The translations under genes were made by a program, and so were the position numbers. 64,000 nt of DNA, from positions 192,001 to 256,000 of the forward strand of contig CAWHTE010000011.1 of assembly GCA_963832165.1 (NCBI GenBank). Reading direction: 5' to 3'. Below the pieces are notes generated by a model that was not told the origin of the DNA, did no database searches, and was given only the letters and a program-made list of their open reading frames with translations. How positions within the stretch are numbered: the stretch's first letter is position 1; every line of letters starts with the position of its first letter. The stretch comes from an uncultured delta proteobacterium. GTDB lineage: Bacteria > Myxococcota_A > UBA9160 > SMWR01. Positions 1 through 64,000 of this stretch are shown here, in pieces.

Positions 1-584
1 CCGTGCACAGCGCCTCGACGAGGCGCGGGACTTCCACGTCCGGGAACGCGTCCGAGATCAGTCCGAAGCGCCGGATCACGCGCGCTTCGCGCCGGTAGTC
101 GAGCTCCTCGGCCACCATCGCGGCGATCTCGTTCTTGAAGCCCGAGAGATCGAAGCCGCGCCGCAGCACGGGCAGCGGCGCCGCGAGCAGGCCGAGCACA
201 CGCAGATCGGTCGCGACCGCGTCGGCGATGCCGGGATACTGGAGCTTCACCGCCACGCGCCGTCCGTCGCGCAGCTCCGCCGCGTGCACCTGGCCGAGCG
301 AGGCGGCGATGCCCGCGCCGTCGAACCAGCGGAAGTGATGCGAGAGCGGTGCGCGCAGCTCGCGCTCGATCGCTGCGGTCGCCTCTTGCGCGGAGAGCGC
401 CTGCGGCGCCTCGCATAGCCGAGTCCAGTCCGGAGCGCTCGAGCCGAGCTCGCCGAGCGCGAGCGTCTGACCCAGCTTCTGGGGCAGCCCGCGCAGGCTC
501 GCGAGCCGATCCACCAGCCGGCCGCGCGCCCGCGGACGGTGTCGCCCGAGGGCGCCGTCGACGACGGCGCCCCCGAGCTGCCAC
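1..584 (-). CDS. ABC1/AarF/UbiB-family atypical kinase, N-terminal part (runs off the window's left edge)
   Basis: Manual minus-strand translation gives LRGLPQKLGQ, AASLGQVH, VAVKLQYPGI and EELDYRREA, hallmark ABC1 motifs. Missing from the ORF track because there is no stop in the window. Start uncertain (GTG 584, or ATG 586/595 with an indel). Confidence 0.85.
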   Translation of the reverse strand, partial: MAARGRRRRRRPRATPSAGARPAGGSAREPARAAPEAGSDARARRARLERSGLDSAMRGAAGALRARGDRSDRARAARTALASLPLVRRRGHRRLARPGARGGAARRTARGGEAPVSRHRRRGRDRSACARPARGAAARAAARLRSLGLQERDRRDGGRGARLPARSARDPALRTDLGRVPGRGSPAPRRGAVH

Positions 585-636
585 ATCCTTCCCATTTCGC
601 TTCGCACGGCCGCAGTTCCGCGTTTCGGCTACAGGG

Positions 637-3600
637 TCAGGACGCGGACTTCGCGTTTTCTTTGTTCAGATCCTGGAACTGAGTCACGAGCTGCTGCAGA
701 GCGCCCGCCATTCGCGAGAGCTCCTGCGCCGCGCGCTGCGTGCTCGACGCACCCTGCGTCGTGTTCTCGGCGGCCTGTGCCACCGCAGAGATGTTCTGCG
801 AGATCTGCCCCGATCCGCGGGCTGCCTCGCCGACGCTGCGCGCCACCTCGCCCGCGGTCGCTGTCTGCTCCTCGACGGAGCTCGCGATCGTGGTCTGGAT
901 GTCGTTGATCTTGGTGATCGTGCTGCTGATCTCGTCGATCGCCTTGATCACGTCGTCGGTGTCGCCCTGGATCGTCGAGATCTTCCCGCTGATCTCCTCG
1001 GTGGCGCGCGCCGTCTCCTTGGCGAGCTCCTTCACCTCGTTCGCGACCACCGCGAAGCCCTTGCCGGCCTCGCCCGCGCGCGCGGCCTCGATCGTGGCGT
1101 TGAGCGCGAGCAGGTTGGTCTGCTGGGCGATCGAGGTGATCACCTTGATCACCTTGCCGATCTCCTCGCTCGAGGTGCCCAGCTTCGCGACCGTCTCGGA
1201 GGTGCGACCCGCCACCGCGACCGCCTGGCTCGCGACGCGCGTCGCCTCGGTGGCGCTCTTCGCGATCTCGCGGATACTCGAGTTCATCTCCTCGATACCC
1301 GCCGCCACACTGTCGACGTTCTTCGAGACCTGCGACGAGGCCGCCGACACCTGCGTGGCCTGGGCCGAGGTCTCCTGTGCGTTGCTCGACATCTCCTGCG
1401 AGACCGCGGTCAGCTCCTGAGCCGCGGTGCCGAGGCTCTGCGAGTTGCCGGTCACCTCCGAGAGCATGTTGCGCAGACCCGCGGTGAGGCGCTTCTCGCG
1501 CTCCTCGGCCGCGAGCTTCTCGGTGATCAGCTCCCAGGTCACCATCGGCCCGAGGTAGGTGCCCTTGGCGTCGTAGATCGCCGACACGAGCAGGTCGGCG
1601 GTCTCCGGGCCGACCTCGATGTTCGCGCGCAGCGGCAGGTTCTTGTCGTTGGCGAGCAGCTTGCGCTGGTACGACGCGTCCTTGTGGAAGATGTCGATCG
1701 ACGCACCGACCATCTTGTCGACCGTCACCGGCAGGTACTTCTCGAGCGTCTTCGCCACCTGCCTCGATGCCGGGTTCATGTACACGATGTTGAGGTCGAG
1801 GCTGGCCATCATCACCGCGGTGGGCGCGTTGTCGGCGATCGCCTGCGTGCGCGCGAGGTCGTTCTGGGCCTTGAGCCGCTCGGTGATGAGCTCCCAGGTC
1901 ACCATCGGACCGAGGTACTTGCCCTTTGCGTCGTAGGTCGCGGACACCAGCAGGTCGGCCGTCTCGGGGCCGATCTGGATGTTCGCGCGCAGCGGCAGGT
2001 TCTTTTCGTTCGCGAGCAGCTTGCGCTGATACGCCGGGTCCTTGTGGAAGACGTCGATCGTCGAGCCGACCATCTTGTCGACCGCCACCGGCAGGTACTT
2101 CTCGACCGCCTTGGCGACCTGGAGCGACTGCGGGTTCATGTACACGATGTTGAGATCGAGGTCGGCCATCATCACCGCGGTGGGCGCGTTGTCGGCGATC
2201 GCCTGCGTGCGCGCGAGGTCGTTCTGGACCTTGAGCCGCTCGGTGACGAGCTCCCAGGTCACCATCGGACCGAGGTACTTGCCCTTCGCGTCGTAGGTCG
2301 CGGACACGAGCAGGTCGGCCGTCTCGGGTCCGATCGAGATGTTTGCGCGCAGCGGCAGGTTCTTCTCGTTCGCGAGCAGCTTGCGCTGATACGACGGGTC
2401 CTTGTGGAACACGTCGATCGTCGAGCCGACCATCTTGTCGACCGCCACCGGCAGGTACTTCTCGACCGCCTTGGCGACCTGGAGCGACTGCGGGTTCATG
2501 TACACGATGTTGAGGTCGAGGTCGGCCATCATCACCGCGGTGGGCGCGTTGTCGGCGATCGCCTGGGTGCGCGCGAGGTCGTTCTGGATCTTCAGCTTCT
2601 CGGTCACGAGCTCCCAGGTCACCATCGGCCCGAGGTAGTTCTTGTCCTGGTCGTAGGTCGCCGAGACGAGCAGGTCTGCCATCTCCGGCCCGATCATGAT
2701 GTTCGCGCGCACGGGAAGGTTCTTGTCGTTCGCGAGGATCCGGCGCTGATAGGCCGGATCCTTGTGGAAGATGTCGACGTTCGAGCCGAGCACCTTTTCG
2801 GGCTTGACCGGAAGGTGCTGCTCCAGCTTCTTGAGCGTCGTCTCTGACGCCGGGTTCATGTAGATGATGTTGAGGTCCTTGTCGGCGAGCATCACGTTGG
2901 TCGGTGCGTTCGCGACCATCGACTGGATGCGCGCCTGCTCCACCTCGAGCTGCTTGGTCGCGGTGAGGTCGGTGGCGAACTTCACCACGCGGTAGACCTT
3001 GCCGGACAAGTCACGGATCGGGTTGTACGAGCCCTGGATCCAGACCTCTCCGCCGTCCTTGGCAATGCGCTTGAACTGCCCGGTGCGGTACTCGCCGCGC
3101 TGCAGATCGCCCCAGAAGTCTCGGTACTCCTGGCTGTCCGCGAACTTCTTCTCGACGAGCACGCGGTGGTGGCGGCCCTTCAGCTCGTCGAGCGTGTAGC
3201 CCACGAGGTTCAGGAAGATTTCGTTGGCCGCCACGATCGTGCCGTCGAGCTCGAACTCGATCACGGCCTGCGACTTGCCGATCGCTTCGATCTGGCTCGT
3301 GAAGTCGGCATTGCGCTCCTCGAGCCGCAGCCGATCGCTGATCAGCTCCCAGGTCACCATCGGGCCGAGGTAGCCGCCCTTGGCGTCGTAGATCGCCGAG
3401 ACGAGCAGGTCCGCGGTCTCGGGGCCGATCTTGATGTTTGCGCGCACGGGCAGGTTCTTGTCGTTCGAGAGAATCCGCCGCTGATAGGCCGGGTCGCGGT
3501 GGAACAGGTCGATCGAAGATCCGAGCACCTGATCGGCCTTGACCGGCAGGTGCTGCTCGATCGTCTTCAGCGTCTTCTGCGACGCCGGATTCACGAACAT

Positions 3601-4485
3601 GATCTCGAGCTCGCGGTTGGCGAGCATTACGTTGGTCGGCGCGTTCTGGAGCATCGCCTGGAAGCGCGCGACCTCGCCCTCCGCGATGATCTGCTCGGTC
3701 ACGTTCGCCCACGTCACGACGTAGCCGCTGACCGCATCGCCTTCATACGCCGCGTTGATCTGCGCGCGCAGCGTCACGTTGCCGAACGAGAACATCGCCT
3801 CGTGCGGCAGCGCGGCCGGGTTCTGGAGAATCTTCTCGACCTGCTTCGGGTTCTTGTGGAAGCGGTGGATCGAACCGCCGAGCACCTCGTCGACGCTCAC
3901 GTCGAACGCGCTCTCGAGCTCGCCCTCGATCTCGCGCAGCGTCTCGACCGCCTTCTCGTTCATGTACACGAGCGTGAAGTCGGCGTTGGCGACGAACACG
4001 TTCGCCTGCGCGTTGTCGAGGATGCCGCGCACGGCGCCTTCGCCGCCGAGCACGTCGACCGCGGCGGCGCGGTTCCCCTTGCCCTTCGCGCTCTTGCGCG
4101 CGGGAGCGCTCCGGACGATGTCGTTCTTGAGCGGCGCGACCGCCTTGATCACCTCGGTCACGAGCTCGGCCGGAACGTCGAGGTCGGTGAGCGCGCTCGT
4201 GAGGTGCTCGGCCACGCGATCGAAATGGCGCGGCTCGATCATGAGCTCCGCGTGCGCGTCGCGCATGCTGCGGCCGGAGTACTTGACCGGTCCGCCGAGC
4301 GCCTGCGAGAAGAACTGCACCTGGCGCCGGCCGAGCAGGCCCATGTTCACGCCTTCGAAGAACGGCCGCAGATCGTCGTCGCCGAGCACGTACTCGTAGA
4401 AGATGTCGACTGCGGCGCGGATCGCGTCGCCTCCGCCGAGCCGTTCGAACAGCGACTTCTGCTTCCGGGTGTTGGGCTTGGACAC
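637..4485 (-). CDS. Soluble methyl-accepting chemotaxis protein: truncated haemoglobin + 7 PAS + MCP signalling domain
   Basis: N-terminal SLFERLGG...FYEYVLGD...[10 protein letters not shown]...SMRDAH (group I trHb); six PAS repeats with FH(K/R) and VTW; one AVIEFELDG...[12 protein letters not shown]-terminal [34 protein letters not shown]. No transmembrane segment seen. Confidence 0.95.
1520..2960. repeat. Four tandem 360-nt intragenic repeats (120-aa PAS units)
   Basis: ctcccaggtcaccatcgg recurs at 1531, 1891, 2251 and 2611; ggccatcatcaccgcggtgggcgcgttgtcggcgatcgcctg recurs near 1804, 2164 and 2524; a further homologous unit lies near 3340-3700. Confidence 0.95.
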
Positions 4486-4487
4486 GA

Positions 4488-4955
4488 TCAGTTCTCCTCA
4501 ATACGGTTGAAACGGTCATCGATTTCGGCGGTCGACACCGCGATCGCGGCGTCACTGGATAGAACGAGCAGCAGGCCCTGTTCGAGCTTGTAGACGCCGC
4601 GGATCAGGTCCTGCGTCGCGCCGAGGTTGTCCGGCGGCGGCTCGAAGGCCTCTTCGGAGAGCGTCAGCACCTCGCCGATCTGGTCTGCGAGCAGGCTCAC
4701 GGGCCCGTCGTCGGTGCGGATCACCACGTTCGCGGGCAGCGCATCGCCGGTGCGGTCGCGCAGCTTCAAGCAGCGGCGCAGCTCGATCGCAGGCACGATC
4801 TGCCCGCGCAGGTTGATCAGCCCGCGCACCGAGCCGGGCGCGAGCGGGATCGGCGTCATCTCCTGATGGCGCAGGATCTCCTGGACGCGCTCGACCTCGA
4901 CGCCGAACAGCGCCTCGTCGACGACGAACGTGCAGAACTGCTGAGTCGCCATCAC
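4488..4955 (-). CDS. cheW: Chemotaxis coupling protein CheW
   Basis: QFCTFVV...[11 protein letters not shown]...[15 protein letters not shown]; lies between cheA and the MCP. Confidence 0.95.
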
Positions 4956-7127
4956 GCCTCTCCCGCAGCTGTCGCCGTAGCCGTGGCCGTGAAGAAGGTC
5001 GGATCCGCGTCACGGATCACGCCCTCGACGTCGAGGAACTCGGTGATGCGGCCCTGCACGGGCATCGAGCCGAGCACGCCCGAGCGCGTGGCGCCGCGCT
5101 CGAGCGAGAGCTTCACGGGCGTGATGTCGAGGATCGCCTCGACCACGAAGCCGATCACGCGGTCGTTGTGCGCGCACACCACGACGTGGCGTGTGTCCGA
5201 ACTGCCGTCCGCGGCGGTCGCGGAACGCGTGTCGCCGAGCACTTCCGCGAGGTTGAGCAGCGGCAGGATCTGGCCGCGATACTGCACGAGGTCTTTGCCG
5301 CCAACGCGCTCGATCCGGTCGGCCTTCAGCTCCTCGAGCCGCGCGACCTTCGAGAGCGGAATCGCGATCCGCCCGTCGCCGACCATCCGGCACAGCACCG
5401 CCTGGTCGACGTCGGCCGCGGCAGCCTCCGCATGTTCCGCGGCCACCTTCGCCCCGAGCGCGTCGTGGCGCTCCGTCACCGCGCCGAGGCGCTGCGAGAG
5501 CCCCATCGCATCGAGGATCAGCGCGACGCGGCCGTCGCCCATCACGGTCGCGCCGGAATAACAGGAGATCGCCTTGAGCCGCTTCCAGAGCGGCTTGACC
5601 ACGATCTCCTCGGTGTCGGAGACCTCGTCGACCACGAGGCCGTAGCTGCGGTCGTCGGCCTGAAGCACGACGATCGCGAGGCTCTGCTGGTCGGGAGCCT
5701 CGCTCTGCACGCGGAGCTCGCGGTGCAGGTAGGCGACCGGCAGGAGCTTCCCGCGCAGCCGATAGACCGGCGCGCCGTGCACCTCTTCGATGCTTCTGAC
5801 CGCCCTGGTCGCTGCGCACCACCTCGAGCAGGCTCGCCTGCGGGATCGCGTAGGACTGTCCGCCGCTCTTCACGATCAGCGCCGGGATGATCGCGAGGGT
5901 GAGCGGGATCTTGATCTTGACGTTCGTGCCCTCGCCGACGCGGCTGTACACGTCGACCGTACCGCCGATGCGCTCGACGTTGGTCTTCACGACGTCCATG
6001 CCCACGCCGCGTCCGGAGACGTTCGTGACGCGCTCCGCCGTGGTGAAGCCCGGGATGAAGATCAGTCCGAGCACCTCGCGGTCGGTCATGCGCGCGAGCT
6101 GTTCGGGGGTCGCGAGGTTGCGGTCGAGCGCGCGCTGCTTGACGGCGGCAGGGTTGATGCCGACGCCGTCGTCGACGATCTCGATGTTGACCATCCCGCC
6201 TTCGTGGAACGCGCGCAGCGTGAGCGTGCCCTGCTCGGGCTTTCCGCCGCGCAGCTCGGGGCGCTCGATGCCGTGGTCGACGGCGTTGCGCACGAGGTGG
6301 GTGAGCGGGTCCTGGATCGCCTCGATGATGCTCTTGTCGAGCTCGGTGTCCCGGCCCTCGAGCACGAGCCGCACGCGCTTGCCCGACATGCGCTCCATGT
6401 CGCGCACGACGCGCGGGAAGCGGTTCCAGATGTTCCCGATCGGCTGCATGCGCGTCTTCATCACGGCTTCCTGGAGCTCGGTGGTCACGAGCGACAGGCG
6501 CTGCGACGGCGCGACGAGCGCGGTCTGGGGCTGCTGCGTGGTGAGCTGGGCAATCTGATTGCGCGCGAGCACGAGCTCGCCGACCAGGTTCATGAGTCGG
6601 TCGAGCAGACCGACGTCGACGCGGATCTTGTTCTCCGCGAGCAAAGCGGGATCGACGCCGCCTCCGTCGCGCCCGTCGCCGTCTCCACCGCCGGAGCCGT
6701 TCGACAGCACTTCCTGCGACTGCTCGCGCGCAGCCGCGAGCTCGAGCCGCGCGACCACGGGGCCGACGTCGAGGTCGCCCTCGCCGCCCGTCGCCGCGAT
6801 CTGGGCGAGCAGGCGCCGGATCGTGTCGACCATCGCGAGCAGCGCGTTGGTGGCCTCGGAGTCGATCAGCAGAGAGCCGTCGCGCGCGAGCGCGAGCAGC
6901 GTCTCGCCCGCGTGCGCGACGGCCTCGATCTTCGGCAGATCCAGGAAGCTGCAGCTGCCCTTGATCGTGTGGACGTTGCGGAACAGGCTGCGGACCAGCT
7001 CGGCCGACGTGGGATCGCTCTCGAGCTCGAGCAACGAGCGCTCGAAGCGCTCGAGGTTCTCGCGGCTCTCGGTCTGGAACTCCGCGACGACGAGATCGCG
7101 CTCTTCGCTAGGGGAGGGCGCGCTCAT
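4952..7127 (-). CDS. cheA: Chemotaxis histidine kinase CheA with two C-terminal CheW-like domains (frameshift near 5790-5797)
   Basis: Hpt FRNVHTIKG; IRVDVGLLDRLMNLVGELVLARN; HLVRNAVDHGIE; SGRGVGMDVV; PLTLAII. Continues in another frame as IEEVHGAPVYRLRG. ATG 7127 overlaps the upstream stop. Confidence 0.92.
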
Positions 7128-7510
7128 GCTCTCTTCCGGTGGGCCTCGAGATAGCGCTCGACGAGCGACATCAAGCCCTGCTTGTCGAACGGCTTCTTGA
7201 AGAAGTCGGTGCAGCCGGCCTTCGTGCCGAGCTCGCGCTCGCGATCGCCGATGTCGGCCGACGCCATCACGATCGGGATATGCGCTCCCCACGGCTCCGC
7301 GCGCAGACGCCGGCACGTCTCGAAGCCGTCGATGCCCGGCATGTGCACGTCGAGCAGGATCAGATCCGGACGCATCACGTCGGCCTGCACGAGGCCTTCT
7401 TCGCCGCTCTGCGCTGCGCACAGCGCGAGATCGGTTCCGCGCAGGAGCAGACGCGTGGCGGCGGCGATCATCGACGAGTCGTCGATCAGCAACAGCTTCT
7501 GTTTCGCCAT
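7124..7510 (-). CDS. Single-domain response regulator (CheY-like receiver)
   Basis: LLIDDS, DLILLDVHMPGIDG, MAS, KKP receiver motifs; ATG at 7510. Confidence 0.9.
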   Translation of the reverse strand: MAKQKLLLIDDSSMIAAATRLLLRGTDLALCAAQSGEEGLVQADVMRPDLILLDVHMPGIDGFETCRRLRAEPWGAHIPIVMASADIGDRERELGTKAGCTDFFKKPFDKQGLMSLVERYLEAHRKRA

Positions 7511-7574
7511 GCGCCTGACTATTTCGGTCGTTCGACAGGCGAATGAAGGCAAAAACCGGAGCAAATACAGATAG

Positions 7575-7588
7575 TTAAGATATCTTAA
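7575..7588. promoter_or_regulatory. Perfect 14-bp palindrome TTAAGATATCTTAA, putative operator
   Basis: AT-rich palindrome in the divergent intergenic region between the two receiver genes. Confidence 0.5.
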
Positions 7589-7615
7589 AAGTTGGGGCTC
7601 CGCGCGCGCGATCGC

Positions 7616-7642
7616 TCAAGACCCGCGCATCCGGTGCCGAAC
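7616..7642 (+). promoter_or_regulatory. Putative sigma28 (FliA)-like promoter
   Basis: TCAAG-N14-GCCGAACT just upstream of GTG 7660, in a chemotaxis locus. Confidence 0.35.
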
Positions 7643-7659
7643 TTCAGGCACCGAAAGGG

Positions 7660-8040
7660 GTGCCCGTGGAACGTCGCTATCGCGTGCTGGCGCTCGACGA
7701 CTCGGAGTTGATCCACGCGAAGCTGCGGATGCTGTTCCGCTCGCAGAGCGTGGATCTCACGTGCACGGCGAAGTGGACCGACGTCGCCGAGGCGTGCGCC
7801 TCGGGAAACCCGCCCGATCTGCTGATCCTCGATCTCGACATGGGCGAAGTGCGCGGCGAGATCGTCGGGATGGGCTTGCGCAGCACCCACAGCGAGATTC
7901 CGATCGTGATCTTCTCGTCGGAAGCGGAGAAGCGCCTCTCGCTCGCAGCCCGCAACGTGGGCGCGCGCGCGGCGGTCGCGAAGGCGGATGGAGAGGGACT
8001 CGTGCGCACGGTGATGCAGATCCTGGCTGCGACGTGCTGA
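7660..8040 (+). CDS. Single-domain response regulator
   Basis: LALDDS, PDLLILDLDM, IVIFSS and AVAK receiver motifs. Confidence 0.88.
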   Translation: MPVERRYRVLALDDSELIHAKLRMLFRSQSVDLTCTAKWTDVAEACASGNPPDLLILDLDMGEVRGEIVGMGLRSTHSEIPIVIFSSEAEKRLSLAARNVGARAAVAKADGEGLVRTVMQILAATC

Positions 8041-8423
8041 GCGACGACGACCGCCGGATGCTGCTCGGCCTGTACGGCACGAGCGCGCTCAAGATCGCGG
8101 CCGAGATGAAGGTGCTGCTGGGTGCGTGGCAAGGAACGGGCGACGCCGGGGCGACTCTGCTCGCGCGCGCGCACCGATTGCGCGGCGATTCGACGACGGC
8201 CGAGCTCCACTCGACCGTCGAGCTCCTGCGCGCGTTCGAGACCGTGTTGCGCGCGATCTGCAGCGGTGAGATCGCAGCGACGCCCGCGCGCGGCGCGCTG
8301 CTCGAGGCCGCTATCGATCGGGTTGCCGACGTCGCGGCGCGTGCAGTCGATGGCGAGTGCGAGGAGCCCGGTGAGCACAAGGAGCTCATCGAGCGCCTGA
8401 GTCTCGCGCTTACAGCTTCATGA
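8034..8423 (+). CDS. Stand-alone Hpt (histidine phosphotransfer)-like protein
   Basis: From GTG 8034, overlapping the receiver stop: helical protein with AHRLRGDS, resembling the Hpt HxLKG motif. Confidence 0.65.
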   Translation: MLSDDDRRMLLGLYGTSALKIAAEMKVLLGAWQGTGDAGATLLARAHRLRGDSTTAELHSTVELLRAFETVLRAICSGEIAATPARGALLEAAIDRVADVAARAVDGECEEPGEHKELIERLSLALTAS

Positions 8424-8859
8424 AGTCGGGTGTATTGAACACCCAGCTCTTCTCCTCGACGCGCCGCCGGATCCGCCAGCCCGCATTGGTGCGCACGTAC
8501 TCGTCCACGTACCAGAGCCCGAGCATGAACACCTGAGATCCGCCGCCCGGTAGCGGCATCTCCTGCGGGTTGAAGCACATCACGCGCCCGGTCGCGTGGT
8601 CGCCGTCGACCGCGATCTGCGCGTTCGCGTTCGAATGTTGCGTGTTCGGGAACATCGGCATCGCCTTCTTCAGGAACGCGATCGTGTGGTCGCGATTCCC
8701 CACCGAACCACCGAACACGCTGTAGTCGATGTGCGCGTCCTCCGCGAACACGTCGTAGAGCTCGTCGAAGCGCTTGCCGTCGATCACCTCGGCGTAGCGG
8801 TAGAGCAGATCCTGGATCTCCATGCGATCGGAGATTTCCTGCAGCGAGAGCGTCATCAC
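8410..8859 (-). CDS. SnoaL-like/NTF2-family protein
   Basis: DRMEIQDLLYRYAEVID...FAEDAHIDY...YVDEYVRTNAGWRIRRR pattern. Confidence 0.88.
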   Translation of the reverse strand: MMTLSLQEISDRMEIQDLLYRYAEVIDGKRFDELYDVFAEDAHIDYSVFGGSVGNRDHTIAFLKKAMPMFPNTQHSNANAQIAVDGDHATGRVMCFNPQEMPLPGGGSQVFMLGLWYVDEYVRTNAGWRIRRRVEEKSWVFNTPDFMKL

Positions 8860-8940
8860 GGCCTCCGTTCTGCGCGTAAGGTTGCCGCGTCGCCCGAGCG
8901 CGGGCTACTACTGGTGAATGACACGCGATGGGGGTTCGAG

Positions 8941-9339
8941 ATGAAGCGCTTGTTGCTCGTTGCAGTCTTTGCAGTCGCCGCACCGGCATTCGCCGGGGCG
9001 GAGGCCGGTGTTTCGATCCAGGTCGGCCACCCCGGCTTCCACGGCCGCATCGACATCGGCGGCTTTCCGGAGCCTCGGCTGGTCTTCCCGGAGCCCGTGA
9101 TCATCGATCACGTACACGTCGTCGGGGGACCGCCAATCTACTTGCACGTGCCTCCGGGCCACGCGAAGGACTGGGGCAAGCACTGCGCCCACTACGACGC
9201 CTGTGGCCACCGGGTCTTCTTCGTGCAGGACAGCTGGTACGACGAGGTCTACGTCCCGGGCTACCAGAAACGCCACGGCGGCGGTGGTGGCCAGAGCAAG
9301 GGACCCGGCAAGGGCCACGGCAAGGGGCACAAGAAGTAG
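8941..9339 (+). CDS. Secreted hypothetical protein (PPGHAK-type, Gly/Lys-rich tail)
   Basis: Signal peptide MKRLLLVAVFAVAAPAFA; YLHVPPGHAKDWGKHC motif. Confidence 0.75.
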   Translation: MKRLLLVAVFAVAAPAFAGAEAGVSIQVGHPGFHGRIDIGGFPEPRLVFPEPVIIDHVHVVGGPPIYLHVPPGHAKDWGKHCAHYDACGHRVFFVQDSWYDEVYVPGYQKRHGGGGGQSKGPGKGHGKGHKK

Positions 9340-9352
9340 GTGACGTCGCTGG

Positions 9353-10498
9353 TTAGTTGCCGGCTGCGAGGAAGCTCGCCTCCGGGAAATCCAGGGCCAG
9401 CGTCTCGCTCAGGAACGCGTCGTGCGCGGTCCGCGTGGCGGCGTCCTGCGCGAAGCGGCTCTCGAAGAACGCGAGCGCGGCGAGACGCGTGATCATGAGC
9501 TGCCGGCCGGCGGCGAGCGCCGAGCCCGGAGCGCCGTTGCTGCACGGCAGCAGCGCGTTCGGATCGAAGAGAACGCCCTCGGCCACACCGCCCAGCTTTT
9601 CGAACGGGTTCTCGAGCGGGAGCTGGAGGTTTCGCGTCAGCGCATAGCAGCCGATCCCGTCGGGATTCGCGAGCAGCCGCATCGGGAACATGTCCGCGAA
9701 CGCGGCAAAGCCCGCGTGGCTGGCGCCCTCGATCGAGACGAGACCGCCGGTCCGCAGCTTCCGCGGTGTCGGAGCGGCGTTCGCCTCGTAGGCGATCATC
9801 GCATCGCTCGTACCCGCGATCATGAGAAACGGGATGTCCGCGCTGGCGAAGAAGGCGGGCGAGAACATCACGGCGGGACCGGCGATCGAGATGGCGGCCG
9901 CGATGCGCGGGTCGCGCATCAGTGGATGGAACGCCGCGAGCGTCGTGGTGAGACCGCCGAGCGAGAGCCCGACCGCGCCGATGCGTTCGCGATCGATCTC
10001 GCCCTCGAATGGACGCTCGCCGGCCTTCCACGCGAGCACCGAGTCGATCACGAAGCGGACGTCGCCGGGCTGGTTCAGGGCGTCGCGCACGTTCGGGCCG
10101 CCGGGCGCGGCGAAATTCGTGAGCGGGTAGTCGACAGAGACCACCACGTAGCCGTGGCTCGCGAGCAGCGCCGCGAGTGGCGCGTTCTCGCTGCGCATCG
10201 ACATGAAGCCGTGGCTGTAGACCAGGAGCGGGTGCGCGTCCGAGGCGCCTTCGGGGTACCAGAGCGTCGCGGAGAGCGTTCGCTCGGGCGAGCCCGCGAA
10301 GTCGCCATTCGCGTCCGTCGGCCGCGAGTCGTCGACGAATACGGTGTCGAATATGGCGACGCGGTGCGGTCCCGACGCCAGGCGTCTCGCGCTCTCGCTG
10401 TCCGCCGCGGGAAGCACTGCCGCCTTCCACGCGAAGGCGACGGCGAGTGAGGCCGCAAGGACGACGACGATGCCGAAGATCCAACGCAGTGCCTTCAT
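9353..10498 (-). CDS. Membrane-anchored or secreted alpha/beta hydrolase (chlorophyllase/PAF-AH-like)
   Basis: N-terminal hydrophobic segment; YSHG oxyanion motif; GLSLGG nucleophile elbow; GTSD; GASH. Confidence 0.85.
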   Translation of the reverse strand: MKALRWIFGIVVVLAASLAVAFAWKAAVLPAADSESARRLASGPHRVAIFDTVFVDDSRPTDANGDFAGSPERTLSATLWYPEGASDAHPLLVYSHGFMSMRSENAPLAALLASHGYVVVSVDYPLTNFAAPGGPNVRDALNQPGDVRFVIDSVLAWKAGERPFEGEIDRERIGAVGLSLGGLTTTLAAFHPLMRDPRIAAAISIAGPAVMFSPAFFASADIPFLMIAGTSDAMIAYEANAAPTPRKLRTGGLVSIEGASHAGFAAFADMFPMRLLANPDGIGCYALTRNLQLPLENPFEKLGGVAEGVLFDPNALLPCSNGAPGSALAAGRQLMITRLAALAFFESRFAQDAATRTAHDAFLSETLALDFPEASFLAAGN

Positions 10499-10507
10499 GG
10501 CATGATC

Positions 10508-11890
10508 CTAGATCAACCCCGCCCGCCGCTGCAGCTCTGCGAGCGCGATCGGAATCCCCTCCGCGAGTTGCCACGGGTCCGGGACCAGCTCGGGATCGAC
10601 GGTGAAGCCGAAGTCGATGTGGCCGCGGTAGCTGATCACGGTGACGTTGACCCCGTTGCTCGGCGCGAGGATCGAGATCGGATACATGCACTCGATGCGG
10701 GCGCCTGCGACGTAGAGCGGCATGGGCGGGCCCGGCACGTTCGAGACCATCAGGTTGCCGGGCGCAGGAATGTTCGCGGCGTTGAGCGCCCGCCAGGCCA
10801 GGTTGATCAGGCGCGGCGGCGCCGTGTCGCCGATCGCCTGGATTTCGTTCGCGCGGAGCGCCTTCTCCATCTCCTTTGCCTTGCTGACGTTCTTGTGGAT
10901 CTGGAGCAGGCGCTTCACGGGATCCTCGAGGTGGGTCGCCCACGGCACGAACATCGTGCTCACTTGATTGCCCAGCGATGCATCTCCCTCGGCACGCGTC
11001 GACACTGCGATCGCCACGACCAGCGACTCGCGCGGGAGCTCGTTGCGGGCCTTCAGGTAGCGGCGCACGGCCGACCCCGTGAGCTCGAGGACCACGTCGT
11101 TCAACTTCACGTCGAAGTGCTTCTTCACGTCCTTCACGTCGCTGAGCGGCACCGACGCGCACGCAAGGCGCCGGCGCGGGCCGATCGGAGCGTTGAAGCT
11201 CACCTGGGGCACGCTCCCGAACGTGGGTCCCTCGGATGCGCGCAGATAGGGCAGCATCGTGCCGAGCTGTCGCGCCATCTGGAAGCCATAGCGGGTCATC
11301 CGCGAAGGCGTGATCATCGCATTGAGAAGCCCGCGCGCGGCGAGGACCCAATCGCCCGGGTCCTGCGCAGGCGACTGTTTGGGCGGCTTCGGCGCAGGCT
11401 CTCGCGGCGGCGGATCGCGCTGGACGTCGAACAGCAGCTCGCCGAGACCGATCCCGGAAGCCCCGTCGATCAGGCAGTGATGGGTCTTCACGAAGACCGC
11501 GACCTTGCCGCCTTCGACCCCCTCGATGAACCACATCTCCCAGAGCGGCTTGCGGCGGTCGAGGTGCTGCGCGTAGAGGTGGCCGGTGAGCTCTCCGAGC
11601 TCGTGCATGCTGCCCGGGGAAGGCACCGCGATGCGATGGATGTGATTGTCGACGTCGAAGTGGGGATCGTCCACGAGATACGGGCGATCGAGGTCGAAGG
11701 GCACGCGGCGCAGCCGCTGCGTGAAGCGGGGGATCTCCCGGACGCGCTCGTTCGCGACCTCGCGGACCCGGGCGAAGCTGAAGCGCGGGGCCCCGCTCGG
11801 ATCGAGCACGGTGAGAGCGCCGACGTGGGCGTAGACCGTGTCGGTGTCCATCGAGAGGAAAACGGCGTCACTGCCCGGAAGCTGTTCCAC
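10508..11890 (-). CDS. Wax ester synthase/diacylglycerol acyltransferase (WS/DGAT)
   Basis: KTHHCLIDG catalytic motif, LDRRKPLWE, SNVPGP; GTG 11890 preceded by GGAGG. Confidence 0.93.
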   Translation of the reverse strand: MEQLPGSDAVFLSMDTDTVYAHVGALTVLDPSGAPRFSFARVREVANERVREIPRFTQRLRRVPFDLDRPYLVDDPHFDVDNHIHRIAVPSPGSMHELGELTGHLYAQHLDRRKPLWEMWFIEGVEGGKVAVFVKTHHCLIDGASGIGLGELLFDVQRDPPPREPAPKPPKQSPAQDPGDWVLAARGLLNAMITPSRMTRYGFQMARQLGTMLPYLRASEGPTFGSVPQVSFNAPIGPRRRLACASVPLSDVKDVKKHFDVKLNDVVLELTGSAVRRYLKARNELPRESLVVAIAVSTRAEGDASLGNQVSTMFVPWATHLEDPVKRLLQIHKNVSKAKEMEKALRANEIQAIGDTAPPRLINLAWRALNAANIPAPGNLMVSNVPGPPMPLYVAGARIECMYPISILAPSNGVNVTVISYRGHIDFGFTVDPELVPDPWQLAEGIPIALAELQRRAGLI

Positions 11891-11907
11891 GTGCCCTCCG
11901 AAATTGG

Positions 11908-13008
11908 CTAACGCGCGCCCGCGTCCAATCCCATCTTCTCGCCGAGCTTGCGGCGGTAGTCGATCATCAGCTCGTCGAGCGGCGCGCCCATCGCATCGGC
12001 GACGCGGTCGTTCAGGTGGAACATCGCGAGCACCGCGCCGGCCTCCACGAGCAGGCCCGGGCCTGCGGCTGCGACGAGCCGCTCGCGAGCGGGTGCCGGG
12101 TCGGCGCTCTCGTCGATCACCGCGTCGACGAGCTCGATCAGGAGCTTGCCGTGCTCGACGCCGCCGTCGCTCGCGTGCTCGCTCGTGATCGCGGTGATGT
12201 CGGCGTCGCCGCCAGTCTTCTTGCTGCTCGCACGGAGCATCATTGCGTGCGAAGTCGTTCAATAGAAGCAGTCGTTCTTCGCCGACGTGCGCGAAGCGAC
12301 CAGCTCCATCTGACTGCGGCTGATCGGGCGACCGCGCGGCTCCCAGTCGGTCGCCACCTGCTCGTACTTCATGTAGTGCGCGACCATGAGGTCTCTTGCC
12401 GAGCGCACTGCGTCGGGAACGAGCGAGAGTCCGCGACCGACGTTGGGGATGAACGGCGCCACATCGTAGAGCCCGAGCTCCTGGCCGACTGCGTAGGGAA
12501 TCGTCGGGACGAAGTAGCCCTCGTCGACTGCCTCGCTCGGCCGCTCGCGCGACGGCTCGCCCGCGACCGGCTCGGGCAGGGGTGACGCGTCGGCCCCGAT
12601 CGCGCGCGCAAAGCCGTCGACGAGCATCACCGTGCAGACCACGCTCACGAGCTCCACGAGCTGTCCGTCGCTGACGCCGGCCGCCATCACCTCGTCCGCC
12701 CAGCGGCGGGAGAGGCGACCCGGGTCGCGGACGACGCGATGGACCGCGTCGACGATCGCGGGCGGGAGATCCGTCGCCGCGTCGTGCGGGGCGTTCACTG
12801 CGTACGGCGAGAGCGCCGCCTTGCGCTCGGCGCAGCCCGGGCAGCGGCGTGCCGCGCGTACCTCGCGCGCGATCGCCACGCGTTCCGCGCCCGTCCACCA
12901 GGTGCCCGGGGCCCCGAGCGAATGCCAGGCGCGGCTCTGCGCGGCGGCGATGTCGGGTCGCACCGCGATGCCGGTGCTCCGATAGTCGATCGCCGTCGAG
13001 GAAGTCAC
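11908..13008 (-). CDS. AhpD-related alkylhydroperoxidase-like protein, probable selenoprotein (in-frame UGA at 12261-12259)
   Basis: The track ORFs ending at 12259 and starting at 12243 are in frame: K-N-D-C-F-Y-TGA-T-T-S-H-A-M-M-L-R, matching AhpD NxCxYCxxxH with UGA at the second Cys. A hairpin follows the UGA. Confidence 0.8.
12226..12253 (-). promoter_or_regulatory. Candidate bacterial SECIS hairpin
   Basis: mRNA after UGA: ACGACU UCGCAC GCA AUGA UGC UCC GUGCGA G; UCGCAC pairs with GUGCGA and GCA pairs with UGC. Confidence 0.55.
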
Positions 13009-13032
13009 GTCCGCATGATAACGTCGATCGCC

Positions 13033-14046
13033 ATGCCCGAATACTGGATGCTCACCTGGCCGATCGCAGGGCGCACCGCGAACGTCGCCAGGCTCGCCGA
13101 GGCGACCGGCTGGGACGGCCTGCTCGTCACCGACACGCAATGCCTCGCGGCCGAGGCGTTCGTGCAGCTGTCGCTGTGCGTTGCGGCGACGCAGCGGATC
13201 CGGCTCGGGACGGGTGTGACGAATCCCGTGACGCGCGATGTCGCGCTGCTGGCCTCCGGGTTCAACACGCTGCAGCAGGAATCGGGCGGGCGCATGTGGC
13301 TCGGGATCGGGCGCGGCGACTCGTCGCTGGCCCACATCGGCAAGAAGGCCGCGCCGCTCTCAGCGCTCGAGACCTTCGTGATCCGTCTCCAGAGCTACCT
13401 GCGCGGCGAGGTCGTCGATCGCGATGGCTTCGCGAGCCGGCTCGTCACGAGCGCGGCCGATCAGCCCAAGGTGCCTGTCGACATCGCGGGCACGGGACCT
13501 CGCGTGATTGCGATGGCGGCGCGGCACGCGGAGGGATTGACGCTCGGCGTCGGCGCCAATCCCGAGCGCATCGCCGCGAAGGTGCGCGAGACCGAGGCTG
13601 GGCTCGCCGCGGCGGGGCGCGCGCGCGCGGAATTCACGATCAGCGCGTACGTGAACACCGGAGTCGACGATCGCATCGAGGTCGCGCGCGAAGTCGTGCG
13701 CGGCGGCGTGTCGGTGACCGCGCGCTTCTCCGGCATGCACGGCGGATCGGGCGGCGACGGTCTCACGGCGCGTGAGCAAGGTGCGGTGCACGCGCTCGCC
13801 GAGCGCTACGACATGGCGCATCACGGCTCGGCGGCCGCACCGCACGCGCGCGCGCTGCCCGACGAATTCATCGACGGCTTCGCGGCGGTCGGCGACGTCG
13901 CGCGCGTGACCGAACGCCTGCAGGCGATCGCGGCCACGGGCGTCGACCGGATCGTCTTGATCCCGGGATCGCTCGGCGTCGACATGGAGCTCGTGCAGCG
14001 CTCGGTGCTCGCGCTCTCGACGCAGGTCATCCCGAAGCTGCGCTGA
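13033..14046 (+). CDS. LLM-class flavin/F420-dependent oxidoreductase (Mer-like)
   Basis: ATQRIRLGTGVTNPVTR, GRMWLGIGRGD and IAGTGPR motifs. Confidence 0.9.
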   Translation: MPEYWMLTWPIAGRTANVARLAEATGWDGLLVTDTQCLAAEAFVQLSLCVAATQRIRLGTGVTNPVTRDVALLASGFNTLQQESGGRMWLGIGRGDSSLAHIGKKAAPLSALETFVIRLQSYLRGEVVDRDGFASRLVTSAADQPKVPVDIAGTGPRVIAMAARHAEGLTLGVGANPERIAAKVRETEAGLAAAGRARAEFTISAYVNTGVDDRIEVAREVVRGGVSVTARFSGMHGGSGGDGLTAREQGAVHALAERYDMAHHGSAAAPHARALPDEFIDGFAAVGDVARVTERLQAIAATGVDRIVLIPGSLGVDMELVQRSVLALSTQVIPKLR

Positions 14047-16271
14047 TCAGGCCGCCTCGATCCGCACGGGCGTCCCGAATAGCACCGCCGTCCCGCTCGC
14101 CACGTCGTAGGCCTGATCGTCCGTGAGCACGTTCGTGTTCACGCCCGGGTGCGCGTTCGCGACGCGCAGCTGCGATGCGGGGTCGTCGTGGCCCCAGCCG
14201 TGCGGCAGGCTCACCACGCCCGGCATCAGGTCGTCGGTGATCTCGACCGGCGTGACGATCGTGCCCACGCGGCTCGTCACGCGCGCGGATCCGCCGTGCG
14301 CGAGGCCGATCCGGTCGGCGTCCTTCGAGCACACCTGGAGCGTGCAGGTGTCGCGCCCCTTCACGAGCGCGGGCAGGTTGTGCATGAACGAGTTGCTGTA
14401 GCGCATCTGGCGGCGCCCGATCAGCAAGAGCTCGCCCGAGCGGCTCGCGACGCGCGCGCGCAGTCGCGCGATGTCGTCCGTCATCACGCGCGGCGCGAGC
14501 TCGATCGCGCCGCTCTCGGTGCCGATCACCTCGGTCAGGCGCGGCTCGAGCGGGCCGAGGTCGATGCCGGACGGTGCGTCCTTCAGGCGCGCAAGTGTCA
14601 GTCCATCCGGGCGGCGGCCGAAGCCGTCGCCGTGCGGACCCACGCGCAAGAGGAGGTCCACCATGCGCGCAGGCCCGATCCCGCCGTCGACCTTCGCGAG
14701 CACCTCGTCGACCTCGAGGCCTTCCCAGTGCGTGCTCGCGATCGCCTGCGTGGCGTACTGGCGGAACACGAAGTCGTCGACCGCCTGTTCGGGCAGGTGG
14801 CCCAGGCCGAGCAGCCGCGCCGCGATCGCCGAGATCACCTGCCAGCTCTCGGGCCGGTCCGGTGCGGGCGGCACCACGGCCTCCGACCACTTCGCCACGT
14901 TGCGCACCGACAAGAGGTAGAGGCCGAGCTCGTAGCCCACCTGCTCGGAGGGCGCGGGCGTCGGCAGGATCAGGTGCGCGTGGCGCGTGGTCTCGTTGAT
15001 GTAGAAATCGATCGCGACGAGATAGTCGAGATCCGCGAACGCGCGCTCGAGCTGCTCCGAGTTTGCGGCGCTGCGCAGCGGGTTGGTCATGAGCAGGATC
15101 ATCGCGCGCACCTGGCCCTCGCCGGGCGTCAGGATCTCCTCGGCCATCGTCGACGACGGGATCTGGCCTTCCACCTCGGGCTGACCCGAGACGCGGCTCT
15201 TCCAGCGCCCCATCTCGAAGCGGTCCCTCGGCAGCGCGGCTTCGATCGGCGCCGCGGGCGTCGTGAACATCGCGCCGCCCGCGCGGTCGAGATTGCCCGT
15301 GAGCAGGTTCACGAGGTCGACCGCCCAGCTCGCGAGCGTGCCGAACTCCTGCACGCAGGTGCCGAGCCGGCCGTAGCACGCGGCGGATTCCGCAGCCGCG
15401 TGCTCGCGCGCGAGGCGCCGGATCACCGCGGCGGGGATGCCGCAGAAGTCCGCGACCGCTTCGGGCGCGAACTCGCGCGCGATCGCGCGCACGTCGTCCA
15501 GGCCGTTCACGCGGCCCTCGGCCGCGCCCAGCGTCACGAGATTCTCGTCGAATAGCGTGTGCACGAGCGCGAGCAGGAACGCCGCGTCGCTGCCGGGACG
15601 GATGAAGTGGTGCTCGCTCGCGAGCTTCGCGGTCTCGGTGCGGCGCGGGTCCACCACGATCACCACGCCGCCGCGCTCGATCATGCGCTTTCAGGCGACC
15701 CGGGAGCATCGGGCATCGTCATGAGGCTGCCGTGCGAGATCGCGGGGTTCGCGCCGATGATCAGCAGGTGCATCGTGCGGTCGATGTCGGGCACCGGAAC
15801 CGCGAGGGGGAAGTGCCGGCCGAACATGAGCCCGGTCGAGACGATCTTGGGCAGCGTGTCGATCGCGGAGGAGTTGAACAGGCTCTTGCTGCCGAGCGCG
15901 CGCTGGAGCGCGGGGCGATAGGCGAGGGCGCCCAGGTCGTGCACGACCGGGTTGCCCGTGTAGGTGCCGATCGCGTCGTTGCCGTACTGCTCGCGGATCG
16001 CGGTCAGGCGCGTCCCTATCTCTTCATAGGCCTCGGCCCAGGAGATCTGCTGCCAGCCGTCCGCGGTGCGGCGCATCGGATGGGTGAGCCGGTCGGGGTC
16101 GTGGTGGAGCTCCTTGAGGCCGTGCGCCTTGGGGCAGATGAACCCGCGCGAGAACGGGTCGTCCTTGTCGCCGCGCACGCTCGTGATCCGGTCCCCTTCC
16201 ACGGTGATCGCGAGCCCGCAGGTGGATTCGCAGAACGGACAGACGCGATGGGCGGTGCGGCGCTCGGGCAC
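14047..16271 (-). CDS. Mo-bisPGD (molybdopterin) oxidoreductase (frameshifted near 15685-15703)
   Basis: CPFCESTCG...ICPKA 4Fe-4S motif; IIGANPAISHGS; VVDPRRTETA; C-terminal binding domain VVSLPHGWGH. The two track ORFs join if two homopolymer bases are removed. Confidence 0.9.
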
Positions 16272-16303
16272 GGGAGTACCTCGCGATGATGGGGTGCGCC
16301 CGA

Positions 16304-17338
16304 TCATCGTCGACGAGATCGGCGGCCCGCGAAAGAGCCAGTTTTTGCCTGGACGGTGGAGCCACTTTTCGCGTACCGCTCCAGCGCGGCCGCGAGCTCG
16401 CGCGACACGGCTTCGCGCAGCGCGGCGGGCTCGAGCACGAGCGCGCCGTCGCCGAACGAGAGGATCCAGGTGCGCAGCTCGTCGATGCCGCCCACCTCCA
16501 TCGCGAGCTCCACGCGGCCGCGCTCCCTGGGCGTGAGCTTCTGGCTCGGATGCCAGGTGCGCTCGGCGACGTAGCCCGCCCAGCGCGGCTCGAACAGGAT
16601 CCGCACGGGCGTCGCGGGCTCCGCGATCACGCCGAACGACGAACCGATGTAGCGCTCGAAGTCGAAGTCGGCGTCGACCGCGAAGCGGCGCGAGGTCGAC
16701 TCGATGTGGGTGATCCGATCGACCGCGAACGTGCGCAGCTCGCCCGACTTGTGATCGTGGCCCACCACGTAGAGGCCGCCGCTGCGGTACCAGACGCGAT
16801 ACGGGTCGAGCGCGCGCGACGACACGGCGCCGGTGCGGCCGGTGCGGTAGCGGATCTTCACGCTGTGCTGCGCGAGCACCGCGTCGTTGAGCGTGCGGAT
16901 CGTCTCGCGCAGGTGTGCGTAGCTCTTGTGCGGACCCGGCAGCACGCGAAACGCGCCGCCGAGCCGCGCGAGATAGTCGGCGAGCTCGGGGCCGAGCCCC
17001 GCGCGGATCTTCGCGAGCGCCGAGCGGATCGAATCGTGGAACACCGTGCCCTCGAGCACGCGCAGCAGGTCCTCGCCGAACGCGAGCGCGAGGATCTCGT
17101 CGGGCGTGAACGGCACGTCGCCGAGCCGGAACGTGTCGAGGAAGCGGTAGAACACGCGCCCGTCGCGCTTCTCGGACACGACGGGGAAGCCCGCGAGCAT
17201 CAGCGCGTCGAGGTCGCGGTAGACCGTGCGGCGCACCACCTCGAGATCGGCCGCGAGATCGTCGAGCGCCACGCCCGCGCGACTCTTTGCGAGCCGCTGG
17301 ATCAGCTGCCACTGGCGCGCGAGCTGTTCGCCTCTCAC
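16304..17338 (-). CDS. HTH-WYL-WCX transcriptional regulator (PafB/C- or DriD-like)
   Basis: RRTVYRDLDAL HTH; RALDPY...LYVVG...RTFAVDRI WYL domain; WILSFG...VLEP WCX domain. Confidence 0.92.
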   Translation of the reverse strand: MRGEQLARQWQLIQRLAKSRAGVALDDLAADLEVVRRTVYRDLDALMLAGFPVVSEKRDGRVFYRFLDTFRLGDVPFTPDEILALAFGEDLLRVLEGTVFHDSIRSALAKIRAGLGPELADYLARLGGAFRVLPGPHKSYAHLRETIRTLNDAVLAQHSVKIRYRTGRTGAVSSRALDPYRVWYRSGGLYVVGHDHKSGELRTFAVDRITHIESTSRRFAVDADFDFERYIGSSFGVIAEPATPVRILFEPRWAGYVAERTWHPSQKLTPRERGRVELAMEVGGIDELRTWILSFGDGALVLEPAALREAVSRELAAALERYAKSGSTVQAKTGSFAGRRSRRR

Positions 17339-17817
17339 CGGCCGGGAGGATACGTCACCTCAGACGGCGGGCCGATCGGCGTCTTCGCCTCGACGCGCAT
17401 CACCTCGAACATGATGCCGCCGACCTCGGCGAAGAATGCGCGCACGCCGTCGCGCTCGTTCCAGTCCACGAGCTCCACGTCGGAGCACGGAATGCCGCGC
17501 TCGACGCAGCGCTGGTGCGCGCGCTCGATGTGGCGCGTGCCGACGGCGATGCTCCAGATGTGCGCCTTGGGACCGCGCAGGATCTGGAACTGACGGCTCT
17601 CCGACGATCCCGTGATCAGTCCGCCGCTGCCGTCGTCGCCGCGGCGCTCGATCACGCTCTGCCAGCTGACCGGGTTCGTCTTCACGGGCGGGTAGGTTTG
17701 CGCGCGCTTCGCAGCCGGGATCGTCCAGCCTTCGGGAATCTCCAGCACTTCGCGCAGGAAGCGATCGACCGCCTCGGGCTCCGGAGTGACGATCTTCACG
17801 TGATTGATCCGGTCCAT
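17335..17817 (-). CDS. VOC/glyoxalase-superfamily protein
   Basis: INHVKIVT...FLREVL...IMFEVM; overlaps both neighbours' start/stop codons. Confidence 0.7.
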   Translation of the reverse strand: MDRINHVKIVTPEPEAVDRFLREVLEIPEGWTIPAAKRAQTYPPVKTNPVSWQSVIERRGDDGSGGLITGSSESRQFQILRGPKAHIWSIAVGTRHIERAHQRCVERGIPCSDVELVDWNERDGVRAFFAEVGGIMFEVMRVEAKTPIGPPSEVTYPPGR

Positions 17818-18815
17818 CAGGCGTCGAGCCCCAGCAGATCGCGCGCGTTGTCGCGCATCATGCGCCGGATGGCGGTGGAAGGAGTGCCCCGCGGAAGGTA
17901 GTCGGGATAGGCGCGCGGCTGCGGAATGCCCTCCGGATGCGGCCAGTCCGAGCCGAACAGCAGGTGCTCGGGCGCGAGCCACTCGAAGAGCTCCTCGTGG
18001 TCCTCCTCGGGGAACGGATTCACGCGCACGTGTGCCTTGAACACGTCGCTCGCGCGGTCCTTGACCACTCCGCCGATCCAGGGCGAGTGGGTGGTGCAGC
18101 TCTTCTGCGCCTTGTCGAGCCGCCGGAGCAGGTAGGGGACCCACGCGCTGCCGCATTCGATCGTCGCGACGCGCAGCGCCGGGAACCGGCCGAAGAGATT
18201 GTCGAAGATCAGCGCGCCGATCGTGTGCATCGTGGGCGCTTCGATGAAGCAGAACGCATTCTGCCAGGCGCTCTGGTGATGGGAGCGCGGGCGAGCGCGC
18301 TGGCCCCACTGCGTCGAGACGAGCTCGTTGTAGCCCGACTCGGCCGCGTGATAGGCGACCGGCACGCGCGCTTCGGCGAGCCGCGCCCACACCGGATCGA
18401 AGATCGGGTCGCCGGGGCTGCGGCCGTTCACGGGGCCCGAGAGCAGGTGCACCATGCGCGCGCCGCGCGCGAGCAGCCGGTCGAGCTCGGCCGCCGCCAG
18501 GCCGACGTCGAGCAGCGAGAGCAGCGGCACGCCGAAGACGCGGCCATCGGCGCCGAAGCCCCAGTCCTCTTCGAGCCAGCGGTTGAATGCCGTGAGCGCG
18601 GCGAAGCTGGCCTCGGCGTCGCCGCGCATCGCGTGCTCGACCGTGACCGCGTAGGTCGGGAACAACAGGATCGATTCGATGCCCTGCTCGTCCATCACGG
18701 CGAGGCGTGCGTCGCGCTGCTGATACTCGGGCCGCATCGGCTTCAAGAACGAAGCGGCGGTGCCCTCGCCGTGCGACGTCATCATCTCCTTGAGATGACC
18801 CGGCGGCGGCACCAG
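17817..18815 (-). pseudogene. Amidohydrolase_2-family protein lacking its N-terminus
   Basis: RLAVMDEQG, FNRWLEEDWGF, YHAAESGY, IECGSAW and LFGSDWPH present; the N-terminal metal-binding D-x-D-x-H segment is absent and the 5' end collides with marR. Confidence 0.7.
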
Positions 18816-19147
18816 TGACGGCACTGATCCATCTCGACCGCATCGAGGAGCTCTCCCAGACCGACCTCGCCGCGCGGCTCGGCATGCGCAAGGCCGCCGC
18901 GGGCACGCTGATCGAAGGACTCGAGGGCAAGGGGCTCGTCGAGCGCTCGCGCGGGCGCGACGACCGAAGGCTCCAGCTCGTCTCGATCACCGACGCCGGG
19001 CGGCGCGTCGTCGACGAAGTCGATCACATGGCCGAGGAGCTCGGCATCCGATACCGCGCGGGCGTCTCCCGCGAGGAACGCGCGCAGCTGATCTCGATCC
19101 TCCAGCGCCTGCGCCACAACCTGCGCGCGATGGAGCGGGCGGGCTGA
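18815..19147 (+). pseudogene. MarR-family regulator lacking its N-terminal helix
   Basis: LSQTDLAARLGM...LEGKGLVERSRGRDDRR...ITDAG; begins abruptly at (QW)TALIHL. Confidence 0.7.
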
Positions 19148-19181
19148 AGCGGTCATGTTCCGAAAGCAAGGAGAGCCACCG

Positions 19182-20480
19182 ATGAGCGATCGCGACGAGT
19201 TCAACCGGGCGGTTTCGGAGGCGCGCGAGTACAACCCGTTCAAGGGCGAGTTCCTCGAGCACGAGCACGAGACCTACGACCTGCTGCGCAAGCACCTGCC
19301 GGTCGCGCGCGGCGAGTCGATGGCCGGCGAGCTCATGGGCGGCCACCGCTCGGGCTGGGTGCTCACGCGCTACGCCGATGCGGCGGAGATCCTGCGCAAC
19401 ACGGACGACTTCTCGAGCCAGACGATGAGCTATCCCGTGCGCCCGTGGATCCCGCAGGCCGTCGATCCCCCGATCCACACGGCCTACCGCCGGATCCTGA
19501 ATCCGTGGTTCACGATGGAGGCGATGTCCAAGCTCGAGCCGCACCTGGTCCAGTACGCCGAAGAGCTCGTCGACCGCATGCTCCGCAAGGACGCGTTCGA
19601 CTTCGTCGCCGAGTTCGCCGACCCGTTTCCGACCGTGATCTTCTGCGAGCTGGCCGGCTTTCCCGCGTCCGACTACTCCCAGATCATGGATTGGAAGAAC
19701 ACGATCATGCACGCGAGCGATGGGCATGTGCGCGGTCGGGAGCTCACGCGGACCCACGCACGCGAGCTCGGGCTCGATCTGGGAGAGGGCGAGGATCTCC
19801 CGGCTGCCACGGCCCTCGCAGTGCGCGCGAAGTCGGCCCAGGAGGTCTACGCCTACATGGCGCGCCTGCTCGACGAGCGCCGCGCCGAGCCAAAGGACGA
19901 TCTCGTCAGCAAGCTGCTCGCCGCGAAGGTCGACGGGGAGCGCGCTCTCACGCAGGAGGAGCTCGAGGACACGCTCTTCCTGCTGTTCATGGCCGGGCTC
20001 GATACCGTGGCGTCGTCGCTCGGGCTGATCGTCGAGGGGCTCGCGCGTGACGACGCGAAGCGGCGCGAGTTCGTCGCGCTCATGGAGGATCCGCACAAGC
20101 TCAACTTCGCGGTCGAGGAGCTGCTGCGCATCCACTCGTTCGTGCTGCTCCCGCGCCGCTTGACCCGCGAGCTCTCGTTCCACGGCGCGCTGTTCCGCGC
20201 CGAGGATTCCGTGCTCGTACCGACCCAGGCCGCCAATCGCGACGGCGCGGAGTTCCCGCGCCCGCACGAGCTCGACTACGGGCGCTCACCGAACCGACAC
20301 CTGGCCTTCGGGCTCGGTCCCCACCGGTGCCTGGGCATCCATCTCGCGCGCCGCGAGCTGCGGATCGGGCTCCAGGTGTTCCACCGCCGGCTGCCGGACT
20401 ATCGCCTGGACCCCTCCCGCCGCGCCGTCGCGTTCGGTGGGATGAAGGGCCTCGCGTCGCTGCCGCTCGTCAAGGCCTGA
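19182..20480 (+). CDS. Cytochrome P450
   Basis: AGLDT I-helix, EELLR, FGLGPHRCLG haem motif; AAGGAG RBS before ATG 19182. Confidence 0.95.
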   Translation: MSDRDEFNRAVSEAREYNPFKGEFLEHEHETYDLLRKHLPVARGESMAGELMGGHRSGWVLTRYADAAEILRNTDDFSSQTMSYPVRPWIPQAVDPPIHTAYRRILNPWFTMEAMSKLEPHLVQYAEELVDRMLRKDAFDFVAEFADPFPTVIFCELAGFPASDYSQIMDWKNTIMHASDGHVRGRELTRTHARELGLDLGEGEDLPAATALAVRAKSAQEVYAYMARLLDERRAEPKDDLVSKLLAAKVDGERALTQEELEDTLFLLFMAGLDTVASSLGLIVEGLARDDAKRREFVALMEDPHKLNFAVEELLRIHSFVLLPRRLTRELSFHGALFRAEDSVLVPTQAANRDGAEFPRPHELDYGRSPNRHLAFGLGPHRCLGIHLARRELRIGLQVFHRRLPDYRLDPSRRAVAFGGMKGLASLPLVKA

Positions 20481-20545
20481 CTTGGGGGTTTGGCTCGTAC
20501 TCCTGCACCCGTCGTGTTAGGGTGGGGAGGGGGCTGGAGTCATCG

Positions 20546-21130
20546 ATGCGTCTTCACTCATCGCTGTTAGCGCTCGCTCTGCTGCTCCTGGGTCCGGCGT
20601 CCGCGCGAGCTGCGTTCCACTTGTGGGACATCACCGAGGTGTATTCGAACGCAGACGGGTCTGTCCAGTTCGTCGAGTTCTTTACCAATGCGGACTTCGA
20701 GGAACAGCTCGTGAACCACGTCCTCGCGTCCGCTGCCAACAACCCTGACTTCACCTTCCCAGGCAACCTCCCGACCCACCTGACCGCGAACCGCTTCTTC
20801 CTGGTCGCCACCCCTGGGTACTCCGCGCTGTGCCCGGGCGCCCTCCCGGACTACACGTTCCCCGCGGCCAACTTTCACAGTGTCACGGGGCCGGAGATTC
20901 TCGACTTCGCCTCGGTGGATTCGTTCCCCTACGCGGCTGCTGAGCTCCCCACCGATGGCGTTCGCTCGCTCAACGAGCCCTTCGGGAGCAACGTTCGGAC
21001 GACAGCGGTCAACTCTCCCACGAACTTCGCGGGCCAGACCTGTCTGCCGGAGCCGTCGGCATTCCTCGCGCAGATCGCGGGCGTCGTGGGCCTCGCGGGT
21101 CTCGGTCGCTGGCGCAGGCGTCGGCGCTAG
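20546..21130 (+). CDS. PEP-CTERM surface protein
   Basis: Signal peptide ending ASARA; C-terminal LPEPS + hydrophobic helix + RWRRRRR. Confidence 0.85.
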   Translation: MRLHSSLLALALLLLGPASARAAFHLWDITEVYSNADGSVQFVEFFTNADFEEQLVNHVLASAANNPDFTFPGNLPTHLTANRFFLVATPGYSALCPGALPDYTFPAANFHSVTGPEILDFASVDSFPYAAAELPTDGVRSLNEPFGSNVRTTAVNSPTNFAGQTCLPEPSAFLAQIAGVVGLAGLGRWRRRRR

Positions 21131-21143
21131 TCGCGGCCAGAGA

Positions 21144-23525
21144 TCACAAGTCGATCTCCACGCTTCCGCCGAGCCAGTGCGCGGCGAAATCGCCGTCGAC
21201 GTGGCCGAGGTAGATCGCGTGGCCGATGCGCGGGACCAGGCCGGCCTGGTGGAAGTTCGCGATCGTCGAATGCCAATAGCGATACGCGAAGCGCAGGGCC
21301 ACCCAGTCGGTCACCTGGAAGCGAGCACTCGTGTCCAGGATGTGGTCGGTGTTGCGCAAGGTCGGAAAGCGGGCCCCCGCGTCCGCGGCGGTCGTGCCCG
21401 GAGCCAGCGCAGAAGCGCTCGCGAAACCGTAGGAGAGCCGCTCCTCGGCGACGAGCAGCTGGTATTGCAAGCGCAGCTCGAGGCGCTCGACCGGGCGCGC
21501 GGTGAAGCCCGCACCCGCGGCGACGCTCTCGGCACGGGTGCGCGCGTCCCAGGCGCGGTCGAAGGGAAAGACGGGGCCACCTGGCTCGAACTGGGTTCCG
21601 GTGGAAGACGCCGGGTAGATCGTGTCGAGCGCGCGCTTTCGTCGCTCCAGGCTCCCGAACACGAACGCATCGAATTGCGGAGCGGGTTGTATGGAGAGCT
21701 CCGCATTCGCATCCCAGGCGCGTGAGCGCCGGAGTCCGTAGCGTGCATCGTAGTCGTCGTCCTTCACTCCGCCGTTGAACGCGAGGTCGGCGATCTCCGC
21801 GATCCCGAAGCTGACGCGCGCTTGGCCGTCGTGCCTCACGCGGTCGCTCAAGTCGAACTGCTCGAAGCCCAGCAGGCTTCGCTGTGGCGATCCCAGGAAC
21901 GGCGCCGCAAAGCCCGGCGGACCCGTCGAGTAGAACTCCGCGTCGCGATCGGGCCGGTAGGAAGAGCCGCCGCGATCGCTCAACTCGTACGCAAGGCGCA
22001 CCCTCGTGCGCGGGATGCCGCGCGTCGACACGCTGATGCGGCCGCGATCGTCGCGCGTTTCGGCGCGCGCGCGCTGATCCCGCTCCACCTGCTCGCGCTC
22101 GTATTCGATGGTGAGTCGGGATCGGACGGGCAGACGCCAGGTGGTGTCGGCCCCGAAGATCACGCGATCGGCATCGTACGGCACCGCGGCATAGCGCGGC
22201 TGGATCCCGAAGCTGCCGTCCTCGGCGATGTAGCCGTACCCGCCCGTGGACGGGTTGAACGCGACGTAGTCGGTCTCGCTCTTGCGCTGCTCGAGCCGGA
22301 ACTTCCCGCCCACGTTCCAGAAGCGCAGCGGCACGAGCTTCAACGTCGAGGTGACCACCATCGTGTCGACGGATGCGTCGGCGCGGCTCCGCGAGAGCGA
22401 GGTCGCCGGGTTGGTCCAGGCTGCGAACGTGGGATTGATGGTCGGCGCCAGGAGCCGCTCGTCCTGCCGCCCCTGTGCCATGGAGAACGTGTTCGTCCAG
22501 CGACCGCGCCACGGAAGTGCGAAGCCGCCCGTGGCGTGAATCCGGTGGAGGGCGTTGTCAGGCGTCAGCGCAAAGCGCCCGCGGTCGACGCCCGAGTCCG
22601 AAAATGGATTCTCCCAGGTAAGCGACTCCACGCGGTTCTCGAAGAACGACCCGTCGTAACCGACGTCGATCTGGATGTGCGGATCGCTCACGGCGATCGC
22701 GCCGTGCACGTCGTGGGTGCGTGAGTCGAGTGGCTCGAGCGTCTCGATCACGCTGCCGATGGTCGGTGCCTGGAACGCGAAGCGGATCGCGCCGCCGAAC
22801 GGCCGCTCGCCGCTGCGATCTTCCACGCGGTAGCCCGCGTTGACCGACAGCGCGTCGGACGCCGCAAACGCGAGCTCCACGCCGCCTTTCTCGCGCGTGA
22901 ACGCGACGCGACTCTCCGGCCGCGCTGCGATCGCGGCGTCGATCGCCGCGTCGGAGCTCCCTCCCGCGACGAGACCGGCCGGAAGCGTCAGGCTCTCGCT
23001 GCCGGCGCCGTCGAACAGCACGCGCGCATCGTTCGCGTAGCGGTGGGGCAGCTTGTCGTAGCTGCCGCGCACGCGCAGACGGCCGCGCTGGCCGAAGTCG
23101 AGAAAAGCGGACGCATCGTCGCGCCCGAGCGCATTCGCTCCGAGCTCGACGTAGAAGCCGCTCGGCGCGTTGCGCGCTTCGAGGCGCAGTGCATCGACGA
23201 TCCCATCGCGGTAGTCCGAGTACCGCTCGAGGTAGGCCTCGTCGTCGCCGCCGGACGACTCCATCCAGCCCACCTCGCCGAATCCGCCCACGATCCAGCC
23301 GTCTCCGAGGCCGAGCCGTTCGGGCGGCGCATAGGGGTAGGGGTAGAGGAAGCCCTCGGGCGACCGCTGGCGCGTGTTGCGCAGGAAGGAGAGCCCGGCC
23401 GGATCCACGTGGCGCGACCGGGTGAACGTGAACTCCTCCGCCTGGTTCGGGCCCGCTGTGACCGGCGCCGCCATGCCCAACGCCAGGAGCGCCGAGGCAG
23501 ACCATCGCCGGCCACGCGAGATCAC
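21144..23525 (-). CDS. mtrB: MtrB/PioB-family outer-membrane beta-barrel
   Basis: GTG overlaps the decahaem gene stop; signal peptide; ETLEPLDSRT, YDGSFFEN...LTWENPF, ALTPDN, QGRQDE and DDYDARYGL motifs typical of the family. Confidence 0.88.
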   Translation of the reverse strand: MISRGRRWSASALLALGMAAPVTAGPNQAEEFTFTRSRHVDPAGLSFLRNTRQRSPEGFLYPYPYAPPERLGLGDGWIVGGFGEVGWMESSGGDDEAYLERYSDYRDGIVDALRLEARNAPSGFYVELGANALGRDDASAFLDFGQRGRLRVRGSYDKLPHRYANDARVLFDGAGSESLTLPAGLVAGGSSDAAIDAAIAARPESRVAFTREKGGVELAFAASDALSVNAGYRVEDRSGERPFGGAIRFAFQAPTIGSVIETLEPLDSRTHDVHGAIAVSDPHIQIDVGYDGSFFENRVESLTWENPFSDSGVDRGRFALTPDNALHRIHATGGFALPWRGRWTNTFSMAQGRQDERLLAPTINPTFAAWTNPATSLSRSRADASVDTMVVTSTLKLVPLRFWNVGGKFRLEQRKSETDYVAFNPSTGGYGYIAEDGSFGIQPRYAAVPYDADRVIFGADTTWRLPVRSRLTIEYEREQVERDQRARAETRDDRGRISVSTRGIPRTRVRLAYELSDRGGSSYRPDRDAEFYSTGPPGFAAPFLGSPQRSLLGFEQFDLSDRVRHDGQARVSFGIAEIADLAFNGGVKDDDYDARYGLRRSRAWDANAELSIQPAPQFDAFVFGSLERRKRALDTIYPASSTGTQFEPGGPVFPFDRAWDARTRAESVAAGAGFTARPVERLELRLQYQLLVAEERLSYGFASASALAPGTTAADAGARFPTLRNTDHILDTSARFQVTDWVALRFAYRYWHSTIANFHQAGLVPRIGHAIYLGHVDGDFAAHWLGGSVEIDL

Positions 23526-24487
23526 CGGTGGAACCTCGCTCCCGAAGGATGGTTCGAGCCGTGGATCTGCGCGTGACAGTTGACACAGCCGCGGTTCACG
23601 ACCCGCTCGTCCGGAAGAGGTCCGTTGGCGAGATTCGCGCGCGTCTGGAGCGCGCCCGGATGATTGGACACCCCGAGCTGCGCGTGGCACTCCTGACACA
23701 GGAATGGCGGCGACGTGGTGAGCAGGGAGTCGCGATTCGAGCCGTGGGGCAGATGGCAGTTGAGGCAGCTCTCGGTGACGGGGGCGTGCTCCCATAGGAA
23801 GGGGCCGCGCTTCTCCTGGTGGCAGGTCGTGCACAGCTGATTGACCGAGTCCGCGCGCAGTAGCGGATCCGTGACGGAGCCGTGGGGCTCGTGGCAGTCG
23901 GTACACGAGATCTTCCCCTCCAGCAGCGGCATGTGCGACCGCTTGCGGAACTCGGCGCGCTGGGCTTGATGACAGGCGAAGCAGGTCTGGTTGACGGTCG
24001 GCATCCGCAACAGACCGCGGGCCGACGTGCGCGTCATCGGATTGTGACAGTCGCTGCACGCGAGGCCCTCGGCGTCGTGCGTCGAGCCGAGCCAGTGGAC
24101 CCGTCCTCCGGAGGAGTGGCACTCGAGGCACGTGTCATTCATCACTTCGACGGCGGCTCCCGAGCCGCGCGTGAACGCGAGCAGCTCGCCGGGCTTGCCG
24201 CCGCTCGCGACGTGGCGCGAGCCGGGTCCGTGACAGGTCTCGCAGCCGCGCGAACCGGGCTCTCCCTCCACCGCGCGGCCGAACACGTCCGCGTGCACCG
24301 TGTCGCGAAAATGCTTGGTCTCCTGGGCGTGGCAGCCCAGACAGATCGCCTCGCCGACGTACGTCGCCGGAGGCGCCGCATCGTCCGCGCGCGCGCTCGG
24401 ATCCTCGGGCGAGGCGCATCCCAAGATGAGCCAGCCCAGCACGACGAGCGCCCAATGCGGTCCGAGAAGTCGGTGGCCGTCCCGCAC
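23522..24487 (-). CDS. mtrA: DmsE/MtrA-family decahaem c-type cytochrome
   Basis: Ten CxxCH motifs counted; EKRGPFLWEHAPV and IHGSNHPSG; possible lipobox LILGC. Confidence 0.95.
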   Translation of the reverse strand: MRDGHRLLGPHWALVVLGWLILGCASPEDPSARADDAAPPATYVGEAICLGCHAQETKHFRDTVHADVFGRAVEGEPGSRGCETCHGPGSRHVASGGKPGELLAFTRGSGAAVEVMNDTCLECHSSGGRVHWLGSTHDAEGLACSDCHNPMTRTSARGLLRMPTVNQTCFACHQAQRAEFRKRSHMPLLEGKISCTDCHEPHGSVTDPLLRADSVNQLCTTCHQEKRGPFLWEHAPVTESCLNCHLPHGSNRDSLLTTSPPFLCQECHAQLGVSNHPGALQTRANLANGPLPDERVVNRGCVNCHAQIHGSNHPSGARFHR

Positions 24488-24510
24488 GGGCAGATCATAA
24501 ACCCATGAAG

Positions 24511-26269
24511 TTAGGCGTGCATCCTCACCTCCCCGGAGCGGTAGACCGCGAGCGGCGGGCCATCCGCGCGCAGCCCCAGATCGAAGCGCAGCCCGTCTGG
24601 CGCCACGCCGGTGCAGCGCAGCAGCGCGCGTGCACGCTGCGCAGGTGGTGCCACGCGCACAGCGTGGTCAGGTTGGACGGGTCCCCGCCGCCGCCGAGGA
24701 GCGAAACACCACGTGATGCTGCTGGAGGTTGCGGTACGTCGTGCAGCCCGGCACGGTGCAGCGCCATCCGTCGCGCTCGAACACCGCGTGCTCGCGGCGC
24801 GTGCGCTTCTCGGGCTGCCACGCGGCCAGCGCGTGGTCGAGCATCGCCTCGAGCGCGTCACTGCGCCTGCAGGGGCGACCGCGGATGCGCTCGAGCCGGC
24901 GCTGCACAGAGGCGAGCACCGCGCGGAACAGCTGCGCGACCTCGGGAGCGGCGCGGAAGAAGAGGCGCTCGCTTTCTTTTTCGAAGCGTGTGATGGCACC
25001 CGTTTGGAGACCCGCGGGATCGGCGTCGGGGTCGATCTCCTGCGCGCTCGGCTCGAGCGGCGGCGGCGCGAAGTCTCCGAGCGCCAGAGCCCGCTCCACA
25101 TCGTCGCCGAGCCGGCGCACGGTCACGCGCTGCGCGTGCGCCACCCAGCCTTCGCGGTGGCGCGCCGCCGCGGGCTCCAGCAAGAGGGGCACGAGCGCAT
25201 GGGCCTGCACCCAGGAGAGGCGACCCTCGGTGAACGCCTCGCGCAGCGGAGGGCACACCTGCGCGGCGCGCTCGATGCGCAGCAGCGCCCGCGCGTGGCT
25301 CGCCGCCATACCCAGCCGCTCCTCGGCGTAACTATCGACGCTGCGGAAGCCGAGATCACGGTGCAGGCCCCACGTCACGACGGCGTCCAGCAGAGAGGCA
25401 ATCCGCGCGAGGCCGCGCGCTTCCCATTGCACGGCCAGACGCAACCGTCGATCGAGCTCGAAGGCATCCGCAGATTCGAGGTCGCGCTCGAGCGCGGAGA
25501 CGTCGGCATCGAGCGGAACGGAAGCCATCGACGGACGCCGCCGCTGGGGGCTCGGCGACGGCCCGCCGCTGTCCGTCGATTCTCCACGCTCTTCGTCGCA
25601 CTCGGCCAGCGGCTCCGGATCGCAGACACCGTCGAGCGGGATTCCCGAGAACACCTCCGCCGCGAGCACCTCGGCAAACGCGCCGTGCGAGAGCGCGTGC
25701 CCGGCGACTCGATTCGCTACCCGGCGCGCGCTCCACCAGCGCGCACGCGCACGCGGCGAGACGCGCAGCACGACGCCCACGCGCGCTTCGTCGTCGCTGT
25801 CGGCGTCCAGCGGGATCGGCTCGCGCGCGCGCCGATCCACCGCGCGTACCTCGCGGGCGAGCGCGCGGGCGGAAAGCCGAGCCGCCACGGTGAGCCACTC
25901 CAGCTGGTTCTCCGGCGTCGCTACCCGGCACAAGAGGCGCAGCTGCGTCCAGCTGATCTCGCCCGCGCGAAACGCCGCGTCGAGCGCAGGTAGGTCCTCC
26001 AGTACTCGATCCACCGCCGCGAGATCGCGCAGCTCGCGCCCCGAGATCCCGGCTCGCTCCACCGCGTAGTCGGCGAGCCGCGCGAAGCCGAGCCGCTCCC
26101 AGGCGCGCATGGCCACCATCCGTCCCGCGATCCGCGCGAGCGCACGCCGCAGCGCGAGGGGCGCATGCACGAGTGCGACCAGGCGCGACTCGAGGTCGAG
26201 CGGAGCGTTCACATGCGCCACACGTCGCACGCCAGGCCGCGGCGCGACCATCGGGGATACAGCCGACAT
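24511..26269 (-). CDS. HNH endonuclease with duplicated DUF222-like helical region (two frameshifts near 24700 and 24625)
   Basis: VFERDGWRCTVPGC...HHVVFRS; GGDPSNLTTLCAWHH continues in a second frame and LRCTGVAPDGLRF in a third. Confidence 0.8.
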
Positions 26270-27260
26270 CCCAGACCTCGCTTTCGGGGCGACGCCTCGA
26301 AGCTAGGTCGCGGGTGTGACGGATGCGGTCACACGCGTCGAGCAGATCGCGCTCGCGCACGAACCCACGAGTGACTCGCGGAGGCACCTCGCGCTTGATC
26401 GCAGCGATCGAGGACCGGCGATTGCGCGGCGCATCCTCGAATGCATCGGGCTTCCCGCGCGAGCGCCGCCGCTCGCCCCCGCCGCATCGAGCGATACTTC
26501 ACTTCGGTCATCGGAGACCGACGAGAGCTGGGATTACGAAGACGCCGTTCGCCGAGGATCCGTGATCGGAGCGACGGAGTCGGAGCCACGGCGCGATGAT
26601 CGCCCCGAGAGGGAGACGTGTGCGCCCGAAGCACGCTCGGCTCCCCATCGCGCCCGCCCTCGTGGCTGTCGAGCGACTCACTGAAGGCGGCGCAGCTTGA
26701 AATCACCCGCCACGGGGCATTTGACGTAACGATGCTTCTCGGACCTCCCGAGAATCCAGCTTGTTTGCCCTATGCCCGCATGCGTAGATCGGATCTTTGT
26801 GGCGCTGCGTGATCACCGTCGTGGCCGCGCCTTTGAATAGGCTCTTCAGCACGTGGTTGAATTGCCTCGAGAGCCCTCGCTTTTGCGGGACCCGAGCTCG
26901 AATCCATTGGCCTTCGGCGCGCACCCAGTCCGAGCTCGACCGCGCCACGATCCCCAGACCGCAGTAGCTCCAGGATTGCCGCTTCGTTTGGAACGGATGC
27001 GGCGTCACGACGATCGGAACCAGCCGGGCGCTTCGGATCGGCTCGAAGCCGGGCGGCGGTCTCCAAGAGCGGGACGATCGGGTGCTGGCGAGCCTCTCGG
27101 ATCGCTCTCCGCTCGCTCCTTCTGCTCGATCAGAAAGTCGAGGTGCTCGTAGAGCCGCGTCGCTCTCGATTGGGCGACGGATCCCAGCTGCTTCTGCCAC
27201 TGCTCTCGGTGGCGCGGGCTGTAGACATCCGAGCCCGGAGTGGGAATTCATCGAAACCGT

Positions 27261-27653
27261 ATGCGGGCCGAACAGCAGCCGCTCACGCCCCGCGAGATCG
27301 AGGTTCTTAGGTGGGTGGCGCGCGGCAAGTCGGCCTGGGATGTCAGTGCGATTCTGGGCATCACCAAGCGAACCGTGGAAGAGCACGTGCACAACGCGAT
27401 GGGAAAGCTCGGCGCTTCGAACCGCACCGAGGCAGTGGTGATCGCCATCCGGCGACCGGATCATCAGCGCGGGCGACTCGGAATAGTCCACTCAGGCGGT
27501 GCGCCGCCCCACCCGCTGTGCATGCGAGCAGCGCGGGGGCTTTGTAACGCGCGCGCCCTACCGAGAAATCTTCCGCTGTACGAGCAGGCCCACCAGACCG
27601 AGGCCGAGCAGCGCCGCAGTCGTCGGATCCGGAACCGGGAGGCCTGCAAGTAG
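27261..27653 (+). CDS. Stand-alone LuxR-type HTH protein
   Basis: LTPREIEVLRWVARGKSAWDVSAILGITKRTVEEH...KLGASNRTEAV; no sensor domain seen; 3' end uncertain. Confidence 0.75.
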   Translation: MRAEQQPLTPREIEVLRWVARGKSAWDVSAILGITKRTVEEHVHNAMGKLGASNRTEAVVIAIRRPDHQRGRLGIVHSGGAPPHPLCMRAARGLCNARALPRNLPLYEQAHQTEAEQRRSRRIRNREACK

Positions 27654-28050
27654 GCGTCCGAGTGAGACACGAAGACGTCGCCGCTGACCAGCCCCAGGCC
27701 GAGGATCGCGTTGATGAACTGGATATGGATCGCGTTCACGATCAACTTGCAGCTCGCGACTGCCCCGGCGCAGCTCGCAGCAGGAATGCCATCTGCCAGA
27801 TAGCTCTGCTCGTTGGCGGTGACGGTCATTCCACCGAGGTTGAGGAGAACGGTGTTGGCGGCCGGGGACCGGCGTTCCGTTCACCAACGATCCACTGGTT
27901 GCTGCGGACTCGACACCGCGAGCGCGCCGGTCAGCGAGACGGATTCGCCATAACCCGTGCTGTTCCCGGCGCTCGGCAGTGCGCGCGCAATGCTGGATGA
28001 CCCGACCAGCATCCCGACCATCGAAAAGACGGCTAGCACCTTGCTCATCA
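27558..28050 (-). pseudogene. Fragmented PEP-CTERM protein with choice-of-anchor P-like domain
   Basis: Signal peptide MSKVLAVF...ARA; NTVLLNLGGMTVTANEQ...VNAIHI...GDVFVSHSDA in another frame; VPDPTTAALLGLGLVGLLVQRK in a third. Confidence 0.6.
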
Positions 28051-28104
28051 TCAACCTCCGCTTCACGCAGTTTCACAGTGCTTGTCCACCCGTAGCCGCG
28101 CGAG

Positions 28105-28338
28105 CTAGCGATTGCGTCGCACTGCCGTGCTCGCGATCGCCAAACCCAGTCCGAACACGAGCATCGCGCTGGATTCAGGAATCGGCTGCGGGAACTCGTT
28201 GCGATCTTCGTTAGTCGACGCGACGACGATCGCCGGCGACGTGGCCGGCGCATTGCCGTGGCTCGCGCCACCGCCGCAATCTGCACCCAGACTCGAAAGA
28301 ACCATGAGCAGAATCAACAACAGGCGCATCCGCAACAT
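28105..28338 (-). CDS. Miniature PEP-CTERM-like protein (77 aa)
   Basis: Hydrophobic signal, about 30-aa spacer, IPESSAMLVFGLGLAIASTAVRRNR. Confidence 0.65.
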   Translation of the reverse strand: MLRMRLLLILLMVLSSLGADCGGGASHGNAPATSPAIVVASTNEDRNEFPQPIPESSAMLVFGLGLAIASTAVRRNR

Positions 28339-28416
28339 GATCTGCGGCTCCCGGTCCTCTTCCTCGTAAGAATCCGGCTTGCACTAGCTTATGCTCTATG
28401 GTCAGATCGCCCGCTT

Positions 28417-30927
28417 CTAGACACACGGAAAGGGCAAGCGGCGATGGCGGCCGGCGACTGCGAGCGCTCCGAGGCCCATGACTACCATCGCAGCGGTCCC
28501 CGCCTCCGGAACCGGGATCGTCTCTACCGTCACCGAAAGCCCGTCGAAGTCCTTCTTGTTGATGAAGGCTCTCTCACCGCTATCCGCAAAGGCGAGCAAT
28601 GCGTTGTCGATGTTGACGCCAGCGCTCGTGGCGGTGGCCCCACACGCATCGGGGATCGCGCCGGTCCCGCCCGTGCCGTTCAGACCGCCCGTCGCGGGAT
28701 CGAAAAAGCCGCTTCCGGCGCACGCGTCCGCGAGGATCGAGGTAAATTCGTACTCCTCGTGCAGCCCCCAGACGTCGATGCCATTGAACGATGCGGTGGT
28801 AAACTGCAGCGCCGTGCGTCGCGCATACTCCACCTCGAGATTCCCACCACCGGACGCGGGGATCAGCAGCTCGAGTCGGACGAGCGTCGTGACGCTGGCC
28901 TGGCTATCCGACGGCTCGGAACCGAAGACCAGCCAGTCGCCATTCTCTTCGAGAATCAGGCTGTCCATGGAAAAGTTCTCGTGGGGGCTGATCGTGAAGA
29001 TCAGGTTCCCGTCGAGGAAGTCCGGATTACTGGTGTTCGAATCCGCCTCGAAGCCAATCGGATCGAAGTCGAGCAGATCCCCAGCGCATTCCGGCTGGTT
29101 GTAGAGCGGCGCGTCGGCGCTGCTCTCGGCGATGTTCGTGTAGTCGACTGTGGCGCAGGAGCGGGAGCTGTGCGCGATCGTCGCGGCCCCGGCGCTGGAC
29201 GCAGGAGCCCAGGCAACGGCGAACGATCCGACGGACAGCGCCAACTTCGCGACCATCCCGCCACCGACCGAAAATCCCGGGCTGCGCAGCTTCGTTCGCC
29301 TCACCCAGAGAGCGAGGCCGATCAAGCCGGTCGCAAGGAGCAAGCCCGCCGAGGGCTCGGGCACGAACGTCACCTCGATCTCGAAGGTCTTCTTGTGGAT
29401 GTCGTTGGTGCCGCCGTCGAACGAGAAGACCTCGAGCGAGTTGTCGAACTGGAAGATCTCGATGGCAGTCGCGTGCGTGGTCAGCGCACCAACATTCGCG
29501 ATGAGCTCGCCGTTCCAGATGGCGTCGGGGTCGGGGTCTACCCAGTGTCCGTCCCCGGCAGTCCCAAGCGGAGTGAAGCCCATGCTGACGGACTGAGACG
29601 GAATCGAGAGATTCGTGATGAAATCGAGCGCGGTGACCCGGTAGAAGAGATTGCCGATCACCTGCGCCGAACCGTCCAGCGACAGGTTGTAATCACCCGA
29701 CTCGCGGATGGTGATCGAACCGATCCGCGCATTGGGATTGGTGGATTGCGGGATCACGATGTCCAACAGGAGTCTCGTGTCGACGAGGTCTCCCGAGGCG
29801 CTGGTCGTCTCGGCAAAGAACGACGGATCGACGTCGAAGACCAACGTAGTGCCGGCGAGGAAGATGTTATTGGGATCGCCGCCGTTCACGAGCAGCGGCG
29901 GATCCGGATTCGTCGCTGATTCCTGGATGTTGTTGTACTGGATCAGCGTGTTCTGCTTGTCGCCATAGTTCACTACCAACGCGGATGCAGAGGTCGCGAA
30001 AGCAACGACCAGGCCAAACGCAACGGCGAACGATCCGACGGACACCGCCAACTTAGCGGCTATCCCGCCACGGATCGGAAATCCCATGCTGTACCGTTTC
30101 GCTCGCCGCGCCCAGAGAGCGAGGCCGATCAAGCCGGTCGCAAGGAGCAAGCCCGCCGAGGGCTCGGGCACGCCACTGAAGCCGCCGCTACCAAAATCAG
30201 TGCGGCCGCTGCCGAGGTCACCGCCGCCGGTGCAATCATTGGAGATGGTGTTCGTATCCATCGTCACTGCGCCATTGAGCGCGATGGCCCTTCCGCACAG
30301 AATCCTCACACCGCTAGTCAAAGTAATGCTCTGGTCCGCGAGGATATTGCCTGCGAACGTCGTCAACGTACCGAGAGTTGCGGAACTGCCGACCGCAAAA
30401 TAGACGCCAGTGTTGGCGCCACCATTGATGACGTTCACGCTCGAGCCGCTGGCGGTCGTCAGGGTGCTCCCGATCTGGACAATGAACAACGCATTGGGAT
30501 CACCTTGAGCGTCGAGGGTGAGGATCCCCGTCAGCTGAGCCGATGTGTCAAAGTTATAGACGCCCGCAAACAACGTTAGGCCGCCGAGATCTTGGCCCGT
30601 CAGATCGCTTGTGAACGGCTCGGTTTGCAGCGAAGTGAACGCTGTGCTCGCGTCGAGCTGCGCCTGCTGCGCTACCGCATCAGTTTGGTGCACGGTTCCG
30701 GTCAGCGTGATGCTGCCTAGACCCGTGATCGAGGTGCCGGGGTAGACACCCAGGTCGCCATTGATGGTGGTGGCGCCCGTGTTTGTCACGGTCGAAGCGC
30801 CCAGGACCGCAAAGCTCTCCGCCGTGCCCAGGGGAAAGGGCGTGGCCCATCCAGGGGCGGCATATAGAAGCGCGCCGAATATGAGGATCGCGAGCAGGGA
30901 CGAGAAGGGGAGCCTATGGAGGGGCAT
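28417..30927 (-). CDS. Triple PEP-CTERM polyprotein-like protein; first cargo is a DUF3494 ice-binding domain
   Basis: [13 protein letters not shown]...[18 protein letters not shown]...[12 protein letters not shown] (DUF3494); VPEP-TM-basic at aa about 253 and 522 and VPEAG-TM-basic at about 806; signal-peptide-like segments follow the two internal sorting signals. Confidence 0.9.
29213..30172. repeat. Direct repeat of an about 150-bp linker (29213-29365 and 30020-30172, offset 807)
   Basis: 62 identical bases at 29304-29365 and 30111-30172; near-identical gcaacggcgaacgatccgacggaca...atcccgccac at 29213 and 30020. Confidence 0.92.
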
Positions 30928-31339
30928 TGTCGAACCTCAGGGTGAGCTGCTTGATTTAGAACTAACGTCTTAATCGCTGCAATCGAGTCGACTCATCGTG
31001 GCAGGGTTGAAGATTTCTCGGGTCTCGGAGAATGAGTTAGGCAGTCTGAATGCCCGCCTAGCATCAGATCGAGATCGATCCATCCGGTCGGGGCGTGGCC
31101 CAGAAAGCTGATTGCAGCCAACCCACGGGACTCGCGCCCCGGCCGGTTCCACCGGCACCCGCCGATACAGGCCCTTGGATTCAACCGCGCGCACAGACAC
31201 CATGGCTCGCATGTTGGAGTCAGTGGTGTTGGCGATCGCAGCGGGGGCGGCTGTCGAACTGCGGTCTTCGCACTCGACCCGGTGCTTTGCTCCGGCCTGG
31301 AGGCGAGACGTGCGGGTGCGAGCGAGGCTAACTAGTAAT

Positions 31340-31422
31340 ATGCACGAGTACATGTACTTAGTATGCACTGGTGCATGAAAGTGTCAACGCGCGCTAGCGT
31401 TCTCGTGCATCGAGATGCACGA
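31340..31422 (-). promoter_or_regulatory. Sigma70-like promoter overlapped by palindromic operators
   Basis: Minus-strand TTGACA (31387-31382)-N16-CATACT (31365-31360); ATGCAC-TG-GTGCAT 31363-31376; TCGTGCAT-CGAG-ATGCACGA 31403-31422; AGTACATGTACT 31347-31358. Confidence 0.6.
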
Positions 31423-31460
31423 ATGAACCGCCTAGGCGGTGGAAGCCGTTGCGCTCGGGT

Positions 31461-31826
31461 TTAGCACCGCCGAGGCCGCTTACGCGGCGCGCGAGATTTC
31501 TTGGACCGGCTGGGAAGCGGCCCGCACGGGACCGCGGAATCGATGGCGTCCTCGAACTCACCTTCGGTGGTGAAACCGAAGGCCCTCATCAAGCCATCCC
31601 TGAGTTCTTGGCTCTCCCGGTATTCCGGTAGGGGTTTCACCCGATCGTTAGCCGATCTAATGTTTCGCTTGCCATAGAGGATTCGGTGGATCGTCGACTG
31701 ATGGACACCGATTCTGCGCGCGATCTCGGTCGTATTGGGAAGCTCGAACGGGCCCTTGCGGAGCGTGCTGCGCTCCTCGAACTGATTCTTTAGGAATCCC
31801 CGGAGCTTTGACAGCCGATCTGCCAT
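31461..31826 (-). CDS. Small HTH DNA-binding protein (Cro/XRE-like)
   Basis: TTEIARRIGVHQSTIHRILYG helix-turn-helix; basic C-terminal tail. Confidence 0.65.
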   Translation of the reverse strand: MADRLSKLRGFLKNQFEERSTLRKGPFELPNTTEIARRIGVHQSTIHRILYGKRNIRSANDRVKPLPEYRESQELRDGLMRAFGFTTEGEFEDAIDSAVPCGPLPSRSKKSRAPRKRPRRC

Positions 31827-31934
31827 AGGCAGAGATTACAACAATCCCCGCGCGCACGGATATGGTCCCCAAGGGCGTCCCCGAAACCGGTGTTACATCG
31901 ACGAGCGGATCTGGGTGAAGCGGCGACAGATTCC

Positions 31935-31948
31935 ATGCACCGGTGCAA
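31935..31948. promoter_or_regulatory. Second ATGCAC-N2-GTGCA palindrome upstream of the HTH gene
   Basis: ATGCAC-CG-GTGCAA, about 110 bp upstream of ATG 31826. Confidence 0.45.
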
Positions 31949-32935
31949 AACTCTCTCGGACTTTTCGAGGCGCAAAAAACTGCGCGCAGGCTGTCGTATT
32001 AGCGATCGATGGCGAATATCTGCTTCTGACGCGCGGTCAGGAACGGATGCTGCCGTCGGAGAGCTTCCGTTCCGGCGCTCGCTGCGGCGGGGCTTGTCAG
32101 TGGTCGGACTACGTATAAGTAACAGTTCAGGTGCGATTGGTGTTAATTCTACACGTGAGTTAGACACGCTAACGACACACTCACAACCCGACTCGCGACC
32201 GCTGGCGCTGCGGAAGCAACCTCAGGGGAGCCAATGTCGAAGATGCGACGACGAGTTTCGAGCATCGGAATTCTGCGGCGTCGTGGATAGGTAGATTAAG
32301 CTGGCTTCTCGCTGCGTCCGAGAAATCACGGCTCGTCGAATGACGCCAACTGATCGATATCCCAAGGTTCTTCCACCTCGGATCTATGCCCTGAGCGGAA
32401 GGAAGCGGCGCAGCTTGCCGGCTTCGCGGTGGCGCTCGCGTCCCGCGATCTGCGCTAGGCGCCCGCGCGGCCGCACGAGCCTGGCCGCGGCGAGCGCTGC
32501 GCACAGCGCGTCGCAGGACTCTGTCTCAGCGAGAGTGTCCGCTGCCACCCGCGCGCGCGACTCGTGTTAGTCCGTCGGCTCGGACGCAGCGTTCCGGGTT
32601 TCGCCTCACTGAGTGCGGAGGTGTCGATGCGGCGCAACTGGATTCGAATCCAGTTGGTCGCTCCGCGCCCGCGGGTGATGCCGGCTGGTGCGGGCCCGAT
32701 CGACTCGCGGCGCCGTGAGCTCGAATCCAGATCGAATGAAATCGCGGGCTTGGCCGCGATGACTCGGATTAGGCAGCCAATCCCCGCCGGCGAGCGCCTA
32801 GCAGCAAGATGGGCCGCGAGCGCACCTGCGGGGACACGCCAGGATCAGCCAGGCGAGACGATCCCGGGCCAGGCCGCGCCTTGGGTGTCGAGGCGTGAGT
32901 GCGACCAGGGGGGCCGCCCGCGGGAACGATGGATG

Positions 32936-34201
32936 CTAGTCCTCGAAGAACTTCACCAGCTGCTCCTCCTGAGCCGCCGCGTCGCGGTAGCCCAGATCGG
33001 CAAGCGGCTCGAGGAAGTCGCCGTCGAAGAGCAGATAGGAGAAGAGATCCGACTCGGCCGTTCGGCCCCCGGAGCGGAGCCCGCGCATTGCGAGCCGGAA
33101 CAGCGGTGAGCGCAGCCCCGCTTGCGGGATCGACTGCAGCACGTTGGCCGCGAGCGCGCCGAGGTCGGCCGAGGGGCGGATCACGAGATCCTCGATCACG
33201 CGGAATTTCTGGCCGCGATGGCTCTCGGATACTTCGTTGAGCCGGTCGAGATAGGTGGGACCGAATGCGGTTTCGCCGTCGCGGATCATCTCGTTCATCA
33301 CGCGCATGCGCGCGATGTCGCCGTCCATGTGGTCGAGCAGGATCGCGTTGAGCAGCTTCCCGAACAGGTAGAACGGGTTCCCATAATCTTCGACGCGGTG
33401 GGTCGCGAGCGTCGCCTCGGTGGCGGCCAGTGTGTGCCGGCGCAGCGCCACCACGAGCATGCGATCGGCGCCGAGCCGGATCGCGGGCGCGAGCGGCGTG
33501 TTCAGGCGCAGTCCGCCGTCGGCGTAGAAGGTGTTCGCGATCCGCACGGCCGGGAAGAGCAGCGGGATCGCCGCGCTCGCGAGCGCGTGCGTCGGGCGCA
33601 GATGGGTGAACTCGGGCACGAGCGAGGGGTCGCGCGTCCAGCCGGGCAGCTCGCGATCGCGCGACTCGAGGAACACGACCACGCGGCCCGTGGCGATCTC
33701 GGTGGCCGCGACCGCCACCGCCTGCACGTGTCCTTCGTTCACGTTGGCGCGGATCCGGCGCCACGGCACCGCGCGCACGACCATGCGCTCGAGCGCGCGC
33801 GTGTTGAGCATCCCGTAGATGCGGTCGGGCACGCTCGCGCCGCGCAGGAGCTCCGCCATCCGGCGCACGCCGATCACGCGACGCGCGAGGTCGAACATGT
33901 CGCGGCGCGAGAACGGCAGCACCTGCTCGATCTTCATCGTGCGCCAGAAGTCGACGAGCTGGATGCCGCGGGTCGGACCCTGCAGCGCCGTGGCGGCCAT
34001 GTAGCAGGCGTGGATCGCGCCGACCGACGTGCCGCACAGGATGTCGAAGGTTGGCGTGCGGCCGAGGCGCTTCGGAAGCTCCTCGACCAGATAGCGGACT
34101 ACGCCGGCTTCGTAGGCGCCGCGCGCGCCGCCCCCCGAGAACACGAGGGCACGGCGGGGCCGACGCTTCGCGTTCGGCTCCAGAAGGGTCCGCTCAGCCA
34201 A
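32936..34201 (-). CDS. Patatin-like phospholipase
   Basis: GGGARG, GTSVG and DGG motifs; start probably TTG 34201 overlapping the efp stop. Confidence 0.92.
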   Translation of the reverse strand: MAERTLLEPNAKRRPRRALVFSGGGARGAYEAGVVRYLVEELPKRLGRTPTFDILCGTSVGAIHACYMAATALQGPTRGIQLVDFWRTMKIEQVLPFSRRDMFDLARRVIGVRRMAELLRGASVPDRIYGMLNTRALERMVVRAVPWRRIRANVNEGHVQAVAVAATEIATGRVVVFLESRDRELPGWTRDPSLVPEFTHLRPTHALASAAIPLLFPAVRIANTFYADGGLRLNTPLAPAIRLGADRMLVVALRRHTLAATEATLATHRVEDYGNPFYLFGKLLNAILLDHMDGDIARMRVMNEMIRDGETAFGPTYLDRLNEVSESHRGQKFRVIEDLVIRPSADLGALAANVLQSIPQAGLRSPLFRLAMRGLRSGGRTAESDLFSYLLFDGDFLEPLADLGYRDAAAQEEQLVKFFED

Positions 34202-34757
34202 CCCGCTCGACGTAGACGTTCGTGCGCGTGTCGACCCGGATGCTCTCGCCTTCCTTGACGAAGAGCGGCACCTGGACGACCGCGCCGGTCTCGAGCGTGG
34301 CGGGCTTGGTCGAGCCCGAGGCCGTATCACCCTTCAGGCCCGGGTCGCACTGCGACACCACCGCGATGATGAACGGCGGCAGCTCGATGTTGATCGGCTT
34401 GCCGCGCCAGAACACGACGTCGACGTCGAGGTTCTCTTTGAGGTACTTGCGCGCGTCGCCGATCTGCTCCTTCGTGAACGGGATCTGGTCGTAGGACTCC
34501 TGGTCCATGAAGATGAACTGCTCGCCGTCCTGGTAGAGGTACTGCATCTTCTTGTCCTCGACCTCGGCCTCGTCGAGTCGCTCGCCGGAGCGGAACGTGC
34601 GCTCGAGCACGCGGCCCGTGCGCAGATTCTTGATCTTCGTGCGCACGAACGCGCCGCCCTTGCCGGGCTTCACGTGCTGGAAGTAGGTCATCACGTACGG
34701 CTCGTTGTCGATCTCGACTTTGAGGCCGTTGCGAAACTGAGAGGTATCGACCGCCAT
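34194..34757 (-). CDS. efp: Elongation factor P
   Basis: HVKPGKGGAFVRTK, KGDTASG...KPATLETG, VPLFVKEGE. Confidence 0.98.
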   Translation of the reverse strand: MAVDTSQFRNGLKVEIDNEPYVMTYFQHVKPGKGGAFVRTKIKNLRTGRVLERTFRSGERLDEAEVEDKKMQYLYQDGEQFIFMDQESYDQIPFTKEQIGDARKYLKENLDVDVVFWRGKPINIELPPFIIAVVSQCDPGLKGDTASGSTKPATLETGAVVQVPLFVKEGESIRVDTRTNVYVERVG

Positions 34758-34828
34758 CGGGGCTCCTGAACGGGGTCGCGAAGTCTAGCGGCAACCCGGC
34801 GGAAAGGCTGGAGTAGCATCTCCCTACC

Positions 34829-35470
34829 TTGAGCCAGGACGTCGAGCGCTGGGTCGCGAAAGTCTTCGATCACCCGGGAGAGGGGCCCGAGTGGTACTGG
34901 GATCCCGACGCCGATCTCGCGGAGCCGGAGCCGTCCGTACGGGTCCATCTGCTCACCGAGCTGTTCCGCGACCCGGAACCGCATCTCTCGCGTTTCTCCG
35001 ACGCACAGCTCGGGCGTGGGCTCTGGTATCTGGGCAGCAACGCCTGCTCGTCGTACTCGCTCGCTCTGATCGACCCCAAAGTCGACCTCGAGGCGAGAGT
35101 GCGCTGCATCGACGCGGTTCCCGAGCTGTTCGCGCGGCTGTTTCAGCCGCGATGCGCGCCGGATCTCTCCCACGGCGTCACTGGGAGCCAGAATCCGCTC
35201 AACACGATCTGTTACATGTGGTGGGATCTCTTTCCGAGCTGGGGCACGCCGAAGAGTGAGATCGACGACTCCGCTCTCGCTGCGATGACGTCGATCCTGG
35301 CGCTCGACTCCCTTGCGTGTCAGGAGTCGGCGCTGCACGGACTCGGCCACTGGCATTCGGCCTATCCGGAGCGCGTCGGGGCTGCGATCGAGGGGTTCGT
35401 GCGGTCGGGCCGGCATCGCGAAGAGCTCGGCGCCTACGCCGCCGCTGCGCGGTGCGGATGTGTTCAATGA
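34829..35470 (+). CDS. Hypothetical protein
   Basis: Plausible composition (LNTICYMWWD, ESALHGLGH); first gene of a plus-strand run. Confidence 0.7.
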   Translation: MSQDVERWVAKVFDHPGEGPEWYWDPDADLAEPEPSVRVHLLTELFRDPEPHLSRFSDAQLGRGLWYLGSNACSSYSLALIDPKVDLEARVRCIDAVPELFARLFQPRCAPDLSHGVTGSQNPLNTICYMWWDLFPSWGTPKSEIDDSALAAMTSILALDSLACQESALHGLGHWHSAYPERVGAAIEGFVRSGRHREELGAYAAAARCGCVQ

Positions 35471-35491
35471 TGCCACCCCAATGGAGGTGCG

Positions 35492-36232
35492 ATGAGCCGC
35501 GAACAGATCGAGATCCGAACCCGGGACGGCGAGTGCCGCACGTCCGTGTTCAAGCCCGACGGGGCCGGCCGCTGGCCCGCCGTGATCTTCTATATGGATG
35601 GGCTCGGAATCCGGCCCGCGCTCTACGACATGTGCGAGCGGATCGCTGGCTTCGGCTGCGTCGTTCTGCTGCCGGACATGTTCTATCGCGCGGGTCCCTA
35701 CGAGCCGCTCGATCCGAAGGCCGTGTTCGCGATGGGCGACTTCCGCAAGGCGCTGGCGCATCTGCTCGGCTCGACCGACAACGAGCGCTCCGCGCAGGAC
35801 ACTGCGGCCTTCCTGGCCCATCTCGATTCGCGCAGCGACGTGCTCGGCAGGAAGGTGGGCACGACCGGCTACTGCATGGGCGGTGCGATGTCGCTCACTG
35901 CGGCGGGCACCTATCCCGATCGGATCGCCGCGGCCGCGAGCTTCCACGGCGGCAACCTCGCCACCGATTCGCCGCAGAGCCCCCATCGGCTCGCGCCCAA
36001 GATGAAGGGCTTCGTCTACGTGGCCGGCGCCGACAAGGACAACTCCTATCCCCCGGAGATGCATGCGCTGCTGGAGAAGACGCTCTCCGACGCGGGCGTG
36101 CCGCATCGCTGCGAGATCTATCCCGATGCGCTGCACGGCTGGACGATGGCGGACTTCCCGATCTACAAGCCGGACGCGGCCGAGCGCCACTTCAGCGAAC
36201 TGCGTACCCTGTTTGCGGAGTGGCTGCATTGA
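35492..36232 (+). CDS. Dienelactone hydrolase family protein
   Basis: GYCMGG nucleophile, SFHGG, HGW; GGAGG RBS. Confidence 0.93.
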   Translation: MSREQIEIRTRDGECRTSVFKPDGAGRWPAVIFYMDGLGIRPALYDMCERIAGFGCVVLLPDMFYRAGPYEPLDPKAVFAMGDFRKALAHLLGSTDNERSAQDTAAFLAHLDSRSDVLGRKVGTTGYCMGGAMSLTAAGTYPDRIAAAASFHGGNLATDSPQSPHRLAPKMKGFVYVAGADKDNSYPPEMHALLEKTLSDAGVPHRCEIYPDALHGWTMADFPIYKPDAAERHFSELRTLFAEWLH

Positions 36233-37089
36233 ATCTCCGGGTAGAGCCCACCGACGCGACGCTCGGCGCCGTGATCACGGGCGTGCGGATCGCCGCGCTC
36301 GACGACACCGAGTGGCGCGCGATCGAGACCGCGTTCCACGAGCACGCGGTGTTGATCTTTCCGGATCAGCACCCGAGTCAAGACGAGCAGGTGGCGTTCG
36401 GGCGCCGGTTCGGCGAGCTCGATTCGCTCGTCGCGAAGACAGGCACCGTCCCGATCAGCAATCGGCTTCCGAATGGTCGGATGCTCGAGGACGCCAACCC
36501 GATCAAGCAGATCCTGCTCGGCAACGAGGGCTGGCACACCGACAGCTCGTACATGCCCGTGTCCGCGCGCGCCTCGCTGCTCTCGGCCGAGGTCGTGACC
36601 GAAGAGGGCGGCGAGACCGAATGGGCGGACATGCGTTCCGCGTGGGACGCGCTCGATGCGCCCACGCGCGAGCGCGTCGCGGATCTCGCCGCCTATCACT
36701 CGATCAAGTACTCGCAGGCGCGCGCGGGCCTGGACGCGCCGGCCTTCGCGTACGGATACGAGATCGAGGTGAAGGACGCGCCGCTGCGCCCGCTCGTGAA
36801 GGTGCACCCGGTGACGGGCCGCTCGGCTCTGTTCATCGGCCGTCACGCGTTCGGCATTCCGGGCCTCGCGCGCGAGGAATCCGAGAAGCTGCTCGACGAG
36901 CTGCTCGCGTTCGCGTGCCGGCCGCCGCGCGTGCTGCAGCATCGCTGGCAGCCCGGCGACCTCGCGATCTGGGACAACCGCTGCGTGCTGCACCGCGCGC
37001 GCCCCTACGACCCGAACGTGCCGCGCGTGCTGTACCACACGCGGATCGCGGGAGATCCCGCGACGGAGTCGGGCCTGGCCCAGCGATAG
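36229..37089 (+). CDS. TauD/TfdA-family Fe(II)/2-oxoglutarate dioxygenase
   Basis: WHTDSSY, HPVTGR, WDNRCVLHRA; TTG start overlapping the upstream stop. Confidence 0.93.
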   Translation: MNLRVEPTDATLGAVITGVRIAALDDTEWRAIETAFHEHAVLIFPDQHPSQDEQVAFGRRFGELDSLVAKTGTVPISNRLPNGRMLEDANPIKQILLGNEGWHTDSSYMPVSARASLLSAEVVTEEGGETEWADMRSAWDALDAPTRERVADLAAYHSIKYSQARAGLDAPAFAYGYEIEVKDAPLRPLVKVHPVTGRSALFIGRHAFGIPGLAREESEKLLDELLAFACRPPRVLQHRWQPGDLAIWDNRCVLHRARPYDPNVPRVLYHTRIAGDPATESGLAQR

Positions 37090-37097
37090 GAGGTGGG

Positions 37098-37481
37098 ATG
37101 CCGCGCTACACCGCGATCGTCACGCTGCTCGCCGTGATGCTGTACTTCTTCGCCGCGACGCGCGTCTCGGGGGCGCGGGCCAGGTACGGGGTGAAGCTGC
37201 CCGCCATTGCGGGTCACCCCGATTTCGAGCGCGTGTTCCGCGTGCACATGAACATGCTCGAGTGGATGCCGATCTTCCTGCCGCTGCTCTGGCTCTGCGC
37301 GATCTACTGGAGCGACGGCGTCGCTGCACTGCTCGGGGTCGCGTGGCTGGTGGGCCGCGCGTTCTACCTCGTCGGCTACAGCGAAGCCGTGGAGAAGCGT
37401 CTGCCCGGCTTCTTCATCCAGGCGATGGCGTGCATCCTGCTCTTGATCGGCGCGATCGTCGGTATCGTCATGCGCTTCTAG
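37098..37481 (+). CDS. MAPEG-family membrane protein
   Basis: FERVFRVHMNMLE motif, hydrophobic helices, AGGAGG RBS. Confidence 0.9.
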   Translation: MPRYTAIVTLLAVMLYFFAATRVSGARARYGVKLPAIAGHPDFERVFRVHMNMLEWMPIFLPLLWLCAIYWSDGVAALLGVAWLVGRAFYLVGYSEAVEKRLPGFFIQAMACILLLIGAIVGIVMRF

Positions 37482-37529
37482 CGCTTGCCGAGATCGGATC
37501 CTGCCCTCACGCGGGTACGGGTTTGGCTC

Positions 37530-37561
37530 TGAGGGAAGTGACTGTTCGATCCCTTCCCTCA
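37530..37561. repeat. Hairpin downstream of the HUH transposase gene
   Basis: TGAGGGAAG-N14-CTTCCCTCA inverted repeat; terminator or REP-like end. Confidence 0.45.
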
Positions 37562-37606
37562 ACGCCTGACAGCCGGGCGATTCGAGCAGGACCATGAGCG
37601 TGAGAT

Positions 37607-38281
37607 CTAGGCGCTCCCAGGCACCTCCGCGGGATCCACCAACCCGCGCCGTCGCCATCCTTCCCTCAAGAGCCAGTACCGCGGTGGCGCCACCGGCCGT
37701 GGGCCTTTCCGCTCCGCGATCGGCGGCGGCCGCTTCCATCCATCGAACCAGGCGCCGGACGAAGCGATGTCGAGCACCACGGGCGGAGGGGCTCCGTTCC
37801 GCTGGCGCCAGTGCTTGCGCGCATTCAAGAGCACGTAGGCGAGCGCATTCCGTACTTCGCGCGGGGTGCGCAGCACGCGCAGGTGATAGCGGCCGAAGAG
37901 GACGGGGCCTTTGCGCTCGAACACACGGTTCACGGTCCGCGCGAGCCGGATCCCCACCGACTTCATCCCCCGTCCGAGCGCCTCCTTGCCGGCGGCCTCC
38001 ACCACCAGGTGCACGTGGTCGCGCTGGATCGAGTAGTGGCAGACCCGGAAGTCGCCGCGTTCGCTGCCGCGGCCCAGCCGAGCCTGGAATTCGCGAAGAA
38101 AACGGCGACTGCGCAATGAGGGAACATCACGCTGCATTCGCAGCGTGATGTGGGCCGGACTGCCGCGCGGCACTTTCGGCCGCTGGACGTGATGCACGGG
38201 CGGCCTCTTCGAGGTCGGCTTGCGTCCCGCGCCTTTGCGCTTTCCACCGTGGCCGCGGAACTTCAGCTCGATCTGCTTCAT
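37607..38281 (-). mobile_element. Y1 HUH transposase, REP-associated tyrosine transposase (RAYT)-like
   Basis: AHITLR, YSIQRDHVHLVVE (HUH), GRYH...RNALAYVLLN (catalytic Tyr); no tnpB adjacent. Confidence 0.85.
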
Positions 38282-38515
38282 GTACTTGAATATAGCTGTA
38301 TTTGTATGTTATTTCAAACGTCGCCGCGAGACCTACAAACAACGCCGACTGGCGCCCCGGCTGCTTCGAATGGCCGATGGAGAACCGCCCCGACTCCTTC
38401 CCTAAGAGCCCAAACAGCGCTCCGAATCTGCTGCGAGGCGCGAGAACCTCCGTGAGAGGCGGATTCGTCTCGGGAGTTGCCTCGGCGCCTGGCGGTACCT
38501 CGGCTCCGGAGCGGC

Positions 38516-39108
38516 TTAACTCGCGCGTCGCGTCCGCGAGCACAGCGCGATCAGGCCGAGTGCGATCAGCAATCCGGTCCCGGGCTCCGGAATCACCTGG
38601 AAGAACGTATTTGGATGATCAGTTGCGCGCCGGGCCCCTCGCTGAGGCCGAAGAAGTAGAGCTCGTTTCCGGCCGCGTCGGACCACTCGATGTTGTAGAG
38701 CCCGGGCGCACCCGCCGTGGCGGTCAGGGTCGCGAGCGTCTGCTCGAGCGGATTCATACCGAGCTGGTTGGGGAAGGCGATGTGGTTGATGATCCAGCAC
38801 TCGCCGGGATCGATCATCGGGGAGTCGGCATCGCACCCGAGGACGCCCGCGATCCAGTCCTCGGAAGCTCCCGTCGTGGGCCCGAGCGAGATCACGCTCG
38901 GATCGATCAGCGCGGCGGGGTTGAACACGAGCGATGCGAACAGCCCGAAATCGGTCGCACCACCGGAATTTCCGACTGTCGTGATCGTGACCGTCTCGCC
39001 GGGCGCGTAGAACGGCTTGTCCGTCGTAACCGTGAGCGTGGCCAGGGCGTCGGCGCGGGCGGCAAAGATCAGTCCGAAAGAGATCGCGAGGTAACGAAAC
39101 GAGCGCAT
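38516..39108 (-). CDS. PEP-CTERM surface protein (frameshift near 38612)
   Basis: Signal peptide ending ARADA; adding one C joins it to QVIPEPGTGLLIALGLIALCSRTRR. Confidence 0.8.
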
Positions 39109-39169
39109 GGCCGCTCCTCTTCGGATACCCATTCCCGAGTGATCATCTGACCAGAGCGCGATCGACGAG

Positions 39170-40189
39170 TCAAGCCTGGGCGGACGACGCCGTCTCGAGC
39201 CGCAGCGAGCCGTCGCCCTCGCGCGCGAGGCCGATCCGGTCGCCCGCGCGGAAGTCGAGCTCGCGCTCGGCGCGGCGCGTGTCGAGCGTGAAGCCGTGGC
39301 GCAGCGCCGCACCGCGGAACGGCACCGCGTGTGCACCGAGGCCGAGCAGCCGCGCACTCACGCTGGCCCAGCCGAGCAGCGCATGGGGCACCGGCAACGC
39401 GCGCCGCCCGGTCCACCGTGCGAGCACCGAGAGCGGAACCGCCTCGCGCCCTGCAACGTTGTAGATCCCCGAGCGGCGCGCGTGCACCGCAGCCTGGATC
39501 GCACGGGCGACATCCTTGTCCGAGATCAGGGCGCAGATCGGATCGAAGCCGAGCGCGCGCGCGCTCGGCGCACGAACCGGCAGCGCGGGATTCATGTACG
39601 CGAAGCCGCCCGCCGCCACCACGGTAGGCGCGCGCAGCAGCACGACGCGCACGCGCTCGTTGTGCAGCTCGGCGTGCACGATCATGTCGGCGTCGATCCA
39701 CGTGCGGATCTCCGCGGGCACGTTCGGGTCGAGGTCGAGCTCGCTCTCCTCGGTGAAGCGGTTCGCATTGCCGGGGTGGAGCTTGTAGACGTACGCGCTG
39801 CCGAGCGCGACGAGGTGGGTCACGCTGGAGACTTCGAGGCAGTGCTGCACGACGAGGCGCGTCTCGGCGGTGCGCTCGGAGAGCCCCGCTACGAGCGGAG
39901 CGGGCGCCTCGGGCGCGGTGCCGTGGCGCGGTAGATGGACGACGGTGTCGATCTCGGCGGCGCGGAACGCCGCAGAATGGAACAGGTCGCTCGCGGCGCG
40001 GTGCTTGGCCAGGTCGACGCGCGCGTAGCTCACGGCGGGACCCTCGCCCGCGAGATAGCGGTCGAACGAGCGCGGCGTCGGTCCGTCGCCGACCGCGAAG
40101 ATCGCATCGACGCGCTGATCGTGGAACATCCGCTTCACCACGCGCCGGCCGATCGGCTCATCCGCGTGGGTGATCAGGACACGCGTCAC
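39170..40189 (-). CDS. Atypical extended SDR / NAD-dependent epimerase-like protein
   Basis: RVLITHADEPIG (degenerate Rossmann), GSAYVY, GFDP, GIYNVAG; GTGA overlap with the acyltransferase. Confidence 0.8.
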   Translation of the reverse strand: MTRVLITHADEPIGRRVVKRMFHDQRVDAIFAVGDGPTPRSFDRYLAGEGPAVSYARVDLAKHRAASDLFHSAAFRAAEIDTVVHLPRHGTAPEAPAPLVAGLSERTAETRLVVQHCLEVSSVTHLVALGSAYVYKLHPGNANRFTEESELDLDPNVPAEIRTWIDADMIVHAELHNERVRVVLLRAPTVVAAGGFAYMNPALPVRAPSARALGFDPICALISDKDVARAIQAAVHARRSGIYNVAGREAVPLSVLARWTGRRALPVPHALLGWASVSARLLGLGAHAVPFRGAALRHGFTLDTRRAERELDFRAGDRIGLAREGDGSLRLETASSAQA

Positions 40190-41283
40190 CCGCGGTTCCG
40201 ATCGACGAGCTGCTGCACCGCGCGGCGCACCTGACGGGCGAGGTAATGCACCAGCCGCGCGTCGTCGGCGCCCTCGGCGCCGAACTTCTCGTGGAACAGG
40301 AGCGGCTCGCCGTAGACGATCTTGTAACGCACGGGGTACGGGAGCAGGCCGAGCGGCCCGAGCCACGGGAACGTGGGAGTGATCGGCGCCACGGGCAGAC
40401 CCAACGCGCGCGCGAGCGGCTTCAGGTTGTAGAGGATCGGTGTCTGGTCGTCGCTGCCGATCACCGCCATCGGCACGATCGGCGCACCCGCGCGCAGCGC
40501 CTGCTCGACGAAGCCGACGTGGAAGTTCTGCAGCCGGTAGCGGTGCGTGATGGTCTTGCGGATTCCGTCGATCCCCTCCGGAAACACGAGCACGAGCTGA
40601 TCGTCGTCGAGCAGGTCGGCGAAGTTCTCGCGCGTGCCGACCACCTGACCCACGCGCGCGTAGAACACGCTCACGAACGGCAGGTCGCCGGCCCAGCGGT
40701 CGACGATCGCGCGCGCGAGGCGCGGCGGATCGGTGTGCAGCAGGATGTCGACGATGCTCATCGCGCCGTCGAACGGCAACAGACCCGCGTGGTTCGCGGC
40801 GAGCACCGCACGCCCGCGCTCGGGCAGGTGCTCGTGGCCATGGCTCTCGACGCGGAAGTAGTACTTGTAGAGCGCGTGGAACCACGGCAGCGCGCGCCGC
40901 GAGACATCGGGCGAGAATCCGAAGCGATCGTACGGGCTCTCGCCCTCGACCAGGTGTGCGATCGACGCGAGCGCGCGCCGCGCGCGCTCGGGCAGCAGGC
41001 GGTCGAGCAGTCCGGTCTCGTCGCCGAGCTCGATCTCGGAAAGCGTGGGCGTGGTGCTGGGCCGCGGCGGCAGCACGCGTCGGCGTTGCTCGGGGCGCAA
41101 CTTCGACTCGCCGCGCACCGCCCGCAGCCGGGGCGACGGGCGGCGCTCGAGCTCGTCGAGCCGCCTCTCGAGCGGATCGGGGAGCGCGGTCTCGACGAAC
41201 GGATCGCGCTCGAGCGTGAATCCCGCGGTGCCTTCGACACCGTTGGTTCCGCCCTTGATCGCGTGCATGCTCGATTCACTCAT
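40186..41283 (-). CDS. Lysophospholipid acyltransferase (PlsC-like)
   Basis: ANHAGLLPFDG, VFPEG, PIVP motifs. Confidence 0.9.
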   Translation of the reverse strand: MSESSMHAIKGGTNGVEGTAGFTLERDPFVETALPDPLERRLDELERRPSPRLRAVRGESKLRPEQRRRVLPPRPSTTPTLSEIELGDETGLLDRLLPERARRALASIAHLVEGESPYDRFGFSPDVSRRALPWFHALYKYYFRVESHGHEHLPERGRAVLAANHAGLLPFDGAMSIVDILLHTDPPRLARAIVDRWAGDLPFVSVFYARVGQVVGTRENFADLLDDDQLVLVFPEGIDGIRKTITHRYRLQNFHVGFVEQALRAGAPIVPMAVIGSDDQTPILYNLKPLARALGLPVAPITPTFPWLGPLGLLPYPVRYKIVYGEPLLFHEKFGAEGADDARLVHYLARQVRRAVQQLVDRNRG

Positions 41284-42113
41284 GACAGATCGTCTCCGCC
41301 CGCGGCCGGCGCGCGCAGCTCGAGCTCTTCGGCGAGCTCGGCGAGCGCGCGCGCGCCGCGATCACTGGGTGCATACTCGAACACCGAGAGCCCCTTCGAC
41401 TGCGCCTCGTCGATGCGCACGTGATATCCGATCACGCCGTGCGCGATCTCCTTCGGGAAGCGCTTCTTGAGCTGCTCGAGGATGTCGTGCGCGAGGTTTG
41501 TGCGCCGGTAGAAGGTGGGAACCACCATCGTGACGCGCAGCCGCGGGTGCCCGTAGCGCTCGCGCACGGTGGCGAGCGTGCGCATGAGCTCGGCGCAGCC
41601 GTCGAGTGCGAGATAGGTGAGCGGCACCGGCACCACGACCTCATCGGCCGCGCGCAGCACGTTGAGCGTGAGCGGGCCGAACGAGGGCGGCGCGTCGAAC
41701 AGCACGAAGTCGTAGCGGGCGAGCTCGGGCGCGGAATCGAGCGCGGCGGCGAGCCGTCCGGTCGGATCGTCATCTTCCTGCCACGCCGGGAACAGGCCGA
41801 GGCTCTTGTTCGCGACGATCAGGTCGAGGCGCTCGATGCGCGTCTTTACAACGGGCAGCACCGAAGCGGCGCCGCGCCGCGTGCGCGCGTTGCCGAGATC
41901 GCCGAGCACGGTGTCGAGCAGCAGGTCGATCGCCGTGCGCGACGGCGCGCGGTTGTCGACGCCGAACACCTTCGCGAGCTGGCCCTGCGGATCCATGTCG
42001 ATCGCGAGCACGCGCCGACCGCGGCGCAGCGCGAGATACGCGCCGAGATTGGCGACCAGCGTTGTTTTCGCGCTGCCACCCTTCTCATTGATGAACGCCA
42101 CGCGCCGCGGCAC
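41280..42113 (-). CDS. ParA/Soj-family ATPase
   Basis: NEKGGSAKTT, IDMDPQG, FDAPP; no parB adjacent. Confidence 0.92.
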   Translation of the reverse strand: MPRRVAFINEKGGSAKTTLVANLGAYLALRRGRRVLAIDMDPQGQLAKVFGVDNRAPSRTAIDLLLDTVLGDLGNARTRRGAASVLPVVKTRIERLDLIVANKSLGLFPAWQEDDDPTGRLAAALDSAPELARYDFVLFDAPPSFGPLTLNVLRAADEVVVPVPLTYLALDGCAELMRTLATVRERYGHPRLRVTMVVPTFYRRTNLAHDILEQLKKRFPKEIAHGVIGYHVRIDEAQSKGLSVFEYAPSDRGARALAELAEELELRAPAAGGDDLS

Positions 42114-42270
42114 ACCAACCCCCCTCTCCGCTGTGGGTCACAGCAGGGATGGTGACACTTCCCTAACTAACTCCGGGCGCAGCGCGTGTCAACGAAAGAA
42201 TCGCGATTCTCGTGTGATGAGAACGAGAAGTACGCGACTCAGCTTCGATGGGGCAGTGCACCCCCGCCCA

Positions 42271-43248
42271 TCAACCCTTCGCCTGATTCACCGCAGCGGT
42301 CAGCGCCGGCACGATCTCGAACAGATCAGCCACGACGCCGAGGTTGGCGACTTCGAAGATCGGTGCATCGGGATCCTTGTTGATCGCGATGATGTAGTTG
42401 GACGATTTCATTCCCACGAGATGCTGGATCGCACCCGAGATGCCGCACGCGATGTAGAGCTTGGGACTGACCACCTGGCCCGATGAGCCGACCTGATACT
42501 CGTGGGGGAGCCAGCCCGCATCGACGACGGGTCGGCTTGCGCCCATCGCGCCGCCGAGCGCGGTCGCGAGCGGCTGGATCACCTCGGGGAACTTCGCGGG
42601 ATCGCCCACGCCGCGTCCGCCGGACACGATGATGTCGGCCTTCGAGAGATCCACACCCTTCGATTCGGATTTCTTGATCTCGACGAACTTGCTCTTGAGC
42701 GCGCCCGCGTCCAGCGACACGGCGAGCGACTCGACCGAGCCGGACGTCGAGCCCGAGAACGGAGCGGTGGCGCCCGGTTGCACCGTAGCGACAACCTTGT
42801 CACCAGAGGTCGAGATCAGCGCGTCGAGCTTGCCGTTGAACACGCGGCGCTTGAGGCTGAGCTGGCCGTCCGCGAAATCGATCGCGAAGCAATCGGGGAC
42901 GAAGGCCGCATCGAGCGCAGCCGCGATCCGCGGCGCCACGTCCCACCCGCTCGGGGTGTTCGAGATCAGCACCAGGTCCGCACCGCTCGCGGTGATCGCG
43001 GCGCGGATCGCCGCAGAAGCCGTCTCGGCGCTGTAGTTCTGGAGCAGCGCGTGCTCGGCCGCATAGACGGTGCCGCCGCCGCGCTTCGAGAGCTGCTCGG
43101 CCTGGCCCGCGATGCCCTGGCCCATCACGAGGCTCTTCACGTCGCGGCCGCTCGCGCCGGCGAGCTTCTGCGCGAACGCGGCGAGCTCGTAGCTCGCCTC
43201 GCGGATCTGTCCGCCCTGGATCTCGGCGACGATCAGAATGCTTCCCAC
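42271..43248 (-). CDS. etfA: Electron transfer flavoprotein alpha subunit
   Basis: IVSGGRG, GASRPVVDAGW, GISGAIQH, AINKD; GTG 43248 with AGGAG. Confidence 0.96.
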   Translation of the reverse strand: MGSILIVAEIQGGQIREASYELAAFAQKLAGASGRDVKSLVMGQGIAGQAEQLSKRGGGTVYAAEHALLQNYSAETASAAIRAAITASGADLVLISNTPSGWDVAPRIAAALDAAFVPDCFAIDFADGQLSLKRRVFNGKLDALISTSGDKVVATVQPGATAPFSGSTSGSVESLAVSLDAGALKSKFVEIKKSESKGVDLSKADIIVSGGRGVGDPAKFPEVIQPLATALGGAMGASRPVVDAGWLPHEYQVGSSGQVVSPKLYIACGISGAIQHLVGMKSSNYIIAINKDPDAPIFEVANLGVVADLFEIVPALTAAVNQAKG

Positions 43249-43295
43249 GGGTCGTCTCCTCTTCTCTGCAGCCCGAGCGGGCCGCGCGGGCGGGG

Positions 43296-44078
43296 CTAGA
43301 GAAGCCCCAGCTCCTTGATCTTGTTCACGAGCCCGGCCACCACCTCGGCGGTGGAGCCGGACAGGATGTCGGCGCGGTCGCCCTTCGGGGGGTGCGCGAT
43401 CTTCTGGATCTTGATCTTCGCCGCGGCCGCACCTACCTGGTCCGCGACGCCGAGATCGGCGGCGGTCTTCACCTCGAGCGGCTTCTTCTTCGCGGCCATG
43501 ATCCCCTTGAGCGACGCATAGCGGACCTGGTTCAGGCCGGTCTGCACCGAGATCAGGCACGGCGTCTTGAGCTCGACCACCTCGGACGCGCCGCCGTCGA
43601 TCTCGCGATCGACCGTGAACGTGCCGTTGCTGCGCGACACCGCGACAGCGCCCGTCGCGTGCGGAATGCCCGTGAGCTCGGCGAGCATCGGCGGCACCGA
43701 CGCGAAGTTGCCGTCGTCCGCCATCAGGCCCATGAACACGAGATCGGGGCTCTCGGCCTTCGCGACCGCGGCGAGGATCTTCGCGATGCCGAGCGCGTCG
43801 GAGCCATCGGTGGCCGGATCCTTCACGTGGATCGCGCGGTCGGCGCCCATTCCGAGTGCGGTGCGCAGCGCCTGGGTCACGCGCTCGGGCCCGATCGAGA
43901 CCACGAACACGTCGGCGGTGCCGGCGTCCTTGATCCGCAGCGCCTCCTCGAGCGCGTAGGTGTCGTAGCTGTTGATCTCGAACTTGATGTTGTCTTCTTT
44001 GATCCAGGTGCCGTCACCGTTGATGTCCAGACGGGCATCCTGATGCGGCACCTGCTTCAGACACACCATGATCTTCAT
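43296..44078 (-). CDS. etfB: Electron transfer flavoprotein beta subunit
   Basis: MKIMVCLKQVP, ALEEALRIK, MGADRA, RYASLKGIMAAKKK. Confidence 0.96.
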   Translation of the reverse strand: MKIMVCLKQVPHQDARLDINGDGTWIKEDNIKFEINSYDTYALEEALRIKDAGTADVFVVSIGPERVTQALRTALGMGADRAIHVKDPATDGSDALGIAKILAAVAKAESPDLVFMGLMADDGNFASVPPMLAELTGIPHATGAVAVSRSNGTFTVDREIDGGASEVVELKTPCLISVQTGLNQVRYASLKGIMAAKKKPLEVKTAADLGVADQVGAAAAKIKIQKIAHPPKGDRADILSGSTAEVVAGLVNKIKELGLL

Positions 44079-44196
44079 GGGGGGAGGCCTCCGGGGACGG
44101 GGTAGGGGAAAAGCGAAGACCCCGAGGCCGGGCGGCGCCGGGGCCGGAAAAACTCGGGAACGCTACTGGAATCGCTTTCGGTCGGCTACGGGCGGC

Positions 44197-44895
44197 CTAC
44201 GCACCCATGAACATCAGGAACTGATCGAGGCTCGCGACGCGCAGGAACGGGTTGGTGCGCTTCTCGTGACCCATCGTGTCGAACGGCTCGGCCGAGTAGA
44301 GGTGGCCCGGGTAGAGCAGCGTCTCGTCGGGGAGCTGCTTCAGGGTCCCGTTCAGGCTGTGGTACATCGCCTCGGGATCGCTGCCGGGCAGATCGACGCG
44401 GCCGCAGCTGCCCAGGAAGAGCGTGTCGCCCGAGACGAGCTTTCCGGGCTGCCCGGGCTCCTCGACGAGGAAGCACTGCGAGCCCGGCGTGTGCCCGGGC
44501 GTGTGCAGGAAGCGCACGCGGATCGCGCCTAGCTCGATCACGTCGCCGCCGCGCTTGCGGGCGAGGTCCGATTCGGACGCGCCCGTGATCTTCTTGGTGC
44601 CCTCGGCCTCGTGCTCGTTCACGTACAGCGGCATCGGCTGGCGCGCGAGCAGCCGGTCGACTCCCTCGATGTTCATGCCGAAGATCGATCCGCCGACGTG
44701 GTCCTGGTGGTAGTGCGTCACGAGCGCGCCGACCACCTTCATGCCGTCGCCCTCGGCTTTGTCGAGGAGCGCGTCGACGCTCCACGCGGGATCGACGATC
44801 AGGGCCTCGCGCGTCGAGCGGCTGCCCACCAGGTAGGCGAAGTTCGCCATCTGTCCGACGGCGATCTGCTCGAAGTAGAGCTCGCTCGCGCTCAC
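44197..44895 (-). CDS. Metallo-beta-lactamase-fold hydrolase (glyoxalase II-like)
   Basis: THYHQDH, HTPGHTPG, GDTLF, YPGH. Confidence 0.92.
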   Translation of the reverse strand: MSASELYFEQIAVGQMANFAYLVGSRSTREALIVDPAWSVDALLDKAEGDGMKVVGALVTHYHQDHVGGSIFGMNIEGVDRLLARQPMPLYVNEHEAEGTKKITGASESDLARKRGGDVIELGAIRVRFLHTPGHTPGSQCFLVEEPGQPGKLVSGDTLFLGSCGRVDLPGSDPEAMYHSLNGTLKQLPDETLLYPGHLYSAEPFDTMGHEKRTNPFLRVASLDQFLMFMGA

Positions 44896-45614
44896 GTGGT
44901 GCCGCCGAGAATGCTCTGGATCCAGTCGTCGAGCGCCGTGGTCATCTCTTCCGTCACCTCTTCCTGGGTCCGCCCGGATTTCTTGAGCACCTTGAACAGG
45001 CGATCGGCCTCGGGGATCACGTGCAGCACGGTCGGCGCGCCCACGCGCACGAGCGTCTGGCGCAGCACCTCGACGTCGCAGCTCGTGTCGCGATCTCCTT
45101 GCAGGAAGAGCGCGGGAGATACGATCCGGAACAGCTGTTCGGGCTGCAGCTCCTCGGGCTTGCCCGCGGGATGGAGCGGGTAGGCCATCAGGAACAAGCC
45201 GTCGACGCGCACGCGCGCGGCCGCCAGGTCGGCGGCGACCTGGCCGCCGAGCCCGATCCCACCCAGAAACAGGTGTGCCGGAGCCGCAGTCGGGTCGCGT
45301 CCGAGTGCGCCGAGTGCGGCGCGCATGGTGCGGCGCAGCACGGGCAGCGAGTCGGGTCGCCGTTTGCCCGCCTCCGCGAACGGGAAGTTGAAGCGCAGCG
45401 AGAAGTAGCGCCGTTCGGTCAGCGACCGGTGCAGGCTCTCGACCGCCTCGCTGTTCATGTCGCCATGGGCGCCATGCGCGATCACGACGCCGACGCGCGA
45501 TCCGGTCGGCCACCAGCGCGGGACGCCGAGCACAGCTGAAACCGCGTCGAGGCCGTGCAAGGGCTCCGAAAGCGGGATCTTGATCTCTTCGTAGCGGGAA
45601 GCAGGCTCGACCAC
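44892..45614 (-). CDS. Alpha/beta-hydrolase-fold protein (KANL3/Tex30-like)
   Basis: IAHGA, RFNFPF, YPLHPAGK, FLQGDRD; nucleophile elbow reads GGIGLGG. Confidence 0.8.
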   Translation of the reverse strand: MVEPASRYEEIKIPLSEPLHGLDAVSAVLGVPRWWPTGSRVGVVIAHGAHGDMNSEAVESLHRSLTERRYFSLRFNFPFAEAGKRRPDSLPVLRRTMRAALGALGRDPTAAPAHLFLGGIGLGGQVAADLAAARVRVDGLFLMAYPLHPAGKPEELQPEQLFRIVSPALFLQGDRDTSCDVEVLRQTLVRVGAPTVLHVIPEADRLFKVLKKSGRTQEEVTEEMTTALDDWIQSILGGTT

Positions 45615-45761
45615 TGTCCCTTGGGGCCCCCGAGCGCCCGCACCTTAGCACGGTCACCTATCTTGCCGGCTTCGCTCGCCTTCGGCTCGCTGCGCGGAGC
45701 TTGCGCTCTAGATCCAGCGACGGCCAACGGATACTCTGGGCAGTCAACCCCCCGAGGAGTC

Positions 45762-46679
45762 ATGGAAAAGGTCCTGATCACGGGCATCGCAGGCGGCCAG
45801 GGACGCCTGCTCGCGAAGCGGCTGCGCGAGAACTTCGAGGTATGCGGCGTCGACCGCGTAGGATGGGATGGGGCCCCACGGGGGGTCAAAGTCCACGTCG
45901 TCGACATCCGCAAGAAGAAGTTCGAGGACGTGATCCGCACCGAGATGCCGACCGCGGTCGTACACCTCGGCCAGATCCGCCACTTCCGGACCCCGCTCTC
46001 CGAGCGCTACGACACCAACGTCCGCGGGACCAAGACGATGCTCGACCACTGCATCCACCACGGCGTGCAGAAGGTCGTGGTGATCTCGAGCTCGTACGTC
46101 TACGGCGCCTTCCCCGAGAATCCCTACTTCCTGGACGAGGATTCGCCGCTCTCCGCGAGCCGCGCGTATCCCGAAATGCGCGACCTGGTGGAGGTCGACA
46201 CGATCGCGTCGGCCTACCTGTGGCGCTACCCGCACCTGCACACCTGCGTGCTGCGGCCCGTGAACGTACTCGGTGGCTACGTGCACTCGATGATCGGGCA
46301 GTACCTCAAGCAGACGCGCGTCCCGACCGTGATGGGCTTCGACCCGATGATGCAGTTCATCCACGAAGAGGATCTGTCGGAGGCGATCGCGCTCGCGCTC
46401 GAGCACAGCCTGCAGGGCGTGTTCAACGTGACGGGCCCGGGCCAGGTGCCGCTGCACACCGCGATCCGAGAAACAGGGGGTCGCGCGCTGCCGATCCCCG
46501 AGCCGATCCTGCGCGCGGTGTTCGATCGAGCGTGGCGCTGGGGCTTCCAGCCGATCCCGCCCGCGGCGCTCGACTATCTCAAGTATCCCGTCACGGTCGC
46601 GGGCGACCGCTTCGTCGAGGCCACCAACTTCCGCTGCCTGTTCGAGCTCGCCGAGATCTTCCAAAGCGTGGCGCGATGA
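45762..46679 (+). CDS. Atypical extended SDR / NAD-dependent epimerase-like protein
   Basis: VLITGIAGGQG, SSSYVYG, GFDPMMQFIHEED; GAGGAG RBS. Confidence 0.88.
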   Translation: MEKVLITGIAGGQGRLLAKRLRENFEVCGVDRVGWDGAPRGVKVHVVDIRKKKFEDVIRTEMPTAVVHLGQIRHFRTPLSERYDTNVRGTKTMLDHCIHHGVQKVVVISSSYVYGAFPENPYFLDEDSPLSASRAYPEMRDLVEVDTIASAYLWRYPHLHTCVLRPVNVLGGYVHSMIGQYLKQTRVPTVMGFDPMMQFIHEEDLSEAIALALEHSLQGVFNVTGPGQVPLHTAIRETGGRALPIPEPILRAVFDRAWRWGFQPIPPAALDYLKYPVTVAGDRFVEATNFRCLFELAEIFQSVAR

Positions 46680-47575
46680 CCGAAGTCGCGCGCGCGTCCA
46701 GCGGCGGCATCTGGCAGTCGCTCTCGGACCTCGTGAGCGGCCTCCCGCTCTCGCTGCGCGAGCTGCAGGGCGAGCTCGAGGAGCGGCTGCACAAGGTGCC
46801 CAACCGCCTCAACGAGTACGGCTTCGATCCGTTCGGGCTGTCGCCGGACTGGGTGCGCACGATGGCGCTGCCGGCACTCCTGCTCTACCGCCACTACTTC
46901 CGCGTCGAGACCCACGACATCGACCGGATTCCGTCCGGGCGCGTGCTCGTGATCGCGAACCACGCGGGACAGCTCCCGTTCGACGGCATGATGCTCCAGA
47001 TGTCGCTCCTGCTCGAAGCCGAGCCGCCGCGGATCGTGCGCGCGATGGGCGAGTACTGGATCCCGCAGCTGCCGCTCGTGAGCTTCGCGGCCGCGCGCAT
47101 GGGCGCGCTCGTGGGCACGCCGCACAACTGCGCGCAGATGCTGCACCACGGCGAGTGCGTCGCGGTGTTTCCCGAAGGCGTGCGCGGCATGAACAAGCTG
47201 TACCGCGATCGCTATCAGCTCCAGCGCTTCGGTCAGGGCTTCATGCGCCTCGCGCTCGATACCCGCACGCCGATCGTTCCGGTGGCGATCGTCGGCTCCG
47301 AGGAGCAGAACCCCGGCTTCGCGAATCTCGAGGGCCTCGGGCGCCTGCTCGGAATGCCCGCCTTCCCGATCACGCTCGGCTTTCCGTGGCTCGGGCCGCT
47401 CGGCATGATGCCGCTGCCGGTCAAGTACCGGATCCATTTCGGCGAGCCGATTCACTTCGAGGGCAGTGCCGACGAGGACGACGCGGCGATCCAGACGCGC
47501 GTCGACGTCGTGAAGCACGAGATCACCGCGATGCTGCAGCGCGGCGTCGCCGCGAGGTCGGGTATCTTCCGGTGA
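46676..47575 (+). CDS. Lysophospholipid acyltransferase (PlsC-like)
   Basis: ANHAGQLPFDG, VFPEG, PIVPV; ATGA overlap. Confidence 0.9.
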   Translation: MTEVARASSGGIWQSLSDLVSGLPLSLRELQGELEERLHKVPNRLNEYGFDPFGLSPDWVRTMALPALLLYRHYFRVETHDIDRIPSGRVLVIANHAGQLPFDGMMLQMSLLLEAEPPRIVRAMGEYWIPQLPLVSFAAARMGALVGTPHNCAQMLHHGECVAVFPEGVRGMNKLYRDRYQLQRFGQGFMRLALDTRTPIVPVAIVGSEEQNPGFANLEGLGRLLGMPAFPITLGFPWLGPLGMMPLPVKYRIHFGEPIHFEGSADEDDAAIQTRVDVVKHEITAMLQRGVAARSGIFR

Positions 47576-47592
47576 GGCCGTCGGGGGTGAGA

Positions 47593-48066
47593 ATGACGGA
47601 CGAGCCGGTCGTGATCGAGCTGAATCCGCGCGAGCAGCGCCTCTACGATCGTCTGCGCACGCGCGTTGTGAAGATCGCGGAGCCGGGACAGCCGTCGGGG
47701 ATGGCCGACATCCTGCTGCTGCTGCCCGACTTCACCGTGCTGCTCGCGCGCCTGCTGCGCGACCCACAGGTGTCGCGCCGCTCGAAGCTGATCGCACTGT
47801 TCGGGATCGGCTACGTGCTCTCGCCGATCGATCTGATGCCGGCTCTCCTGCTCGGGCCGCTCGGCCTGCTCGACGATGTGGTGGTGGTGACCGCAGCGCT
47901 GTCGCGCCTGCTCAACCACGTCCATCCCGACGTGGTGCGCGCGGCGTGGCCGGGGCAGGGCGATGCGCTCGACGCGATCCAGCGCGCGTCCATGTGGTGC
48001 GAGCGCTTCCTGGGTCGCAGATTGCGCGGCTTCGTGCGCGGCGCGCTGCGGTTGGAGCAGCGCTAG
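47593..48066 (+). CDS. YkvA/DUF1232-family membrane protein
   Basis: YVLSPIDLMP...GLLDD motif. Confidence 0.85.
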   Translation: MTDEPVVIELNPREQRLYDRLRTRVVKIAEPGQPSGMADILLLLPDFTVLLARLLRDPQVSRRSKLIALFGIGYVLSPIDLMPALLLGPLGLLDDVVVVTAALSRLLNHVHPDVVRAAWPGQGDALDAIQRASMWCERFLGRRLRGFVRGALRLEQR

Positions 48067-48070
48067 CGAA

Positions 48071-48994
48071 ATGAAGATCGCCGTGACGGGGGGCGCGGGG
48101 TTCATCGCCTCGCAGATCGCCGAGGCGTGCCTGGCGGCGGGTCACGAGGTGATCATCCTCGACGACCTCTCCAGCGGTAGGCGAGCCAATCTTCCGCAGG
48201 GCGCCAAGTTCTTCTGTGTCGACATCCGCGCGCCGGAAGTGGCCGAGATCTTCCGCAGCGAGAGGCCCCAGGTGCTCTCGCATCACGCAGCCCAGATGGA
48301 CATCCGCCGCTCGGTCGCCGATCCGCGCTTCGATGCCGACGTGAACGTGCTCGGCACCCTCAATCTGCTCGAGGCCGCGCGCGAGACGGGAGTCAAGCGT
48401 GTGGTGTTCGCGTCGTCGGGCGGCGCCGTGTACGGAGAGCCGTCGCTCGTTCCCATCCCCGAATCACATCCGCTCGAGCCGCTCTCGCCGTACGGGATCA
48501 CCAAGGCGACGGGCGAGCGCTACCTCTCCTTCTACCACGCGGTGCACGGCATCTCCTACGTCGCACTGCGCTATTCGAACGTATTCGGTCCGCGCCAGGA
48601 TCCCCACGGTGAGGCCGGCGTCGTGGCGATCTTCATCGAGCGGATGCTCGACGGCCAGATTCCGACCATCTACGGCGACGGTGCGCAGACGCGCGACTAC
48701 GTCTTCGTCGGCGACGTCGTGCGCGCCAATCTCGCGGCGCTCGAGTCCGATTTCGTCGGATCCGTGAACATCGGCACGGGGATCGAGACCGACGTCAACA
48801 CGCTGTTCTCACAGCTGCGCAAGCTCATGGGCTTCGGGCATGCGGCCGTGCACGCACCCGCGCGCGCGGGCGAGCTCCTGCGCAGCGTCATCACAATCGA
48901 GCGCGCGCGCGACGCGCTCGGGTGGCGCCCCGAAGTGACGCTCGAGCAGGGTCTGCGCAGCACGATCGAGTTCTTCCGCGGACGAGCGCGGTGA
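48071..48994 (+). CDS. UDP-glucose 4-epimerase-like extended SDR
   Basis: TGGAGFIAS, SSGGAVYG, YGITK, RYSNVFGPRQ. Confidence 0.92.
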   Translation: MKIAVTGGAGFIASQIAEACLAAGHEVIILDDLSSGRRANLPQGAKFFCVDIRAPEVAEIFRSERPQVLSHHAAQMDIRRSVADPRFDADVNVLGTLNLLEAARETGVKRVVFASSGGAVYGEPSLVPIPESHPLEPLSPYGITKATGERYLSFYHAVHGISYVALRYSNVFGPRQDPHGEAGVVAIFIERMLDGQIPTIYGDGAQTRDYVFVGDVVRANLAALESDFVGSVNIGTGIETDVNTLFSQLRKLMGFGHAAVHAPARAGELLRSVITIERARDALGWRPEVTLEQGLRSTIEFFRGRAR

Positions 48995-49022
48995 TGGAAG
49001 CCGCGTCCTAGCCGGGTCGGAT

Positions 49023-50144
49023 GTGTCGCCCACCCTCAAGCTGCTCGCGGCGAGTCTCGCGTTGTCGCTCGGGCTGGGCGAGATCTGCGCGCGCCTCGTG
49101 CTTCCGCGCCCGGGCTTCACGCCGTTTCCAATCCAGGAGACGCGCGGCGTCGTGCAGCCCGACCCGGAGCGGGGCTACGCCTACACCGCGAATTACTCGC
49201 GCCATGTGGTGACGCCCGACTACGAGATCGACTTCCGGACGAATTCGCTCGGCATGCGCGACGTCGAGCCCGACCGCGTCGACCCGGGCGCTCTCCACCT
49301 GCTGGCGGTGGGCGATTCGTACACACAGGGACACGGGGTCGAGGCCGAGGAGGCCTGGCCCAAACGGCTCGAGGCGCGCCTGCCCGGCTCGCACGTCTAC
49401 AACACCGGGGTCTCCGGGTACGGATTGCAGCAGATGCGGCGCAGCGCGGAGGTCTTCTTCGAGCGCTTCGCGCCGCGCGCGATCTTCGTCGGCGTGTACG
49501 GCCACGGATACTCGCGGATCGAGGATCCATACGTGATGGTCGGAGACGGTGCGGGGCTGGTCACCCGGAGCGCGGCGGACGAGATCGATGTGCTCGAGGA
49601 CGGCTTTCTGTTTCCGTCGTTCCACACGAACCCGCTCCGCGCGGCTTCGTTCTGGATCGACCGCCACTGGTTCCTCGGCGGTCATCTGATGCATCTGGTG
49701 TTCGGGCCGCGCGTGCCCGATGCACCTCCGCAGCCTCCGTGGGAGTCGCCGGGACGAGCCGTGCTCGAGCGCGAGATGCAGCCGATGCTTCGGGAGCTCG
49801 CAGCACTGCATGCCGATGCCGAGCGCTGGGGCACACCGCTGGTCGCTCTGCTCGTCAGTCCCGCCGAGTCCGACGGCAGCTTCGCGCCCCTCCAGCGCGG
49901 CTACAACGAGGTGATCACCGCGTTCGCGCGAGAGCAGGCGATCTGCTGGGTCGACCCGATCCCGAGCTTCGTTGCGTCGGGCGCGGGGCAGTCGCTGCGC
50001 CTCGGCGTGGACAAGCACTGGAGCCCGCGGGCCCAGGACATCGCAGCCGAGCAGATCGTGTCCGTGCTCCGGGCGAGCCTGTCCGCGCCGAGCCCGGAGA
50101 CGCTTCCGTGTCAGGCGGCGGCTCGTGCGGTGCTGAATCGTTGA
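49023..50144 (+). CDS. Membrane-anchored SGNH/GDSL-like hydrolase
   Basis: TNSLGMRD, VGDSYTQG, NTGVSGY, DKHW. Confidence 0.82.
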   Translation: MSPTLKLLAASLALSLGLGEICARLVLPRPGFTPFPIQETRGVVQPDPERGYAYTANYSRHVVTPDYEIDFRTNSLGMRDVEPDRVDPGALHLLAVGDSYTQGHGVEAEEAWPKRLEARLPGSHVYNTGVSGYGLQQMRRSAEVFFERFAPRAIFVGVYGHGYSRIEDPYVMVGDGAGLVTRSAADEIDVLEDGFLFPSFHTNPLRAASFWIDRHWFLGGHLMHLVFGPRVPDAPPQPPWESPGRAVLEREMQPMLRELAALHADAERWGTPLVALLVSPAESDGSFAPLQRGYNEVITAFAREQAICWVDPIPSFVASGAGQSLRLGVDKHWSPRAQDIAAEQIVSVLRASLSAPSPETLPCQAAARAVLNR

Positions 50145-50220
50145 GCCGGACGCGGCCCCGGGTCGCGGAATGTGTTTCACATCACGGCAACTCCGGGCCC
50201 CATCCCCCCGACCCGCGCTC

Positions 50221-50248
50221 TAAACCGCCCGCTCCGAACGACCGATAA
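50221..50248 (+). promoter_or_regulatory. Putative sigma28-like promoter
   Basis: TAAA-N16-ACCGATAA about 25 bp upstream of the lipoprotein start. Confidence 0.4.
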
Positions 50249-50275
50249 CACTGTCTGGCCAGTCTGGGGGTCGTG

Positions 50276-52042
50276 ATGCGGGTGCGTTGGGGATCGATCG
50301 CCGTGGTATGCGCGCTCGCGGGTGCGCTGGGCTCCGCGTGTGGCGGGGGCGGCGGTGGAGGAGGAGGCGGCGGCGGCGCTGGAGCCCCTGCCAGCTCTGC
50401 GTTCCCTCAGGGCTTCTTGCCGGTGCGATTCGCCGTGACCGGCGGCAGCGGCGATGTGGCGTTCCGCTCGGGCGGCGATCTCTACGTGGTCGATGGGAGC
50501 GCCGACGTCACCGCGGTTTCGCGAGCGGACGGCACCGCGACGGTGTTCGCGAGCGATGTCGACAGCGGCAACGCCGTGTTGCGCTCGATCGCGGTCGGGT
50601 CGGACGGCAGGGTCTTCGCGGGCGACGACGCCGGAAACATCTGGGTGATTCCCGCGAGCGGCGGCTCCTCGGCGCTGCTCGTCGACACGGCGACTGGTGC
50701 CGAGGTCACGGGGCTCGCGGTTGCGCCGAACGGGTTCGGCACCGCGGGCGGCTCGCTGGTCGCAGCCGTAGGCACGGACGGGATCGTACAGGTCGCCACG
50801 GACGCGTCCGCGGCGGTGACGCCGCTCGTTCCCGGTGGAAACCGCTACGTCGACGTCGCGTTCTCGGGCACGACGCTGCTCGCGCTCGACGGGACCAGCG
50901 ACGAGATCGACACGGTCAGTGCGGCCGGTGTCGTCGCGTCGCTCCAGGGCGGCTTCAGCAATCCGGTGGGGATGGCCGTCGACGACGGCCGCGCGGAGAT
51001 CTGGGTCGCCGATGCGGGCGTCGACATCCTGCGCGCGGTTCCGGTCGCGGGCGGAGCCGCGCCGAGCGATCGCGCTCCCTACGATTTCAGCGCGACCGCG
51101 CCGAGCGGCGTCGCATACGACGGCGTCGGCACGATCGCGTTCGTCACGCGCGGATCGGTGGTGGTGCGGGGGTCGGCGGTCCCGCGCATCGATGTGGCGA
51201 GCGTCAACTTCGGGCCGAGCTTGAGCGGCCCGACTGTGGGCTACGGCGATCTCGAGCTCGATCGCGACGGCGCGTTCGTGCTGGTCGGGAACGACACCGT
51301 CGATCCGATGGGGAACTTCCTGTTCCGCGTGAGCCGCGACGGCGCTACCACGAGCGTGCTGAACTCGAACGTCGGTGCCGCCGGCGAGCAGCTGCTGAGC
51401 CTCGCGATCGATCCGGCCTCGCAGGCGATCTACATCGGGACCGACCAGGGAAACATCTATCGGCGCAGCTCCGACGGGACGGTCGCCCTGCTCGTCTCCG
51501 CGTCCGCGGCCGCCGTGCTCGGCCTCGAGCTCGCGCCGGGCGGCTTCGGCTCGTTCGGCGGTCACCTGATCGCCACGACCGAGGCAGGTGAGCTGCTCGC
51601 GATCGATCCGCTGAGCCCCAATCCGCCGGCGGGCATCACGCCGAGCGAGGCGCTCACGGCGCTGGACGACCTCGTGTTCGCGAGCGACGGAACCCTCTAC
51701 GCGGTGGAGAACGACGGCGGCGGGGCGGCGCGCCTGCTCTCGATCGCGGCGGATGGCACCGTGACGCGCCTCAACACGCCCAAGGGTCAGCTCGGCCGGC
51801 CCGACGGGATCGAGATCGACGAAGGCGGCGACCGCCTGCTCGTGACGAGCGTCTTTGCCGTGGGCGGCGACAAGCTGCTCGAGGTGGCGCTGTCCAACTC
51901 GGACGTGAACCAGCTCGCGAGCATCGACGTCGACAACGGCTTCAACCCGACCGGAATCGTCTACGACCGGCTCGGGACCGCGATCCTGCGCAGCGGCGGA
52001 GACACCTCCACGTCGCTCGACGCCATCTCCGTCTTCCCTTAG
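50276..52042 (+). CDS. Lipoprotein with tandem beta-propeller-like repeats
   Basis: Lipobox LGSAC followed by poly-Gly; repeated IAV/LAI-xxDG-xxYV strands; two similar halves (GLAVAPNGFG and GLELAPGGFG). Confidence 0.75.
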   Translation: MRVRWGSIAVVCALAGALGSACGGGGGGGGGGGGAGAPASSAFPQGFLPVRFAVTGGSGDVAFRSGGDLYVVDGSADVTAVSRADGTATVFASDVDSGNAVLRSIAVGSDGRVFAGDDAGNIWVIPASGGSSALLVDTATGAEVTGLAVAPNGFGTAGGSLVAAVGTDGIVQVATDASAAVTPLVPGGNRYVDVAFSGTTLLALDGTSDEIDTVSAAGVVASLQGGFSNPVGMAVDDGRAEIWVADAGVDILRAVPVAGGAAPSDRAPYDFSATAPSGVAYDGVGTIAFVTRGSVVVRGSAVPRIDVASVNFGPSLSGPTVGYGDLELDRDGAFVLVGNDTVDPMGNFLFRVSRDGATTSVLNSNVGAAGEQLLSLAIDPASQAIYIGTDQGNIYRRSSDGTVALLVSASAAAVLGLELAPGGFGSFGGHLIATTEAGELLAIDPLSPNPPAGITPSEALTALDDLVFASDGTLYAVENDGGGAARLLSIAADGTVTRLNTPKGQLGRPDGIEIDEGGDRLLVTSVFAVGGDKLLEVALSNSDVNQLASIDVDNGFNPTGIVYDRLGTAILRSGGDTSTSLDAISVFP

Positions 52043-52695
52043 CTGGACCCAGCCGCCGCCGCGAGCCAGTGCGTCTGGTTCAGGTGCGCCGCGAACGGGT
52101 CGTGCGCGGCGTCGCTGTGCCACTGGTACTCGGTCACGAGTGCGACGGCTTCCGCGCGCGCGCGCCCGTACAGGCGCGCGATCACGCCGAGCGCCATGTC
52201 GGTGCCGGCCGAGACACCGGACGAGGTCACGAACGGGCCGTCCTCGACCCAGCGCGCCTGCTCGATCCAGTCGACCTTCTCGCCCTGTCCGCGCGCGAGC
52301 TCGAAGAAGATCTTGTTGGAGGTGGCGCGCCGGCCGTCGAGCAGCCCCGCGCGCGCGAACAGCGCCGACCCGGAGCACACCGACATCGAGACCTCCGCGC
52401 TGCGCGAGCGCGTGCGCAGGAACTCGTGCAGCGCGTCGTTGCCGAGCTGCGCGAGCGTGCCGATCCCGCCCGGCAGGAGCAGCAGATCGAGCGCGGGCGC
52501 GCTCGCGAAGCTGTGGCGCGCGAGCGTCTCCGGCCCCTGCGCGGAGCGCACCGGGCCCACTTCCTGGGCAACCGTCTCGATCCGCAGCTCGGGGCCGAGG
52601 CAGCCGAACATCTCGAGCGGCCCGTAGAGATCGAGCAGCTCGAAGTCGGGGTATAGGATCGCTCCGAGCGTTCGGACGCGGGCGGGCGAGGTCAT
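52039..52695 (-). CDS. DJ-1/PfpI-family protein (isonitrile hydratase-like)
   Basis: FELLDLYGP, LLPGG, SVCSGS, TSSGVSAGTD. Confidence 0.9.
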   Translation of the reverse strand: MTSPARVRTLGAILYPDFELLDLYGPLEMFGCLGPELRIETVAQEVGPVRSAQGPETLARHSFASAPALDLLLLPGGIGTLAQLGNDALHEFLRTRSRSAEVSMSVCSGSALFARAGLLDGRRATSNKIFFELARGQGEKVDWIEQARWVEDGPFVTSSGVSAGTDMALGVIARLYGRARAEAVALVTEYQWHSDAAHDPFAAHLNQTHWLAAAAGSS

Positions 52696-52816
52696 GATCC
52701 ACTCCTGCGCAGGGCGGGCGCACGGGCGAGGATCGTCGGCGCCGCGCGCGTCCGCAATGACAACCATCCGGCGAATCCGGCCATCCGGAGCGACTCGTTG
52801 GTATCCTCGGCGACCG

Positions 52817-53511
52817 TGACGTCGCCCCGGATCGTGCTCTACGCACCGCGCGGGATGCCGCTCACCGAGAAGGTCGGGCGCGCGCTGCGCGTGAAGAAGC
52901 TCGCCTTCGAGATCGTCGAGCCGGAGACCGCCGAGGACTACCGGCGATTCTCGCCCGAGACCGGGCTCCTGCCCGTGGTCGACGTCGACGGCGTGAGGGT
53001 TCCCGACTCGGCCGCCATCCTCGACTTCCTGGACGAGCGCTTCCCCGAGCCCCGGCTCGTCTCCTCGGACGTGCGCGCGGCGCGCGAGCAGCGGCGGCTC
53101 GAGAGCTGGATCGACGAGACGCTGGCCTTCTACATCCTGCGCTGGGTGCGCAGCCGGATCGGGCCCGACGTGCCGCTGCCCGTCCGCGGTGGCGGCTTTC
53201 CGCTCGGCTCGATGTCGGAGCTCGGGCTGGTCGGCCGCGGGCGGATCCGCACGGAGGCGTTCGATCCGGACGGGCAGGGTCCGGGGCCCGAGTTCGCGCG
53301 GCGGCTCGACGATCTCGATCACATGCTGGGCACGCGCCGCTATTTCTACGCGGACCGGATCAGCCGCGCAGATCTCTCGGTCTGCTCGTCGCTCTCGGTG
53401 ATGCACCGCGACATCTACCCCGGCGCGCGCGCGCTGCTCATGGCGCACGCGAAGCTCTTCGAGCACACCGAGCGCGTGCTCGACGAGACCGGTGGACCCA
53501 AGCCCGTGTGA
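52817..53511 (+). CDS. Glutathione S-transferase family protein
   Basis: GLLPVV...DSAAILDFLDERFP; ISRADL; start uncertain. Confidence 0.8.
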
Positions 53512-53530
53512 GAACGCGAAGGAGAGCGCG

Positions 53531-53812
53531 ATGAAGGCCACCCTCGAAGGGCGCGTGATCGCCGAGACCGACGACATCGTCGAGTGCGCGGGCTATGCCT
53601 ACTTCCCGAGCTTCGCGGTGCGCGTGGAGTGGCTCGAGAAGGCGCCAAAGACGGAATCGGATCGCGCCTGCCCGCACGGCGTGCAGTTCTACGACCTCGT
53701 GATCGACGGTGCGCGCCACGAACGCGTCGCGTGGTGTTACGAGGCGCCGCGGCCCGCACTCGCGCACGTGACGGATCGCTTCGGCTTCTGGAAAGAGGTC
53801 GAGGTGAGCTGA
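53531..53812 (+). CDS. DUF427-family protein
   Basis: MKATLEGRVIAETD...YFP...CPHG...AWCYEAP...FW; AAGGAG RBS. Confidence 0.85.
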   Translation: MKATLEGRVIAETDDIVECAGYAYFPSFAVRVEWLEKAPKTESDRACPHGVQFYDLVIDGARHERVAWCYEAPRPALAHVTDRFGFWKEVEVS

Positions 53813-53819
53813 GACGGAC

Positions 53820-55658
53820 ATGAGCGAATCCGCACCCGGAGCGGACCCCACGCTCGCCGACGCGCCCGCTCGCGAGCCGAGGGGGGATCTCGCCGTCGTC
53901 GGCACGATGATCCCGTACCTGCGCCCCTATGCCGCGCGGATCGCGGTCGCGCTCGCGCTGATCGTCGCGGCCAAGCTGCTGCACCTGCTCGTGCCAGTCG
54001 CGCTCAAGCACATCGTCGATCGGCTCGACGTCGAGCCCTCGCTCATGATGCTGCCGGTGGCGCTGCTGCTCGCGTACGGCTCCGCGCGGATCGGCGTCAC
54101 GATATTCACCGAGCTGCGCCAGGTGGTGTTCGCGCGCGTGATGGCGCGCGTGTCGCGCCGCGTGACACTGCGCGTGTTCGAGCACCTGCACTCGCTCTCG
54201 CTCGCGTTCCATCTCGACCGCCGCACCGGCGGCGTCGCACGCGACGTCGAGCGCGGCGGCGCCGCGGTCTCCGATCTGCTCGATCTCACGATCTACACGA
54301 TCCTGCCCACCGCGCTCGAGGTGGTGCTCGTCACGGCAGTGCTCTTGTGGGCCTATGACGGGGGCTTCGCGCTGATCGCGCTCGGGACGATCGCCGCGTA
54401 CGCGCTCTGGACCTTTTCGGTGACCGAGTGGCGCACGCGCTTCTTCCGCGCCGCCGTCGAAGCCGACACGCGCGCGAACGAGCGAGCCGTGGACTCGCTG
54501 CTCAACTACGAGACGGTCAAGTACTTCAACAACGAGGCGCACGAGGCGGCGCGCTACGACGAGCGCCTGCGAGAGCTCGAGGACGCGCGCGTGATGGCGC
54601 AGAAGACGCTCGCAGTGCTGAATCTCGGGCAGACCGTGGCAGTCTCGATCGGGGTCACCGCGATGATGTGGCGCGCGGCCGCCGGGGTGGTCGCGGGCCA
54701 GCTCACCGTGGGCGATCTCGTGCTCGTGAACGCCTATCTCCTGCAGCTCTCGGCGCCGCTCTTCCTGCTCGGGATGGTCTATCGCGAGTTCAAGCAGGCG
54801 CTCGTGAACATGGAGCGCCTGTTCGGTCTGCTCGACGAGCCGCGCGACGTGCGGGACCGCTCCGACGCGGAGGCGCTCTCGGTTTCGCGCCCGAACATCC
54901 GGTTCGAGGGTGTGCGCTTCGGCTACGACCCGCGCCGCGAGATCCTGCACGGAGTCGATTTCGAGATCGCGCCCGGCGGCACGGTGGCGGTGGTGGGTCA
55001 TTCCGGTTCGGGGAAGTCGACGCTCTCGCGTCTGCTCTACCGCTTCTACGAGGTCGGCGCGGGCGCGATCCGGATCGACGGTCGCGACCTGCGCGAGTTC
55101 ACCCAGGATTCGCTGCGCGCGGCGATCGCGATCGTCCCCCAGGACACGGTGCTCTTCAACGACACGATCTACTACAACATCCTCTACGGGCGCCCCGGCG
55201 CGAGCCGCGCCGACGTGGAGGAGTCCGCGCGCGCGGCGCACATCCACGAGTTCATCGAGACGCTCCCCGACGGGTACGAGACGGAGGTCGGCGAGCGCGG
55301 GCTCAAGCTCTCCGGCGGCGAGAAGCAGCGCGTCGCGATCGCGCGCGCGCTGCTCAAGAACCCCGCGATCCTGATCTTCGACGAAGCGACTTCCGCGCTC
55401 GACTCGAAGGCGGAGAAGGCGATCCAGGCGGAGCTCGAGCGCATCTCGGTCGGCCGCACGGCGCTCGTGATCGCGCACCGGCTGTCGACCGTGATGAGTG
55501 CGGACGAGATCCTCGTGATGGACGCGGGTCGTATCGTCGAGCGCGGAACCCACGACGAGCTGCTCGCGGCGCGCGGCCGCTACGCACAGATGTGGCAGCT
55601 CCAGCAGGAGGGCCACGACGAGGAGGCATCGCCCGCGCCGCAGGTGGCGGCGCGGTGA
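53820..55658 (+). CDS. ATM1/HMT1-type ABCB exporter (fused permease-ATPase)
   Basis: DSLLNYETVKYFNNE, GHSGSGKS, LSGGEKQR, FDEATSALD. Confidence 0.95.
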   Translation: MSESAPGADPTLADAPAREPRGDLAVVGTMIPYLRPYAARIAVALALIVAAKLLHLLVPVALKHIVDRLDVEPSLMMLPVALLLAYGSARIGVTIFTELRQVVFARVMARVSRRVTLRVFEHLHSLSLAFHLDRRTGGVARDVERGGAAVSDLLDLTIYTILPTALEVVLVTAVLLWAYDGGFALIALGTIAAYALWTFSVTEWRTRFFRAAVEADTRANERAVDSLLNYETVKYFNNEAHEAARYDERLRELEDARVMAQKTLAVLNLGQTVAVSIGVTAMMWRAAAGVVAGQLTVGDLVLVNAYLLQLSAPLFLLGMVYREFKQALVNMERLFGLLDEPRDVRDRSDAEALSVSRPNIRFEGVRFGYDPRREILHGVDFEIAPGGTVAVVGHSGSGKSTLSRLLYRFYEVGAGAIRIDGRDLREFTQDSLRAAIAIVPQDTVLFNDTIYYNILYGRPGASRADVEESARAAHIHEFIETLPDGYETEVGERGLKLSGGEKQRVAIARALLKNPAILIFDEATSALDSKAEKAIQAELERISVGRTALVIAHRLSTVMSADEILVMDAGRIVERGTHDELLAARGRYAQMWQLQQEGHDEEASPAPQVAAR

Positions 55659-56725
55659 GCGCGGCAGGGAACCCGACGGAGTCGGCCCGGCTGGCGCGCC
55701 CGATCTCGCTCGCGCTGCTCGCGGCCGCGCTGTTCGGTGCCGGGGTGCCCGCGAGCAAGACGCTGCTCGCGGAGATCCCGCCGTTCCAGCTCGCGGGTCT
55801 GCTCTATCTCGGCGCCGCGCTCGGAGTCGCACCAGCCACGTTGTTCGCGGGTGGGCTGCGCCTCCCGCGCGCGGGAGATCGCAATCGGCTGCGCCTGCTC
55901 GGCGCGATCGCTGCGGGCGGCGTGTGCGGCCCGCTGCTGCTGCTGTTCGGGCTGCGCCTTGCTGGGGCGGCGTCGGTGTCGCTCTGGCTCTCGTTCGAGG
56001 TCGCGGCAACCGCGCTGCTCGGTGTGCTCGTCTTCCGCGATCGGATCGGTGCCCTCGGCGCCGCGGGGGTGGTCTGTGCGCTTGCGGCCGCGCTCGTGTT
56101 GTCCGCACGCGAGGGCGCGAGCGGGGTTGCCGCGGGCGCGCTCGTGCTCGCCGCGTGCATTTGCTGGGGCCTCGACAACCACCTCACTGCGCTGATCGAC
56201 GACCTCGCTCCGAGCCAGATCACGTTCTGGAAGGGGCTCGGCGCGGGCACCGTCAACTTCGCGATCGGGGTTGCGAGCGCTCCGCTCGCGGGATCGGTCG
56301 CCGTGCTGTTCAGCGCGCTCGGCGTGGGCGCGCTCGCCTACGGGGTGAGCATCGCGTTGCTGATCTCCGCATCGCAATCGCTCGGAGCGACGCGCGCCCA
56401 GAGCTTGTTCGCGAGCGCGCCGTTCTTCGGCGCGCTGTTCGCGATGCTGTTCCTCGGCGAAGCGCTCGGCGCAGCGCACCTCGCGGGTGCGCTGCTATTC
56501 GCCGCGGGCGCCGTGCTGCTCGGGCTCGATCGGCACGCTCACACCCACGCGCACGCCGCACACGAGCACGAGCACGCGCACCGCCATGACGACGGTCACC
56601 ACGACCACGCGCATCCGGGCGAGCCGCGTTCGCTTTGGCACACCCACCGCCACCGGCACGAGCCCGCGGTGCACAGTCACCCGCATTGGCCGGATCTGCA
56701 CCACCGGCACGAGCACGAGGAATAG
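55655..56725 (+). CDS. DMT/EamA transporter with His-rich C-terminal tail
   Basis: Many hydrophobic helices, WGLDNHLT; tail HAHTHAH...HWPDLHHRHEH. Confidence 0.88.
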   Translation: MSAAGNPTESARLARPISLALLAAALFGAGVPASKTLLAEIPPFQLAGLLYLGAALGVAPATLFAGGLRLPRAGDRNRLRLLGAIAAGGVCGPLLLLFGLRLAGAASVSLWLSFEVAATALLGVLVFRDRIGALGAAGVVCALAAALVLSAREGASGVAAGALVLAACICWGLDNHLTALIDDLAPSQITFWKGLGAGTVNFAIGVASAPLAGSVAVLFSALGVGALAYGVSIALLISASQSLGATRAQSLFASAPFFGALFAMLFLGEALGAAHLAGALLFAAGAVLLGLDRHAHTHAHAAHEHEHAHRHDDGHHDHAHPGEPRSLWHTHRHRHEPAVHSHPHWPDLHHRHEHEE

Positions 56726-58564
56726 CTACTCGACGTATCCGAGGCCGCGCAGCTGGTCTTCGGTCGTCTCGTCGATCGCCGTCGGTGTCGCCGGCTCGGC
56801 GGCGCTCGTCTCGTAGCTGTCGATCCTGCGGACCTGTACGCCGCGCGTGAGCAGCGCCGTGGGCACGTCGCCCGCGAGGTCTTCGGCCACGGGCAGGCCG
56901 AGCAGCGTCAGCGCGAGGGGCACCACGTCGTAGATCGAGAGCGCGAGGCGCTCTGCGCCCGGAGCGATCCCGGGACCCGCGGCGATGAGCATTCCGTCGA
57001 GGCGATGTCCGCCCCACTCGCCGGGCGCGGACGCGAAGCCGTGGTCGGAGAGCACGATCACCGCCGTCTCGGGGCCGAGTTCGGCCACGAGCCGTCCGAG
57101 CAGCCGGTCCGACTCGCGATAGGCGCGTGCGACCTTGTCGCGGTGCGCGCGCAGCTCGTCGGCGGGCAGTGCTGCGTAGTCCTCGGGGCGGTGGAAGCGC
57201 CAGAACGCGTGGGAGACCCGGTCGGGCAGCGTGATCACGTGCGCGGTGACGCGCCAGTCGCGCCGCCACTCGCGCAGCGCGAGGCTCGCGCGCAGATGCA
57301 TCTCCTCGACGTCGACGAGGTGCTCGAAGATCGCGTCGCGCGCGATCGGATCCGCGACGCTCTTCCAACCGGTCGGCTCGACCACGTACATTCCCAGCCC
57401 CGCGACGAGCTCCTGCACCTCTGGCGAGCTCGCGTAGGGATGGATCGGCGCGCGCGGATCCTGGAACGCCGGGGTCGAGAGCAACGCCCCGCCGTCGAGT
57501 TGCCGCAAGCGCACGTACAGACGCCCGCTCGGCGCTGGCGTCGCGAGCCACGGAGACCACGCGCCGCGCGCGAGCTCGATGCGCTGGCCGGCGACGGTCC
57601 AGACCGCCGGATCCCGGTCGCGGCCTCCCTCCCGCGCAAACGCGATCGGCACCTGCGCGAGCGGAACCCATCCGCGCCGGGCCGCTGCAGCGATCGCGAT
57701 GTGACGCCATCTCCTCGCCGGGTCGAGCCATCCGCCCAGCGACGCCTCTGCGTGTAGGGAGGATCCGTCACCCGACGTCGCCACCTCCGCGTCGTGGAGC
57801 GGTCCGGCTTGCTCTTGCTCTCTCACGGCGATCGCGAGGTTCTGCGTGAGCCGCGGGTCGTTTCCGGCGCGGCGCAGCGGGGCCGGGATCGGGAAGCCCG
57901 ACACCAGCGCGCCTAGGGCGGCGGTGGGCGGCCACGTGCCGGGCACGTTCACCACGAGCGAGGCGAGCCCCGCGGCGCCCGCCATCTCCCACAACGTGCC
58001 GGTGCGCCGATTGGCGGAGTGCGCGCTGTGCCAGTCGACGATGCCGTGCTGCTCGGGCGGGCGACCCGAGAAGATCGACGTCCAGACCACGGGCGACACG
58101 GTCGGCTCGATCGATCGCAGCACCGCGCTGCGCCCGCGCGACGACAGCGCGGCGAGGTTCGGCAGCTCGCCTGCGCGGATCAGTGAGTCGATCACCGACC
58201 AGTCGCCACCGTCGAGTCCGATGATCGCGACGCGCGAGGCCAACGCGTCGCGCGGTTCGCTCTGCGCGAGTGCGTGAGTCGCAGCGGTGTCGGGAGCCGG
58301 AGGCACGAACGCGGAGACGACCGCGGGTGCCAACCCCGCGAGCGCGAGCGCCGCGGCCAGGCCGGTCGCGAAGCCGTGTCGCGCGCGCGGAGCCGCGATC
58401 GCGAGGCACACGCCGAGTCCGAGCCCGAGCGCTGCGTGCGCCAGCGCGAGTGCGCACGAGCCCAGCACACCGAACCCGTAGAGCCACGACCAGGCGACAC
58501 CGGCGGCCAGCGATCCGAGCACCGCGCCGGAGCAGGTTCTCGTCCCGGAGAGCGCGTTAGTCAT
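56726..58564 (-). CDS. Membrane-anchored alkaline phosphatase-superfamily protein (type I phosphodiesterase-like)
   Basis: IIGLDG, SPVVWTSIFSG, PDRVSH, LSDHGF, QLRGLGY. Confidence 0.88.
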   Translation of the reverse strand: MTNALSGTRTCSGAVLGSLAAGVAWSWLYGFGVLGSCALALAHAALGLGLGVCLAIAAPRARHGFATGLAAALALAGLAPAVVSAFVPPAPDTAATHALAQSEPRDALASRVAIIGLDGGDWSVIDSLIRAGELPNLAALSSRGRSAVLRSIEPTVSPVVWTSIFSGRPPEQHGIVDWHSAHSANRRTGTLWEMAGAAGLASLVVNVPGTWPPTAALGALVSGFPIPAPLRRAGNDPRLTQNLAIAVREQEQAGPLHDAEVATSGDGSSLHAEASLGGWLDPARRWRHIAIAAAARRGWVPLAQVPIAFAREGGRDRDPAVWTVAGQRIELARGAWSPWLATPAPSGRLYVRLRQLDGGALLSTPAFQDPRAPIHPYASSPEVQELVAGLGMYVVEPTGWKSVADPIARDAIFEHLVDVEEMHLRASLALREWRRDWRVTAHVITLPDRVSHAFWRFHRPEDYAALPADELRAHRDKVARAYRESDRLLGRLVAELGPETAVIVLSDHGFASAPGEWGGHRLDGMLIAAGPGIAPGAERLALSIYDVVPLALTLLGLPVAEDLAGDVPTALLTRGVQVRRIDSYETSAAEPATPTAIDETTEDQLRGLGYVE

Positions 58565-58638
58565 GCGCCGGACGATTTTCCCTTGCGCACGCGCGCACGG
58601 ACGCGCAAGCTGAGAAGCGCTCGAAGGAGGAGTCAGCC

Positions 58639-58917
58639 ATGCGACGCATCGATCGATCGATCATCACGGCCCTTTGCTTCGTCTTCCTCGCGTTCGTTCC
58701 CGTGTCGGGATCTGCCGAGGACACGTCCGGTCTGAAGGATTGCGGTGACCGCAAATGTACCGAGTGGGCGCCCAAGGGCGAGAAGACGTGTCGGACCTGC
58801 AGCACGGTTCAGTGCGAGAAGCAGGGCGACCAGGAGCTGATGAAGGGCGTGAAGAAGGAGACCCAGTGCTACGAGGGCCACGGCGACCCGCCCAGCGACG
58901 AGGAAGCCGGGGAGTAG
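58639..58917 (+). CDS. Small secreted Cys-rich protein
   Basis: AGGAGG RBS; signal peptide; six Cys in the mature part. Confidence 0.7.
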   Translation: MRRIDRSIITALCFVFLAFVPVSGSAEDTSGLKDCGDRKCTEWAPKGEKTCRTCSTVQCEKQGDQELMKGVKKETQCYEGHGDPPSDEEAGE

Positions 58918-58944
58918 CGCGGCTCGCTTCGGGGCGAGGTAACG

Positions 58945-60168
58945 ATGGGTGGGCCGCGCCGGGCCACGCTCGTCTTCATCCTCGTCACCGTCACGCTCGA
59001 CATGCTCGCATTCGGGATCGTGATCCCGGTGCTGCCCAAGCTCGTGCTCGACTTCACGGGCAGCGCGACGAGCGCGGCGTGGTGGCAGGGCGTGTTCGGC
59101 ACGCTGTTCGCGGTGATCCAGTTCTTCTTCGCCCCCGTGCTCGGCGCGCTCTCGGATCGCTTCGGACGCCGTCCCGTGATCCTGCTCTCGAACTTCGGTC
59201 TGGGGCTCGACTATGTGCTGATCGCGCTCGCGCCGAACCTGTGGTGGCTGCTCGCAGGCCGCGCGATCGCGGGCTTCTGCTCCGCCTCGATCAGCGTGCC
59301 GAGCGCCTACATCGCGGACGTCACGCCGCCGGAGGAGCGCGCGGCGGCCTTCGGCGCGATCGGCGCCGCGTTCGGCATCGGCTTCATCCTCGGGCCGTTC
59401 ATCGGCGCCCAGGCCGGCGGCATCGATCCGCGCCTCCCGTTCTGGATCGCCGGCGCGCTGACCCTGGCGAACTTCGCTTACGGAATGTTCGTGCTGCCCG
59501 AATCGCTGCCGCCGGAGCGGCGCGCGTCGTTCGATTGGCGCAACGCCAACCCGATCGGCTCGGCGCTGTTGATCCGCCAGTATCCCACGCTGTGGGCGCT
59601 GTTCGGCGTTTCGGTGCTCTGCTACCTCGCGCACGACTCGCTGCCGCACACGTTCTTTCTCTACGGCAACACGCGCTTCGGGTGGGACCAGAAGATGGTC
59701 GGGTACGCGCTCGTCGCGGTGGGCGTGATGAACGTGATCGTGCAGGCGGGTGCGATCGGCCCGATCGTGAAGGCACTCGGCGAGAAGGGCGCGCTCTACT
59801 TCGGGCTCGGCATGGGGCTCGCCGCGTTCATCCTCTACGGCGTGGCGTGGTCCGAGTGGGTCGTGTTCGCGGCGATCGCGCTCGGCGGCTTCTGGTGGAT
59901 CTGGAACTCCGCCGCGCAGACGATCCTGTCGAAGACGGTCGCGGCGACCGAGCAGGGCCGACTCCAGGGCGCGCTCGCGAGCGTGCGTGCGGCTTGTCAG
60001 GTGTTCACGCCCGCGATCTTCAACGGCGCGTTCGCGGTGGGCGTGCGCGTCGACACGCACTGGTCCGGCGCGCCGATGCTCGTCTCCGCGGCGTTGCTCG
60101 CGCTCGCGGTGCCGTTCGCGCTCGCGGCGACGCGCCGGATTTCCGAGACAGTCGCAGAGGCCCCGTGA
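58945..60168 (+). CDS. TCR/Tet-family (DHA1) MFS transporter
   Basis: LDMLAFGIVIPVLP, GALSDRFGRRP, AYIAD, GFILGP. Confidence 0.93.
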   Translation: MGGPRRATLVFILVTVTLDMLAFGIVIPVLPKLVLDFTGSATSAAWWQGVFGTLFAVIQFFFAPVLGALSDRFGRRPVILLSNFGLGLDYVLIALAPNLWWLLAGRAIAGFCSASISVPSAYIADVTPPEERAAAFGAIGAAFGIGFILGPFIGAQAGGIDPRLPFWIAGALTLANFAYGMFVLPESLPPERRASFDWRNANPIGSALLIRQYPTLWALFGVSVLCYLAHDSLPHTFFLYGNTRFGWDQKMVGYALVAVGVMNVIVQAGAIGPIVKALGEKGALYFGLGMGLAAFILYGVAWSEWVVFAAIALGGFWWIWNSAAQTILSKTVAATEQGRLQGALASVRAACQVFTPAIFNGAFAVGVRVDTHWSGAPMLVSAALLALAVPFALAATRRISETVAEAP

Positions 60169-60183
60169 ATTATTCGATCGCGC

Positions 60184-61461
60184 TCAGGCTCCGCCCGGCG
60201 TGAACGCGCATGGCATGCGCTTGATGCCGTGGATGAAGTTCGAGCGCAGCATCTCCGGCGCGCCGGTAATCTCGAGATCCGGCAGCCGCCGCATCAGCTC
60301 GCGAAACACGACCGTGATCTCGCGGCGGGCGAGGTTCGCGCCCAGACAGTGGTGGGCGCCCGGACCGCCGAAGCCCACGTGCTCGTTCGGCTCGCGCGTC
60401 ACGTCGAAGCGGTAGGGATCCGGGAAGACGCTCTCGTCGCGGTTGGCCGAGTTGTACCAGAGCACGATCTTCTCGCCTGCGCGCAGCTTCTGTCCGCCGA
60501 GCTCGGTGTCCTGCGTGCAGGTGCGCCGGAAGTGGATCACCGGCGAGGCCCAGCGCACGATCTCCTCCACCGCTGTGGGCGCCAGAGCCTCGAAGTCTGC
60601 GGCCCACTTGCGGCGCTGGTCGGGGTGATCGCAGAGCGCCTTCATGCCGTGGCTGATCGCGTTGCGCGTGGTCTCGTTGCCCGCAGCGACGAGCAACACG
60701 AAGAACGAGGCGAGCTCCTGGTCGGTGAGCGTCTCGCCGTCGATCTCCGCGTTGATCAGCTGCGACGTGAGATCGTTCCTCGGCTGACGCCGGCGCTCCG
60801 CCGCGATCTCGTTCATCAACTCCGCCAACGCCTTGCCCGAGTTGAGCGCCGCGATCAGCGGGTTCGTGCCCGGCGCCACGTACTCCGGATCGCCGAGCCC
60901 GAGGATGATGTTCGTCTGATCGAACACGAACTGCGTCTGGCTCGCCGGGATCCCCATCATGTCGCAGATGATGCCGAGCGGAAGCGGTGCGGCGACATCG
61001 CGCACGAAATCGCATTCACCCTTCTCGATGATCGCGTCGATCAGCTCGCTGGCTCGCCGCTCGACGTCGTCCTGCAGGCGCGCGAGCGCCTTCGGCGTGA
61101 ATCCGCGCGAGACGATGCTGCGCAGGCGCGCGTGGCGGGGGTCGTCCATCGCGATCATCGAGCCGAAGAACTCGTTCAGCTCGACCGGAAGGTCCGGGAT
61201 CTGCACTCCTTTGCCCGAGCAGAACAGGTCGCTCCGGCGGCTCGCGGTGACCACGTCGGCGTGGCGGGTGACTGCCCAGTACCCGGGTCCGCGCGGCAGC
61301 GGAATCTCCGGCGGCGGCTCGAACTCGTCGTGGAACGACATCGGCCGCTCGCGGCGCAGGATCGCAAACGCACCCTCGCGCTCCTCGGCGGGGGCGGTCC
61401 AGAATTCGAGCTTGTCGAGGTGGACGTCGTCGACGCTCCCGGGAAGCCTGGGGGTGAACAT
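60184..61461 (-). CDS. Cytochrome P450 (CYP124/125-like)
   Basis: AGNETT, EEIVR, FGGPGAHHCLG. Confidence 0.95.
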   Translation of the reverse strand: MFTPRLPGSVDDVHLDKLEFWTAPAEEREGAFAILRRERPMSFHDEFEPPPEIPLPRGPGYWAVTRHADVVTASRRSDLFCSGKGVQIPDLPVELNEFFGSMIAMDDPRHARLRSIVSRGFTPKALARLQDDVERRASELIDAIIEKGECDFVRDVAAPLPLGIICDMMGIPASQTQFVFDQTNIILGLGDPEYVAPGTNPLIAALNSGKALAELMNEIAAERRRQPRNDLTSQLINAEIDGETLTDQELASFFVLLVAAGNETTRNAISHGMKALCDHPDQRRKWAADFEALAPTAVEEIVRWASPVIHFRRTCTQDTELGGQKLRAGEKIVLWYNSANRDESVFPDPYRFDVTREPNEHVGFGGPGAHHCLGANLARREITVVFRELMRRLPDLEITGAPEMLRSNFIHGIKRMPCAFTPGGA

Positions 61462-61581
61462 GGAGTCTCCTTCGCGGGCGTAGTGGTGCGTGGATCCACT
61501 ATTACCGAAACGCGAGCCGGGTTACAGTGCGACGCAGCGGGCTAGTTCGATAGCCCGTCTAATTACCCGGACGGAGTCGCC

Positions 61582-62995
61582 ATGGGGTCGGAGAAGCAGG
61601 GGCGGAAGAGGGGAGTCGCGGCGCTGGTCGCGGTGATGTTATGCGCGATGCCGGTCGCCGCGGAGCTCGGCGACTACACGGCGTTGCAGACGCTCGGGAA
61701 CCTCCTCTGGCCGCCCGGCGCGACCCACCCGGTGATACCGGCCGAGAAGACGGGCCCGTATCCGCTCAAGGCGAGTCCGACCACGTTCAACGACGGCTTC
61801 CAGCCGGGCCGCTATTACGAATGGCAGACGGTCCAGCTGCACCCGTCCACCGATGCAGTCTGCGGCAACGGCACCCCGTACAAGTTCTTCGTGAACCGCG
61901 TTCCGAACACGCGCAACACATTGATCTATCTCGAGGGCGGCGGCGCCTGTTGGGACGAGGCGAGCTGCCGCGGGCGCACGGGCATTCGCGGCGCGCGCAA
62001 CCCCAACGGCATTCCCGACGACTATCTGGCCCTGACCAACCCGGCGACCGGGTTGGTGAGCCCGTACGTGTTCCGCGCGCACCCGTATTCGCACGTGAAG
62101 ACGCAGGCGTGGAATCTGGTCTACGTGCCCTACTGCACGGGCGACATCTACGTCGGCGACAAGGTGCAGGTCTACGAGGATCCGAGCGGAGCCCTGCCGC
62201 CGCTCGTCTGGCATCACAACGGCGCTCGCAACGTGCTCGCGGTGCTCGCGTGGCTCAGGAACCACCTGCCGCGCCCGAGCCAGATGCTCACGGCCGGATG
62301 TAGTGCCGGCAGCATCGGCGCGCTCGCCGGTTACGACCTGATTCGCGGCCACATGAGTCCGACGCTCGGGTACCTGATCGACGACTCGGGCCCGGCCTTC
62401 CCGGCGCCTCGCAACGGCGATCCGGCGCAGTACCCGTCGGTGCCGCTGCACAACCACATCCGCGGCGTCTGGGGGCTCGACACGGGGCCGCTTGCGTACC
62501 TCAAGTCGCGCATGCCGCAGCTCGACATGAACAACCTCGGGTCGATCTACGCCGCGCTCTCCGCGAAGTACCCGGCCGACCGCATGGGCCAGACACACTT
62601 CTGGGAGGATCTGAACTACTCCTCCTACTCGTACGAGCGCTTCCACGACGAGATCGCGAACGAGCCGAATCAGCAGGTGAGAGAGCAGCTGATCCACGAG
62701 CGCTGGTATCTCGACACGGAGCACCTGATGGCCGTGCTCCAGACGCTTCCGAACTTCGGGTACTACCTGCCGCGTTACCGCGCGCTGAACGAGAGTCACT
62801 GCACGACGATTCGTCGACTTCGAGAACGGAGACATCCAGGAGGATGGTCTCGTGCTCGAGAACTTCATCAACAACGTGTTGAACGGGTCGGGACCGGTGA
62901 TGGAAGCCTCGGAGGAGGACCGCGTGCGCGACTTCCAGAAGCTGCCGAATCCGGTCTACATCGCGGTCGACGCGCTGCTCCAGTCGGGGCTCTAG
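61582..62995 (+). CDS. Secreted pectinacetylesterase/Notum-family hydrolase (frameshift near 62811)
   Basis: EGGGACW, PYCTGD, GCSAG; removing one T gives HCTTIVDFENGDI...LLQSGL ending at TAG 62995. Confidence 0.82.
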
Positions 62996-63014
62996 GGCCG
63001 GCGCTCGGCGCGAG

Positions 63015-63681
63015 TCACTCGGGCGCGGGCTGCCCGTCCGCGTACACCTCGATGCGCAGCTGGCGCAGGCGCTCGCGCAGATATTCGTCGCGCGAGACGC
63101 CGCCGGGGATCTCATCGAGCGCCATGACCTCGCTCGCGATCTCGTCCTGTCGCGCCAGGTACTCTTCATCGCGCGGACTCGGAGCCCGGTTCGCCTCGGC
63201 CGCCTCGGCCCGCCGCTGGTAGTCCTCGGTCAGCCGCCGACTCTCGCTGTCGCGCACGGCCGGGTCGTCCACGGTCGCTCGCAGCAGGGCGAGCCTCAGC
63301 AGGAGCGCCTCGGGCGGCAGCACGCGTCCTTCCCGCTCTCGCACGTCGGTCTGGGCGAGGATCGCCGCGGCGCGCGCAGCTCGTTCGGACTCGTCGAGCT
63401 CGCGGTAGCCGTCGAAGAACGCGCGCACCGCGTCTTGAAATGCGATCTCCTCGCGGTAGCGCGCGCTCTCGGGATCGCCCGCGCTCTCGCGATCCGGGTG
63501 CTCCCGGCGCGTCAGCGATCGCGGGCTCCACCGCGCTCGTTGCGGGAGGCAGCGCCGCCGCGAGCGGCGGCGCAGGAGGCTCCGCGCTCGGGCGCCCCGC
63601 TCGCAACGCAAACCACGCCCCACCCGCGAGCAACACCGCGCCCGCTGCAGCCGCCAGCGATGAACGGACCCATCGCACCAT
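63015..63681 (-). CDS. Membrane-anchored helical hypothetical protein (frameshift near 63500)
   Basis: MVRWVRSS + TM + Pro/Ala linker in one frame; charged helical domain ending YLRERLRQLRIEVY in another. Confidence 0.6.
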
Positions 63682-63705
63682 GGAGCGAGGGTATCCTGTC
63701 GCATC

Positions 63706-64000
63706 GTGTCGGGTCCCGTCCGGCTCAGCCTGCTCCTGCCCGCGATCGCGGCGGTCTACTTCGGCGCCGCGAAGCTCGGGCTTGCGCTCGCATTCGTGGC
63801 GCCCCAGGCGACGGCCGTATGGCCGCCGACCGGCATCGCGTTGGCGGCACTGGTCCTGTTCGGACTCCGCGCCTGGCCGGGCGTCTGGATCGGCGCGCTG
63901 TTCGCGAATGCCACCGTTGCCTCGCTGCCGGTGGCCGTCGGGATCGCGACCGGGAACACGCTCGAGGCGGTCGCGGGCGCGTATCTCCTCCACCGATCGA
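63706..64000 (+). CDS. MASE1-domain membrane sensor protein, N-terminal part (runs off the right edge)
   Basis: Manual translation: VYFGAAKLGL...AVWPPTGIALAAL...WPGVWIGA...GNTLEA. Confidence 0.88.
   Translation, partial: MSGPVRLSLLLPAIAAVYFGAAKLGLALAFVAPQATAVWPPTGIALAALVLFGLRAWPGVWIGALFANATVASLPVAVGIATGNTLEAVAGAYLLHRS

Follow-up and report, generated by a model that had tools for sequence, protein, structure and literature searches.

We analysed a 64,000-nucleotide stretch of DNA (the window) from an uncultured delta proteobacterium, covering positions 192,001 to 256,000 of contig CAWHTE010000011.1. On its minus strand lies a long open reading frame in which three units, each consisting of a signal-like segment, a cargo domain and a PEP-CTERM sorting tag, follow one another without interruption. 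A preliminary description of the locus had proposed this three-unit arrangement, and both the uninterrupted codons and three stretches matching the PEP-CTERM family PF07589 bear it out. The positions it gave were right within 1-2 residues (VPEPSAG at 253 and 522, VPEAG at 806, ASA/L at 316/317 and AGA/A at 581/582; slashes mark predicted cleavage sites). The features are listed below.

28417..30927, minus strand: whole open reading frame P0001, three units in one frame (836 codons, ATG start, 0 internal stops)
30844..30927, minus strand: predicted N-terminal signal peptide, residues 1-28, ending PGWA/TP (hydrophobic segment 6-28; SD-like GAGG upstream)
30172..30843, minus strand: cargo 1, ice-binding-like DUF3494 domain, residues 29-252 (PF11999, E 1.4e-55; homologues)
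30094..30171, minus strand: internal PEP-CTERM 1, residues 253-278, VPEPSAG...WARRAKR (family models; 28.5 bits with the own-genome PEP-CTERM HMM)
29980..30093, minus strand: basic loop and signal-like segment 2, residues 279-316 (hydropathy; c-region alignment to stand-alone paralogues)
29365..29979, minus strand: cargo 2, residues 317-521, uncharacterised beta-sandwich family (family alignment A2; 95.5% nucleotide identity to gene C7-A)
29290..29364, minus strand: internal PEP-CTERM 2, residues 522-546, VPEPSAG...WVRRTK (family models; 27.3 bits with the own-genome PEP-CTERM HMM)
29185..29289, minus strand: basic loop and signal-like segment 3, residues 547-581 (hydropathy; counterpart of the junction in homologous locus L023)
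28513..29184, minus strand: cargo 3, residues 582-805, same family as cargo 2 (25% identity; 88% identity to L023 unit 3; stand-alone homologues)
28417..28512, minus strand: terminal PEP-CTERM 3 (VPEAG...) and stop codon (PF07589 best stretch 805-830)
30020..30172, no strand: junction repeat copy 1, 153 nt, direct repeat
29213..29365, no strand: junction repeat copy 2, 153 nt, direct repeat

The Pfam model PF07589 matched the protein with an E value of 5.8e-14 (51.9 bits against a cut-off of 20.7), and its three stretches are the number that the preliminary description had expected from such a scan. The NCBIfam model TIGR02595 scored 30.6 bits against a cut-off of 16; together with several other PEP-CTERM family models it matched at about 251-275, 516-545 and 799-830. 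Only tag 3 occupies the extreme C-terminal position, ending 6 residues before the stop codon. Behind tags 1 and 2 the chain goes on for another 558 and 290 residues, respectively, running in each case through a basic loop of 19-20 residues into a signal-peptide-like segment. A PEP-CTERM HMM built from 93 C-terminal tags of the same genome found 113 terminal matches in the whole genome and 8 with more than 40 residues behind them, indicating that the tag-to-signal layout is no chance pattern. Half of these 8 are true tag-to-signal junctions: the two described here, that of the paralogue L002 and that of a lipase pair on C7. For exosortase (PF09721), 6 genomic matches exceeded the cut-off; a single gene, split in two, accounts for two of these, and the genome holds at least five exosortase genes.

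A hydropathy scan revealed six hydrophobic segments (6-28, 257-274, 289-320, 526-543, 558-572 and 809-827). The loops behind the two internal PEP-CTERM helices carry 6 and 5 lysine and arginine residues and no acidic ones, which agrees with the earlier claim of a self-consistent topology. Signal-peptide status was assigned from hydropathy and the -3/-1 rule, with the signal peptides of stand-alone paralogues aligned for comparison. By hydropathy, the N-terminal segment is predicted to end at GWA/T. Signal 2 has a c-region that can be aligned with the signal peptides of these paralogues (...TSASA/LTVNYG), and the h-regions of signals 2 and 3 span about 19 and 13 residues, respectively. The layout is that expected of a signal-peptidase-processed polyprotein: a single reading frame, alternating stop-transfer and internal signal segments, and a consistent topology.

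Cargo 1 matches the Ice_binding family PF11999 over residues 41-228 and profile positions 1-207 of 208, and homologues of unit 1, 60-77% identical, occur in about 150 loci. It scored 51.3 bits against a cut-off of 400 with the ice-binding equivalog NF045625 (IBP_CFB); ice-binding activity is therefore not to be assumed. Units 2 and 3 are both members of a single uncharacterised family of beta-sandwich proteins, which are normally encoded by stand-alone genes. Cargo 2 had no Pfam or NCBIfam match, and the cargoes taken alone had none in NCBIfam. The family NF038129 reached 54.1 bits against a cut-off of 65, its best stretch covering the tag alone (516-544); XDP1, TLD and other NCBIfam names likewise fell below their cut-offs, with scores driven by the tag alone. 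A fold search placed cargo 3 in the jelly-roll or CBM-like beta-sandwich class (best match Bd1399, E 1.3e-7), and with a TMq of just 0.34 this match denotes a fold class from which no function was assigned. Stand-alone homologues of unit 3 include P0048-P0050 and L067, the last complete with an SD, an ATG and a terminal tag of its own. A complex prediction for units 1 and 3 scored 0.00, a result uninformative on binding.

Unit-1 homologues in 0 of 148 other loci were fused, the search with P0001 returning unit-1 homologues alone. In a BLASTP search of plus-strand frames from 80 metagenome loci, units 2 and 3 found matches at L023 and L067 only. By these searches, a general pairing of DUF3494 with the beta-sandwich family is absent.

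Next, we compared the two junctions, between units 1 and 2 (J1) and between units 2 and 3 (J2). They lie in a direct repeat whose copies are 90% identical, the first 61 nucleotides being the same in both. A 568-residue homologue (P0003), whose flanks are conserved, has unit 1 joined to unit 3 through this open junction; it is encoded by L023, an independent and syntenic JGI/ENA metagenome contig, and was found on 4 contigs. The junction versions of J1, J2, L002 and L023 are all free of indels and stops, and the sole other copy of J1, in L002, is 97.7% identical to it. The preliminary description was right that both junctions are homologous and open, but they are copies of one cassette and do not count as two independent observations. 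As neither contains a stop codon, stop-codon reassignment and programmed read-through are unneeded as explanations.

The age of the fusion and the selection acting on it were assessed by the Nei-Gojobori method between the window and L023, a test that covers the unit 1-unit 3 junction across this one homologue pair. Unit 1 gave a dN/dS of 0.217 (dS 0.44) and unit 3 a dN/dS of 0.285 (dS 0.23, 0 gaps), values that reveal purifying selection on both units. Within the junction, dN/dS was 0.17 for the PEP helix, 0.375 for the signal h/c region and 0.91 for the basic loop, which appears to evolve almost neutrally. Unit 2 is 95.5% identical at the nucleotide level to a stand-alone gene of the same genome (C7-A), so the three-unit form is young. 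Since unit 2 is a recent insertion and L023 has two units only, selection for the fixed 1:1:1 stoichiometry put forward earlier finds no evolutionary support. With none of the 148 other unit-1 loci fused, the fusion is specific to this lineage, where it may be no more than tolerated.

The layout recurs elsewhere. Across 151 genomes of the order, a survey of the best 150 of 475 matches showed open PEP-CTERM-to-signal junctions in at least 8 genomes; these were seen in G031, G153, G119 and G129 as well as in the lipase pair of the genome studied here. When 1.84 billion representative proteins were searched, 39 of 44 profile matches had a signal-like segment behind one or more internal tags. The largest unit count was that of P0004, with 10 tags in 2500 residues. 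A literature search found no experimental study of multi-unit PEP-CTERM proteins.

Our preferred reading, to which we give a probability of about 55%, is that three genes for PEP-CTERM surface proteins have been fused in frame and that the resulting chain passes back and forth across the membrane and is cleaved to give three sorted proteins. We infer the following course: 1) the N-terminal signal peptide would bring the chain into the Sec translocon; 2) transfer would stop at each PEP-CTERM helix, leaving the short +5 or +6 loop in the cytoplasm; 3) the signal-like segment that follows would restart export; 4) signal peptidase I would cut behind ASA(316) and AGA(581), and exosortase at every PEP motif. 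This would yield three proteins, each sorted separately, and leave two helical hairpins to be discarded. The precursor may have arisen when a stop codon was lost between tightly packed tandem genes, giving a two-unit protein of units 1 and 3, into which cargo 2 was recently inserted, presumably by recombination within the sequences encoding the sorting signals. The stand-alone unit 3 at L067, tandem genes of the family in G028 that overlap by 1 nucleotide, and same-frame tag-stop-signal junctions (9 among the matches listed) make such an ancestral state plausible.

Alternatively, the product might stay an uncleaved or partly cleaved polytopic protein of the inner membrane, with three periplasmic domains carried on two helical hairpins, if exosortase ignores internal tags or the internal signals serve as anchors. 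The six hydrophobic segments and positive-inside loops would give such a protein a stable topology, and the h-region of signal 2 is long enough for an anchor. PEP-CTERM is moreover C-terminal by definition, and a literature search found no experiment on the processing of internal tags. Nevertheless, AxA-type c-regions have been kept at both junctions, that of signal 2 being the same as in stand-alone paralogues, and the shorter h-region of signal 3 resembles a signal peptide and not an anchor. The PEP motif with its helix is also the most conserved part of the junction, a related archaeosortase cleaves the central tag of HVO_0405, and a functional tethered chain of 20 helices, as proteins with up to 10 units would require, is hard to picture. 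We regard such a membrane-held product as doubtful.

A genuine fusion might also be translated in pieces, units 2 and 3 being made separately from ATG 30087 and ATG 29256 (or from TTG or GTG codons) and the read-through chain being a minor or degraded by-product. At both window junctions an in-frame ATG does lie just ahead of the signal-like segment, and the ancestor was probably a set of translationally coupled tandem genes. SD duplex energy was -6.3 kcal/mol at the true start and -3.1 kcal/mol on average in the background; the internal ATGs, with -3.5 (J1) and -5.3 kcal/mol (J2), pair weakly to moderately. The J1 value is at background level, whereas that of J2 falls in the top 22% or so of background positions, and internal initiation of unit 3 is therefore possible in this genome. 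However, the two ATGs occupy different positions and are not conserved: that of J1 aligns with CCG in J2 and ACC in L023, and that of J2 with ATA in both J1 and L023. From the tag up to the signal h-region, L023 has neither an ATG nor a GTG in frame, the one possible start there being a TTG where the h-region begins, and purifying selection nevertheless acts on its unit 3. Because the junctions lack a stop codon, ribosomes starting at 30927 must read through, and the long chain is made whether or not internal starts are used. Separate synthesis as the main route is accordingly unlikely.

The fusion could further be a neutral or mildly harmful recent accident, a chimera from recombination between paralogous PEP-CTERM genes that has not been purged and whose downstream units may be non-functional. 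Such an origin would fit the youth of unit 2 and J1, the frameshift in the L002 copy of the same fusion, the apparently broken PEP-CTERM gene beside the present locus, two other PEP-CTERM genes of the genome that lack stops and run into junk sequence, and the lack of fusion among the other DUF3494 homologues. Against it, the unit 1-unit 3 fusion is older than the split from L023 (dS 0.23-0.44), both units show dN/dS below 0.3 and no indels, the entire 2.5-kb frame is intact, and elsewhere this architecture is common and has persisted for long. We consider an accident of this kind very improbable.

That three true genes lost their stops or frame changes in consensus calling is scarcely credible, even though the assembly (11 contigs, 89% complete) has apparent frameshifts in several genes (unit 2 of L002, an exosortase gene on C3 and the PEP-CTERM gene immediately downstream of the present frame) and neither junction was covered in DNA run X1 (read depth 0 over 29026-29367 and 29938-30165): the same open junction stands on the independently assembled L023 and in paralogue L002, both flanks of each junction share their frame with their homologues, J2 has no nearby stop in any of the three frames, so that one indel would not suffice to conceal a gene boundary, rpoB and rpoC (8 kb together) are intact, and removal of a stop would be a substitution, unlike the indel errors elsewhere in the assembly. 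X1 contained 5% of the sampled words, and its short contigs, about 90% identical, held parts of all three cargoes. The preliminary description had considered a sequencing fusion unlikely, and the L023 junction and the stop-free surroundings of J2 strengthen its case; from the sequence evidence, the reading frame is a real gene fusion and not an assembly slip.

Going beyond this locus, we tentatively suggest that the PEP-CTERM helix, basic loop and signal peptide might together form a portable junction cassette that makes polyproteins of tandem surface-protein genes, with cargoes spliced in by recombination as cargo 2 may have been. A polyprotein strategy relying on Sec, signal peptidase I and exosortase could then be wide in bacteria, and sets of surface proteins could be co-delivered from one translation event.

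If the three-unit chain is cleaved, exosortase would be able to use tags in mid-chain positions, and internal signals of natural substrates would be among the targets of signal peptidase I. Such cleavage would constitute a polyprotein route for bacterial surface proteins, a form of envelope biogenesis of which we found no description for exosortase substrates. Because gene callers and domain rules take PEP-CTERM as terminal, they report frames of this kind as one odd multi-pass protein and undercount surface proteins. The genome itself holds a natural control, cargo 2 being present both embedded and stand-alone (C7-A, 95.5% identical). As L023 has no internal ATG or GTG, the cleavage hypothesis is directly testable on this two-unit relative.

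In flavivirus and alphavirus structural polyproteins, alternating stop-transfer and internal signal sequences thread one chain in and out of the membrane, and host signal peptidase cuts it on the far side. The window protein shares with them the single chain and the alternation of the two kinds of segment. Viral polyproteins differ in that they are made at the eukaryotic ER, use no second, tag-specific sorting protease and are not homologous.

Closer at hand are canonical substrates of the PEP-CTERM/exosortase system (EpsH, Xrt). With these the window protein has in common the tripartite tag (PEP motif, helix and basic cluster), here present three times, the N-terminal signal peptide (predicted here), many paralogous substrates and several exosortases per genome. 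Unlike them, it has two of its three tags in internal positions, each followed by another signal peptide and cargo. In the available text of Haft et al. 2006 (PMC1569441), the tag is described as C-terminal only, the word "internal" is absent and more than one tag per protein is not mentioned. The multi-unit proteins P0004, P0006 and P0007 repeat the order seen here, namely a PEP tag, an R/K-rich loop of about 5-20 residues, a signal-like helix ending in AxA and the next cargo. They come from other lineages and have more units, with unrelated cargoes that are mostly LamG- or lectin-like by eye.

The literature search found no description of such a polyprotein layout for PEP-CTERM, so the earlier statement that it is undescribed holds for this tag; it does not extend to related tags, for which two precedents exist. 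Myxococcus xanthus MXAN_5598, a probable fusion of two genes, likewise has its sorting tag mid-chain, an internal MYXO-CTERM, and in the accessible part of the report the authors suggest processing and anchoring of its N-terminal portion (PMC11980579). It differs in its invariant-Cys tag, its myxosortase and its single junction, and processing there is a proposal only. In Haloferax volcanii HVO_0405, an ArtA substrate, a fused gene carries a central archaeosortase signal that, according to the available part of the source, is cleaved in vivo (PMC7157517). Like the window protein, it bears a tag of the exosortase/archaeosortase superfamily mid-chain; unlike it, as far as that part describes it, HVO_0405 is archaeal, a Tat substrate with a PGF (PGF-CTERM-type) instead of a PEP motif, and has one junction and no multi-unit array. 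On that account, HVO_0405 is the nearest tested precedent for cleavage at a mid-chain tag.

The fused ORF is located and built as the preliminary description had stated: three PEP-CTERM stretches, recognized by both Pfam and NCBIfam models, lie in one uninterrupted frame.

Window 28417..30927, minus strand: fused ORF, 836 codons in one open frame
Residues 41-228 of the fused ORF: ice-binding-like DUF3494 domain (Pfam, E 1.4e-55)
Three separate stretches of the fused ORF: PEP-CTERM motif (Pfam, E 5.8e-14)
Residues about 251-275, 516-545 and 799-830: PEP-CTERM tags 1, 2 and 3 (NCBIfam models)

One internal tag ends in RRAKR and the other in RRTK. Each is followed by a 19-20-residue loop that lacks acidic residues and contains 6 or 5 basic ones, and then by a hydrophobic segment ending ASA/L (316/317) or AGA/A (581/582). 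The two tag-to-signal junctions, J1 between units 1 and 2 and J2 between units 2 and 3, form a 153-nt direct repeat that is 90% identical overall and fully identical over its first 61 nt.

The best-supported reading, to which we give a probability of roughly 0.55, is that the chain is threaded through the membrane and then cut into three sorted proteins. In this Sec-dependent process, export would be halted by the PEP-CTERM tags, acting as stop-transfer segments, and restarted by the internal signals. Signal peptidase I would cut after each signal and exosortase at each PEP motif, leaving three sorted proteins and two discarded hairpins. The ORF would plausibly represent a signal-delimited polyprotein composed of exosortase substrates. 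The polyprotein interpretation of the preliminary description is plausible and partly supported: the sequence grammar is observed, as are its conservation and recurrence, whereas all proteolysis of the chain, including its division into three proteins, is something we infer. That the product instead persists as an uncleaved polytopic protein is an unlikely alternative, though one to be taken seriously.

A database search with residues 230-600 retrieved P0003 (568 aa; JGI and ENA; 4 contigs), in which unit 1 is joined by the same open junction to unit 3, and unit 2 is absent. Its contig, L023, an independent metagenome sequence, has flanking sequence in common with the window. This homologue bears on internal initiation of translation. 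In-frame ATGs are present in J1 (30087) and J2 (29256), but they occupy different codons and neither is conserved; the L023 junction contains no in-frame ATG or GTG and offers just a TTG bordering the h-region. Predicted anti-SD pairing was -3.5 kcal/mol for the J1 ATG and -5.3 kcal/mol for the J2 ATG, compared with -6.3 for the true start and a mean of -3.1 over 816 in-frame positions. Unit 3 may be initiated internally in the source genome. As a general account, however, internal initiation is improbable, as it does not explain L023 and the long chain would be produced regardless, because the junctions contain no stop codon.

Codon-by-codon comparison of J1, J2, the junction of L002 (a paralogous locus in the same genome) and that of L023 revealed no indels and no stops. 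Nei-Gojobori estimates were as follows.

Substitution rates, window versus L023 (Nei-Gojobori)
Unit 1: dN/dS 0.217, dS 0.44
Unit 3: dN/dS 0.285, dS 0.23, no gaps
PEP helix: dN/dS 0.17
Signal h/c region: dN/dS 0.375
Loop: dN/dS 0.91

Because of the shared open junction and these estimates, the fusion is placed before the split of the window and L023 lineages, with the unit 1 and unit 3 cargoes kept under purifying selection. A tolerated recent accident is very unlikely. An assembly or sequencing artefact is more improbable still: some genes of the assembly are frameshifted, but rpoB and rpoC are intact, no stop lies near J2 in any frame, so that a hidden indel could not divide the genes, and the open junction recurs in the independent L023, in agreement with the earlier argument against a chance sequencing fusion.

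Unit 1 belongs to a widespread family combining a DUF3494 domain with a PEP-CTERM tag. Homologues of 56-77% identity were found at 80 metagenome loci and 68 named genome loci, in Proteobacteria, Acidobacteria, Planctomycetota and others. Except in L023, and in one frame interrupted by a contig end, a stop follows the tag after 0-16 residues in the metagenome set and after 0-44 in the genome set. Units 2 and 3 matched no Pfam or NCBIfam family and are 25% identical to each other on alignment; they align with stand-alone PEP-CTERM genes of their own genome (two on contig C7, one on C2) and of relatives. The AlphaFold model of unit 3 is an all-beta sandwich (pLDDT 78.6, pTM 0.75). Its best Foldseek matches, Bdellovibrio Bd1399 and carbohydrate-binding modules, had TM-scores of at most 0.34, so the prediction assigns it to a fold class only. 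Homologues of unit 3 that stand alone (L067; P0048-P0050) each start at an ATG behind a Shine-Dalgarno sequence and carry a signal peptide and a terminal tag of their own.

The stand-alone gene C7-A of the same genome aligns with unit 2 (aa 312 to about 539) without gaps, at 95.5% DNA identity. Identity between the window and L002 is 97.7% over a stretch that starts upstream of the gene and runs exactly to the VPEP of tag 2, beyond which L002 closes with a normal terminal tag and stop codon; unit 2 of L002 bears a one-base frameshift. Signal 2 is chimeric, its n/h-region resembling signal 3 and its c-region that of stand-alone unit-2 genes. These sequences are most simply read as the outcome of a recent event in which cargo 2 would have been spliced into a two-unit ancestor (unit 1-unit 3) like L023; recombination would have taken place within the stretches encoding the signal peptide and the PEP-CTERM tag, and the junction would have been duplicated in the process. 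The junctions are homologous and open, as first reported, but they would then count as one observation rather than two. Likewise, with unit 2 a recent insertion and a two-unit form in L023, conservation lends no support to the proposed selected, fixed 1:1:1 stoichiometry. The locus adds evidence that an existing junction can accept a spliced-in cargo, and the same genome provides a natural stand-alone control for embedded cargo 2.

Several neighbouring genes were also noted. Directly downstream, a 77-residue ORF (window 28105..28338, minus strand) begins with a signal-like segment and finishes in a PEP-CTERM-like stretch (IPESSAMLVFGLGLAIASTAVRRNR, then stop); it would be a minimal exosortase substrate of about 30 mature residues. 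Also downstream, at 27558..28066 (minus strand), a PEP-CTERM gene is apparently broken by two frame changes, with signal peptide (MKRRLMMSKVLAVFSMVGMLVGSSSIARA), middle (TVTANEQSYLADG...) and tag (VPDPTTAALLGLGLVGLLVQRKISR, then stop) in three different frames; it is either a pseudogene or the product of local indel errors. Upstream, a 120-residue helix-turn-helix-like protein (MADRLSKLRGF...GVHQSTIHRILYGKRN...) is encoded at window 31461..31826 (minus strand) and at L002:3408..3770 (minus strand). Its duplication along with the fused gene makes it a candidate for a dedicated regulator.

The tag-to-signal layout is unusual inside the source genome, which encodes at least five exosortases. A PEP-CTERM HMM built from 93 of its own C-terminal tags was searched against all 45,556 stop-to-stop frames 60 residues or longer. 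Genome-wide, 113 matches fell within 15 residues of a frame end and eight had more than 40 residues behind them. Four of the eight are tag-to-signal junctions (two in the fused ORF, one in L002 and one in a lipase-like gene pair on C7), two are tags without a stop whose frames continue into unrelated sequence, and two are weak (about 10 bits). The stopless tags lie at G000:C3:429066-431891 (plus strand), running on for 645 residues, and G000:C1:809623-811383 (minus strand), running on for 304; the sequence beyond is unrelated or from a neighbouring gene, that on C1 including an acyl-CoA-synthetase-like start before passing out of frame. Separately, one exosortase gene (PF09721; G000:C3:208608-209364, minus strand; L105/L108) falls into two neighbouring frames, one covering profile positions 2-138 and the other 139-251, as a result of a frameshift or of an indel in the assembly.

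Five junctions were combined into a profile (A1), which was run against 1.84 billion representative proteins and 151 genomes of the same order. Among the proteins it gave 44 matches at E <= 0.001, 39 of which, on a rough test of hydropathy and AxA, have one or more internal PEP-CTERM tags leading into a signal-like segment; this demonstrates that such proteins exist and says nothing of their frequency, because the profile selects for them. Internal tags followed by signal-like segments, for which the preliminary description had proposed a database search, occur in multi-unit proteins with up to 10 tags (P0004, 2500 aa). The remaining five comprise P0011, a G031 protein whose tag was missed by the own-genome HMM; P0030, P0031 and P0043, which did not pass the test; and P0038, rejected as a repeat-protein false positive.

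The genome survey listed 150 of 475 matches. Among these, full-length stop-free junctions occur in the source genome (4), G031, G108 (2), G153, G129, G131 and G072, and nine further full-length matches have a stop between tag and signal, indicating tightly packed tandem genes. Junctions of G153, G119, G129, G031 and the C7 lipase pair were read directly; those of G108 (one being L187), G131 and G072 are known as profile matches alone. On the G031 and C7 junctions, curated PEP-CTERM models give low scores or none. The open junction at L189 (G119:C26, minus-strand frame 0) leads from a tag into a lipoprotein-like signal (RARVALGIVLLASMPGC/P) that is not of the signal-peptidase-I type. In the C7 pair (G000:C7:568564-570930, minus strand; L103:1065-3431, minus strand), two paralogous lipase-like alpha/beta-hydrolase units share one frame: unit A ends LPEPSRAAGLLAGILALVLVGRIR and passes via PKGSVVRRNSTRG into the signal-like LAVLAAASIGLTLTAASPASA/GPALE, and unit B, which comes next, lacks a terminal tag. 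In a congener, G006, unit A occurs by itself and closes with a degenerate tag and stop. At L013 (G028:C6, 1183..2996, minus strand), a pair of stand-alone unit-2/3 family genes is arranged in tandem with a one-base overlap, the stop codon's final base also serving as the A of the following ATG; a PEP-CTERM tail there abuts the next signal peptide, one small indel short of fusion. These overlapping genes and the congener lipase look like ancestral states that could give rise to fusions.

Passages of Haft et al. 2006 (PMC1569441) describe the PEP-CTERM tag as C-terminal only. The literature searched, with most subscription journals outside it, yielded nothing relevant on a PEP-CTERM polyprotein or on PEP-CTERM with an internal signal peptide, and no single protein with an internal, two, three, a second or multiple PEP-CTERM. 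Two proteins come closest as precedents, HVO_0405 of Haloferax volcanii and MXAN_5598. According to passages of PMC7157517, HVO_0405 is a two-gene fusion whose central archaeosortase site is cleaved in vivo; as in the fused ORF, a sorting tag lies mid-chain in a gene fusion, but cleavage was seen there and would be predicted here. MXAN_5598 carries an internal MYXO-CTERM, and its authors state, in a passage of PMC11980579, that C-terminal sorting tags function mid-protein; it likewise resembles the fused ORF in having an internal sorting tag, although that tag is MYXO-CTERM rather than PEP-CTERM.
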